A DNA stretch of 64,000 bases. It comes from Mobula hypostoma. Its lineage: Eukaryota. The position numbers were made by a program, and so were the translations under genes. Shown here one piece after another: positions 1-64,000 of the stretch; the stretch's first letter is position 1, and every line of letters begins with the position of its first letter. The notes beneath the pieces were generated by a model. The model was not told the origin of the DNA. It ran no database searches and saw nothing but the letters and a program-made list of their open reading frames with translations. The stretch spans positions 60,700,001 through 60,764,000 of the forward strand of contig NC_086108.1 in the NCBI RefSeq assembly GCF_963921235.1. The letters run 5' to 3'.

Positions 1-364
1 CTGAAGTTCAGTTTTGACCAGAGGACGTGAGCAGCTATCTGTTAAAGCACTTTTGCTTTCTCTGTGTGGTGATGTGCTGGGGGACTTGTTCTGCCAACCC
101 CACAATATGTTGCTATTTCTGTTGTGGAATGACCAGTCCTTGGTGTGGTTGTGGAAGGTGGCTTCTTTCAATTGGTTCCTGCCTGGGAATGTGCAAGTAT
201 ATAAAACTGACTGCAACAAACATTTTAGACTAAGGTAGTCTACATTGAGAACAAAATGAATGACATAGAACAAGCATGGGACTCAGGATGTTGAGTCCTG
301 ATTTCAACACTGAACTTGCAAAAGTGAATGAATTGAATTGAATCACCTATTTCAACTTCCAAGA

Positions 365-745
365 GGACCACAACATTGTTGTGATTTGGAGGCTTGCATG
401 CTTCAATGACCCAGAGAGCCATGTTGGCTGGCTTTATGCTTTGGCTCTTAGTAGGGTCACCCATGCCAAACAGGTGAAAGGGTAGAAGACAGACTCGGAG
501 TCATCTACTATTCCTCCAGGTACAGGGATTCACTCAGGGCTAATAACCCCTGACTGGTAAAACAAATTGTTATCGAAACAGTAATGAAGAATCCTTCTAC
601 ATCTGAGTGCAGTGGTATTCCTGAGTCTCCACCCGGGAAATGCATGGCTGATAGTACTGAAAACCGAGAGGAAGCTCTGAACACTGCCAGAGATGGAGAA
701 GTCTTGTTGCTTCCCTAAACAATAGCAATTTAATGGGCAGTAACA
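365..745 (+). mobile_element. Probable RTE-type non-autonomous retroelement (5'UTR-derived)
   Basis: Motifs gggtcacccatgccaaacaggt and gggctaataacccctgactggtaaaa resemble RTE-clade 5' ends. No coding sequence; boundaries approximate. Confidence 0.35.
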
Positions 746-1824
746 CACTTATTTCAAACTGTAACTATATTGTTTTTCATTAGGATGATAAAAAGACCCT
801 ACCATTCTGCTACTACCCTTCCCTCTCCCAGCATTGTTTCTTAACGTAATCATAATTAAGTTGTTTACTGTATATTAACATTATGGCCTTGTTTGATACA
901 ACCTTCATCTGACCTGTACCAGTATTTTCTCATAATAAAGCACATGACCATTTGCTTTTATGTGCTTGAAACTTATTACCTCAGCACTCTTAAGGGAAGT
1001 TTAAATTAATGTTCTTAAGTGAAAACAAGACTACTTGAAAAGTTGTACTGTTGAGCAAAAAGTAAAAAGAAGGGAAAAAGAAGGGAAACCAAATGGGAAA
1101 TTGATAAGGACATGCTCCAGGATATTTATGAGTCAACAGCTGCACAGAAGAATAAAACAACTAGAGCAAAATATCCAATTTGCTCTTATACTAGTATTAA
1201 TGTGGACATTCAGGGAACATTTAAAGAGAAGACTGTGAAAAATATGAATAGCTGTTAAAAATTCCAGCTTTTCAGTGTATCAGTTTCACCAAACATTTCC
1301 ATAGTGAACCACAGTCCTCTGTCTAGAGAAAGTATTCCAACTGTTATTTTAACCCCAGGATGGTGTGAATCAAGTCTATTAATAATAGTTTATTGTATTG
1401 TTTCCCATCCTTCCTGGAGATGAACTGATCAGTAACCTTGAGAGAAGAAATTTAATTACAAATCAACTGGTTCTGTTTACATTCAATATCTGAATAGCTT
1501 GAATGTAGTTTACAATGAAATTCATTCTATTTCACTTCACACCTCAACTATACAGTAACAAATTCATCACCTATTCTCAAAGTCACAGCATTCACTTGAC
1601 TGGTTAGCATCAACTTTGCCCAACATGCACTAAACACAGTTTTGTCTTGACACTTCTGCTTAATTGGACAGAAAACTCAAATCTGATGTCATATCTAAGT
1701 TTACCTCTGGTGACCCAAGCTTAACCTCTGATAATAATCCTAAAGTTTGTGTTGAGGACTGGATCTGTTTGATCCTGTTGTGTATTTAACATTTCAATTA
1801 TATTTGAGTAATCCTTGTATGTAC

Positions 1825-1920
1825 GTTAGTCCTGACGAAGGGTCTCGGTCTGAAACGTCGACTGCACTGCTTCCTAGAGATGCTGCCTGGCCTGCTGCGT
1901 TCACCAGCAACTTTGATGTG
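1825..1920 (+). mobile_element. Short PLE 3' terminus consisting essentially of the hammerhead module
   Basis: gttagtcctgacgaagggtctcggtctgaaacgtcgactgc...cagcaactttgatgtg, near-identical to PLE termini elsewhere in the window; followed by an A-run. Confidence 0.85.
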
Positions 1921-2005
1921 CAAAAAAAAAACTATCATCTCAAAGCCGATGAGACACAAGAAACAGAATGTATATTGAGACCTAAACCAATTGAAAAAAG
2001 CTCAT

Positions 2006-2673
2006 AAACAACAGGAATTCTGCAGATGCTGGAAATTCAAGCAACACACATAAAAGTTGCTGGTGAACGCAGCAGGCCAGGCAGCATCTCTAGGAAGAGG
2101 TGCAGTCGATGTTTCAGGCCGAGACCCTTCGTCAGGACTAACTGAAGGAAGAGTGAGTAAGGGATTTGAAAGTTGGAGGGGGAGGGGGAGATCCAAAATG
2201 ATAGGGGAAGACAGGATGGGGAGGGATGGAACCGAGAGCTGGACAGGTGATAGGCAAAAGGGGATACGAGAGGATCATGGGACAGGAGGTCCGGGAAGAA
2301 AGACAAGGGGGGGGGTGACCCAGAGGATGGGCAAGAGGTATATTCAGAGGGACAGAGGGAGAAAAAGGAGAGTGAGAGAAAGAATGTGTGCATAAAAATG
2401 AGTAACAGATGGGGTACGAGGGGGAGGTGGGGCATTAGCGAAAGTTAGAGAAGTCGATGTTCATGCCATCAGGTTGGAGGCTACCCAGACGGAATATAAG
2501 GTGTTGGTCCTCCAACCTGAGTGTGACTTCATCTTTACAGTAGAGGAGGCGGTGGATAGACATGTCAGAATGGGAATGGGATGTGGAATTAAAATGTGTG
2601 GCCACTGGGAGATCCTGCTTTCTCTGGCGGACAGAGCGTAGATGTTCAGGGAGACCGCTTTGCTGAACGTCTA
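2006..2673 (-). mobile_element. 5'-truncated Penelope-like element (GIY-YIG C-terminus, 3'UTR, hammerhead)
   Basis: ORF 2435..2725 contains EHLRSVRQRKQDLPVATHF...LEDQHLIFRLGSLQPDGMN. Hammerhead at 2104-2139. A 25-bp inverted segment at 2649-2673. Confidence 0.9.
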
Positions 2674-2679
2674 CAAGGT

Positions 2680-2865
2680 AAACAAGGTGGAGGAGTGAAA
2701 ACCTGATTGGATGAGGACTAACCACTCAGGAGGGATGGACAACAGGGCGATAAATACCAGCAGCTTAGATGTACCCAGGCATCATCCCTGAAGAAGATGG
2801 CAGAGTTTGTCAACAAAACGTCAGTTATACTCGATACATGTACCTGGCTGGAAGCCCGAAAATTG
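2680..2865 (+). mobile_element. Terminus of a second PLE-type family with a degenerate hammerhead
   Basis: CTGAAGA (2788-2794), stem gatggcaga/tttgtcaac, then aaacgtc; preceded by tgattgg and ataaata motifs. Confidence 0.5.
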
Positions 2866-3439
2866 TCTGTTCAACCTAAATCAATTACTCTACAAAAACA
2901 ATGAGGCACAATTGTCCTTTACTTTACTTAGTCAATGCAATAGAATCAGCAACTTACTGTGAAGCTAGTGCTAAATATGTAGTTGATTGGCAGCATTCAT
3001 CAGTAAGAACACAGAATTATAACCTATTAGTACATTAAAGGCAGCCCACATTGCTCCAAGGACATCTTAAGGAAGGTGCACTGCGATTGGGAGTTATCTG
3101 TGAGGTGAATTAAACTTGAGAATGAAAGAGGAGCTTTAAGAAAATTATTGTCTTTACGTGATTTGACGTATGTGAGAGTTTAGGCGCAGCAAAGCACACA
3201 GTTCAAAAGCAGTTCGGGATGGACAGTAAATGCAGGCCTTTCCAGTGGTACGAACAATTATTAAATGAATTAAAAATATAAAATCCTGTAAAATGGGTAC
3301 ATGTGAAGCAGTTGGAATAAATAGCCACATAGAAAAGATGGCCACTTTTCCATCACCAGGGATAAAAGCTGTTGATTTAAAGGAAGAATTAAAAACAGAA
3401 AATGCTACCTGTGCAGCACCAGGTAGTTTCTTGTATAAC

Positions 3440-5135
3440 CTTTGCAGATCCCAATGAGTTCATCTCTTATTCTTCTCAATTCTAAAGTCTCAAGGTATAA
3501 CCTACATAATTCTTTCTCATACCACAGATCTATCATCACTCTGATGAATTTTCACTGCACTCTCTCTGTAGTAACTATATTAATTTTTTGAGGTAAGGAT
3601 ATTAAAACCGCAAATGATAATACAGGAATGTCCTTACCAAGACTTGACATACTGTACATGCGGTAACGCATTCTTGCTCTTTCACTTAAACCCTCTTCCG
3701 CATTGCCTGTTGCACATGTATATTAGCTTTTAAGAACAATATAGTCTTGTTTTGATACCAACATTGCCAAACCTCAGTTTAAAAAACACACAGCTATTCT
3801 ATTTTTTTCCATATGGAGTCATTGAGTAATACAGTATAGAAAGAGGATCTTCGTTCAAACTGGTCCATGCATCCTCCCTGCTAATCCCAGTTGCCTACTT
3901 TGTGCCCATATCCATCCCACCAAGCCCTTCCCCTCCGTGTACCTATCCAAGTGCCTTTTAAATGTTGCGATTGCAGCAGCCTTGACCACCCCCTCAGGCA
4001 GCTCATCCCAGATATTCATTACCTTCTGTGTTAAGAATTTACCTCTCAGGTCTCTTAAATCTCAAATTGCATCTATGCCCTTTAGTTCTCGATTCCCACA
4101 CCCCAGAGAAAAGACTACGAAACTCAACTTAATCCATACCCAACATGATTTTATAAACTTCCATGAGGTCACCTCTCATTCTCCTACATTCCAAGGAATA
4201 AAGATCCAGTGTGGCCAATCTTTCCTTATAACTCAGGTCCTCTTGTCCAGGCAGCATCCTCATACATCTCTTCTGCACCCTCTCCAACTTGACAATGTCC
4301 TTCCTATAACAGGATGACCAGAACTTACACAATACTCCAAGTGCAGCCTCACCAACCTGCAACATAATGTGCTTAATATCATACTCAACTTGCAAGTTAA
4401 CATCCTGCACAAGGACTCCCAAGTCACTTTGCACTTCTGATTTCTGAATTTTCTCCATTTATAAAATTGTCTACACCTTTATTCCGTCCACCAAAGTACA
4501 TGACCACACACTTCCCTACATTGTATTCCATCTGCCACCTCTTTGTCCATTCTCCAAATCGGTGCAAGTCCTTCTGCAAACACCCTGCTTTCTCAACATA
4601 ACATGTCCACTAACCTAGCTCTGCCAAAGAGCCATCAATTCAATTAATCAGATCATTGACATATAACATGAAAAAGAATGGTCCCGACACCAACCCCTGC
4701 AGAACACCAATAGCTACCGGCAGCCAACCAGAATAGGCCCACTTTATTCCCACTCTTTGCCTCCAGCCAGTCAGCCAATCTTCTATCCATGCTAGTATCT
4801 TTCTTGTAATACCATGTGCTCATTAAGCAGTCTCATGTGCAGCACTGTGTCAAAGGCCTTCTGAAAATCCAAGTAAACAACATCCACTGAGTCTCCTTTG
4901 TCTATCCTGCTTGTTATTTCCTCAAAGAATTCTAGATGATTTGTTGGGCAAGATTTCCCTTTAAGGAAACCATGCTGACTTTGACCTATTTTATCATGTG
5001 CCTCCAAGTATCTCAAAACCTCATCCTTATTAATGGACTCCAACATCTTTCCAACCACTGAAGTCAGGCTAACTGGCCTATAATTTCCTATCTTTTTCCT
5101 CCCTCCCTTCTTAAAGACTAAAGTGACATTTGATG
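3440..5135 (-). mobile_element. Degenerate CR1 LINE fragments (probably more than one copy)
   Basis: Minus-strand ORFs 4129..4458 and 4792..5058 carry CR1 RT motifs (QHGFLKGKSC, DVVYLDFQKAFD, RRMRGDL). Confidence 0.85.
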
Positions 5136-6504
5136 TTTTAAGCTTTCTGCTGGTGATAAACCTCTAAAATGCAATGGCATTTTATAAGTGGTTATTGCCA
5201 GCTCTATTTAGCAGAAGGGGGAATTTTAAATGGATGTAATTATCGAGGGTGATGGCAATAGCTAAGAGTTGGGGTAAAGAAGACCAACAAGCTATAAAGA
5301 GTAAAGGAACAGAAGAAAAAAATAAGAATCAATAACTGTGTTAATGTGGTGCTTAGTTTGGGCTCTATAGACATTTATAAATATAATTATGAGTAAGTAA
5401 GATCAAGTATCAAGAAAGAGATCTTGTAACTTTACGACGTCTTGGAACATTCTTGCAGAACTCAAGAGTATGAAAATAATTGTGGTACAAGCCAAGAAAA
5501 ATCTCTCATCTGCTAAGAATGACCACCACAATAGTGTGACAGGAACTGTGTAAGCAAAGTGTAAACATTGCTGGATAACTACCTCTCATTAAATTACACC
5601 TTGTTTACTTGAAGATTTAGTTTAAAAATTGAAGAAAATGGTTATCATAAAAGTGACCATGAAGTAACTGTATTGCAAAAGTTCAAATGTTACATTAATG
5701 CATTTTAAAGCCTGGAATCAAAGTTCCTTACACTATGTGAGACTCCAATTCCCACACTGAATGAATTCTGAATCTGAAGTAATCCTACAAGTTGCTTGGT
5801 TGCATAACGGTAACCATGGATGCAAAATATGTGCCAGCCTTTCCTGCATTGTCCAACTGCTGAATGAAAACCAGACATGAATATGTGTTCCTAAAGATCT
5901 TTTGGACAAGGTCCAGAAAGATCTCAAGCTGATGGTTCACACTGTAAGAAGAAACAAACTAGATATAGTGGACATAATAGTAAATCTGAAAGACTGCATA
6001 GCTGTCACACACTCCTTAGTAACTGTACACGAGTTAGCGAAGGGATACCTATATGAACAGACTGCCTCTTTTGCATTTGAATATGAGGCCAGAGAACTTG
6101 AAAGATGAAAAACATTCTCGATAAAAAAAAACTACAAAAGGATATTTAAAGAAAATATAACACTTAAAATGAAAGTTAAATGAAAAATACAACATAAATA
6201 AAAGATTTTAAGGAACACTGCATCCATGATTTTAAAAAAATTGTTGAGACATTTTTCACATGGAAATGAAAGTGAACCAGAGTGAAGACCATCAGAATAA
6301 TGCAATTCACTCCAAGAATCCTCTGTTTAAACGTGTAAGGTAACACACACAATTTTTAAATATACCAAGGTCCCACATAGGAGGTTGGTCAAGAAGGTTC
6401 AGTTGCTCGGCATTCAAGATGAGACAGAAAATTGGATTAGATATTGGCTTTGTGGGAGAAGTCAGAGAGTGGTAGTAGATGGTTGCTTCTCTGACTGGAA
6501 GCCC

Positions 6505-9500
6505 AGATGTAATAGTGGCCGGAGGACCTAGGGTAACAGAGGAACTGAAGGAGATTCACATTAGGCAGAAGATGGTGTTGGATAGACTGATGGGACTGAA
6601 AGCTGATAAATCCCCAGGGCCTGATGGTCTGCACCCCAGGGTACTTAAGGAGGTGGCTCTAGAAATCGCAAACGCATTGGTAATTATTTTCCAATGCTCT
6701 GTGGATTCAGGATCAGTTCCTGAGGACTGGAGGGTAGCTAATGTTATCTCACTTTTTAGGAAAGAAGGAAGAGAGAAAACAGGCAGTTATGGACCAGTAA
6801 GCCTGACATCAGTGGTGGGGAAGATGCTGGAGTCAATTATAAAGGATGAAAAAGCTGCACATTTGCATAGCAGTAACAGGATCGGTCTGAGTCAGCATGG
6901 ATTTACGAAGGGGAAATCATGCTTGACTAATCTTCTGGAATTTTTTAAGGATGTAACTATGAAAATGGACAAGGCAGAGCCAGTGGATGTAGTGTACCTG
7001 GACTTTCAGAAAGCCTTTGATAAGGTCCCACATAGGAGATTAGTGGGCAAAATTAGAGCACATGGTATTGGGGATAGGGTACTGACATTGATCGTAAATT
7101 GGTTGGCAGACATGAAACAAAGATGTACGGGATGTCTCGGATTGGGTCCTGAATATTCTAAAGGGGGAGGATGAGCAGCCAGTTGTCTTGGTACATGTTG
7201 GTACCAATGACATAGATAGGACAAAGGAGGAGGTCCTGAAGAGCGATTTCCAGGAGTTAGGAAGGAAGCTGAGAAGCAGGACCTCCAGGGTAGTAATCTC
7301 GGGATTGCTATCTGTGCCACATGCTAGCGAGGGCAAGAGTAGTCGGATCAGGCAGATGAATGCTTGGCTGAGAGACTGGTGTAGGGGGCAGGGCTTCAGA
7401 TTCTTGGATAATTGGGATCTCTTCTGGGGGAAGTATGACCTGTTCAAAAAGGACAGGTTACACCTGAACCCGAAGGGGACCAATATCCTGGCGGGAAAGT
7501 TTAATAGAGCTGTTAGGGAGGGTTTAAACTAATTTGGCAGGGGGATGGGAACCGGAATGATAGAGCAGAGGAAGGGGAAAACAGAAATAAATCTAAGATA
7601 GTGAGCAGTAACGATGTCAGGAAAGACAGGCAGGTGATGGAGCAAATGTGTAGCCATTGGGATGAGTTGCAGTGCAATAAAGTTGCAGTGAAATCAAAGC
7701 AAAAAGTATCAAATACCGGTCTTAAGGTGTTATACTTAAATGTACGCAGCATAAGAAATAAGGTGGATGATCTTGTTGTACAGCTACAGATTGGTAGGTA
7801 TGATATTGTGGCCATCACTAAGACCTGGCTAAAGGATGCATGTCTCTGGGAGCTGAACGTCCAAGGATACATGGTGTATCGGAAGGATAGGAAGGTAGGT
7901 AGAGGGGGAGGCGTGGCTTTATTGGTAAGAAATGATATTAAATCATTAGAAAGAGGTGATATAGGATCGGAAGGTGCAGAATCTTTATGGGTTGAGCTAA
8001 GGAATAGCAGGGGTAAAAGGACCCTGATGGCAGTTATTTATAGGCCTCCAAACAGCTGCAGGGATGTGGACTACAAATTACAACTGGAAATAGAAAAGGC
8101 TTGTCAGAAGGGCAGTGTTATGATAATTGTGGGGGATTTTAACATGCGAGTAGATTGGAAAAATCAGGTCGGCACTGGATCTCAAGAGAGAGAATTTGTA
8201 GAATGTCTGCGAGATGGCTTTTTAGAACAGCTTGTTGTTGAGCCCACTAGGGGATCGGCTGTACTGGATTGGGTATTGTGTAATGAACCGGAGGTGATTG
8301 GAGAGATTGAGGTGAAGGAACCCTTAGGAGGCAGTGATCATAACATGATTGAGTTCACTGTGAAATTAGAAAAAGAGAAGCCGAAATCTGATGTGTCGGT
8401 GTTTCAGTGGAGTAAAGGAAACTACAGTGGCATGAGAGAGGAACTGGCCAAAGTTGACTGGAAGGAGACACTGGCGGGAAAGATGGCAGAGCAGCAGTGG
8501 CTGGAGTTTATGCGAGAAATGAGGAATGTGCAAGACAGGTATATTCCAAAAAAGAAGAAATTTTTGAGTGGAAAAAGGATGCAACCGTGGTTGACGAGAG
8601 AAGTCAAAGCCAAAGTTAAAGCTAAGGAGAGGGCATACAAGGAAGCAAAAATTAGTGGGAAGACAGAGGATTGGGAAGTTTTTAAAACCTCACAGAAGGA
8701 AACCAAGAAGGTCATTAAGAGAGAAAAGATTAACTATGAAAGGAAACTAGCAAATAATATCAAAGAGGATACTAAAAGTTTTTTCAAGTATATAAAGAGT
8801 AAAAGACAGGTGAGAGTAGATATAGGACCGATAGAAAAATGATACTGGAGAAATTGTAATGGGAGATGAGGAGATGGCAGAGGAAGTGAACAAGTATTTT
8901 GCATCAGTCTTCACTGAGGAAGACAGCAGGATACCGGACACTCAAGGGTGGCAGGGAAGAGAAGTGTGTGCAGTCACAATTACGACAGAGAAAGTACTCA
9001 GGAAGCTGAATAGGCTAAAGGTCGATAAATCTCCTGGACCAGATGGAATGCACCCTCGTGTTCTGAAGGAAGTAGCTGTGGAGATTGCGGAGGCATTAGC
9101 GATGATCTTTCAAAAGTCGATAGATTCTGGCATGGTTCCGGAAGACTGGAAGATTGCAAATGTCACTTCGCTCTTTAAGAAGGGGGCAAGGAAGCAAAAA
9201 GGAAATTATAGACCTGTTAGCTTGACGTCGGTGTTTGGGAAGTTGTTGGAGTCGATTGTCAAGGATGAGGTTACAGAGTACCTGGAGGCATATGACAAGA
9301 TAGGCAGAACTCAGCATGGATTCCTTAAAGGAAAATCCTGCCTGACAAACCTATTACAATTTTTTGAGGAAATTACTAGTAGGCTAGACAAGGGAGATGC
9401 AGTGGATGTTGTATATTTGGATTTTCAGAAGGCCTTTGACAAGGTGCCACACATGAGGCTGCTTAACAAGATAAGAGCCCATGGAATTACGGGAAAGTTA

Positions 9501-11680
9501 CATACGTGGATAGAGCTTTGGCTGATTGGCAGGAAACAGCGAGTGGGAATAAAGGGATCCTATTCTGGTTGGCTGCCGGTTACCAGTGGTGTTCCGCAGG
9601 GATCAGTGTTGGGGCCGCTTCTTTTTACATTGTACATCAACGATTTGGATTATGGAATAGATGGCTTTGTGGCTAAGTTTGCTGACAATACGAAGGTAGG
9701 TGGAGGGGCCGGTAGTGCTGAGGAAACGGAGAGTCTGCAGAGAGACTTGGATAGATTGGAAGAATGGGCAGAGAAGTGGCAAATGAAGTACAATGTTGGA
9801 AAGTGTATGGTTATGCACTTTGGCAGAAAAAATAAACGGGCAGAATATTATTTAAATAGGGAAAGAATTCAAAGTTCTGAGATGCAACGGGTCTTGGGAG
9901 TCCTCATACAGGATTCCCTTAAAGTTAACCTCCAGGTTGAGTCGGTAGTGAAGAAGGCGAATGCAATGTTGGCATTCATTTCTAGAGGAATAGAGTATAG
10001 GAGCAGGGATGTGATGTTGAGGCTCTATAAGGCGCTGGTGAGACCTCACTTGGAGTACTGTGGGCAGTTTTGGTCTCCTTATTTAAGAAAGGATGTGCTG
10101 ACGTTGGAGAGGGTACGGAGAAGATTCACTAGAATGATTCCGGGAATGAGAGGGTTAACATATGAGGAACGTTTGTCCGCTCTTGGACTGTATTCCTTGG
10201 AGTTTAGAAGAATGAGGGGAGACCTCATAGAAACATTTCGAATGTTAAAAGGCATGGACAGAGTGGATGTGGCAAAGTTGTTTCCCATGATGGGGGAGTC
10301 TAGCACGACAGGGCATGACTTCAGGATTGAAGGGCGCCCTTTCAGAACAGAAATGCGAAAAAAAAATTTCAGTCAGAGGGTGGTGAATCTATGGAATTTG
10401 TTGCCACGGGCAGCAGTGGAGGCCAAGTCATTGGGTGTATTTAAGGCAGAGATTGATAGGTATCTGAGTAGCCAGGGCATCAAAGGTTATGGTGAGAAGG
10501 CAGGGCAGTGGGACTAAATAGGATAAAATGGATCAGCTCATGATAAAATGGCGGAGCAGACTCGATGGGCTGAATGGCCTACTTCTGCTCCTTTGTCTTA
10601 TGGTCTTATGGTCTAAAGAGTAGGGATTAATGGGTCCCTTTCAGAATGACAGGCAGTGACTAGTGGGGTACCGCAAGGCTCGGTGCTGGGACCGCAGCTA
10701 TTTACAATATACATTAATGATTTAGATGACGGGATTAAAAGTAATATTAGCAAATTTGCAGATGACACAAAGCTGAGTGGCAGTGTGAAATGTGCGGAGG
10801 ATGTTGAGATAACGCAGGATGACTTGGACAGGTTGGGTGAGTGGGCAGATGCATGGCAGATGCAGTTTAATGTGGATAAATGTGAGGTTACCCACTTTGG
10901 TGGCAAGAACAGGAAGGCATATTACTATTTGAATGGTGTCAAGTTAGGAAAAGGGGAAGTACAATGAGATCTAGGTGCCCTTGTTCATCAGTCAGTGAAA
11001 GTAAGCATGCAGGTACAGCAGGCAGTGAAGAAAGCTAATGGCATGTTGGCCTTCATAACAAGGGGAGTTGAGTATAGGAGCAAAGAGGTCCTTCTGCAGT
11101 TGTACAGGGCCCTGGTGCGACCACACCTGGCGTATTGTGTACAGTTTTGGTCTCTAAATTTGAGTAAGGACATTCTTGCTATTGAGGGAGTGCAGCAGAG
11201 GTTCACGAGGTTAATTCCCGCAATGGCAGAACTGTCATATGTTGAAAGATTGGAGCAACTGGGCTTGTATGCACTGGAATTTAGAAGGATGAGAGGGGAT
11301 CTGATTGAAACATATAAGATTATTAAGGGATTGGACACGCTAGAGGCAGGAAACATGTTCCCGATGTTGGAGGAGTCCAGAACTGGAGGCCACAGTTTAA
11401 GAATAAGGGGTAGGCCATTTAGAATGGAGTTGAGGAAAAACTTTTTTACCCAGAGAGTTGCAGATCTGTGGAATGCTCTGCCTCAGAAGGCAGTGGAGGC
11501 CTATTCTCTGGATGCTTTCAAGAAAGTGTTAGATAGAGCTCTTAATGATAGCGGAGTCAAGGGATATGGGGAGAAGGCAGGAACAGGGTACTGATTGTGG
11601 ATGATCAGCCATGATCACAGTGAATGGCGGTGCTGGTTCGAAGTGCCGAATGGTCTACTCCTGCACCTATTGTCTACTGT
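6505..11680 (+). mobile_element. Middle CR1 ORF2 copy (6505-7123 joined to 10620-11680), split by a near full-length CR1
   Basis: ORF 6479..7174 breaks at WLADMKQR and resumes as RVGING...TSGVPQGSVLGP (ORFs 10656.. and 10995..). aaaga is duplicated at 7119-7123 and 10615-10619. Confidence 0.9.
7124..10614 (+). mobile_element. Near full-length young CR1 LINE: partial ORF1 esterase, ORF2 (APE endonuclease + RT), (TATGGTCT)n tail
   Basis: ORF1 remnant VHVGTND...DRLHLN (SGNH esterase-like). ORF2 is 7601..8842 (YLNVRS, GDFN, SDHN) plus 8859..10517 (RT), separated by one frameshift in an A-run near 8835. RT motif reads FADN. Confidence 0.96.
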
Positions 11681-13075
11681 CTATCTAGTGGAATGCCGCA
11701 GGAATCGGTGCTGGGTCTGTTGTTTGTCACCTGTATCAATGATCTGGATGATAATGTAGTTAACTGGATCAGAAAATTTGCAGATGACACCAAGGTGAGG
11801 GTGTAGTGTACAGCAAAGGCTATCAGAGCTTGGAGCGATATGGACCAGCTGGAAAAATGGTCTGAAAAATAGCAAAAGGAATTTAGTGCAGACAGTGCAA
11901 GGTGTTGCACTTCGGTAGGACCAACTAGGGTAGGTCTTACATTGTGGATGGTAGGGCTCTGAAGAGTGCTGTAGAATAGAGGGATCTGGGAATTTAGTCT
12001 CATAATTCATTGAAAGTGGCATCACACATAGGTAGGGTCACAAAGGAAGCTTTTGGCACATTGGGCTTCATAAATCAAAGTATTGAGTACAGGATGTTAC
12101 GTTGAAGTTGTATAAGATATTGGTGAAGCCTTATTTGGGGTATTGCATGCAGCTTTGATCACCTACCTACAGGGAAGATGTAAATAAGCCTGAAATAGAG
12201 TACAGAGAAAATTTACAAGGATGTTGCCAGGACTGGAGGGCCTGAGTTACAAGGAAAAATTGAGTAAGTTAGGACTTCATTCCTTGGAATGTAGAAGATT
12301 GAAAGGAGATTTGATAGAGTTATACAAAACTATTAGGTGTATAGATAAGTTAAATACAAGGAAGCTTTTTCCACTGTGGTTGGGTGGGACTACAACTAGA
12401 GGTCATGAAAGGTGAAAAGTTTGAAGGAAACGTGAGGGGAAACTTCTTCATTCAGAGGGTCGTGAGAGTGTAGAATGAGTTGCCAGCACAAGTGGTGCAT
12501 CTGAGCTTGATTTCAAAGATTAAGAGAAGTTTGGATAGGTACATGGATGGTAGGGTATGGAGAGCAATGGACCTGGTGGTGCAGGTCGATGGGAGTACCC
12601 AGTTTAAGTGGGTCGGCAAAAGTGAATGGGTAGTTGGATGAGTGGGAAGCTTTTAAAATCCAACAAAAGGCAACTAAAAAGGCCATAAGAAGGGAAAAGA
12701 TGAAATATGAGGACAGGCTAGCCAATAATACCAAAGTAGAATACCAGAAGTTTTTCAGTTATATAAAGAGTAAAAGGAAAGTGAGAGTTGACATTGGACC
12801 ACTGGAAAATGTTGCTGCTGAGGTCGTAATGGAGGACAAAGGAATGGCAGAAAACTTAATGAGTGCTTTGCATCATTCTTCACTGTGGAAGTTCTCCGCT
12901 AGTGTCAGGAATGAGGAGTGAGTGCCATTGCCACTACAGAGGAAGAAGTGCTACGCAAACTCAAAGGTCATAACTTGGGCCAGATGGAGTACATCCCAGA
13001 GTCCTGAGAGAGGTTGCTGAAGACAGAGTGTATGCATTGGTCATGATCTTTCAAGAATCACTTGATTCTGACATG

Positions 13076-13168
13076 TCCTGACGAAGGGTCTCGGCCTGAA
13101 ACGTCGACTGCGCCTCTTCCTAGAGATGCTGCCTGGCCTGCTGCGTTCACCAGCAACTTTGATGTGTG
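13076..13168 (+). mobile_element. 93-bp hammerhead-containing PLE-derived insertion with 14-bp TSD
   Basis: ttgattctgacatg is repeated at 13062-13075 and 13169-13182. The insert interrupts the CR1 DSxMVxEDW codons. Confidence 0.92.
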
Positions 13169-13877
13169 TTGATTCTGACATGGTCCTGGAGGACTGGAAG
13201 ATTGCAAATGTGACCTCACTCTTTAAGAAGGGAGGAAGGCAAAAGAGAGGAAATGATAGGCTAGTTAGCCTAACCTCAGTGGTTGGGAAAATGTTGGAGT
13301 CTATTATTAAGGATGAGGTTTCAAGGTAGATGGAGACTAATGATAAAATAAGTGAAAGTCAGCGTGGTTTCTGTGAAGGGAAATCTTGCCTAACCAATTT
13401 GTTAGAGTTCTTCGAGGAAGCAGTGGGGACAAAGGAGAGGCGGTGGATATCATTTACTTGGATTTTCAGAAGGTGTTTGATAAGGTGCCATACATGAGGC
13501 TGCTTAACAAGATAAAAACCTTTGGCGTTCCAGGAAAAATACTGGCATGGTTAGCGGAATGGCTGACAGGCAGAAGGCAGTGAGTGGGAATAAACAGGGC
13601 CTTTCTGGTTGGTTGCCGGTGACTAGAGGTGTTCCTCAGGTATTGGAATTGCAACTTTTCACATTATTTGTCAATGATTTAGATAGTGAAATTGATGGCT
13701 ATGTGGCAAAGTTTGTGGATGATACGAAGATAGGTGAAGGGGTAGATAGTGTTGAGGAAGCAATGTGACTGCAGCAGGACTTAGACAAATTGGATGAATA
13801 AGCAAAATGGTGGCAGATGGAATAGAGTTGGGAAATGTATGATAATGCATTTGGTAAAAGGAACAATAGTGTGGATT

Positions 13878-14387
13878 TAAAAACGCAAACACGAGGAAAT
13901 CTGCAGATGCTGGAATTTCAAACAACACACATAAAAGTTGCTGGTGAACGCAGCAGGCCAGGCAGCATCTATAGGAAGAGGTACAGTCGACGTTTCAGGA
14001 CGAGACCCTTCGTCAGGACTAACTGAAAGAAGAGTTAGTAAGAGATTTGAAAGTGGGAGGGGGAGGGGGAGATCCAAAATGATAGGAGAAGGCAGGAGGG
14101 GGAGGGATGGAGCCGAGAGCTGGACAGTTGATTGGCAAAAGGGATATGAGAGGATCATGGGACAGGAGGCCTAGGGAGAAAGAAAAAGGGGAAGGGGGGA
14201 AAAAACTAGAGGATGGGCAAGGGATATAGTGAAGAGGACAGAGGGAGAAAAAGGAGAGGGAGAAAAAGGAGAGAGAGAAAAAGAATGTGTGTATATAAAT
14301 AAATAATGGATGGGGTACGAGTGGGAGGTGGGGCATTAGCGGAAGTTTGAGAAGTCAACGTTCATGCCATCAGGTTGGATTTGAGTT
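13878..14387 (-). mobile_element. 5'-truncated PLE (related subfamily) with 13-bp TSD
   Basis: aatagtgtggatt at 13865-13877 and 14388-14400; hammerhead at 13985-14020; end of the GIY-YIG ORF near 14336-14380. Confidence 0.9.
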
Positions 14388-15393
14388 AATAGTGTGGATT
14401 ATTATCTAAATGAGGGAAGGTTCAAACATCAGGGGTGCAGAGGGACATAGGAGTCCTCACGCAAGACTCCCAGAACATTAATTTACAGGTTGTATCTGTG
14501 GTAAAGAAGACAAATGCAATGTTTGCATTTATTTCAAGGAGAATAGAATATAAAAGCAAGGAGATAGTGCTGCGGCTTTATAAGACACTAGTCAGGCCAC
14601 ACTTGGAGTAACGTCAACAGTTTTGGGCCCTATATCTCAGAAAAGATGTGTGTCATTGGAGAGAGTCCAGAGGAGGTTCATGAGGATGATTCTGGGAATT
14701 AAGGAGTTAACATATAAGGAGCATTTGGCAGCTTTGGGTCTGTACTCACTGGAATTTAGAAGAATGTGATGAGTGGGGATCTCATTGACACCTACTGAAT
14801 GTTGAAAGGACTAAATAGGATGGATGTGGAGAGGATGTTTCCTGTGGTGGGGGTATCCAGAACTAGAAGGCACAGCCTCAGAATTCAGGGGCAAACTTTT
14901 AGAACAGAGGTAAGGAGGAATTCTTTTAGCCAGAGAGTAGTAAATCTGTGGAATGCTCTGCCACAGACTATGGTGGAGGCCAAGTCCATAGGTATATTGT
15001 TGATTTGTTTCCTGATCAGTCAAGGCATCAAAGGATATGTCGAGAAGACAGGTGTATGGGGTTGAGTTGGATCTAGGATCAGACTTGATGGGCTGAATCT
15101 CTTAATTCTGCTCCTATGTCTAATGGTCTTATGGCATGGATTAGATGTGCCAAAGGGCCTTTTTCTGTGCTGTACTTTTCTATGATTTTATGACCAAAGT
15201 TCTCTTGAAAGCCAAGCAGATTGCAACCCGACTAACAATCCTTGAAGTTCAGATTTAAAGCTAAGATATACACCATTATGTAAATGGGTTTTAGTTAACT
15301 TTGAGGGCTGATTCGCAAATAAATCCATGCTCATACTGGGCCTGAGCCCTCCCTTTAGTTTTAGGAGTTAGCAGAAAGAAAAGCTTCCATTAC

Positions 15394-15487
15394 CTTTAGA
15401 TGTAAGCCGATTATTCTGTAAATTAAAAGTCTCCAGACTCTGCAGCCTTGATAACTCCTCCAGTGGGATCACTTCCAAAGCATTGTT
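15394..15487 (-). CDS. PODN: Podocan second coding exon (LRR)
   Basis: 94-nt exon, ttatacag| ... |gtaatg. [31 protein letters not shown](G), in phase with the previous exon. No further PODN exon was recognised in 1-15393. Confidence 0.93.
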
Positions 15488-16262
15488 CTGTATAAAACGA
15501 AATGACATGAATTTTGAGTTCTGCCAAAAGCTCAATAAGCTCCCTTTAGCTCAAAGGGGTGGCCAGAAGTGAATTGGAAGTGGGATGTCTCATCATAGTA
15601 GTGTGCTACAGTGGGAAACTGATCTATGATTAAAGTAAAACAAAGCGATGCAATGATAATGCTTGCATAACAATGTGTGCATTTAACTTCAGTGTTTATT
15701 ACATTTGTGGAGCGCTTTCAAAATGTAATTTTGGCAAGGTATACACTCACTGGTACCTTCAATCCACCCTATCCCACGAGAATATCTTGCATTTCAAAAC
15801 CTCTGTAGGTTTCAAATCAACAGACGACTTTTGGCTGATACAGCATGTAGTGGACTTCTGCACGTGTGGGAATGTTCTGATAAATGAAATGACTGAAGTA
15901 CAGTAGCTCCTGCTACTTTCATATTCTGTCAACAATTAACTCCTATATTTTACTCTCAGGCCACTCGAAATATCCCAAACTTTTTCAAAGTAGTTTTTCT
16001 CATCTTGTAAGAGATTTTGATTGAGGTCACAATATGATTTGTGTTTAATATTTCTACTTCATGGAGCATCCCATGAGTCATGCCTGTTTTAATGACAATT
16101 TCAATCACTGTTTTGAACTCAGTTTGTAGAACTGTGCTTTAAAAAAAAGCTTAGAAGTTCTCTTTATATACAAGAACATCTATAACTAGTTAACTGGAAC
16201 TGTAATGTTATTTTCATTTTAAATTATTTGGTCAACAAATGTAAGGCTTTGATAAGTTCAAA

Positions 16263-16551
16263 GGGGCATCATGGCAGTTTATCAGTCAGTGTAATGCTTT
16301 ACAGCGCCTGTGACCCGGGTTCAAATGTTGTCGCTGTCTCTGAGGAGTTCATATGTTCCCCCTGGTGACCACATGGGTTTCCTCCAGGTGTTCTGGTTTC
16401 CTCCCATAGTCCAAAGACACATTAGCTAGTAGGTTAATTTGGTCATTGTAAAATTGTTCTGTGATTAGGCTAGAGATAAATGGGGGGATTGTTGGATGCT
16501 GTGGCTCATTGGGCCAGAAGATCCTGTTCCACACTGTATCTCTAAATAAAG
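16263..16551 (+). mobile_element. tRNA-derived SINE with V-SINE-like core
   Basis: B-box-like gggttcaaat and core gggtttcctccaggtgttctggtttcctcccatagtccaaagac. Related degenerate copies at about 30770-30988, 41290-41590 and 63300-63630. Confidence 0.7.
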
Positions 16552-16554
16552 TAA

Positions 16555-17235
16555 CAAAAACCTCTTACTCAAAGGAGTTGCTTATTGACTTTAGGATGAG
16601 GAAACCAGGACCATGAACCAGTCCTCATCAGAGGTAGAGGTAGAGAGGATCAAATTCCTCAGTGACATCATTTCAGAGGACCAGTTCTGGGCCCAGCACA
16701 CAAGTGCAATTATGAGGAAAGCACAGCAGTGTCTCTATTTCCTCAGGAGTTTGCGAAGATTCAGCATGACATCTAAAACTTCAACAAACTTCCGTAGATG
16801 TGTGGTGCAGCGTATATTGACTGGCTGCATCACAGACTGGTATGGAAACACCATTGTTCTTGAACTGAAAATCTCACAAAAAATAGTGGATATGGCCCAG
16901 TCCATCGCAGGTAAAGCACTCCCCACCACTGAGCACATCTACATAGAGTGCTGTCACAGGAAAGCAGCATCCAACATCAGGGACCCCTACAACCCAGGTT
17001 ATGCTCTCTTCTCACTGCTGTCATCAGGAAAAAGGTCCAGGACTCTCAGGACTCACACCACCAGGTCAGGGACAATTATTACCCCTCAATCATCAGGCTC
17101 TCGAACCAAAGAGGATAACTTCACTTGCCCTATCATTGAAGTGTTCCCACAACCTATGGATTCATTTTCAAGGACTCTTCATCTCATGGTCTCGGTATTT
17201 ATTGCTAATTTATTTATTATTATTATTATTATTTC
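16555..17235 (+). mobile_element. Rex1/Babar-like (L2-related) LINE 3' fragment
   Basis: ORF 16613..17299 contains KAQQCLYFLRSLRRF...ILTGCITDWYG...DPYNPGYALFSLLSSGKR. Confidence 0.8.
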
Positions 17236-17244
17236 AAAGTTTGA

Positions 17245-17515
17245 GGTTAATAACTCATCTCCTTCTACCTTAGGTCACAAACTTACCAATCACCCCTGAT
17301 GAGTTATTAACTCCAAACTTTCTACATAATCACTCAAAGAGTTGAACTGCATGTGCATGTAACGAGAGCCATATAACTCATCTCCTTCTACCTTAGGCCA
17401 TGAACTTATCAATCAGCCCTGCTCTGGGCACTTTCTGGAGGCCTGAGATCCGTATGCTCCACGACCGCTGGACTACGTGTGTAAATGTAGGAGGGGACTA
17501 TGTTGAAAAATAAAT
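17245..17515 (+). mobile_element. Partial copy of the mariner-derived MITE seen at 33124-34147
   Basis: Shares ataactcatctccttctaccttagg and ggaggggactatgttgaaaaataa with the complete copy. Confidence 0.8.
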
Positions 17516-17559
17516 ATAGAGAAAGGTCTCTATAATGAGTTTAAGTATGCAGGGACTAG

Positions 17560-18390
17560 GTGGGAAGATAAGGCTTTCCTTTCAAGGACGTCAGAGGAGT
17601 CCTCCTCCTTCAAAGAATGCAGTTTCTTTTCTGCCAGCATTGATGCTGCCCTCACCTGCACCTCTATTTCCAGGACATCTGCACTCAGCCACTGCCTTAA
17701 CATCAATAGTGTTTCTCTTGTCCTCACCTACCATGAGCTGCATCCAAAACATCATTCTCCACAACTCCTGCCATCTTCACAGGATCCTATCACCAAATAC
17801 ATCTTTACCTCCCCCCATTCTCCACTTTTCCCAGGGATCACTCCTTCTGTAATTCGTCCCTCCCCACTAATCTCCCTTATGGCACATATCCCTGCAAGTG
17901 ACAGAAATGCCCATTCCAATATGTCAGTCCATGGCCTACTCTTTTACCACGATGAGGCCCCTTTCAGGGTGAAGGAGCAACACCTCATAATCCATCCAGA
18001 TAGCCTCCAAGTTGATAGCATGAACATCCGTTTCTGCTTCCAGTAATTTTTCCCATCCCCCTTCCCTCTTATTCTACTCCTCACTCTAGTCTCTTACCTC
18101 TTCTCTGCACCTGCCTATAACATCTCCCTGATGCCCCTCCTTTCCTTTCTCCTATGGTCTGCACTTCTCTCCGATCAGATCCCTTCTTCCTCAGCCCTTT
18201 ACCTTTCCCATCCACCTGGCTTCGCCTTCCAGCTTGTCTTCCTTCCCCTCTCTCCACCTTTTCATTCTGGCATTTTCCCCCTTCCTTTCCAGTCCTGAAG
18301 AAGGGCCTTGGCTCAAAACTTTGACTGTTTGTTCATTTCTATAGATGCTGCTTGACCTGCTGAGTTCCTCCAGCATGTTGTGTAAGTTGC
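17560..18390 (+). mobile_element. Old degenerate PLE (RT thumb, GIY-YIG remnant, degenerate hammerhead near 18291-18327)
   Basis: Collinear by eye with 49260-50430, e.g. gaaggagcaacacctcata, gatagcatgaacatc, agtcctgaagaaggg. Confidence 0.75.
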
Positions 18391-18696
18391 TCAGGAGAAA
18401 AATCATTTTATGCTTGACTAGACAAACTGTACTGTCCTTTAGTCTGTTAATGCTAATCGCTAAAATAGCTGCCCATGCCAAATACCAAAGAAGGTTCAGC
18501 TTGCATCAGCCTGAAATAATAATAGGATATCAGGTGGAAATATAACTCTGGAGAGGGCACAGAACGATCGCCATGTACAGCTATTCATCAGAAGCTACTA
18601 TTCACCACTCATCAAGGGGCAGACATTCTTCAAAGTTCTTTTTTGCAGAGGAACAGCACAAAGCAAGACAATCCTCATATTTATACTATTGGTTAC

Positions 18697-18948
18697 CTGC
18701 AAAGACAGATGTAATATCGTTTGCGATAAGTTCTTGGGAAATTCCTTTAGGTCCACCCCAGCACAGTTCACAGTTCCATCCAGGTTACAACTGCAGTCAG
18801 TAGGGCAGTAGTCTACTTGCACTTCGAGCTCAGTTGTCACTCCTGTTTGATTCTTTACTAATTCACGGATGTAATTTTCTTCACTTATTGCACTGCAGCT
18901 GAAACTCAGAAGCCATAGCAACACAGGGTGCCAACTGCTCCAATACAT
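18697..18948 (-). CDS. PODN: Podocan first coding exon (signal peptide, LRRNT, first LRR)
   Basis: Acceptor tttcag| (exon starts 18957), ATG at 18948, donor CAG|gtaacc. 84 aa MYWSSWHPVLLWLLSFSCSA...CPTDCSCNLDGTVNCAGVDLKEFPKNLSQTILHLSLQ matches the podocan N-terminal cysteine cluster. It lies downstream of SCP2 on the same strand, as in mammals. Confidence 0.92.
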
Positions 18949-21900
18949 TTTTACCTCCTGAAACAATACAACTCTTTTTAAGATTTAGCACATACAAGAT
19001 GGGGTAGAATGTCACAGCCTATTTAATACAAAATTTTAATTCCATCATTTTAACTATAATTGGTGGAGAAAATTAATTATTAAATATGCTAAAACTTGAA
19101 GTTAGCCTGGTACAACTGATAATAATATATACTTTGCAAATTCCTCACAATTATAATCCAAAAAACTCAATTTTTCACTGTGACATGCACATTGAGAAAT
19201 AAAAGGCATTAAATATTAATATTTGGTATTATTTCACTTGGAATAGTTAAATGACTGCACTAAATATTTAGATATATATTGTTATTAACGTACATGTTTT
19301 CTTTACCTTCAACTAATAATTATTATGCTGGTGAACAATACAGTCAGCCTATCGTAATCATCTCTTAACTAAGAACAGGGTGTAAAAATTTACAATGAGA
19401 ATGTGACTTTCCTTTCTCCAAAGTGCCCTGGGCTTGGACAAGATTTTATTCTAGGAAGATCTTTTCCAGATGTGAATCAACAATGGAGAGAAACTATGCA
19501 TCAACTTCCAAACATAACTCAGAAACATGCAAAATAAATATTTAGGACCATTCTGGAGTTATCATATGGGAGCACACAACTCTGCAAAACTTTTCTTGGG
19601 TAAGTCACTGGCAAGCCTAGCCAAAGCACACTACTGAACAGACTTCTATGTGTAATCATTCATTTTCTGTTGGCTAAAAGCCCTAATAAGAGAGGACCAT
19701 GTCTAACTCGGTAATAACAATCCTCTCAGAGCAAAAGCAGGAAAATGCCACGTATTAAAATTAACAGAAACTACTAAACAACATTTCAATAATATTTTAG
19801 AAGTGTTTTACCTTGACTGGTGCTGCTAATTAAAACCAGGAATTTCAGTACCATTTACTGAACGCTAAACAATCACTAACAAAGCCAGCAGAATTGCATT
19901 CAATTAAAGTGGTCGCTGTTTCATTTAGATCGACTTGGATAATTAAAGTTTTAGTGTTTATACTGCTTCTCAACATAAATTGCTTTATTATAGTTGGAAT
20001 TTATTGATGTCCCTCTTCGGAAAGAGGGTTCTGATGACCTCCATCTTGATCTCTTCTTAGAAGTTACAGCCATCTAAGTACCTCATAAATACGTAAAATA
20101 AAATCTCTATCTCTACACAAGCAGATGCAGTTATGGTTTACTGTATTAATTTATACTTCCAAGTTACAGTTATTCTCCTTCTTATATTTCAGAATATTTC
20201 ATTTTTAACTTATTACTTTAGCAAGCACATTGCTAATACAGTACATGATTGCTTACTGTATTGCCATATCTTCAATAGTCATAAGCAGCATATTTATAAT
20301 TTACTTTCAATTTCTAAAAAACACATTTGCTGGAGGTGACTGCATGATCTACCTAGCAAGCTAAAAAATTACAATACTAGTCAATTACTTAAAAAAACCA
20401 AAGAATCATATATATATATATAAAAAAGATTTGAACTTTTTCTTTCCTCTTGCCATACCAGATACACACCTGAGTCTGTTTACAATAAACGCTCACAGAT
20501 CGAATTCAACTGCACAGAGGCAAACAATCCTCCTAAGTCTGACCTGATGTTATTGCTTTTCCTTTTCCTCCTACTGGGAGCTGCTCTTGCTTGTAGTTTC
20601 ATTAATGAGGCGCAGTCCAATTTTTTTAAATGTCTGTTTAGGTTGAACTGTCAATCACATAAGATTCTTGCATCCTTCACTGATAAGATTACTACCTCGG
20701 CAAAATTCTCTGAAGGACTAAGCCTTCACAACAGGGTCTGAATTAAACACTTGTGGTATGACTATGATTTGTAGGAATGCGTTGCTGTGCTCTTTTGGGA
20801 CTCTGTAACACATGAGATGCATGGTTGAGACCACACAAAGTAATCTACCATATTTCCTCAATTAGAATCAAATACTTCTTTGAAATGCTGAGATATTCTG
20901 CCAGACTCTAAGAAAGTATTTTATTTGTAGAAGTCATTTTGTAATTAATACAGTAATAAAGTTTTTATAGGGATTACATTGAGCAACAATGCACTTTACT
21001 TTTGTCAATGAAATTAGTTTTTATCTAAAGATTACAGTAATTTTCACACTTTTTAAAAAAATATTGTGCTCCTCAAACTGAGGGACAGGACACTTTTCAG
21101 TTTGGGTACATATCATTAGCTATAAGCTTTCCCTGTTTATGGAGACCACAGGTATCTGCTGAATCCAACTCTATTTACCAGGCAACCTCTGTGTGAGCAT
21201 TCCTTGAATTATTGCTGATTATTGAACAGTTTCAGCATTTGTGTTTTCAGTGCTTGTGTTTTCAGTGCATATGCAATAACATTGGGAATTGCAGAATTTT
21301 GACAGAGAGGCAATGGTGACATGCTTCCATGCTGAATTGATGAGGGACCAAGAGGGAAAGGGTGATGATATTGCTGTGTTCAGCTCCTTACTCGCAAGGT
21401 TTACTTGTCTCTGCACTGAAGTGAGGCTGTGGCCTGCAACTAATGGGCTCCTGGACCCCCTGTGACCAGCTTCATGCCTGTGAACTCACTTTTGTGAACT
21501 TTAGTTCTGGATGTTATTTGCTTACTTTTTATTGTTCACATGATTTTTCTTTCTTTTGCACATTGGGTGTTTGACAGTCTTCTTTTTCAAAGGGTTCTAT
21601 TGGGTTTCTTTGTTTTGTGGCTGCCTATAAGGAGACAAATCTCAAAGTTGTATCTAGTATACATACTTCATGAACTTTGATGCAATTGTTCTTGTCCTTC
21701 CTAGTGATCAAGGTCACAGGGCTGGAAGATGCTGTTGGAGGAGGTTTAAGGAACTGGTACAATACATCTCACAAAAACATATTCTCTGTCCACAATGCAC
21801 CAGTGATGATGCTATCACCAACTTATTTGCCATCGAACCCAATTGCACCACTATGTCCTGAATAATGCTCAAGTCACTGTGTTGTGGCAGTGACCAAAGG

Positions 21901-23688
21901 CTGTGGTGTTTAAACCCCAACTCTCCTTGCATAATGCTCCTTAATTCTGTCCTGCACTTTTGAGGAAAGAGGAGAGAGGACCTATTTACAACAGTCAATG
22001 GTCAAAGGTGAGAGATACAGATTTCAAGATAGAGGATGCAAGGACAAACTTTGTTTTATACACAGAATTAACGTTTGTTACAAGAATGGCACAAACAGAA
22101 ATGAGTGCCTGCAAAGGAAACTGGAAAGAGTGTTTTGCAGAGCTATGGGACTAATTCAAAGGATTCAAATTATATTTATTATCAAAGTATGCATACAGTA
22201 AACAACCCTGAGATTTGTCCCCTCCACAGACAGCAACAAAACAAAGAAAATCAAGAAAGAAAATGATGGAAAACTGTTTAAAGAATTGCTCAAATGGCAA
22301 TAAAATCAAGCCCCTTGCAAAAAACAAATCACTCAAATGGCAACAAGAACATCAATCCCCTCTCCAACCAAAAACAAATTGCGCAAACGGCAACAAGGAA
22401 GAACGAGCAAATACACAGAATATAAAACGCAAAATTGAAGAGTCAATATTCGGTTCAGCTCAGTGTTCATTGTCTGCAGGCTGCCCCAACTCAATGTCAC
22501 CCAAAAATAGCTACAGGAAGAGGAGTGACCATAAACCAGAAAACACATCATAATGTGAACTAGTCCAATCCAGGACTAAGGCAATTGTTCCAATAGAAAC
22601 TGACTAAACATGGTGCAGGGAAGAAAGATGCTATTCAGCTAACAAATTTATCATTTCGAATCAATCCATCTTGTTGTTTATAGTAAAAAGATTACATTAC
22701 TTTTACTTGCTATTAAGAGATTCTGTAAAGATATTCATTCTAAGTACATTTGCTTATCCCTTTTATCATCTTAATGCCTGTATCTAATTGAAATCTCCCT
22801 GAATTCATGGTTGGCCCATCCAAAACTGAATTCTAATAATGTCATAAAAATTTGTATAGATTTAGTGCTATATATTAATTTTAAAAAATCTATTCCCTTA
22901 CTTTAAAAACTTTGAGTCTCATATGCTTTGTAATACTGAATGACTTTACTTTGCAAAACTATGCTTAGTGAAATTAACATTCAGAAATTGCAAACATGAA
23001 ATCAAAACGGTACTTTTGCAACTTAACTGTTTCCTTGGCCTAATATTGCACTCCAGACTTTTAAAGACAATTTCCAAAGCATATAATGCTGAACTTCATC
23101 AGAACATCTAACAGCACAGGGACTGAGGGCAATAAGCAGAAAATTTTTGTGGCAACGGGAAATGTGTCATGTATATCTGGTGTAAGGCTGAGGGGGTCAC
23201 TTGTGAAGTATTTCTGCCCCTTGTTTCAACAACACCCCTCTTCTTAACCAGATGTCAAGGCAGAATGAAAGGCAGGGTGTGAAAGCATTTGATCTTCAGT
23301 GCTAACCACACTGAACAAATTTGAAATATGCTGCTGCCATCACTCCAGCTAACTGGTGTGAGACAATGGACTCCCCCACCCACATGGCAGTCAAATCCTG
23401 CAGAATATTATACAGGTCCGACTGAGTTGTCAATCAGCCTTGTCTGACCAGGCTACCCACAAAGTAAATTGTTCAAAAATTTCTAAAATACAAATTACAT
23501 TTATAACCCTTTTTTAATCGTATTACCTTCACAAATTGTAATGTTTTAACCCAGAAGTATTATTACAATCAGTCTACTTTTAGAACTGTAAAATAAATTC
23601 TGCAACACATCCAACTATGGAACGTAACAATCCTACCACATCAAAAAGAAGAGCCAACTGCTCACAAGCAGATAAAGTATGATTTAGT

Positions 23689-23741
23689 TTTATTCTTTGA
23701 CTTATCATGCTATAACAAGTACATTATAAATCCCATTTATT
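23689..23741 (-). terminator. Candidate SCP2 polyadenylation signals
   Basis: AATAAA on the minus strand at 23741-23736 and 23694-23689, about 430-480 nt after the stop codon. Usage cannot be shown from sequence. Confidence 0.4.
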
Positions 23742-24167
23742 TTACTGATTAAGGACTTGCAGTGGTTCCTAAACCCAATATTATTGTAAGTATAATAAAT
23801 TCTTGGATTACAGTAGATTAAGTTCTGACAGCAGAATCTTAACAAGCAATGACTGAACTCATTTAGTGCAGGTACATAGCTAGTATAAAGCACTTTACAA
23901 AATATATTCAAAATTACATATACATCATTTTCAGAAATGTACTGAATCAGTTAGAATATAACAATTGCTTTTTGTCGAAAGTCAAACCTGCTCAGCAAGA
24001 TACCCAATGTTATTAACTTCAAGATTAATTAGTGGACGTTGCACATTATTCCAACGTTTCAGAGATAAAGGTAGCAGCTCCAAACCACCTCACTGGTAAT
24101 CTGCCACCAAGATGCCACATGGCCAAAGGCTGGTGCTCTTCGAAGAAAATCCATTTGTGATAAACCT

Positions 24168-24263
24168 TCACAGTTTAGCCTTGCCAGGTTGAAGTTGTAG
24201 ATTCTGAAGCTTCATGGCTAGTCCCATGTTACCAGCAATTTTCAGTTTCCCCTGGAAGAAGGC
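24168..24263 (-). CDS. SCP2: SCP2 terminal coding exon with PTS1 (AKL*)
   Basis: Acceptor tgtctag|. [34 protein letters not shown]; the C-terminal AKL is the peroxisomal targeting signal. Confidence 0.97.
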
Positions 24264-26595
24264 CTAGACAGACAAATTATACTTTAGAAAAAAAATCATT
24301 ATTGCTTAAATAAGAGCACTACAGTTAAGTACTTCTCCATACTTCACAATGAGTGCATATAATCCATGCATTCCCAAATTCAAGAGAATAGAATAGATAT
24401 CAAATAATGATCAATAACTGAAGTGCAACTATAGCGAGAGCATTTGCAATTTTCATCCAATTCCAACCACCCTTACTGTTTCATTGAAAATATATATCAT
24501 TTATGTCTTCCTTAAAACTTTACATTTTAAAAAGCTTAAAAAATCTCTATAATCATTTTAACACTTGTTAAAAATGACCTCATTCAAGAATTGACAAAAT
24601 GGAAATACAAAGAGCCAGCACTCCCGAGACCGCAGGTAATAGATGAGACATCATGTAAAGCCAAAATTGTATTCAAATCTGGTAACAACAGAGGAAGAAC
24701 TCAGCAGCTCAGGCAGAATCAGGAAGGTTAAAATAGATGAAGGGAAAACAGCAGAGAAGAGCAACAAGTGTGGAAAATACAGCTGCAACGTGCTACTATT
24801 CATAATTGAGTTCTCTGGCCTTGGGAATCTTCATAATCAGACTTTCCACTGCACTTTGACATGTATGCTGTCCATGGACACTGGTGATCACTAGTGAACA
24901 CTGTACTCAAGCTGAGGTTTCACAGCACAGCAACGTTAGACTTGCAATCTCATATTCCGGCGATGAACTTGGAGAGGGTACCAAATCTATAAATTTCTCC
25001 AAATCTCCCTCAGCATACCCACTAGACAGTTTGTTTTCTTAACTAAGGATGTTGCTTATCCTACCTCACAATTCCAGGGACATACAATCAATTCTGATCT
25101 TGGGTACTCTCCTATGAGGAGTGTGTGCCTTTAATATATAATATATCACACACATTCCCTCTCAATACAATCTCAGTTTAGTATCATGAGAGGTTTTGAT
25201 TGACCAATGCATATCAGTCAATTATGCAAATTATAAACCATAGAGCTCTTATTATAAATCATTCAGACACTTTCCTCAGCCAAACATCACGCCCTAGCAT
25301 CACCTGCTTCTCTGTTTTAGGTAAATCTTTATCAATCTGCACCGTTTAACTGGAATACCAACTTCTAAAATTTTTATGGTAGTCTTTTACACACCACCAC
25401 TGTCAAAAGCTTTCTGAAAGTTTATATTAGAAAGATTTCAACATTTATTTGTGTAATTTCCTTAAAACAAAATCAGTGTGATTGGTGAGATCACACCTAC
25501 AATTACTTCTCCTTCAATAACCAGATCTACCTGCTCTAAAACAGAATCTCATTACCACCTTCTCTAAAATGAATGAATGGTAAAATATTTAATGTAAGTA
25601 CACTATTAACTTCTTGACTAATAAATACTTACACAAAATTATCTTTACATATGCTAATTATATTTCGGTTAATGAATTTCAACTCAATTTAAATGAATTT
25701 TATAATTGTTTATCAAATAATGGAAGAATTTATTGTAATTAGTTTTCACGGCAGTAACTATGTTTTTAATAAGCAAAGACAAATACATTGAATACCTTTC
25801 ACTGTGTTAAGTCCTTTACATCAGTGATGTAAATTACATTACTTGTAATGTAGCCATGATTGTGACACAGGCTAACGTGAATCTAACCCGCACACAGCAT
25901 GCACCACAAAGGGGGAATTCAGTTAGAAATTAGTACAGATGTTGTGGGAGGACAGATTGAGAAAATAATGTTGATTAGTTTAAAAAAAATTGTTTCCTTC
26001 AATTAGCACCATGAACTACTTTAGCCAATGAACCTTGCATAGTCTTCCATCTAATTGCAGACGTGCAGTATTCTCCATACAGTTTTGAGAGGGTCTTGAG
26101 CTCACAACTGTGTGACTCTAGAGGTGGGTGTCTTATCACTCCTGTTCCCATGTCCTGCCAACTGTATACTTGGAATTATTTGTTGGCTCCTGTTACGTTT
26201 CTTATTGCTTAATGGATGGATGAAATACACTATATATCAGTCAAGCAAGGTACTGACAGTGCACTTCGGTAACCCAGTTACTATGGTGTTTACTTCTGAA
26301 CATTTAAATAAGAAATCATGCCAGGGAAGTTGTAAAACTAAATTCCTAAAATTGTATAATTTATGTAACGACTAACAAAAAAAGCCTAAAATTCTTATAA
26401 TATGTGTTGATTCTTAATATATTCAAGATTAGGCTGTAGGTATATCATGAAATGAAATCTACCATAACTTAAAAGTGCAAGGCAACGCTTATTGTTTATT
26501 TAGTACTCATATTTGAATATATACAACGAAAACGTGATGAAATTCATCACACACAAAATCCCAACTAAATACCAAAATAACAATGATTCAGTATA

Positions 26596-28212
26596 CAGGT
26601 GTCCCCCGCTTTTTGAATGTTCGCTTTATGAAACCTCACTGTTACGAAAGGCCTACATTAGTACCCTGTTTTCGCTTTCAGAAGGTGTTTTCTCTGTTAC
26701 GAAAAAAAATCAGCGCGCGATAAAAGGCAGTGCGCGCCCCGGGCAGCCGCTCTCCCCGGATTCAGAACTGCATTCTCGCCGGCATTGCTTAAACACGTGC
26801 CTGCGAGTAGTCGTTTGCAAGATGAGTTCTACGGTATCGGAAAAGCCTAAAAGAGCTCGTAAGGGTGTTACACATAGCGTAAAACTAGACATAATTAAGC
26901 GTTTCGATAGTGGTGAACGAAGTAAGGACAAAGTGAGTTTGACTTGTGGAAGCTGACGAACATGATGTTTGAAGAGGTTTTGGCATCCCATGACCAAGAT
27001 CTGATAGATGAAGAGCTGATGCAATTGGAAGAAAAAAGGATAACAATCAAAACCAAATGCAGTAGCAAAATGAACGTGAAGCAACTGCATGAGATTTTCG
27101 CTGCACTGATAAAGTACGACTTTAATTTTGAAAGGGTACGTAGGTTTAGGGGATATTTGCAAGATGGTTTGAGTCCTTCCAAGAACTGTGTGATAGAAAA
27201 ATGCACGAGGCTCAGCAGTCAGGCAAGCCTTCCACATCAGCCACAGCAGACGACGAACCTCGACCTTCGACATCGAGGCGGGCAGAGATAGAAGATGACC
27301 TGCCTGCCCTAATGGAAACAGACGATGACGAGATGACACCCCAGTGTCCTACCCCAACCCCGAGGCCACGGACAGATACAGATTTGCAGAGAATGCAGCA
27401 GTAGCCGGGAGGCACACAGCACATCTTTAAGAAAAAAGCCGAAATAAACATGCTAATTGATTAGGTGCCGCCCGACACGTAATTGCTGGCCCAGATCAGA
27501 GACGACACAATTGGAAATCGGCACTGATCTGGGCCGACAATTATGTGCCGGGCCGCACCTAATTAATTAGCATGTTTGTTTCAGCTTTTTTCTTAAAGAT
27601 GTGCTGTGTGCTTCCCGGCTACCGCTGGACCCCTGCATGCTTTGCAGATCAGTAGCGGTTGGTGGCCCGGAGGGTGGGGGCCACTGCACCACCCCAACCT
27701 GCGACGACTCAGCCTAACACACCATCGTCAGTGTGCTCGGCGCTGTCCCGATTCCGGTAAGTGATACTACACTGTACATACATTATTTCAACTTTACATA
27801 GGCTGTGTATTTTTACGTGTTATTTGGTATGATTTGACAGCTTCATAGCTTAAAGGTTACTGGAGAGTGCTTGCGCCGTGTTTTTGCCAACAGCGCTTGT
27901 GTGAGATTTTCTGCCGACAGGGCTTGCGTGAGATTTTCGCAACAGAGAACAGTTCAGTAATGATTGTGGAAAAGTATTTCTACTTTATATAGGCTGTGTA
28001 TTTATCATATCATTCCTGCTTTTACTATATGTTACTGTTATTTTAGGTTTTATGTGTTATTTGGCATGATTTGGTAGGTTATTTTTGGGTCTGCGAACGC
28101 TCACAAAATTTTCCTATATAAATAAATGGTAATTGCTTCTTCGCTTTACGACATTTCGGCTTACCAACCATTTCATAGGAATGCTCTACCTTCGGATGGC
28201 GGGGGAAACCTG
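26596..28212 (+). mobile_element. Internally deleted Tigger/pogo-type DNA transposon
   Basis: TIRs caggtgtcccccgc / gcgggggaaacctg, each flanked by TA. HTH N-terminus MSSTVSEKPKRARKGVTHSVKLDIIKRFDSGE is fused to an acidic C-terminal remnant; no DDE core. Confidence 0.88.
27396..27627. repeat. Long inverted repeat (~100-bp arms, ~25-nt loop) inside the Tigger element
   Basis: gtagccgggaggcacacagcacatctttaagaaaaaag... pairs with ...cttttttcttaaagatgtgctgtgtgcttcccggctac. Confidence 0.92.
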
Positions 28213-28820
28213 TACCTGAAACAATTTATAAGGCAGTAGATAAATGCAAGCCTTGCACTTTAAGTTCTGGTAGATTTCAATTGACAAACACAGTATGATC
28301 TGTATCTCAGTGTGGTGCTGAGGCAGACAGAGCTGAGGTCATTTCTTGGAGGTGAGATCCTGCTGAGTGCTATATGGATAAAAAGAAACTTAGATGAGAT
28401 CTGGACACTGTAGAGTGCTTTTATGGTGGGAAAGAGGATTGGGGAATGGAAACCACATGCCTTATTCCAACTTTCTCTCAGATCCAGGAGATGTTTACCA
28501 ATATGAGAGAAAATATTCTACAGATTATAGTCTTTGCAAGTGAGCTGCACCAATTTTCAAGTGAATCGCAGCAAAAATGAGAATTAAATGCAAGTTATTT
28601 TTCCAGTAAGTATATCATGTTGATGCAATGTCTGCATTTGGTTTCCGTTATTCATTTTGCTCCCATTATTTACTTTGCTACAGCAGGTGTTAAAGGCAAT
28701 ATAGTGAAATGAAGGAAAGAGGCACTGAGCCAGACTCTGCCATTGGAAAAAAAGCAAGCATGACATTTAATAAATTCAACCCTCTGTTTAACATTAAACT
28801 TTTAAGCAGAAACTACTCAC

Positions 28821-28900
28821 AGTCTGAGGATTCATCTTGCCAGTCATCAAAGCTAACAAATCATTATCAGACATGGTTATGGTGCAGTCAGCTTTCTTCT
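28821..28900 (-). CDS. SCP2: SCP2 penultimate coding exon
   Basis: 80-nt exon, ttctatag| ... |gtgagt. (E)[26 protein letters not shown]. Confidence 0.96.
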
Positions 28901-30522
28901 CTATAGAAAGGGAAAAGTAGTTCATAGAACTTATATGCAACACCATCAAAATACATTTGGAATTCTTTCATTACATATTAAATTGCAGTCTTATCCCAAC
29001 ATTGTCAAAACCACTGATGATGTCAGCAATCCCACAATTAAATTTCTTCTGACGTAGATCAATATAAATTTTTCAAAAACTATTTTTTAATAGTGCAAAG
29101 GCTTTTTGCCCAAATCCCACATTAACTACACCTTGTCCTTTCAAGAAGTCTGCTAACTACTGGCAAACTTAGGTGGCTGATTTATACGGTGGGATCCTAA
29201 GTTTAGTTATCCAGGACTACTGCTAAAAGAAACCTCATTTTGTTGCTCTAAAGTTATAAATCTGCAAGATTTAATTGTGCTACTTTATGTATTTTAATTC
29301 CTTTTAATCTGTCAAGAAAATAAAAGGACTTTAATGTGTGAGTAGTGGTTCCAAAAGGAATACTGATTTTAGCCACCTGTAGGTAATTACACTGAGTCAG
29401 ATATTTGGCCTTACCAGTCTGCCACATTGTTTAATAAGCTCTACTTAAACTTTACTTTTCCTCTCATGGATTCTCTTAGCTGCCAAAAATCTTGCTCAGT
29501 GTCTAAACCTCAGTAATCTGCTCATTACTTGGCTTCTAATAAGTGATCTGTTTGAATAAGATTCAAAATGTGCATCTGTGGAAAGAAATAACCTATTTTT
29601 GAAACACAGAAGAAATATCAAAATCTCAGTAAAATGGAACTCATGTATCTAACCAAATTGTAAGAAAAAGACAAATTAATTTTAAGAAACAATTGTTGAC
29701 TTGCTCCAAATTCTTAAGTGTTAGCTCTCTCTGCTTCATGTATAAATAAATTTGAAGTTCCAAAAAAAAGGACAGTTCAATGTGGAAAAACTTTTAAATA
29801 AATTGAGTGGCATAAAATCCATTGTGTACAATCGACCAATTCAAATGAAATTCACCAAGTTTCAGCTGTATGCTTCATGAAGAAAAGTACTTTACCCTCG
29901 ACCTCTACATTGAATCTTTCTTGAACCTGAATAATTGTTGAGTTCACTGTTCCAGTACACTTCCTTACTTTGTTGCTTAGATCTTGTTTTGTCTTTTTAA
30001 TTATTTTTCTATAGGACGGGTTAAGAAATGTATGGTTGCCTGCTCTCTTCACCCAAATGGCCAGAAGGAAGTACTGTATTGCCTCCCCCTCACTCTTCCT
30101 GCAACCTGTCACCCAGATTAAATTGGAAAAGCCAAGTACAAATAACACTACTGAGCAGTTACAAGAATCTTTCAGTTATTAAATGCCTGCACTGAAATCC
30201 CTAAAGCTTTCCTTTTACTTAACTTCTACTAATTCACAACTGCAGCCTGCTGCCAAATACAGAAATTCAAACAAAACCCTATGATATTGAGCTGGATTAT
30301 TGCATCTTTTATGTAATCTGTATGGCAATGGGAGCTATAGAATGCTACTACGTAAACCACTTGCATGCCTCCTTCAATAAACCACAATCAGCCAAATATA
30401 ATAGAAATAAAATATTCTCCCAGACCACAGTGTGTTATTAGTATGTTGGTGCTTCCTTTTCATTATTATTCAAGGGCAAAAACACAATATCTGTGTGCAT
30501 CAGAGAAGAAAATTTATGGTAC

Positions 30523-30652
30523 CAGAATTGAAGTCCACAGATCCTTTTCCATTCTTGACATCCACCACCCAGAGCCCTTCTTTGCCATCTGGGCCATCTT
30601 TAACTTTAAAAGCAAATACTCCTCCAATTTTCTTCACGAACACCTCTCCTTC
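30523..30652 (-). CDS. SCP2: SCP2 coding exon (sterol carrier domain)
   Basis: 130-nt exon, cccctag| ... |gtacca. [43 protein letters not shown] plus 1 nt. Confidence 0.96.
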
Positions 30653-30991
30653 CTAGGGGAAAGTCAAATCAGATATAGGAAATTCATTCAACTCTGTTCA
30701 AATGAAGATTATTCATAGATAATATATTCCAAGTGATAATGTATCAAGTCAGTCTGAAATCTAACAGCTCTAATGACATGGGTTTGATGCTGATGTCCTG
30801 TTTGAATGGAATATGCATATTCTCCCTGTGACCCCCTGGGGTGCTCCTGTGTCTTTCCATCTCCCAAAGACGTGCAGATCAGTACATTAATTGCCATTGT
30901 AAATTGCCCTGAATATGCAGATGACTGGCAGAATCTGGAAGCTGGTGAGAATGAGGAAAGAATAAAGTGGGATTAAAACAGGAGTAATGTA

Positions 30992-31522
30992 CAGTACTGT
31001 GCAAAAGTCTTAGGCACATTTATACAGCTAGGGTGCCGAAGACTTAGGCACCTTTATATAGCTAGGGTGCCAAAGACTTTTTGCATTGTACTGTATATTT
31101 GTCAACACAGAGCAGAGAGTGAACTTGTAAATCTGGCGGGAGCAATAAATGTTGGGAATGATGAGGGTGGAGTGCCACAGGAGGGGTGTGGGACAGGTGG
31201 CAGAGGAGGAGTTCCAGGGGCGGGGGTGTAGACAAACACAGCCCTGAAACACCAGGCAATGTCATTTGATTTCAAACAATTTGTTTATTGATCATTACAG
31301 AATGTCTCTCTGGTGCTTCCCGCTCCCTCCCCTCTCCCTTTCTCTTATCTCAACCACGATTTCCCTCTCCCTGCTCCCTTCCCCATCTCAGTCCACAGCA
31401 GACAGCCATATCAGAATCAGGTTTGTCATCACTCATATATGTTATGAAATTTGTTTTTTTCGTGGCAGTGCAGTGCAATACATAAAATTACTACAGTACT
31501 GTGCAAAAGTCTTAGGTACTGT
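30992..31522. mobile_element. Tc1-type hairpin MITE (30992-31093) and a second collapsed copy (31494-31522) bracketing ~400 bp
   Basis: ta|cagtactgtgcaaaagtcttagg ... gactttttgcattgtactg|ta, with an internal ~31-bp tandem duplication. Confidence 0.7.
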
Positions 31523-33123
31523 AGCTAGCTACTTCAGGGTAAAGAGACCACAAGCTCTGCTTAATGGGGAAAGGCATATAAGAAAATAACACCAAGACTG
31601 TAAACTTTTTTAATGTGAGCAGGAAACTATATGTACAAAAAGATCTTTAAAAAGTTTTCAAAAATGCAACAAGGGGGAGGATTTTTCAACTAAAGCAAAG
31701 CACATAAATTTAAAACAAATGTTTACTGCCCAGAGGTTTAGATGAAAGAAAACTGTAAATTGTTACAATATGGCAATAACCAAATTTCAAAGCACTATTT
31801 TAACGAGCTACCTATGCTGACATCCTCCAAGAGGTATTCAGGCAGCACACTGCTTAGTTTTATGCTGATCCACAATCAACTACTCTGCTCACACTAAAAA
31901 GATAAAAGGACCAGAACTGTAGACAGGTTGTTTAAACATCTGGTTTGAAGCAGTAATAAATGTGAATTTATAGTTGCACTCAGTAGTTATCATGGTGTAT
32001 GGTTTCCCAGTACATATACCATGAAGTAATTTACTACAGCTCCAAGTTCATATGCGTGCAGATTCAAGTTCCAACATGTAACCTAGAAACAAATAATTAT
32101 AGAACCTCGTGATAAATACAAATAGAGTTACCAAATTCGCTATAAAATAATTCAATGACTTGGATAAATGCAAAATGTAGGAGGCATGCAATGGGTAAAA
32201 CTTCAGAGTTTTCCAACATATGGGCAAAATAACCAAGAAACTAAACTAACAAGTAATGAAAATGGGGGACATAGCTGATTACTGAGGATTAAATTTCATT
32301 GATGATAATTAAAAACTACTGCAATGTATTTTCCACAATGATCTCACCATAATTCTTCAACAGTTAGCTATTCAAAGAGATCTAGATTTTTTGTGTACAA
32401 TTACAATATTGATGCCTGAACAGAAGAAAAAGAATCTGGTGTAGGTAGCATAGACATGGTTATCCAAATAATATCCTACACTGATATAATTTCTGATTCA
32501 TAAAATTCTATATCAGAAACTAGCAAGAATATTTTTGTAGAATGTAGGACAGGAATACAGCATCTGAAAGCATACACTGAATACACAGACAAGCCTGGCC
32601 AAGCCAACATAAAAATTACATAATTTGAAAAACACAATGATTTGGGATGGTAATGCATCATTTGAGCTTATCATGGAAACCTGACATAATAAAAGATATA
32701 AATGAACAAATGCACCAGAATTATACATTCAACATACAAAATAAATACATAAATCAACTGATTCACCTGCCATTCTCTTTTTTTGCAAATAATGGCATAA
32801 AATATCCAAAAGGCAAGCAAACAAAACATCAAAAAACCATCAGGATCTGCCCATTAATAGTTCCTTTTGCTGGCCCTGATCTTGTGTCTACTAATGGTTG
32901 GACTACCCAAGGCTGTCAAAGAGTTCTGAATTCCCTCCTTCTTGCCGTTGTAAAACCTCCTCTGACGATAAACTTGAGAACTACATCCAAAATTTTGTTC
33001 TTTGACTTGACATCCCATGATTTTAATTAACTCTTCGTACAGCACTTTGATTGATGTCACAGATAAATTCTTTAAAAGTTATAAAGTCAATACTTAAATT
33101 GAGTTGTAGTTTTATAATATATA

Positions 33124-34147
33124 TGAGGGGTGATTGATAAGTTCGTGGCCTAAGGTAGAAGGAGTCAATTTTAGAAAACCTAGCACATTTATTTTTCTAC
33201 ATAATCCCCTCCTACATTTACACACTTAGTCCAGCAGTTGTAGAGCATATGGATCCCTTCTTTGTAGAAGTCGGGGTCTTGGACCTCCAGAAAGTGGTCC
33301 ACAGCAGGGGTGAGTGATAAGTTCATGGCCCAAGGTAGAAGGAGATGAGTTATTAACTTCAAACTTGCTGCATACTCACTCAAAAGCCTGATTCATACTT
33401 CTGCATCAACTCAACGCCGTAACCTACGCACGTTGTGAGCATTTATACTTGTGTGTTGGTGTGTCTGTGTTGCTCTGCAATTCACGCACATCACGCATGT
33501 GCACACACCTGCCCGTGCAAGGCTTCATGGTCATGGTAGTCTTTCTCGGGGTAAACAAGAAGCGAGCATCTTTTCTCATAAAAGCGAAATGTGTCCTCCA
33601 TAATTTCGGAGGTCTGTAAAGCTTTATGGAAAGCATTGCAGCCAGAGTTCCTTCCCTGCCCTTCAGTCGCCCAATGGGAAGCTATTGCAGCGTAGGAGAA
33701 AATGCGATGCTACCAAACGGACCAATCACAGTTGTTGCATTCTGCATTGCCGCGACGCGCAGTTACATTTTGGGAGAGGTGCGCGTCAGGCTACGGCATA
33801 GGGATCCGCGTCGGCTCTGCATAGGGTTTGCGGCGACGCAGTACTTACGGTGTCAAGTTGACACAGAAATATAAATCAGGCTAAAGAGTTGAACTGCACG
33901 TGCATGTAACGAGAGCTGTATAACTCATCTCCTTCTACCTTAGGCCACAAACTTATCAATTATCCCTGCTGTGGACCACTTTCTGGAGACTTCTACAGAG
34001 AAGGGATCCATATGCTCCTCGACCACTGGACTAAGTGTGTAAATGTAGGTAAATGTAGGAGGGGACTATGTTGAAAAATAAATGTGCTAGGTTTTCTAAA
34101 ATTGACTCCTTCTACCTTAGACCACAAACTTATCAATTACCCCCACG
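33124..34147. mobile_element. Palindromic mariner-derived MITE built from two transposase 3' ends
   Basis: TA-flanked ends tgaggggtgattgataag / cttatcaattacccccacg. Both arms encode the mariner C-terminus (FYKEGIHML..WTKCVNVGGDYVEK*), in opposite orientations. Confidence 0.88.
33385..33882. mobile_element. PIF/Harbinger-like MITE nested in the mariner MITE
   Basis: TIRs agcctgattcatacttctg / cagaaatataaatcaggct; 3-bp duplication AAA; the empty site ctcaaagagttg is present in the paralog near 17333-17344. Confidence 0.8.
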
Positions 34148-35569
34148 TAGTACACTGTTTTGCACACTCCATTAACTTAATGGATCTATTAAGGTACTTT
34201 TGCCGGCTGATATAGCAACTGCTGCACTCAATTCATGAATGACATCTGGCCTGTGCACTCCTAAACACGTTACCATTTTCTAACCAGAGACATACTTACA
34301 AGTAAACAATATCCCAGTTTCTCACACAAATAAACGTAACAAATACAGTACTTGTCCCCAAAAGAGTATTTATAGCCATGTGGGAAGCAAGGAAGGTATG
34401 ATGCGGAAAGGAGCAGAAGGATGTATGATAGGGTTAAATAATAGAAGGCCATTGTGCACTGTCTCAGACTATTTTGTTAAAGTAGCTGTTTCTGTGCTGT
34501 AATTTCTCTATGTGATTCAATACAATCCTTGTTTCCCTATTTCTTTGCCAATCAAATTACAGATCACATTACAAATCACCACTCAATGAAAACTGTTTGG
34601 AAATATTCCAATTTATTTTGCACAGCACCTTTGCAATCTTAACTCTTTTTTTGGGGGGCTAGCTTCAATCTAATTCTCAAAAATGAAAGGACAATGTGGA
34701 TTCACCGAGGAAGTAAAACCGATGTAGCTGACCAAAATAGAATTAAGTGAAGAAAGGTGCTGCATTATTATCAGGAAAAATAAAGGAGAGCCAGTAAACT
34801 TTTACGACAGTAACAGAAATTTAATTAACCTCCTCACATCGCCCTCCCCAACTGCCAATTATTTCTCTAGCACTGATTAATCCATTTGGACACCTTTTGC
34901 CAGTATTTTTCTAGCAAAACACTGACCAGCTGAGACTGGTGACTGAATTTTAGCTAGACAGCACCAAACTGGAGAGCCCACTTTCAGGATTGCAAAAGAA
35001 ATATTGCTGGAAGCATTCAACAAGGCAGGCAGTCTTGTGGAAAATTGGTATTTCATGTCAAGAATCCTTAATCAGAATTGGAAAATTGAGACCACCAATG
35101 AATATTAAGTTTTAGAGTAATGCCTCTTCCACTATAACAACTAATTATTTTCACTACCCCCTCCTCTCTCTCATTAATTTGACCTGTAAAGTTAATGGTT
35201 TCCTCCCCCCCCCCCGCCCCAATGCTGCCTAACAAATTTAATATTTCTAGCAATTTCTCTTCCTCCAGTCTTCAGCATCTTCAGGTTTTGGGATCCAATG
35301 CATTTGGAGTGGTTGTCTTTTGTTAAATCAAAACTGAAACAATTGCTTATTTATCTGATAAATTTATTTTCATGCTAAGTCACTTTTCAAAATTATATGC
35401 TTGATTGATTTTTACAAAGCATATGCATAAAAGTACAAAGGTAGAGATGAATTTGAATTCTTTTAGAATTCAGTCAAGCTAGGATAATCCCTTTACAAGG
35501 CCATATTTATAATATTCATATTTAAAAATACTAAAATAAGTATATGTAGATTCTCTATGGACCAATCCC

Positions 35570-36268
35570 TGTTATTTAGAACAGTAATACTCAACAGTAC
35601 TGTGTCTGCTGTGGAGACCTTCAGATTTCTGGGTGTCACAATCTCCCAGGATCTGAAGTGGGCACCGAACGCAGACACTCTTATCAAAAAGGCTCAGCAG
35701 AGGTTGTATTTCCTATGTCAACTCAGGAAGTACACCCTGCCTCAGGAGCTGCTGATTCAATTCTATTCAGGAATAATCCAGTCCGTTCTCTGTTCATCCA
35801 TCACTGTCTGATGTGGATCAGCTATCAAACAAGAATAGACTCCAAAGAACCATCAGGGCTGCGGAAAGGATTATTGGTGTGAAGTTGCCCTCGATCCAGA
35901 ACTTATATGCATCTAGAGTCAGGAAGTGAGCAAGCAGCATCACTGTAGACCCATCACACCCTGGACATCACCTGTTCCAACTCCTTCCTTCTGGTAGGCA
36001 CTTTAGATCACTGTATACCAGGACAAATAGGTACAAGAATAGTTTCTTTCCGTATGCCATCAGTCCTATGAACACTTGAATTTTAGTCTATTATAAACCA
36101 AGCCCACCTGTGCATACACAGGTATACCTCATTGTATATAGTTCACGATTATTTGCACTATTGTTTTGTTTGCTTTTTGATTCTGTACAGCGAGAGCTCA
36201 GGGAAACCGGCATAAAATTCCCTATATGTGTCCACATACTTGGCGACAATAAAGGATTCTGATTCTAA
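35570..36268 (+). mobile_element. Rex1/Babar-like LINE 3' fragment with (gattct)n tail
   Basis: ORF 35557..35811 FRFLGVTISQDLKW...KKAQQRLYFLCQL; ends aataaaggattctgattct. Confidence 0.85.
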
Positions 36269-36352
36269 AAATAGTGTCCAAGTGGAAGGTGTCCATTCAA
36301 AAACTATAATAAAAGGAAATCTCAATATTTTCAATCATACACTTGTGCTCAT

Positions 36353-36558
36353 TTAGCCAGCCGGTGGTGTAGTGGCATCCACACCGGAATTCGAGGCAAA
36401 TGGTCTCAGGTCTGAATCTGGCCGGGTCCTTGCACGCTTTCCATCTGTGCTGGGTTAAGCATCGAGCTAGCAGCTCGACTTCGTAAAAAACAAAAAAAAT
36501 GCTATAGAAATGGCAATGTTGCCACTCAATAGGTCACAAGGCACAGAAAGGAACAACA
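36353..36558 (+). mobile_element. tRNA-derived SINE with (aac)n tail
   Basis: A-box-like tggtgtagtgg; flanking direct repeat acttgtgctcat / acttatgctcat (36341-36352 and 36559-36570). Confidence 0.8.
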
Positions 36559-36740
36559 ACTTATGCTCATACAATCACTATATTTGGTCTCCTGTGTACC
36601 TTCAGAATCAGAATCAGAATTGTTATCACCGGCATGTGTCGTGAAATTTGTTAACTTAGCAGCAGCAGTTCAATGCAATACATAATATAGAAGGAAAAAA
36701 AGAAAAAAAAACACAAAATAAAATAATAAATTACAGTATA

Positions 36741-36956
36741 GCTGGTTGGTGGCGCAGTGGTATCTGCGCAAGACTTCGGAGCGAAGGCTCCCGAGTTCGA
36801 ATCCAGCTGGCTCCCTTGCATGCTTTCCATCCGTGCTGGGTTGAGCATCGAGCTAGCAAATCGGCTTCATAAAAATAAGAAAGCCTGCTAAAAAAAAACG
36901 CCGTCATGACGGCGTCCCAATGACTCCACTCTGAGCTAAGGGCTTTCTTCTTCTTC
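36741..36956 (+). mobile_element. tRNA-derived SINE with (ttc)n tail, inserted in a minus-strand Rex1-like fragment (about 36603-37200)
   Basis: A box tggcgcagtgg, B box gttcgaatcc; 14-bp TSD taaattacagtata (36727-36740 and 36957-36970). Confidence 0.88.
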
Positions 36957-39900
36957 TAAATTACAGTATACGTATATTTAATACATTAAAAGTCATGCAA
37001 AAACCAGAAATAATATATTAAAAAAGTGAGGTATTTTCCAAGGGTTCAATGTCCATTTAGGAATCCAATGGCGGAAGGGAAGAAGCTGTTCCTGAATCGT
37101 TGAGTGTGTGCCTTCAGGCTTCTGTACCTCCTTCCTGACAGTAACAATAAGAAAAGGGCATGTCCTGGGTGCTGAAGGTGCTTAATAATGGACGCTGCTT
37201 TTAAAGCAATCGCCGTTTAATACAAGCTGACATTTTAAATGATGCATGTGAAGGTTAGCATTTCACAAAAATGTAAACACACATGAAGTAACTCATCATG
37301 GCTTTATGCCACGGCAGGAGTTGAATCTTATCTTACTCTGCCTGGAGTTTCAGACCACGTCACCTTCAGTCCAAAGTCAGCCTGTTACCCTCAGTTTTTC
37401 TCATTCCCCTGCGGAGCTGATTTTTTTTCTGTGACAGGGCCCCCAGATGCTCCCCGCCACATCACTCACACTTACATTCCTTTTATAAGAGCCTGAGCAG
37501 CAGGCTTTTGGCAAGCCTTCTAATCAGGGATGACATGATTCTGTCCTCAATGCACTTTCCCACAGCAGCAAAGACATGGGCTGATGTTTATTCCCTTCCC
37601 CACTACCCTTATTCAGGGGAACTAGCAGCAATTGTAGTTCAAGACTTGTACATCTGACACAAACTACTCATACTTGGCCTTTGCAAGAGGCCATCAGGGA
37701 AAAAAAAAACACACAAGCCAGAAGTCGTGCCTGCTTGAAACCAATTTTATACTTCTTGAGAAAATTGATTCAGTCAGTGAATTTTTTAAAACTTCATTTC
37801 TTGGGATGCAGGTATCGTTAGTAAGATCAGGATTTGTTGCTCATTCCCAAGTGTCCTTGAACAGAACTGCAAGCTCTGATCTTGAACCATTGCAGTTCCT
37901 GTTGTTGAAAGTATTCTCATAATTCCATTAGGTAGGGAGTTCACAGATTTAAACCTAACAACCATGAAGACCCACGTTAGGTGTGTGATTTGTAGAATAC
38001 TTCACTCGTGCGAAAGCAAATCTCTCAGACCAGGAGCATCCTGGGATTGATTCACTGTTTCTCCCAAGTTTAACATGGTTTGATAAGATGGTGATAGAGA
38101 AAACGCTACAGGATTTTATGCTCCTGCTGTCATTGGCTACAGCATAAGAGCAAGTAAAGACATCACCAGCTTAACAGTACACTATCACTGGCTAGACAAC
38201 TCCCTAACACCAATGATAAAGCCTGCATAAGAACGATAACCACTGGGTTCTTCACTTTAGCACAGGCAAATAAAAACAAAAGATTAATCTGTGATGATCA
38301 AACATGTTGGACCATTGGGTGAGCCAGCATACCAGTGGTTAATTGAAGCTTGTTTTTATCTATACCATAGTTGTGTAATACTCTTTTGACCTTAGTATGC
38401 TGAAAGACTGGTTTTCAGCATACACTACAAGCCCTCAAACAAAATAAAAAACTGGACTGTAACTGATTGTGCATCCTCTGGAGTTTGGAAATTCATGGTT
38501 TGAGAGTAGCTGTTCTGACCATGTCATAGAGTCATAAAGCACATCTTTCCTAGAGTGGAGCAACCAAAACTATACACAAGGACAATCTAACCATAGTTTG
38601 GTAAAGCTGCAACGTAACTTCCCAGCTTTTATATACTATGCCCCGACCCGTTGTATAATGCAAACATGGCTTATGTCTTCTTCACTACCTTATCCACTTA
38701 TGTCGCTACTTTCAGGAAACACTATGGCCCCTCTGTTCACCAGCATCCCTTAACATGCAACCATTTACTGTACATGTCCTACCCTGATCTGTCTTCTCAA
38801 AATGCATCACTGCTACTTGTTCGGATTAAATTCATTTTATCCCTCACCCTCATTGCCGAAGTCCACATATTGTTTACCCCTTTGGTGCTTAAGGAGATCC
38901 AGTCTTTCCTTTTCCTCTGAATAGACTTAATGAAGACTTAAGATTCTCTTTAATCTTATCATGGCTCATTTGTGCCCTCCTTTCTTGATTTCTTTCCTAT
39001 ATGATATTTCTGTAGAGATTCACATGCTAATAGTTACCTATACCTGTCATGTGTTTCCTTCCTTATCCTGAACAAGCTTTCATTATGCCTTAGCTGGCTG
39101 CAGTTATAGGGTGAGATTAGACAGGCTGGCTTATTCTCACTGGAATACTGGAGACTGAACTGTAACCATAGAAAAGATTTACAAAATTATGAAGGGTATA
39201 AACAGAGAAGGGAGTCAGGATCTTTTTGGCTCAGGGCAAGGCAGTCTAGAGCTAAACAAAAGTCCACCTAGACAACAGACATGCTCCCTTCTCATTACTA
39301 ATATCAAGAAGGAAGTACAGGAGCTTAAAGGCACACAGCCCTGCCATTAGGTTTTGGAATGGTCCCTAAACCCATGGACACTACCTCACTATATTTGCTC
39401 TCTTTTTTGCACTACTCATTTATTTTTTATCTATGTATTTCTTATTGTAACTTCTAGTATATTTTGTGTATTGCGCTGCAATTGCAGCTGCAAAACAACA
39501 ATTTCTATGACATTTGTCAGAGATAATAAAGCTGATCCTGATGGTAGTTTTCAGGTGAGGGGGAAAAATATAAATGATATCTGAGGGGTAGTATTTTCAC
39601 ATAAAAGACGACGAACATTTGAAATGAGCTGCCACAGGAGGTCATGGAAGCAGATACTATTACAAGATTTAAAAGGGTTTGGGACAAGTACTTGGAAAGG
39701 AAATGAATAGAGGGATACACTTCTAATGCAGGCAGTTGAGATTAGCAATACATAGGCATCATGGATGAGGTGGGACAAAAGGGCCTGTTTCTGGACCGTG
39801 TGTTTCTCTGAAAATTAACCTTATTTCTCTTGCACCTTTCTCCAATTTGCTTACCTATTTGTATTTCTAATCCTTGCAGACTACTGAGAGGCCTTCAGTA

Positions 39901-40093
39901 TAATCTCAGCAAAGTGACTGAGCCATTCTTATTCCAAAATTCCACCCATGTGGCATCATTTGTCAATCTGTCCAGGATATCTTCTCCAAATACTGCCCCG
40001 ATACATTCACTCCAGGTGAAAAAAAAAATCACTTTGATGCTTGACGTATTTTGAAAGCACATGATGAGGGTCACACAGGTAGTTCAAAATATA

Positions 40094-40813
40094 CAGTAGA
40101 TTCCAGTTAACGGGGCTATCTATTAATCAGGGTAGCTGTTTATCTGGGACGACTCTTAAACGATAAAAAGTAAATCGAGAAAATAGCTGGGATTCCCTTC
40201 ATTTATTTGGGACACTATGCCACGTAACTGGGGCAGGAGACTTGCTGAACTAGTAACTAGTCTCGGTCACGTGCACTGATTGTTTGCTAGAAATAAGCAG
40301 TAGGACAATTGGGAATTGTTTTGATCACTGCAGTTTCAAGCATTCAGCCTTGGAGATGCCAGAAACGGCCGCGAGTGAAAATGAAACAATTTCACTCATT
40401 CAACAAGTTAGGAATTATGAAGAATTTGAAGGTATCTTGAATGTTACAATGAAAATGAAGATTTGGAGGATGTAATGATCGCTAGCACTGTATGAAGGCT
40501 GTCCATTATGTGCAGTGGCTGTCTATGTTGATTTTGTTCATTTACAGTCAATCATAAGAACATGGCAGATGAATTCCTCCATCAAGAACCATTAGGAACC
40601 AATACACAGTTTTATAGTACTGTAGTAGTATTGGCAGTGATCTAATTTGTTCTGTTTTTCATTTAAGTACATAATTTGATACTCAGTTAAATGGTAGTTT
40701 GTCTTTTTATACCTTTTTTACTATTTCCATGAAACTTCAGTTAATTGGTGCAGCCAATTAATTGGGCCAAAATGTACGGGTTCCGATGTGTCCCAGTTAA
40801 CTGGAATCCACCG
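40094..40813. mobile_element. Non-autonomous Tigger/pogo-like element
   Basis: ta|cagtagattccagttaa ... ttaactggaatccaccg|ta terminal inverted repeats with TA flanks. Confidence 0.8.
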
Positions 40814-43195
40814 TATAGCAATGGAATTAAATACATAAAATAGCCATACTGGAGAAAACTAGGGAGATGAACATGACATAATCAAAAAGACACTATCTAA
40901 GGTAGACTTATTAGTCACAATACCTCCCATAAAATTTACTGCACACTGACACAAATATTGTATATTAATAATGCTGCTCTGATGTTTCAAAGAAGCCAAA
41001 TGGTAAATTCACGCTTCAATAATATAAACGTACATCAGTTTATCCACAGAAGATATTGAACTAACGTTAGTGCAGAGCCATTCCACCATACTTAATGATG
41101 ATTTAGCAAATCCAGCAAAACTACTGTCATTGGGTAAGGGAAAAGCTGAGCTGTCTGTGGTGGACACACCCCAGCAGTAGTGGTGTGCATGTATGAATTC
41201 TTCTTGAAGAGGTAACCGAATCTTTGGATAAAGCCAGTAGATAATATCAAGAACATTATGGAAGAAGGAACGGCTCTTGTGAGATGACACAACCAGGATT
41301 CAATTGTGACCATGGATAGTATCTGCCTGGAATTTGCACATTCTACCTGTGACCATGTGCACTTCCTCCGGATGCTTTGCTTTCCTCCTATATTACACAA
41401 ACACGTGGGTCGGTTGGTTTACTGGCCACTGTAAATTGACACCAATGTGCAGATGACTGAGTAGAATCTTGAGCAAATTGATAGTTATAAATAAAATGGG
41501 ATTAATGTAGAATTAGTGAAATAGATCATGGCTGATGTAGACTAAATGGGCTGAAGGGCCCATTTCTGTGCCACATCTATCTAAGACTTCATTAATAAAT
41601 GTGCTCAAAGGGTATTTAATCAAGTTGAAGCTCAAGAAATTGAAGGACAGTTATTGAGGTGATAGTTCTGACACCGTACGCAGGAGAAAATGGAGTCTGT
41701 GCTCACTGGCAGGCACTCTAAACCAGCATGTGGCTCATGGAAACCCAAAGGTCTGCTTCAGTCTCAGAACAATTCATTTTATCAATTAATATCTTGGCTG
41801 GTGGGTTATAGAGGCATATAGCCAATTTTCTCAGTAATATGCAAATGACACTTATTAGGCATAAAATTACAAAAATGTTAATATATTAAGTAAATGGAAA
41901 AACTCCTAAACAAATAGATTTCAAAAGTGACAAAGATGATCATGTTCTGCCCACAGTGGAACGCTAGTAAATAGTTTCTAAATGGTGAAAAGCTAAAACT
42001 GGTTTGAATCCAACAAAACTGAGGAATCAATAGCCACAGGTTACTAAAATCCCACAGATTGATAAAGCGAGATGATTTCTAAAGTATGGGGTAGGAGGGT
42101 GGCATTGACTTGGCTACACTTGGAGGGTTGTGGGTTGCACCCTTTAGAATGGATATATTATTTCTGAAATGATTACTCACACAGGTTGTGTAAAGTGAAA
42201 CTTGAACACCCAGGTTTTAATATAGGAGAAATTACACAAACTCGTGATGAATATCTTGGAAATATGTAAAATAGAAATTACACAAACTGGTGCTAAATAT
42301 GCAGGAATTTTGTAAATCAGGAGAAATTACATTAACCAGTGATGAGTATCCTGAAATTTTGTAAACTAAGGAGTGATTTGATCCAAGTTTATAAATTACA
42401 GGGAATACTAAAAAGCAATTTTTTTCCCACAGGTTGGAGAAACTATGGCTGGGATCACTGTTCAAAAAACAAAATCAGGATGGTCCTATTAGCAGTGAAT
42501 CTAGGAAGACTTCAATACTGAAAGGATGATGGCAGTTTGTGATCCTTCTCCCCAGCCTGCAGTAAATGTAAGAATGCCACAGCATTGTCAACCAAAGGTA
42601 AACAGGCATTAAGGAAAAAAGCAGGTATGCTGTAAACGCCACTTTTCAGTTGTGATTTCGCTGAGCAACAGAACAGACTCATGACATGGGATAAATATGG
42701 TAAAATATGTACCTTAACAAATACAATACGTTGATTAAAGACACATTAACCCAAGCACCCTCCCAATCGATGAGTAGTAAGATTTTAATTCACAGCAACA
42801 AAGCTTCACTCACATTCCTTAGGGAAAAGCAAGGTAGGATATTATAATTGATAAGAATGCTGTATTTTTAATCATCAATTATTTGATTTTCTTAAGTTAT
42901 GCCTACTTTCTCTCTGCGTGTAAAAGATGGACATTTCTAACCCAAACTTTTAGTCATATGGTTGACGCATGCATACACAGACTGGTGTTAATTGCTGCTT
43001 TAAGGGCATATAGCTGTTTCACTTCGTTTTTGTCATGCTTTAAACTGAGTCCAAAGCAGGGAAACATTGCCATATCAGTGCAAGCAGGACCCTGAGAAGA
43101 CATCCAGGTCTAAGGCTGTGCTGTATCAGTAAAATCCTGCCAACAGTTCAGATCAACAAGCAAATGCCTTGGACTTGATATCAAAGTCAAATATA

Positions 43196-45505
43196 AACAA
43201 CAGGAATTCTGTAGATGCTGGAAATTCAAGCAACATACATCAAAGTTGCTGGTGAACGCAGCAGGCCAAGCAGCATCTATAGGAAGAGGCGCAGTCGACG
43301 TTTCAGGCCGAGACCCTTCGTCAGGACTAACTGAAGGAAGAGTGAGTAAGGGATTTGAAAGCTGGAGGGGGAGGGGGAGATGCAAAATGATAGGAGAAGA
43401 CAGGAGGGGGAGGGATAGAGCCGAGAGCTGGACAGGTGATAGGCAAAAGGGGATACGAGAGGATCATGGGACAGGAGGTCCGGGAAGAAAGACGGGGGGG
43501 GGGGGGTGACCCAGAGGATGGGCAAGAGGTATATTCAGAGGGACAGGGGGAGAAAAAGGAGAGTGAGAGAAAGAATGTGTGCATAAAAATGAGTAACAGA
43601 TGGGGTACGAGGGGGAGGTGGGGCCTTAGCGGAAGTTAGAGAAGTCAATGTTCATGCCATCAGGTTGGAGGCTACCCAGACGGAATATAAGGTGTTGTTC
43701 CTCCAACCTGAGTGTGGCTTCATCTTTACAGTAGAGGAGGCCGTGGATAGACATGTCAGAATGGGAATGGGATGTGGAATTAAAATGTGTGGCCACTGGG
43801 AGATCCTGCTTTCTCTGGCAGACAGAGCGTAGATGTTCAGCAAAGCGGTCTCCCAGTCTGCGTTGGGTCTCGCCAATATATAAAAGGCCACATCGGGAGC
43901 ACCGGACGCAGTATATCACCCCAGTCGACTCACAGGTGAAGTGTTGCCTCACCTGGAAGGACTGTTTGGGGCCCTGAATGGTGGTAAGGGAGGAAGTGTA
44001 AGGGCATGTGTAGCACTTGTCCCGCTTACACGGATAAGTGCCAGGAGGGAGATCAGTGGGGAGGGATAGGGGGGACGAATGGACAAGGGAGTTGCGTAGG
44101 GAGCGATCCCTGCGGAATGCAGGGGGGGGGGAGGGAAAGATGTGCTTAGTGGTGGGATCCCGTTGGAGGTGGCGGAAGTTATGGAGAATAATATGTTGGA
44201 CCCGGAGGCTGGTAGGGTGGTGAGGACCAGGGGAACCCTATTCCTAGTGGGGTGGCGGTAGGATGGAGTGAGAGCAGATGTACGTGAAATGGGGGAGATG
44301 CGTTTAAGAGCAGAGTTGATAGTGGAGGAAGGGAAGCCCCTTTCTTTAAAAAAAGAAGACATCTCCCTCATCCTAAAATGAAAAGCCTCATCCTGAGAGC
44401 AGATGCGACGGAGACGGAGGAATTGCGAGAAGGGGATGGCGTTTTTGCAAGAGACAGGGTGAGAAGAGGAATAGTCCAGATAGCTGTGAGAGTCAGTAGG
44501 CTTATAGTAGACATCAGTGGATAAGCTGTCTCCAGAGACAGAGACAGAAAGATCTAGAAAGGGGAGGGAGGTGTCGGAAATGGACCAGGTAAACTTGAAG
44601 GCAGGGTGAAAGTTGGAGGCAAAGTTAATAAAGTCAACGAGTTCTGCATGCGTGCAGGAAGCATGCACTGATCCCCACTGATCTCCCTCCTGGTTCTTAT
44701 CCGTGTAAGCGGAACAAGTGCTACACATGCCCTTACACTTCCTCCCTTACCACCATTCAGGGCCCCAAACAGTCCTTCCAGGTGAGGCAACACTTCACCT
44801 GTGAGTCGACTGGGGTGATATACTGCGTCCGGTGCTCCTGATGTGGCCTTTTATATTGGCGAGACCCGACGCAGACTGGGAGACCGCTTTGCTGAACATC
44901 TACGCTCTGTCCGCCAGAGAAAGCAGGATCTCCCAGTGGCCACACATTTTAATTCCACATCCCATTCCCATTCTGACATGTCTATCCACGGCCTCCTCTA
45001 CTGTAAGGATGAAGCCACACTCAGGTTGGAGGAACAACACCTTATATTCCGTCTGGGTAGCCTCCAACCTGATGGCATGAACATTGACTTCTCTAACTTC
45101 CGCTAAGGCCCCACCTCCCCCTCGTACCTCATCTGTTACTCATTTTTTTTGCACACATTCTTTCTCTCACTCTCCTTTTTCTCCCTCTGCCCCTCTGAAT
45201 ATACCTCTTGCCCATCCTCTGGGTCACCACCCCCCCCCCCCGTCTTTCTTCCCGGACCTCCTGTCCCATGATCCTCTCGTATCCCCTTTTGCCTATCACC
45301 TGTCCAGCTCTCGGCTCTATCCCTCCCGCTCCTGTCTTCTCCTATTATTTTGCATCTCCCCCTCCCCCTCCAGCTTTCAAATCCCTTACTCACTCTTCCT
45401 TCAGTTAGTCCTGACGAAGGGCCTCGGCCTGAAACGTCGACTGCGCCTCTTCCTATAGATGCTGCTTGGCCTGCTGCGTTCACCAGCAACTTTGATGTAT
45501 GTCGC
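43196..45505. mobile_element. Fold-back Penelope-like composite, copy 1 (long arm minus 43196-44663; short arm plus 44672-45505)
   Basis: 15-bp TSD tcaaagtcaaatata (43181-43195 and 45506-45520). GIY-YIG remnants in both orientations; hammerheads at 43293-43328 (-) and 45407-45442 (+). Confidence 0.95.
45407..45442 (+). ncRNA. Minimal type I hammerhead ribozyme motif (representative of at least 8 copies)
   Basis: Stem I agtc/gact, core CTGACGA, stem II agg..cct, GAAAC directly followed by GTC (palindromic ACGT, loop-less stem III). Other copies: 1828-1863+, 2104-2139-, 13075-13109+, 13985-14020-, 43293-43328-, 48219-48254-, 50335-50370+. Confidence 0.88.
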
Positions 45506-47611
45506 TCAAAGTCAAATATATTTACTTTCTTCCTATCAATAAAAATGTGTTTTCTGTCTTATTAATTAATAAAGCATTATTATGTTGTTGTTGATCATCT
45601 TAATGCTGACAGTGGGAAAGGAAAAATTTGGTGATTCTTAGGTCAATAAACTGACTGGATAATGGAACTTGAATCTTACTTGCATTTATAAAAACAGACC
45701 TTAAACTGAATGCAAAACGTTTACAGGATGTAGTTAATATTGGTATAGCCAGCATCTAATGCCTAATATCAATTAGTCATAGTCACAGAAAAGTACAGCA
45801 CAGAAATAGGCTATTCAGCCCATCTAGTCCTTGTAAAATTGTTTCAACTACCTACTCCCATTGACCTGCAGCCTTCCATAGCCCTCCATCAATGTACCTA
45901 TCCAAACTTCTCTTAAATTTTGAAATTGAGCTCACATGCACCACTTGCATTGGCAGCTCGATCCACACTCTCACCACCCTCTGAGTGAAGAAGTTTCCCC
46001 TTAAAATTTTCACCTTTCACCCTTAATCCATGACCTTTAGTTGTAGTCCCACACAAGCTCAGTGGAAAGTCTGCTTGCATTTACCCTATCTATACCCCTC
46101 ATAATTTTGTATACCTCTATCAAATCTCCCCTCAATCTTCTACGTTCCAAAGAATAAAGCCCAACTAACTCGGGTCTACCAGACCCAGCAACATCTTTGC
46201 AAATTTTCTCTGTACTCTTTCAATCTTATTTACCTCTTTCCTGTAGGTGGGTGACCAAAACTGAACACAATACTCCAAATTAGGCCCCATCAATGTCTTA
46301 TACAACTTCAACATAACATCCTATCTCCTGTACTCAACACTTTGATTTATGAAGATCAATGCACCAAAAGCTTTCTTTGTGACCCTATCTATCTATGACG
46401 TTACTTTCAATGAATTATGGACCTGAATTTCCAGATCCCTTTGTTCTACCACACTCCTCAGTGCCCTACCGTTCACTGTAAAAACTACCCTGGTTGGACC
46501 AATTGAAGTGCACACATCACACTTGTCTGCATTAAATTCCATATGCCATTTTTCAGCATATTTTTCCAGCTGGTCCTGATCCTTCTGCAAGCCATGATAG
46601 TCTTCCTCGCTGTCCACTACACCCCCAATCTTCCTGTCATCCACAAATTTGCCGATCCAATTAACCACATTATCATCAAAATCATTGATATAGCTGACAA
46701 AAAGCAACAGACCCAGCGTCAATCACTGCAGTACTCCACTAGTCACAGGTCTCCAGTCAGAGAGGCAACCATCGACTACCACTCACTGGCTTCTCCTACA
46801 AAGCCAATGTTTAATCCAATTTACTACCTCATGCAGGACCTTGTCAAATGCCTTGCTAAAGTCCATGTAGGCAACATCTACTGCCTTCCCTTCATCAACT
46901 TTCCTGGTAACTTCCTTGAAAAACTCTAAGACTGATTAGACACAACCTACCACACACAAAGCCATGCTCACTATCTTTGATGAGTCCATGTCTATCCAAA
47001 TACTCATATCTTGTCCCTTAAAATACCTTCCAGTAACTTTCCCACTACTGATGTTAATGTCACCGTCCAATAACTTCCTGGATTATTTTTAGAGCCTTTC
47101 TTAAACAGCAGAACAGCTTTGGCTATCCTTCAATCACCTGGTACCTCACTTGTCACCAAGGATGATTTGAACATCTCTGCTAGGGCACCAGCAATTTCTG
47201 CATTTGCCTCCAGCAGGGTCCAAGGGAACACCTTGTCAGGCCCTGGGGATTTATCCACCCCGAGTTACCTCAAGACAGCAAACACCTCCTCCTCTGTAAT
47301 CTGTATAGGGTCCATGAAGTTGATGCCATTTTGCCACATTTCTATAGACTCTCTGTTAGTGGTCACTAACCTTTTTAAGCCCAAGATCCCCTACCTCGAC
47401 TTTAGTGAAAGGCAAGACCTACCTACTAAATCGTTTATAGAGAAAACACAGCCCAGATTGTACTTCCAATTTGAGGCCTTTTATTTGGGCTAATTGTATT
47501 TGAATTACACAAAATACTTTTGTCAAACTTTCAAATTAGTTCAAACAAGAAAACACCGTAACTAGCATATCAAACAGGCCATAGCTGTCTTTCTTTAAGA
47601 ATATTACAATA

Positions 47612-48150
47612 CATAGACATACTTTATTGATCCCGGGGGAAATTGAGTTTCGTTACAGCTGCATCAACCAAGAATAGAGCATAAATATAGCAATACAAAA
47701 ACCACAAACAATCAAACAACAATATGCAAACTATGCCAGATGGAAATAAGTCCAGGACCAGCCTATTAGCTCAGTGTGTCTGACCCTCCACAGGAGGAGC
47801 TGCAAAGTTCAATGGCCACAGGCAGGAACAACCTCCCATAACACCCAGTGCTGTATCTCAGTGGAATATGGCCGGAGTCCAACAGTAAAAAGTTCAATAT
47901 CCGGGCTACAAACATGTTGCTCGAGAAAATAAGACCAGGATTGCACCACCCGTTGTTAACCAGAACAGCAAGCCTCCAACTCCTTTACGCTTACCACTCT
48001 CAGTGCACTTCCAGTCAGCACGAACTGTCTGGAAGCCCTCCATGGAAAAGTTTCGGTCGGGTATGTCCACATGCAGCCAGGTTTCAGTAAAACACATAAC
48101 ACTGCTCTCCTGAAATGTTCTCTGACTCCTGGCTAGCGCCGTCAACTCCT
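47612..48150 (-). mobile_element. Rex1-like LINE derivative (endonuclease remnant fused to 3' end) inside the hAT element
   Basis: ORF 47906..48145 has MCFTETWL...GFQTVRAD...GKRKG.GG; (tatg)-like tail near 47610. Confidence 0.7.
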
Positions 48151-48187
48151 TTAATTCACACCTTTAATTCTAAGTTTCATTATTTAG

Positions 48188-50466
48188 CAGGCCAGGCAGC
48201 ATCTGTAGGAAGAGGTGCAGTCGACGTTTCAGGCCGAGACCCTTCGTCAGGACTAACTGAAGGAAGAGTGAGTAAGGGATTTGAAAGCTGGAGGGGGAGG
48301 GGGAGATCCAAAATGATTGGAGAAGACAGGAGGGGGAGGGATGGAGTCAAGAGCTGGACAGGTGATAGGCAAAAGGGGATACGAGAGGATCAAGGGACAG
48401 GAGGTCTGGGAAGAAAGACAAGGGTGGGGGGGACCCAGAGGATGGGCAAGAGGTATATTCAGAGGGACAGAGGGAGAAAAAGGAGAGTGAGAGAAAGAAT
48501 GTGTGTATAAAAATAAGTAACAGATGGGGTACGAGGGGGAGGTGGGGCCTTAGCGGAAGTTAGAGAAGTCGATGTTCATGCCATCAGGTTGGAGGCTACC
48601 CAGACGGAATATAAGGTGTTGTTCCTCCAACCTGAGTGTGGCTTCATCTTTACAGTAGAGGAGGCCGTGGATAGACATGTCAGAATGGGAATGGGATGTG
48701 GAATTAAAATGTGTGGCCACTGGGAGATCCTGCTTTCTTTGGCGGACAGAGCGTAGATGTTCAGCAAAGCGGTCTCCCAGTCTGCGTCGGGTCTCGCCAA
48801 TATAAAAGGCCACATCAGGAGCACCGGACGCAGTATATCACCCCAGTCGACTCACAGGTGAAGTGTTGCCTCACCTGGAAGGACTGTTTGGGGCCCTGAA
48901 TGGTGGTAAGGGAGGAAGTGTAAGGGCATGTGCAGCACTTGTTCCGCTTACACGGATAAGAGCCAGGAGGGAGATCAGTGGGGATCAGTGCATGCTTCCT
49001 GCACGCATGCAGAACTCGTTGACTTTATTAACTTTGCCTCCAACTTTCACCCTGCCCTCAAGTTTACCTGGTCCATTTCCGACACCTCCCTCCCCTTTCT
49101 AGATCTTTCTGTCTCTGTCTCTGGAGACAGCTTATCCACTGATGTCTACTATAAGCCTACTGACTCTCACAGCTATCTGGACTATTCCTCTTCTCACCCT
49201 GTCTCTTGCAAAACCGCCATCCCCTTCTCGCAATTCCTCCGTCTCCGCCGCATCTGCTCTCAGGATGAGGCTTTTCATTCTAGGACGAGTGAGAAGTCTT
49301 CCTTTTTTAAAGAAAGGGGCTTCCCTTCCTCCACTATCAACTCTGCTCTTAAACGCATCTCCCCCATTTCACGTACATCTGCTCTCACTCCATCCTCCCA
49401 CCACCCCACTAGGAATAGGGTTCCCCTGGTCCTCACCTACCACCCCACCAGCCTCCGGGTCCAACATATTATTCTCCGTAACTTCCGCCACCCCCAACGG
49501 GATCCCACCACTAAGCACATCTTTCCCTCCCCCACTCTCTCTGCATTCCGTAGGAATCGCTCCCTACGCAACTCCCTTGTCCATTCGTCCCCCCCATCCC
49601 TCCCCACTGATCTCCCTCCTGGCACTTATCCGTGTAAGCGGAACAAGTGCTACACATGCCCTTACACTTCCTCCCTAACCACCATTCAGGGCCCCAAACA
49701 GTCCTTCCAGGTGAGGCAACACTTCACCTGTGAGTCGACTGGGGTGATATACTGCGTCCGGTGCTCCCGATGTGGCCTTTTATATATTGGCGAGACCCGA
49801 CGCAGACTGGGAGACCGCTTTGCTGAACATCTATGCTCTGTCCGACAGAGAAAGCAGGATCTCCCAGTGGCCACACATTTTAATTCCACATCCCATTCCC
49901 ATTCTGACATGTCTATCCACGGCCTCCTCTACTGTAAAGATGAAGCCACACTCAGGTTGGAGGAACAACACCTTATATTCCGTCTGGGTAACCTCCAACC
50001 TGATGGCATGAACATCGATTTCTCTAACTTCCGCTATGGCCCCACCTCCCCCTCGTACCCCATCTGTTACTTATTTTTATGCACACATTCTTTCTCTCAC
50101 TCTCCTTTTTCTCCCTCTGTCCCTCTGAATATACCTCTTGCCCAACCTCTGGGTCCCCCCTCCCTCCCTGTCTTTCTTCCCGGACCTCCTGTCCCATGAT
50201 CCTCTCGTATCCCCTTTTGCCTATCACCTGTCCAGCTCTCGGCTCTATCCCTCCCGCTCCTGTCTTCTCCTATTATTTTGCATCTCCCCCTCCCCCTCCA
50301 GCTTTCAAATCCCTTACTCACTCTTCCTTCAGTTAGTCCTGATGAAGGGTCTCGGCCTGAAACATCGACTGCACCTCTTCCTACAGATGCTGCCTGGCCT
50401 GCTGCGTTCACCAGCAACTTTGATGTGTGTTGCTTGAATTTCCAGCATCTGCAGTATTCCTGTTGT
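48188..50466. mobile_element. Fold-back Penelope-like composite, copy 2 (short arm minus from 48188 to about 48983; long arm plus from about 48992 to 50466)
   Basis: 13-bp TSD tttcattatttag (48175-48187 and 50467-50479). Same junction as copy 1 in reverse complement; hammerheads at 48219-48254 (-) and 50335-50370 (+). Confidence 0.95.
48928..50199 (+). pseudogene. Chimeric PLE ORF: RT C-terminus/thumb, Cys-rich linker, GIY-YIG endonuclease (Neptune-like)
   Basis: LPFLDL, VYYKPTDSHSYL, PCKRNKCYTC, VIYCVRCSRCGLLYIGET...RFAEH. Begins after the RT catalytic motif; the native TAA reads TAT at 50035-50037. Confidence 0.85.
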
Positions 50467-50526
50467 TTTCATTATTTAGTTTTATTTCAACATGAAAAAT
50501 AAATGAATAAAAATTGACTGTTGCAC

Positions 50527-52368
50527 TCAGTGTGATGGCTGGGGCTGAATACTTTTCTGCTAGTTCCCTGAAATTTGGCTCATAACTACAGACAGCCAGT
50601 CTGAGACAGTCTGTGAGATGTCTGTCAGTAAGACAGCCCCTGTACTTAGATTTAATAATTTTCATCTGTGAAAATGGAATTTCACACAGATAAGTTGACC
50701 CAAAGTAGGCACTGACTTTTAGTGCACATGTGCTGAGATGAGTAAACTTCTCCCTGTTGACAAGCCCCCAAAAGTCACCATCCCTTGATCTTGCTTTAAG
50801 CTCGATGTCATTTTGCAAATCAATTATTTCCATTTCAGTATCACTTGGCACACCAAATACTTGCTGGAATTTGGCTGCCATCTGTCTATATTGATCGGCA
50901 GAAATGGGTTTGAAATAAATGCAGCAATATCTTTCATGACATTTAACTCCCCAAAATGCCAATCGAACTCTATTGCCAGTTTGTCTAGGTGAGCACAGTA
51001 CTGCTCAGGGCGAAAAGTACTTTTTCCTTGATGGCCTGTAACATTTTTTCCAAGTTGGGAAAGTGTGTCAGCCTCCCATTCTTTAAATTTGAAATCCAAA
51101 CACTGTGCTTGGCCTTAAATGCATTTACTGCACTTATCATGTGGGTTAGGTGTTGGTCTTTTCCCATGAGCTCGTTGTTAAGTGGGTTTAATTTAGCTGT
51201 TATGTCTGTTAGAAACCCTAAATCCAGTAGCCACGCATCATCTGACAGCTCCTTGTGCTCCTCGTTTCTTGTTGGCAGAAAAGTCTTTATCTCAGGCAGC
51301 AAGTCAACAAATCGTTGCAGCACTTTGCCATGACTCAACCACCGAACATCAGCATGAAGAATTATGTCTCCGTAAGCAGCATCGAGCTCATCCAATAACG
51401 CCTTGAATAATCGGTGGTGAAGCACTTTTGCTCAAACCAAGTTTATCAGTTTGACCACCAGTGTCATTACATGAGAAAAGTCCACGACCTTCCCAGCCAA
51501 GGCCTGCTGATGAATCACACAGTGATAATCCAGGAAGCTGGGAAAATCGGGGTCATTACAGCACAGTGCTATAAAACTAACGTGCACACCATGCATTGCT
51601 GGAGCCCCATCAGTAGCAATTGCCACCAGTTTATGAATGGGGATGTCATTTTCACGGACATATTTTTTAAACTCATTGTAAATATCCTCACCTCTCTTCT
51701 CTCCTTTCATTGCAAAAGAGTGAGGAAGTCCTCCTTTGTTGTAAAATCCTGCAAAGCGATTCTGACAAATACAAGCTGAGCTGTTTGCATTACATCCAGG
51801 AATTCATCAAACTATAATGAAAAATATTCACAGAGTGACAAGATCTTTAACACTTGTCGATCCACGTCCTCTGACAGTGACTCCACCCTGCTTGTCACTG
51901 TTGCAGGGCCAAGCGGTACATCATGTATTGCAGTTGTGATGTCATTTTTGTTTTTAAAGCCATTAAAAACAGTCTCTGCGGTAATGGCCATTGCTTCCTT
52001 GAATAAATCGCCATCTGTAAAAGGCTTCTTGTGTTTAACCAAAAGGTGACTTACACAAAATGATGCTTCAATAGCAGCCTTATTTTGAGCAGCATGTTTT
52101 ATGAAAAAGGATTGCTGGGCCTTCAACCCTGATTTCAGCTCCTCAACTTTCCTGGCACGAATTGTGCTCTTTGGGGGGGGTACGTGTCTTTAAATTTCTG
52201 GTGGTTGGTGTCGTGGTGCCACTCCAGATTCCCTCTTTTAGTCAGTGCTTGTGTTTGGGGGCACAACATACATACACACTTGTCTTTCACCAAGGTAAAT
52301 AGAAATTCCTCTTCCCATTCTGGATGGAAGTTGTACGTTTTTGCCTTCTTTCATGGAGCCTCTGCCAT
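50527..52368 (-). pseudogene. Frameshifted hAT transposase
   Basis: Fragments with hAT motifs TDGAPAM, HCVIHQQAL, VRWLS, FLTDI and FGSTYLCE..FS.MK..KSKYR..LTD, spread over several frames. Confidence 0.9.
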
Positions 52369-52902
52369 GCTAGCTAGCTACCTTGCAGGATATCACCAGA
52401 GAGTGCCGTATATTGATGTTTGCGACAGTCTGTACTCTTATCTAACCTAATTGGTCACGTTGATGCAGCAGAGGCTACGCTGAAAACGCAGTTCATGGCG
52501 GGGGAGGTACATACATGCGCACCGGGCAGAAAGAATGGAACTAAAACCCTGCAACCCAGAAACAATCTCTCTTTACAAGTAGTTTTCAATAGTGAAAATA
52601 TTGCTATATTACCATTATCCTCATTAGCATTACTTATTTTTATAATGCTCACATTACAACAGTATTTGTGTATTTATTTTTCTTTTTTTTCGGGATCTAC
52701 TGGGAAAGTCTCAAAGATCGACCAGTTGATCACGATCGACGGGTTGGTGACCCCCTACTCTATGTCCATCTCCTGAGTAAATACAGATGCAAAAGTCTCA
52801 TTTAAGATCTCCCCTATTCCTTTTGGCTCCACACATGTTAAACCATCCAATCCCTGATCAGCTGCATATCCAACAGATATTTAGAGTACAGATTAATCTC
52901 AC

Positions 52903-53002
52903 CTCTTGAAGTTTTTTCTCAATTTCTTTAAAAACAGTTTGGGCTTTGAAGCCATTAACACTGGATTCAGCACTGGTCGGAACTGCTTGGATGTGCTGGC
53001 CT
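52903..53002 (-). CDS. SCP2: SCP2 coding exon (pro-peptide and start of the SCP2 domain)
   Basis: 100-nt exon, gatttcag| ... |gtgaga. (R)GQHIQAVPTSAESSVNGFKAQTVFKEIEKKLQE; phases fit both neighbouring exons. Confidence 0.95.
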
Positions 53003-53810
53003 CTGAAATCGAGAATAATATAAAGTGAAAGTCAAAGAATTTGAGCATGTTCAGAGTTGCATTTCATTGAGATCTACAACTTGTGCTGAGCTCTCATGTA
53101 GTGTAAACATAAATTTCAGTGTCAGCATCAACACACCTGGGTCAGGGAGAGGCAATGGTTTTCTGATAGGAGTAAAAGATAAACAGTCTTATTTACTATG
53201 TAAACATCGCCAATTGTAGTTTCAATGTTAAAATGCCAGTACTTACAAAACTTTCAATTATTCAAACTCACTAGGATGAATCAAGATACACAGGCAAAGA
53301 TTAAGTTCTTCCTTCCTAGATATCTTGATGTAATTACATTATAAAGTCTCACACACCAGATTTCACTAATACGTCATCCATTAAAAATGCTCAACATGAT
53401 TACTGAAAAAATAACTCTGTTAATTTCAATTTCTCACTCAGAAAATGAAATTATCAAGCTCAATATATCAAAAATAAAAAACAAATACTTCACAACATGA
53501 CAGACTTATTCAACTGCTCTCCATTTGTTAAAGGTTTAATATCTGGCTTAAATTGAGTATTCTAATTTACAAAATTAGTAAGTTTTCTGTGTAGAGTTGG
53601 AAATGCGTATTCTTTCCTAGAAATGTTTGTAGAATTTATCAAATTACAGCTTTGCAGAAAGATGCAAAAACAAATTAATTGAAATAACAAAGCTTTATTG
53701 CACATAATAATTATCGAGGGAAGGTTGTATATAGCAACAGCAAGGTTCACAGTTGAATGAATCATGCCGCATTATTCACAGTTGGAGATTGCACTAACAC
53801 AATTGATTAG

Positions 53811-54776
53811 TGTTGTGTATTTAGTATTTCAGTAATACATGAGTAATGTAAATACATTGTTTGATTAAGCATTCTTTGTTTAAATAATTCATTATAGTCT
53901 ATATGCTAGAGTAAGGGAATTGCATACGTTATTACACTACCGTGTGATGAAGTGTGTGCCTCACTTAAAGTAAATAGACAAAACTACATGGTCTCCCAGA
54001 ATCCCCGTGTATTTCTATCAATTATTTTTCTGTTTTAGAGTTAAAAAACATAACACTGGTGATGAATAAGTTTTAAATGAATTCAGGAAAACTAGCTACC
54101 TGTTGAAGTGCAGCAAAATGCTCGGGTTTTGAAAAGGCGCAGCAGGTGCTTCTTTGAGAAGCGACAGAGTTAAAATACAGAAAATGGACAAACTGATGGG
54201 CTCAATCTGTGATTACTAATAGTCATAATTTAAAAAAAAAACAGAAATGGCTGTCTACCTTGGAAAGATGCATTCGATTGTACAAGTGATCAGGATATTG
54301 TATACTAAGTGAATTCAGCAGTAGTTTGAAGCAAATAAAATAGCCAATGAAAAGCTATTTTTGCTGAGCATACTGGGTTTAAAGGCAGACAGTCTGCATA
54401 GACGTTTAACTGCTCCAACCAAAACACCCAACATGAGCTTTGCAAATATTGCGAAAGTAATCCAAGAACATTTAGAACTGAAGCCATTGATGGTTGCAGA
54501 ACGCTTCAGGTTTCATAACCAGAATCAAAATGAAGGGGAGTCCATCTCAGTACAGGCGGCTGAATTGAAGAAGCTGCCTGAACATTGTCAATTCAGTGAT
54601 AGGCTTAATGATGCACTGAGCGATCACTCAGTTTGTGGAATCTTACAAGAAAGCATTCAAAAACTGCTCCTAACTGAAGCACAACTTACATTTAAAAGAG
54701 CAGTTGAAATAGCTGCATCAATGGAAACAGCAGACAGAGATGCCATGTTTTATGTTTTGGAGTTACAAAAATAACA
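53811..54776 (+). mobile_element. Internally deleted Gypsy-type LTR retrotransposon
   Basis: LTR TGTTG...TAACA at 53811-54055, PBS-like tggtgatga, gag remnant (AERFRFH..Q.EGESI...LTFKRAVEIA..ME), then the last ~30 bp of the 3' LTR; 5-bp TSD attag. Confidence 0.87.
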
Positions 54777-55941
54777 ATTAGTATTGTATAAAAATTTTCC
54801 ACTTACATTCTTTTTTTTGCTGGAGAAATAATTTTGCCTTTAAACTGTTGTTATTTGTGTCTCTGATTCAGTTTGATGTGTAATTAAGTTTTTATTTCCC
54901 AATTTACTCATTCATGTAACACTACTATCATTTATCATCCATCTCCAATTGTCTTTTAATTGAGGAGGCAGTTAAGAGTCAACCACAATGGTGCGTCTCA
55001 AGTTATGTCTAAGTCAAAAGTAGTAAAGGCTTCTTACCCTGAAGTCCTGTTGTAAAGGAAGCCCTACCTCCAAATCATTCTTTGGCAAAGCTGTGTGAAT
55101 ACTTGTGTACGCTAATAGTCTTTTCAGTTTGTGAACAAATATCTCATAGTGATAATATATATCCCCAAAAAATATTGTAATTTCTTTCGTGAGAGTCATG
55201 GAAAAATAAAAGAGCGCTTTGCTGCATTGAAAATTAAGCATTTTCATGTCTACATAATACTGACATTCATATAATAAAGAATATAACAAGTTAGAGACTG
55301 CATTAATGAGTTCTAATAAATCTTATTTATTTATTGGAAATTATTCTCACCAAAGATACATGACTGCATTGGGTAAAAGTGAAATTTTTTTTTAGACAAA
55401 GAAATGTTGTACAACAGATAGGAGTGGATCCATTGACTAACCAAACTTAAAAGTTTATACTAATGCAGTAATGTATGAATAAGAACACAGAGACTGAGCA
55501 ATGATGGAAGAATTGTTGGCTGTTTACCCGAGGCAAAATTCTGATCTCATGGTTATCTCTCATTTTGCGAAAGTGCACCTAGGGTCAAGCAAGTGATACA
55601 TCCCATTTGACAGTCCCCTACCAGTCTACGTGGGTTCCAAAACAAGATTTTGTTCAGGGCCTCAGTCTATTTGCGTCTGGTAAATAGGAAGTAGGAAGAG
55701 ATTGAAAAGCTGTAATCTCATTACTGACGGGCAGGAAAAGGTTTTTGTCTGGTTCAAGTTAAAGTGAAGGACCACATTGTTTCAGTGTAAAGGTAGACCT
55801 CTAGTTTGCATTACAGGCAATGCCTAAGCACACAGGCTGAAGCTGAATGGAGATCTCGGCTTACGCTGCGCACACACACTGCATTCACTACTGCATCTTC
55901 ATGCTACCCAGTTCCCTGGTATATAAGGAGTATTAACTCAC

Positions 55942-56095
55942 CTCACAGCATCTGGGAAACCCATCCTGTATATCGTTACAACCACAGCACCACCAAGGCC
56001 GATATTATGCTGCAAGGCGACCTTTGCCCCAGGAACTTGCCTCTTGTCGGCTTCGCCTCTCAGCTGCCAGCACAGTTCAGCACACTGGGCCAGAC
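55942..56095 (-). CDS. SCP2: SCP2/SCPx coding exon: thiolase C-terminus plus start of pro-SCP2
   Basis: 154-nt exon with acceptor cttgtcag| and donor |gtgagt. Translates (G)[50 protein letters not shown](R), recognisable as the SCPx thiolase C-terminus. Internal ATG of MGFP at 55964-55962. Confidence 0.96.
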
Positions 56096-57333
56096 CTGAC
56101 AAGTCAAACACAGACACTGTCGATGTTTAAGCTCGCTCAGGCACAAAACCAAGAAAGCCAGAACACAGCAGCACTTTTCAAGCTTCCAAACACGGGGTTT
56201 GATTAGTTTAAATACTAGAGAAAATCGGTGGCTTTAACCAACTATGTGCAATGATAATATATAAATGTATATCATGGAGATTTTGCAAGATTGTTCCCAA
56301 AACTGAGTTATTGATAGAAGTCTGTCTGACTAAAACTTACAGGTTTTTCCTCTATTTTAATGCAACTGGACCAAAAGCAGAATAGTGGGAATGCAGTTGT
56401 GTGGGTCTGGTTCATGCAGAGGCACATTTACAGTAGATCATTAAAAAATTGATTAAAAGATACAGACATTAACATTTTTCCATTTTTTAAGGATAGTGAT
56501 GTGTACTTGAGACGGAATTACATGACAGCTTAAATCCTATCGCCCTACAGTCCCCCAAACATGATAATCCAGATGATAATTCTATATAACACAGGACTTA
56601 AGTTACTGTACTTCAAACCTGTAACACTAGTACAAGCAAAGTTTTGTCTTTACAAGTTCCCAGGCAAAGCAAACAATGCAGCTCTATGATTTTAGAGCAA
56701 TAGGATACTATCAAAGTCGTCCAGACGTTAAAGTAGCAAGCGTAGAATAAGGATTTCTAGTAACAGGAGTGCTTTGAGCAATGTGGAACGAGAGATCAAT
56801 TCAAAGTAAGCAAGCTTATTGTAGAACCAGGGAAGGCATGAATATCTGTTGTTTTGAAATAGTGCTTGTGACAAGACTGGACGTGGGATGCTGGGTTTGA
56901 AGAGCAGGAGGAACATTGCTAACATTAGCAGATGTTTCTGATAAAGTCATGTTACCGATTCCTTACATTCTTGTAACTTGCATACAGAGCTAAAGATTCT
57001 GTGTGCAATCTTGGGTTTTTAGCAAACGAGTTATTATGGAAAAGGAAATACAGGATTTCTGACCAAGTACCAGTTATACAGGTCACACAAAAGTACTAAC
57101 AAATCCTTGGAAATGTCTGCTTCAATTAAAATACAAACCATATTTTTAACAACTACAACACATGGGACAGAAAATTGCTGATAAAGTAATTTATTTTGCA
57201 TCTAAATAACTCAAATAATCTTGTTTTCCCTTTCATTGAAGAATAATCCCCTGCACTTGCAAACTATATGTATATTTACAGAACCCATTGGAAACATAGA
57301 ACTATGTCTAATTCTCCCCATATGACCCACTTA

Positions 57334-59897
57334 CAGTGCCTATAAGAAGTATTCACTCCCCTTGGAAGTTTTCATGTTTATTGTTTTATAACACTGAATC
57401 ACAGTGAATTTAATCTGGCTTTTTTTTTGACAGTGATCAACAGAAAAAGACTTTTTCATGTCAAAATGAAAACAGATCTCTACAAAGTGCTCTAAATTAA
57501 TTACAAATATAAAACTCAAAATAATTGATTGCATAATTATTCACCCTCTTCAAGCCAGTATTTAGTAGATGCATCTTTGGTAGCAATTACAGCCTTGAGA
57601 CTGTGGATCTGGACACATCTGTACCCTGCAATTTTTCCCATTCTTCTTACAAAACTGCTCAAGCTCTGTCAGATTGCTTTGGGATCATAAGTGAGCAGCC
57701 CTTTTCAAGTCCAGCCACAACTTCTCAATTGGATTGAGGTCTGGACTCTGATTTGGCCACTCCAGAGCATTAACTTCCTTGTTTTTAAGTCATTCCTGTG
57801 TAGGTTTGGCTTTATGATTGGGGTCATTGTCTGGCCGGAAAACAAATCTTCTCCTAAGTTGCAGTTCTCTTGCAGACTGCATCCAGTTTTCCTCCAGGAC
57901 TTCCCTGTATTTTGCTGCATTCATTTTACCCTCTACCTTCACAAGCCTTCCAGGCCCTGCTGCAGTGAAGCATCCCCACAGCGTGATGCAGCCACCACCA
58001 TGCTTCATGGCAGGGATGGTATGCTTTTGATGATGTACCATGTTTGGCTTATGCCAAACATAGCATTTAGTCTGATGACAAAAAGCTCAATTTTGGTTTC
58101 ATCAGACCATAGAATCTTCTTCCAGCAGACTTCATAGTCTCCCGCATGCCTTCTGGCAAACTTTAGTCAAGATTTCACATGAGTATTGTTTTCCCAATGG
58201 TGGCTTTCTCTTTGCTACTTTTCCATAAAGCTGCAACTGGTGAAGCACCCGGGCAACAGCTGTTGTGTGTGCAATCTCTCCCATCTCAGACACTGAAGCT
58301 TGGAACTCCTCCAAGAGTTGTCATAGGTCTCTTAGTGACCTCCCTCGCTAATCCTCTTCCTGCATGGTCACTCCGTTTTTGAGGACAGCGTGCTCTGGGC
58401 AGATTTACATCTGAGCCATAATAGAAACATAGAAAATAGGTGCAGGAGTAGGCCATTCGGCCCTTCGAGCCTGCACCGCCATTTATTATGATCATGGCTG
58501 ATCCTCCAACTCAGAACCCCGCCCCAGTCTTCCCTCCATACCCCCTGACCCCCGTAGCCACAAGGGCCATATCTAACTCCCTCTTAAATATAGCCAATGA
58601 ACTGGCCTCAACTGTTTCCTGTGGCAGAGAATTCCACAGATTCACCACTCTCTGTGTGAAGAAGTTTTTCCTAATCTCGGTCCTAAAAGGCTTCCCCTCT
58701 ATCCTCAAACTGTGACCCCTCATTCTGGACTTCCCCAACATCAGGAACAATCTTCCTGCATCTAGCCTGTCCAATCCCTTTAGGATCTTATACGTTTCAA
58801 TCAGATCCCTCCTCAATCTTCTAAATTCCAACGAGTACAAGCGCAGTTCATCCAGTCTTTCTTCATATGAAAGTCCTGCCATCCCAGGAATCAATCTGGT
58901 GAACCTTCTTTGTACTCCCTCTATGGCAAGGATGTCTTTCCTCAGATTAGGGGACCAAAACTGCACACAATACTCCAGGTGTGGTCTCACCATGGCCTTG
59001 TACAACTGCAGTAGTACCTCCCTGCTCCTGTACTCGAATCCTCTCGCTATAAATGCCAGCATACCATTCGCCTTTTTCACCGCCTGCTATACCTGCATGC
59101 CCACTTTCAATGACTGGTGTATAATGACACCCAGGTCTCGTTGCACCTCCCCTTTTCCTAATCAGCCACCATTCAGATAATAATCTGTTTTCCTATTTTT
59201 GCCACCAAAGTGGATAACTTCACATTTATCCACATTAAATTGCATCTGCCATGAATTTGCCCACTCACCCAACCTATCCAAGTCACCCTGCATCCTCTTA
59301 GCATCCTCCTCACAGCTAACACTGCCACTAAATCTTTCTATTTCTTGTTGATTGACTTAACTGTACTCCAAGGGATATTCAGTGACTTGGAAATTTTCTT
59401 ATATTCATCTCCTGACTTGTGCTTTCCAAAAACCTTTTTTGCAATGTTGCCAGAAGTGTTCTCTTGTTCTTCCTTGTGTAGTTTTTGCCAGGATACTGAC
59501 TCACCAACAGTTGGACCTTCACCAACAGCTGGAACTTCTAGATACAGATGTATTTTTACTACAGTCAATTGAAACACCTTGACTGCATCCAGGTCTCCAC
59601 AAGCAGATCTCCATTTAACTAATTATGTGACATCTGAAACCAATTGGCTGCACCAGTGATGATTTGGTGTGTCATATTAAAGGGGGGGGGGAATATTTAT
59701 GAAATCAATCATTTTGTATTTTATATTAGTAATTAATTTAGATCACTTTGTAGAGATCTAGTTTCAATTTTACACAAAAGTCTTTTTCTGTTGATCAGTG
59801 TTAAAAAAAAAACAAATTAAATCCACTGTGATTCAATGTTGTAAAACAATAAAGCATGAAAACTTCCAAGGTGAGTGAATACTTTTCATAAGCACTG
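57334..59897 (-). mobile_element. Tc1-family transposon with ~210-bp TIRs and decayed transposase
   Basis: ta|cagtgcctataagaagtattcac ... gtgaatacttttcataagcactg|ta; remnants KHGGGCITLWGCF, DNDPNH and YKKISKSLNIPWSTVKSI. Confidence 0.92.
58420..59328 (-). mobile_element. Young 5'-truncated CR1 inserted in the Tc1 element
   Basis: ORF 58511..59080 is the CR1 ORF2 C-terminus; tail tttctatgtttctat. Confidence 0.92.
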
Positions 59898-60674
59898 TAC
59901 ACTGCACACAAAAAGTAGATACAGATATGTACAACACAGAAAAAAAGCCCCTTGGCTTATGCTTGTCCATGCCAAATAAGATGTATACTTAATTCAGTCC
60001 TACTTCCCGGCACCTGGCCCATATCCCTAACTCATGTTACCCATTTACCTGCCTACATACAGGACTTCTTAAATCTACCTAATATACCTACCTCAACCAC
60101 TTCCTCTGACACAGCTGTTCCTGTATACCTACCACTCGTTGTGTTAAAAACTTGCCTCTCAGGTTCTTACTATTCCTTTCATCTCTTACTTTAAAACTAT
60201 GTCCTTTAGTTTTCGATTCCCTAACCCTGGAAAAAAGACCACTCACCTTGCCTTTGCCCTTATGATTTTACGTACCTCAAAGAGATAACCCCTCAGTTTC
60301 CAGCCCATCTAACCTCTGCCTACAATTCAGCTCCTTGAGTCCTGGCGACATCCTTGTACATCTTGTTTACACTCCTGTATACGTTTCATCACATCCTTCC
60401 TGTCACAGGCTGATCAAAACTGAACACAATATTGTAAGTGTGACCTCACTAATGTCTTATATAATCATAACATAACTTCCCAACTTCTATATTTAATGCC
60501 CTGCTGACTGATGAATACCAGAATGTCAAAAGCCTTCTTCACTGCCATATCTGCATATGAGTCCACTTTAGGGGAATTATACACCTGGACTCCACAGTCC
60601 TTCTGTTCTACAACAGTACCCAGGGCTCAATGCAAACATCCTATCTTGATTTGTCCTTTCAAAATGTAACACTT

Positions 60675-62400
60675 TTGTCTGCCAGTGCCACTTTTGAGGA
60701 CATAAATAATCTTCCAGAAATAGTAGGGGACTGAGGGTCTCGTGAGATGGAGGAACTGAGGGAAACATGTGCTAGTAGGGAAGTGATGTTAGGTAAATTG
60801 AAGGGATTAAAGGCAGATAAATCCTAAGGGCCAGATGGTCTGCATCCCAGAGTGCTTAAGGAAGTAGCCCAAGAAATAGTGGATGCACTAGTGATAATTT
60901 TTCAAAACTCTTTAGATTCTGGACTCGTTCCTGAGGATTGGAGGGTGGCTAATGTAACCCCGCTTTTTAAAAAAGGAGGGAGAGAGAAACCAGGGAATTG
61001 TAGACTGGTTAGCCTGACATCGGTGGTGGGGAAAATGCAAGAGTCAGTTATCAAAGATGTGATAACAGCACATTTGGAAAGCAGTGAAATCATCAGACAA
61101 ATTCAGCATGGATTTGCGAAAGGAAAATCATGTCTGACAAACCTCATAGAATTTTTTGAGAATGTAGCTAGTTGAGTGGATAGGGGAGAACCAGTGGATG
61201 TGGTATATTTGGATTTTCAAAAGGCTTTTGACAAGGTCCCACACAGGAGATTAGTGTGCAAACTTAAAGCACATGGTATTGGGGGTATGGTATTGATGTG
61301 GAAAGAGAATTGGTTGGCAGACAGGAAGCAAAGGGTGGGAATAAACGGGACCTTTTCAGAATGGCAGGTAGTGACTAGTGGGGTACCGCAAGGCTCAGTG
61401 CTGGAACCCCAGTTGTTTACAATATATATTAATGACTTAGACGAGGGAATTAAATGCAGCATCTCCAAGTTTGCGGATGACACGAAGCTGGGCGGCAGTG
61501 TTAGCTGTGAGGAAGATGCTAAGAGTATGCAGGGTGAATTGGATAGGTTAGGTGAGTGGGCAAATTCATGGCAGATGCAATTTAATGTGGATAAATGTGA
61601 GGTTGTCCACTTTGGTGGCAAGAACATGAAAACAGATTATTATCTCAATGGTGGCCGATTAGGAAAAGGGGAGGTGCAACGAGACCTGGGTGTCATTATA
61701 CACCAGTCATTGAAAGCGGGCATGCAGGTACAGCAGGCCGTGAAAAAGACAAATGGTATGCTGGCATTCATAGCAAGAGGATTTCAGTACAGGAGCAGGG
61801 AAGTACTACTGCAGTTGTACAAGGCCTTGGTGAGACCATACCTGGAGTATTGTGTGCAGTTTTGGTCCCCTAATCAGAGGAAAGACATTCTTGCCATAGA
61901 GGGAGTACAAAGAAGGTTCACCAGATTGATTCCTGGGATGGCAGGACTTTCATATGATGAAAGACTGGATCGACTAGGCTTGTACTCGCTGGAATTTAGA
62001 AGATTGAGGGGGGATCTGATTGAAACATATAAAATTCTAAAGGGATTGGACAGGCTCGATGCAGGAAGATTGTTCCCGATGTTGGGGAAGACCAGAATGA
62101 GGGGTCACAGTTTGAGGATAAAGGGGAAGCCTTTTAGGACCAAGACGAGGAAAAACTTCTTCACACAGACAGTGGCAAATCTGTGGAATTCTCTGCCACA
62201 GGAAACAGTTGAGGCCAGTTCATTGGCTATATTTAAGAGGGAGTTAGATATGGCCCTTGTGGCTAAAGGGATCAAGGAGTATGGAGAGAAGGCAGGTATA
62301 GGGTTCTGAGTTGGATGATCAGCCAGCCATGATCATACTGAATGGCGGTGCCGGCTTGAAGGGCCGAATGGCCTACTCCTGCACCTATTGTCTATGTTTC
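60675..62400 (+). mobile_element. 5'-truncated CR1 (RT with FADD) inserted in an older minus-strand CR1 (about 59920-60674 and 62401-62960)
   Basis: ORFs 60852..61175 and 61176..62309; acactt duplicated at 60669-60674 and 62401-62406. Confidence 0.9.
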
Positions 62401-64000
62401 ACACTTATATGAATTAAATTCCATTAGTCGCTCCTTAGCCCACCTACCTAGCTGATTAAGCTCGCACTGCAGCTCTTGATACAGTTCACTGTCATTAATA
62501 TCAGCTATTTCAATGTCATCTGCAAACTTACAATTCCTTGTATATTGTCATCCAAACCGTTCATATAGATAATAAATAACCCTGGGGCACATTCCAGCCT
62601 GTTTCCTACTGTCCAGCCAATTTTATATTGCTTGTTAGCTCTCACTGGATGCCTTATGATCCAACCTTCCATATGAAAGAGCAGCCTACCATGCAGAACC
62701 TGATCAAAAGCCTCACTGAACTGTACATACTCTACATTTATCACCCACCTCTCGACAATGTTCCCCATCAATTCATCAAAAAATTCTAATTAGTAAGACA
62801 AGATCTCCTGTGCACAAAGCCATGCTGGCAACCTTTGGTCAGTTCCTGCCTTTCCAAAAACAAATAAATCTTATCCATTTCAATGTTTTTCAGCAACTTA
62901 CTGGATGTTAGGCTAATGGGTCTCTAATCACTAGGTCTATCATTATAGCCCTCTTGAATAAAAGTACAAAAACATCAAGAGCTTGCAATTTTTGGAAGTT
63001 ACTTAGAAATGATAAAAACGCAGCACAGAAACTGTCCCTGCATCCTAACGCATCTAGCTCCATGTACACTTCCTCCCGGTTTACGTCATCACACTGTGTC
63101 ACTACATCCCTTTACTCCTCTAAACCTCATGTTTTTTTTTCCTGGAATGAAAATTTGCTTTGGCCAATTATCTTTTCACTGCCACCCTTAGAATGCAATG
63201 TTCTTCATTTCAGCACACCACTGCATAACCTTGGAATTATCCAGTTCACAGAAAATGAATTACAGTCACTTTCAGCAGGGCTAAGAAATATATAACAATG
63301 GGCAGCACAGCAGCAAGGCCGGTAGAGCCCCTGGCTCACTGACAGGTTCATTCCTAACCTCAGGTGTTTCTTTTTGGAGACTACACTTTCCCATTGTCTG
63401 ACTGCTTTTCCCCCAGTTGTTCCGGTTTGCTCTCACATTCCAAAGTCATGCAGGTGGGCAGCTTATCTGGCTGCTCTAGATTGCCCCTGCATGCAGGTGA
63501 GGGATAGAACCTGGGGGAGTTCATCAGAATGTGAAGAAAATAAATAAGGATTACTGTAAATGGTTGGTTGACAGCTAGTAAAGTCCTGATAGGCTGGAAG
63601 GCCTGCTGTGTGTTATACCACTCCATGACTGGTGGTGCAAGTTAAATATTTATCACAAAATGGTAGTTGGAATTCTGGGCATGTTATAAATCAGGACAAC
63701 GGAAGAAGGTTGATACAGTAATCATTGAGGACTTCAATCTACTTAAAAACTAGATAATTACATCAGTACTGTATTTAAAAGATGTAAACCAATTTCATGA
63801 AATGTATACTATCTTGAGGATCAAGAACTGACAAGACACTTGATGCTGTTTTGTGCATTGAGAAAGGGTTAATTGACAATATTTTTAGAAAGGATTATTC
63901 AAGGAAGAGTGACCAACATACGATAGAATTTTATACTGAATTTTAGAACATTAAAGCAGTACAGCTTAGGATTTCTGTGCCAGACTAAGCTAACTTCCTT

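Follow-up and report, generated by a model that had tools for sequence, protein, structure and literature searches.

In L1 twin priming, two cDNAs start from two nicks during a single event, which leaves an inverted 5′ segment within one target-site duplication. The second primer lands upstream there and little is duplicated, whereas the two arms of each Penelope-like unit described here begin close to the 3′ end and duplicate about 800 bp. Inverted insertions with a one-sided tail of 30-40 bp are described for endonuclease-bearing Penelope-like elements in passages of two papers (PMC8557442, PMC8969392), the first of which calls the formation of these inverted structures undefined. Our units resemble those elements in having an adjoining inverted 5′-truncated copy with a tail at one end, a C-terminal GIY-YIG domain and a CX2-5CxxC linker as in Neptune and Nematis. 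They differ in having no direct partial tandem and in being two insertions with one junction, and the blocks of by-arm, by-copy and crosswise sites that we report are not discussed in those passages. For the Poseidon element of Anolis (PAc), the relevant sections of PMC11167929 describe AT-rich targets, nicking and extension of both strands in vitro, and two tail-defining start sites separated by the tail, which fits the two 3′ end classes found here. PAc belongs to another clade, however; inverted junctions and second-strand joining were not reconstituted there, the steps after priming are unvalidated according to those sections, and one of our ends fits neither start class.

For Pen2 and Pen2a of Adineta vaga, the passages on these elements in PMC3846280 describe a 9-10 bp target-site duplication that encloses inverted repeats, with the inverted arm shorter than the direct one. 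Junction palindromes are read as self-priming, and one derivative has the arrangement of another copy. The arms there are pseudo-LTRs of ~200 bp, whereas ours are 800 bp and include the endonuclease region, and those passages contain no arm-by-arm variants. Blocks of identity between nearby repeats or arms are yielded both by non-allelic gene conversion, described for LTRs (PMC4921805), and by quasipalindrome template switching, described for 18-bp reporters in sections of PMC7202029. In the mostly open-access literature that our search covered, we found no report of Penelope-like insertions that share a junction or whose variants sort by arm and, in the texts consulted, no whole inversion junction copied between two Penelope insertions. 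A pair that has a common junction and whose variants are phased offers a natural experiment on the cDNA-joining step.

The window, a 64-kb stretch of DNA, holds two such units, copy 1 (43196-45505) and copy 2 (48188-50466), in opposite orientation and 2.7 kb apart. Each is a head-to-head, 5′-truncated Penelope-like insertion. We refer to the long and short arms as L1 and S1 in copy 1 and L2 and S2 in copy 2; arm position 1 is window position 49601. Arm limits of L1, S1 and S2 are from BLAST, alignment and the 3′ ends. The features are as follows.

43181..43195, + strand: left target-site duplication of copy 1, 15 bp, AT-rich (exact 15-nt repeat at 43181 and 45506).
43196..44062, - strand: L1, part common to the short arm, with the GIY-YIG region, 3′ untranslated part and full tail.
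44063..44663, - strand: middle of copy 1, C-terminal coding part of the RT, 5′-truncated just past the RT YIDD motif.
44664..44671, no strand: junction of copy 1, 8-nt filler.
44672..45505, + strand: S1, inverted short arm, which stops 33 nt before the 3′ end of the long arm.
45407..45442, + strand: candidate minimal hammerhead-like motif in S1, its core judged by eye against the consensus; also at 43293-43328 (-), 48219-48254 (-) and 50335-50370 (+).
45506..45520, + strand: right target-site duplication of copy 1.
48175..48187, + strand: left target-site duplication of copy 2, 13 bp, the last 2 nt of which also fit the element.
48188..48984, - strand: S2, inverted short arm, which stops 63-65 nt before the 3′ end of the long arm.
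48985..48992, no strand: junction of copy 2, with the 8-nt filler and the same breakpoints as copy 1.
48993..49600, + strand: middle of copy 2, C-terminal coding part of the RT.
49601..50466, + strand: L2, with a CX4CxxC linker, the GIY-YIG domain, 3′ untranslated part and full tail.
50467..50479, + strand: right target-site duplication of copy 2.

Each unit has its own target-site duplication (15 bp for copy 1, 13 bp for copy 2), both of which are intact, supporting integration of both units as single events. Two other family copies in the window have duplications of 13 and 14 bp. Segmental duplication was rejected because the flanks are unrelated and the target-site duplications differ, and a single crossover between the inverted units was rejected because it would have broken both duplications. 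Only the C-terminal part of the RT is present in the units, and the middle of copy 1 has a 4-nt deletion relative to copy 2. Contigs of runs X1 and X12 (the latter possibly RNA) have loose ends at 44663; the X1 consensus there reads as the upstream RT motif, YIDD.

Judged by their sequence, the units are Penelope-like insertions of the Neptune/Nematis type. In copy 2, the RT region is followed by a C-terminal GIY-YIG endonuclease (Pfam PF01541; E = 1.2e-4; 22.7 bits against a cut-off of 22.6). The frame at 48910-50199 contains VIYCVRCSRCGLLYIG and later histidines, as in the definition of endonuclease-bearing Penelope-like elements given in passages of PMC8557442; by the same definition, the linker CKRNKCYTC fits Neptune or Nematis and does not tell the two clades apart. 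Of the two inverted 5′-truncated neighbour copies, copy 1 (33 nt) fits a one-end tail of 30-40 bp and copy 2 (63-65 nt) is outside that range. A direct partial tandem (pseudo-LTR), which is typical of full-length insertions and not required in 5′-truncated copies, is absent inside either target-site duplication. An Rfam search of the whole 64 kb gave no match at gathering score, hammerhead included, and the fold of the hammerhead-like motif was not significant (z = -1.2).

The 3′ ends fall into two classes. L1, L2 and a copy at 2006-2649 end together, and a more diverged copy at 13879-14379 has nearly the same end point. The other class comprises S1, which lacks the last 33 nt of the long arm, and two unrelated fragments at 13075 and 1825, which lack 35-40 nt. 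S2, 63-65 nt short, is in neither class. The end of S1 is like the published second start of reverse transcription, and this favors two-ended priming, with a second priming on RNA, over snap-back by a fold-back that runs out.

The junction is common to both copies and identical to the base. Part of its 8-nt filler repeats the arm start, and part completes a 7-bp hairpin with the first bases of the long arm. In metagenome contigs, the exact junction motif had no match, and a protein search for related loci gave 593 pattern matches, none of them confirmed. Contigs of 4 of the 24 listed runs were placed on 44063-45600 (listed: 40 of 143 difference rows, 15 of 842 joints and 32 pieces). Run X4, from organism B, contains the right flank of copy 1.

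The original prediction was that in the outer 450 bp the two arms of one copy agree and differ from the other copy, while near the junction variants are specific to an arm and common to both copies. We found that this sorting is real but patchier. Of 12 motifs quoted in its support, 11 have exact matches in the long and short arm of the copy named and none in the arms of the other copy. The twelfth, “gggtgaccc”, is exact in L1 only, because S1 has an extra 3-nt unit beside a C run. A four-arm alignment bore out both kinds of variant, with six clean by-copy substitutions in the outer arm (416, 472, 569, 773, 784, and 794) and three by-arm events near the junction (24, 168, and a 2-nt indel at 181-182). 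Further by-copy sites lie at 556, at the edge of a C run, and at 827, where S2 has already ended. Positions 183-415 of this alignment hold no by-arm and no by-copy site. Agreement of the arms throughout the outer 450 bp did not hold: L1 and S1 are separated by 9 substitutions at 416-803, and L2 and S2 by 19.

In order of arm position, the informative sites fall into blocks of three by arm, four by copy, two crosswise, and three by copy. At the crosswise sites (656 and 674), S1 agrees with L2 and L1 with S2. At 646 and 681, S2 has the base of two outside copies, and L1, S1 and L2 have the other base. All 3 by-arm events lie inside all 7 by-copy sites (probability, 1/120), and there are only 4 runs among the 12 sites (p = 0.008). 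Patchy, age-dependent tracts had been proposed in advance as the sign of conversion; the patchiness is seen among these 12 sites and so favors conversion on those terms.

The by-copy sites are not only CpG changes, since the clean sites 472, 784 and 794 are non-CpG. When independent decay of four arms was simulated, at least three non-CpG by-copy sites arose in no more than 0.14% of 5000 runs under each of 4 rate settings. Recurrent CpG decay as the only cause was therefore rejected, and we concluded that by-copy sorting is more than chance. Both bases at the CpG sites 569 and 773 are common in read sets (other base, 42% and 64% in X1), and at the non-CpG site 472 each copy shares its base with one of two outside copies. 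The copy-1 alleles at 646, 681, 794 and 827 are in no outside copy within the window.

Divergence between the copies varies by zone. It is 4.7-6.0% in the outer arms and 0.8% across the junction, against 4.9% beside it at 49214-49600 (19 events in 387 nt). The arms differ from the unrelated copy at 2006-2649 by 3.6-5.4%, close to the values between copies in the outer arms and at 49214-49600; distances to it in zone 183-415 were left out because of a misaligned inverted tip. A heterogeneity scan gave p = 0.02-0.03 for any segment and p = 0.11 for the low segment, the boundaries of which were set after seeing the data. Averaged over the interior, the copies differ by 32 events in 1446 nt, or 2.2%, which equals the divergence of arms within a copy. 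Two candidate tracts emerged.

48572..49213, no strand: low-divergence stretch over the junction, candidate copied tract (5 differences from copy 1 in ~640 nt).
45242..45414, + strand: S1 stretch at arm positions 570-742, identical to L2 50170-50342.
50170..50342, + strand: L2 stretch identical to S1.

The second tract, overlooked in the original prediction, shows no difference between S1 and L2 in 173 nt, while copy 2's own arms, L2 and S2, differ at 9 of 173. Such identity has a chance of 0.005 at 3% divergence, which indicates exchange between these neighbors; the stretch is probably an inter-copy conversion tract with L2 as the recipient. A base private to S1 and L2 at 656 would be expected to give a G>C row, and none is among the difference rows listed for the 4 runs. 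Clipping of short contigs may account for this. Alternatively, the base at 656 may be widespread in the family, and the case for an S1-to-L2 tract would then be weaker.

The reading that we prefer, and hold at about even chances, is that two ordinary two-ended insertions arose from different RNAs and that the junction region was later copied as DNA between the neighbors. By analogy with the biochemistry of another clade, the endonuclease would cut the two strands of an AT-rich target with an offset of 13-15 bp. Reverse transcription would start from each nick close to the 3′ end of the element, and the two resulting cDNAs would be joined head to head. The ends of each copy would then carry the alleles of its own source RNA, giving the by-copy signal. 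The junction would have formed once, and it and at least 180 nt of short arm would have been copied from unit to unit at the DNA level, by gap repair off the neighbor while the second unit was inserting, or afterwards by gene conversion; this copying would give the by-arm signal. The four arms would have kept exchanging, with the second tract between S1 and L2. What the pair shows is a target-site duplication for each unit, a single junction, sites of three classes arranged in blocks, and two 3′ end classes; from these we infer different source RNAs, and DNA-level copying with its direction and timing. Separate source RNAs are favored by the by-copy alleles at 472, 569 and 773, which segregate in the family. 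DNA copying is favored by the 2.7-kb proximity, the uneven interior and the lack of any inner excess of arm divergence (copy 1, 4/180 inner versus 12/621 outer, p = 0.77; copy 2, 4/180 versus 23/619, p = 0.48; few sites, low power). Against this reading, the low segment alone is not significant, the interior mean fits one shared source, L1 and L2 differ at only 7 of 415 positions at arm 1-415, and the four copy-1 alleles named above are in no outside copy of the window. Late conversion also needs a recipient that was already long and head-to-head. As a weak control, a CR1-like inverted pair at 58424-62400, 2.2 kb apart and without a shared target-site duplication, remains 7% diverged. If the preferred reading is true, the pair shows only that neighboring copies swap sequence, whole junction included, and arm identity is a poor clock for such insertions.

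A possible though somewhat unlikely alternative is that the units were regenerated from source RNA that already bore the junction. In the transcribed source, an inverted segment would lie upstream of a truncated copy; the first cDNA would span the long arm, junction and inner short arm, and the outer short arm would be rebuilt each time. The second cDNA, primed at the other nick, might anneal to the first via the inherited inverted segment, which is unlikely; that the first cDNA folds back on itself, as originally proposed, is very unlikely. Regeneration would account for an identical junction in two separate insertions, for by-arm sites that stop at 182 and by-copy sites that start at 416, and for the match between the interior mean and arm divergence. 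An inverted copy beside a partial tandem is the usual layout in passages of PMC8557442, and a rotifer copy is proposed in passages of PMC3846280 to yield a derivative of the same arrangement. However, one source should give identical outer arms at birth, yet there are 7-8 by-copy sites, some of them family polymorphisms, while two sources that old should differ in the non-coding inner short arm, where only 4 differences in 415 nt are found. Of the snap-back proposal, the part that stands is that both outer ends of each copy trace to one source. Equality of short and long arm over the whole outer arm, which snap-back copying of the cDNA predicts, fails in copy 2 at the 9 sites noted within 570-742 and in copy 1 at 2 sites; later conversion could rescue it, at the cost of extra events. 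An old junction-bearing master was expected to leave more arm divergence inside, and neither copy shows such an excess. It was also expected to give even divergence between the copies across the inherited interior, for which the scan described above gave p = 0.02-0.03 for any segment and 0.11 for the low one. The depth of X1 contigs dips at the junction bin (0.70 million versus 1.56 and 2.46 million in the adjoining bins), although summed contig depth is not a copy number, and no junction-spanning piece is among the 32 pieces listed, which sets no bound given 310,448 further pieces. Finally, regeneration offers no explanation for the 2.7-kb spacing beyond chance or local hopping. We propose only tentatively, as rather unlikely, a non-autonomous fold-back Penelope derivative that would inherit its fixed junction and rebuild its two ends from RNA, with nick-primed cDNAs annealing via the inverted segment. 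Such an inherited center would imply a terminal-repeat regeneration cycle for Penelope-like elements and give a direct genomic readout of two-cDNA joining.

It is doubtful that retrotransposition moved the palindrome in its entirety, with one copy giving rise to the other or a common source to both. The by-copy sites would then be mutations of later date, carried between arms by gene conversion or by replication template switching on the imperfect palindrome. L1 and S1 (16/801) are indeed closer to each other than the copies are at 49214-49600 (19/387; p = 0.009), as if homogenized, but against the whole middle (20/616) the contrast is not significant (p = 0.17). In the E. coli reporters of PMC7202029, template switching turns imperfect palindromes into perfect ones, and the absence of the four copy-1 alleles from outside copies would fit new mutations. 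Both alleles at 472, 569 and 773 nevertheless occur elsewhere in the family, and the short arms end differently, with S1 at the second canonical end, which is not expected of a straight copy of a fixed palindrome.

An assembly or polishing artifact, in which reads of one unit were used for the other unit or the opposite arm, is highly improbable: four near-identical arms do lie within 7.3 kb and no placed read spans either unit, but differences private to each arm persist, the target-site duplications of the two units are intact, and an X1 contig covering 45478-45600 without a difference has the last 28 nt of S1, including copy-1 allele 827, and 95 nt of flank (3 letters below the bridge rule; X1 is possibly the source sample). 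Formation of the same junction twice at a sequence-guided hotspot is extremely improbable, since it would require the 8-nt filler to recur along with three changes in the short arm, of which one is a 2-nt deletion, and the junction hairpin that might guide it is not significant (z = 0.14).

In the middle of the units, 12 of 16 differences are non-synonymous. These differences therefore look like post-insertion decay and are no proof of two sources there.

Two fold-back copies of a Penelope-like element lie 2.7 kb apart in opposite orientation and are 96% identical across 2,310 nt (BLAST). In each, a long arm (L1 or L2; ~1,470 nt) meets an inverted short arm (S1 or S2; ~800 to 830 nt), 5′ end to 5′ end. 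Encoded in the long arm are the end of the reverse transcriptase (RT), a linker of sequence CKRNKCYTC, and a GIY-YIG domain. Contigs with the normal upstream continuation depart from the window sequence at 44663, where loose contig letters in sequencing run X1 correspond to the RT YIDD motif; the long arm is thus truncated directly after the catalytic motif. The family is very abundant in the sequencing runs compared (219,154 contigs in X1), with at least four further pieces in the window. The linker and CCHH motif would place the unit among Neptune- or Nematis-type elements, as defined in PMC8557442.

1825-1920, ~100-nt fragment, hammerhead-like motif alone, ending without a tail; terminal A run; 86 nt from the copy at 2006, the two lying tail to tail
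2006-2674, lone family copy, full tail, 5′-truncated at about arm position 223, with its own 25-nt inverted tip overlapping the truncation point; a target-site duplication was looked for and not found
13075-13174, ~100-nt fragment, hammerhead-like motif alone, no tail; 14-bp target-site duplication
13879-14379, more diverged family copy (85%), full tail, target-site duplication of 13 bp; served as an outside copy
17567-18391, remnants of a related Penelope-like element, old and decayed, 64 to 75% identical to the long arm
43196-45505, copy 1 (L1 and S1); 15-bp target-site duplication at 43181 and 45506
45875-46742 and 47906-48163, between the units, a CR1-like fragment (minus strand) and a fragment bearing an AP-endonuclease-like FTETWL motif
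48188-50466, copy 2 (L2 and S2); different, 13-bp target-site duplication at 48175 and 50467

Since the two units have their own target-site duplications and flanks unrelated to each other, each was separately integrated by the element's own machinery; two other family copies in the window have duplications of 13 and 14 bp. The junction breakpoints and an 8-nt filler are identical between the units. The filler duplicates part of the arm start and closes a 7-bp hairpin (not significant); we infer that this is compatible with template switching to a cDNA strand at the time the junction originated. As the inverted tip of the copy at 2006 shows, this family does generate new inversion junctions. 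Both the element and the head-to-head arrangement are already known; the unusual feature here is the shared center. In the literature searched, we found no report of shared junctions or arm-wise sorting, aside from an Adineta vaga derivative that repeats another copy's arrangement; that paper (PMC3846280) reads palindromes at such junctions as self-priming.

We aligned the four arms, numbering from window position 49601. Variants separating long from short arms fall at arm positions 24, 168, and 181-182, and variants separating copy 1 from copy 2 fall at 416, 472, 556, 569, 773, 784, and 794, as well as at 827, beyond the end of S2; no site is informative between 183 and 415. The motifs on which the original prediction relied were exact in both arms in 11 of 12 cases. 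The by-copy signal is real: three clean by-copy sites are non-CpG, which independent decay gives in at most 0.14% of simulations. The proposed sorting by copy outside and by arm inside is present, but the clean switch between them fails. At 656 and 674, S1 and L2 share one base, and L1, S2, and both outside copies (2006-2649 and 13879-14379) have the other; at 646 and 681, S2 agrees with the outside copies and the remaining arms have the other base. S1 and L2, direct repeats separated by 4.9 kb, do not differ in the 173 nt from 570 to 742, whereas L2 and S2 differ at 9 sites. A single conversion from S1 to L2 would account for all four sites. In order, the 12 informative sites form 4 runs (P = 0.008), and such blocks are the pattern expected of tracts. 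No G>C difference is among those listed for four sequencing runs, although one would be expected if the base at 656 were private; this counts against the conversion. Short contigs may have been clipped in this dense cluster of differences, hiding the base; alternatively, the allele is common and each arm combines sequence from several RNA templates.

Copy 1 and copy 2 differ at 5 positions in ~640 nt across the junction and at 19 in the next 387 nt; L1 and L2 differ at 7 positions in 415 nt of long arm. The divergence of the 387-nt stretch (4.9%) is close to the distance between unrelated family copies. However, 12 of 16 differences in the middle are nonsynonymous, and five copy 1 bases in this stretch are nearly absent from the family (~99% other base among the rows listed), so the stretch documents postinsertion decay. 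Either way, the junction-spanning sequence appears younger than what surrounds it. In the middle of copy 1 (44063-44663), six private or near-private coding-strand changes go from C to T, which may reflect the C-rich composition of that strand. The junction and three short-arm changes were passed between the two units or their sources. We give about an even chance to copying of the junction region at the DNA level from the neighboring unit, which explains the low junction divergence, the lack of inner excess between arms, the outer/inner contrast, and the proximity; the S1/L2 tract suggests that these neighbors exchange sequence. Four arms and some dozen informative sites underlie this argument.

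The original prediction was that the outer short arm may be re-copied from the long arm at each mobilization by snap-back. Regeneration from a junction-bearing source is a distinctly weaker candidate. Most of its weight lies on a version with two-ended priming, where the inherited inverted segment lets the second cDNA anneal to the first; this version is compatible with published layout and biochemistry. An old source passing through RNA should leave inner arms more diverged than outer arms, and they are not (4/180 versus 12/621 and 23/619; few sites). An inherited interior should differ evenly between copies; the heterogeneity seen is modest after correction (P = 0.02 to 0.03; low segment alone, 0.11). 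Moreover, 7 to 8 by-copy outer-arm differences are hard to reconcile, under a single source, with 4 in 415 nt of noncoding inner short arm.

L1, L2, and the copy at 2006-2649 have a common 3′ end point, and the copy at 13879-14379 ends about there; S1 ends 33 nt earlier, and the fragments at 13075 and 1825 end 35 to 40 nt earlier. This offset is the 30- to 40-bp tail described in PMC8557442, which PMC11167929 traces to two start points of reverse transcription, with nicking and extension on each of the two target strands. Priming of both nicks on RNA from one source would give both arms the same initial alleles, so the by-copy signal needs no regeneration cycle. S2 stops 63 to 65 nt short and overlaps the target by 2 nt; it matches neither start class and may be trimmed. 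At 569 and 773, each of the two bases is frequent in the sequenced family, and at 472 (non-CpG) each copy's base recurs in one of the outside copies, consistent with different sources for the two units; four copy 1 alleles absent from the outside copies in the window argue against this. Bases at 438, 701, and 822 common to all arms present (822 lies beyond the end of S2) are absent from both outside copies, which points to one sub-lineage; in X1, those at 438 and 701 are in the minority. On the 3′ side of the hammerhead-like motif, 50383-50463 folds as one long stem-loop (z = −1.0, not significant) with the tail as its 3′ strand and tail-less ends near the top of the stem-loop.

Whole-unit transposition followed by arm-to-arm homogenization appears unlikely, and it is doubtful that the junction is a propagating unit. 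Contig depth falls in the bin that holds the junction, which is therefore not the dominant family form, although hundreds of junction copies would escape detection; metagenome contigs scanned for the junction motif and related loci yielded nothing. An assembly artifact is very improbable: a 326-nt X1 contig matches 45478-45600 with 0 differences, in support of copy 1's right end and of one by-copy allele, although it overlaps the element by just 28 nt and X1 is possibly the source sample. A recurrent junction hotspot is the least credible explanation.

Internal skips recur in family contigs at 44754-44852 (97 nt; 7 contigs of X1) and 45004-45160 (155 nt; same AT-rich filler in X4 and X9), possibly as deleted subfamilies or shared old insertions. 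The unique right flank of copy 1 (45519-45600) has no coverage in X9 or X12 and is present with two differences in X4, from a second organism, where the orthologous site is therefore open to study. An inverted pair 2.2 kb apart (58424-59326 and 61494-62400), CR1-like 3′ ends, is 93% identical, versus ~80% to other copies; the pair shares no target-site duplication and probably represents two insertions of one subfamily. Upstream of copy 1, 42215-42368 holds three imperfect direct copies of a 46- to 49-nt unit.
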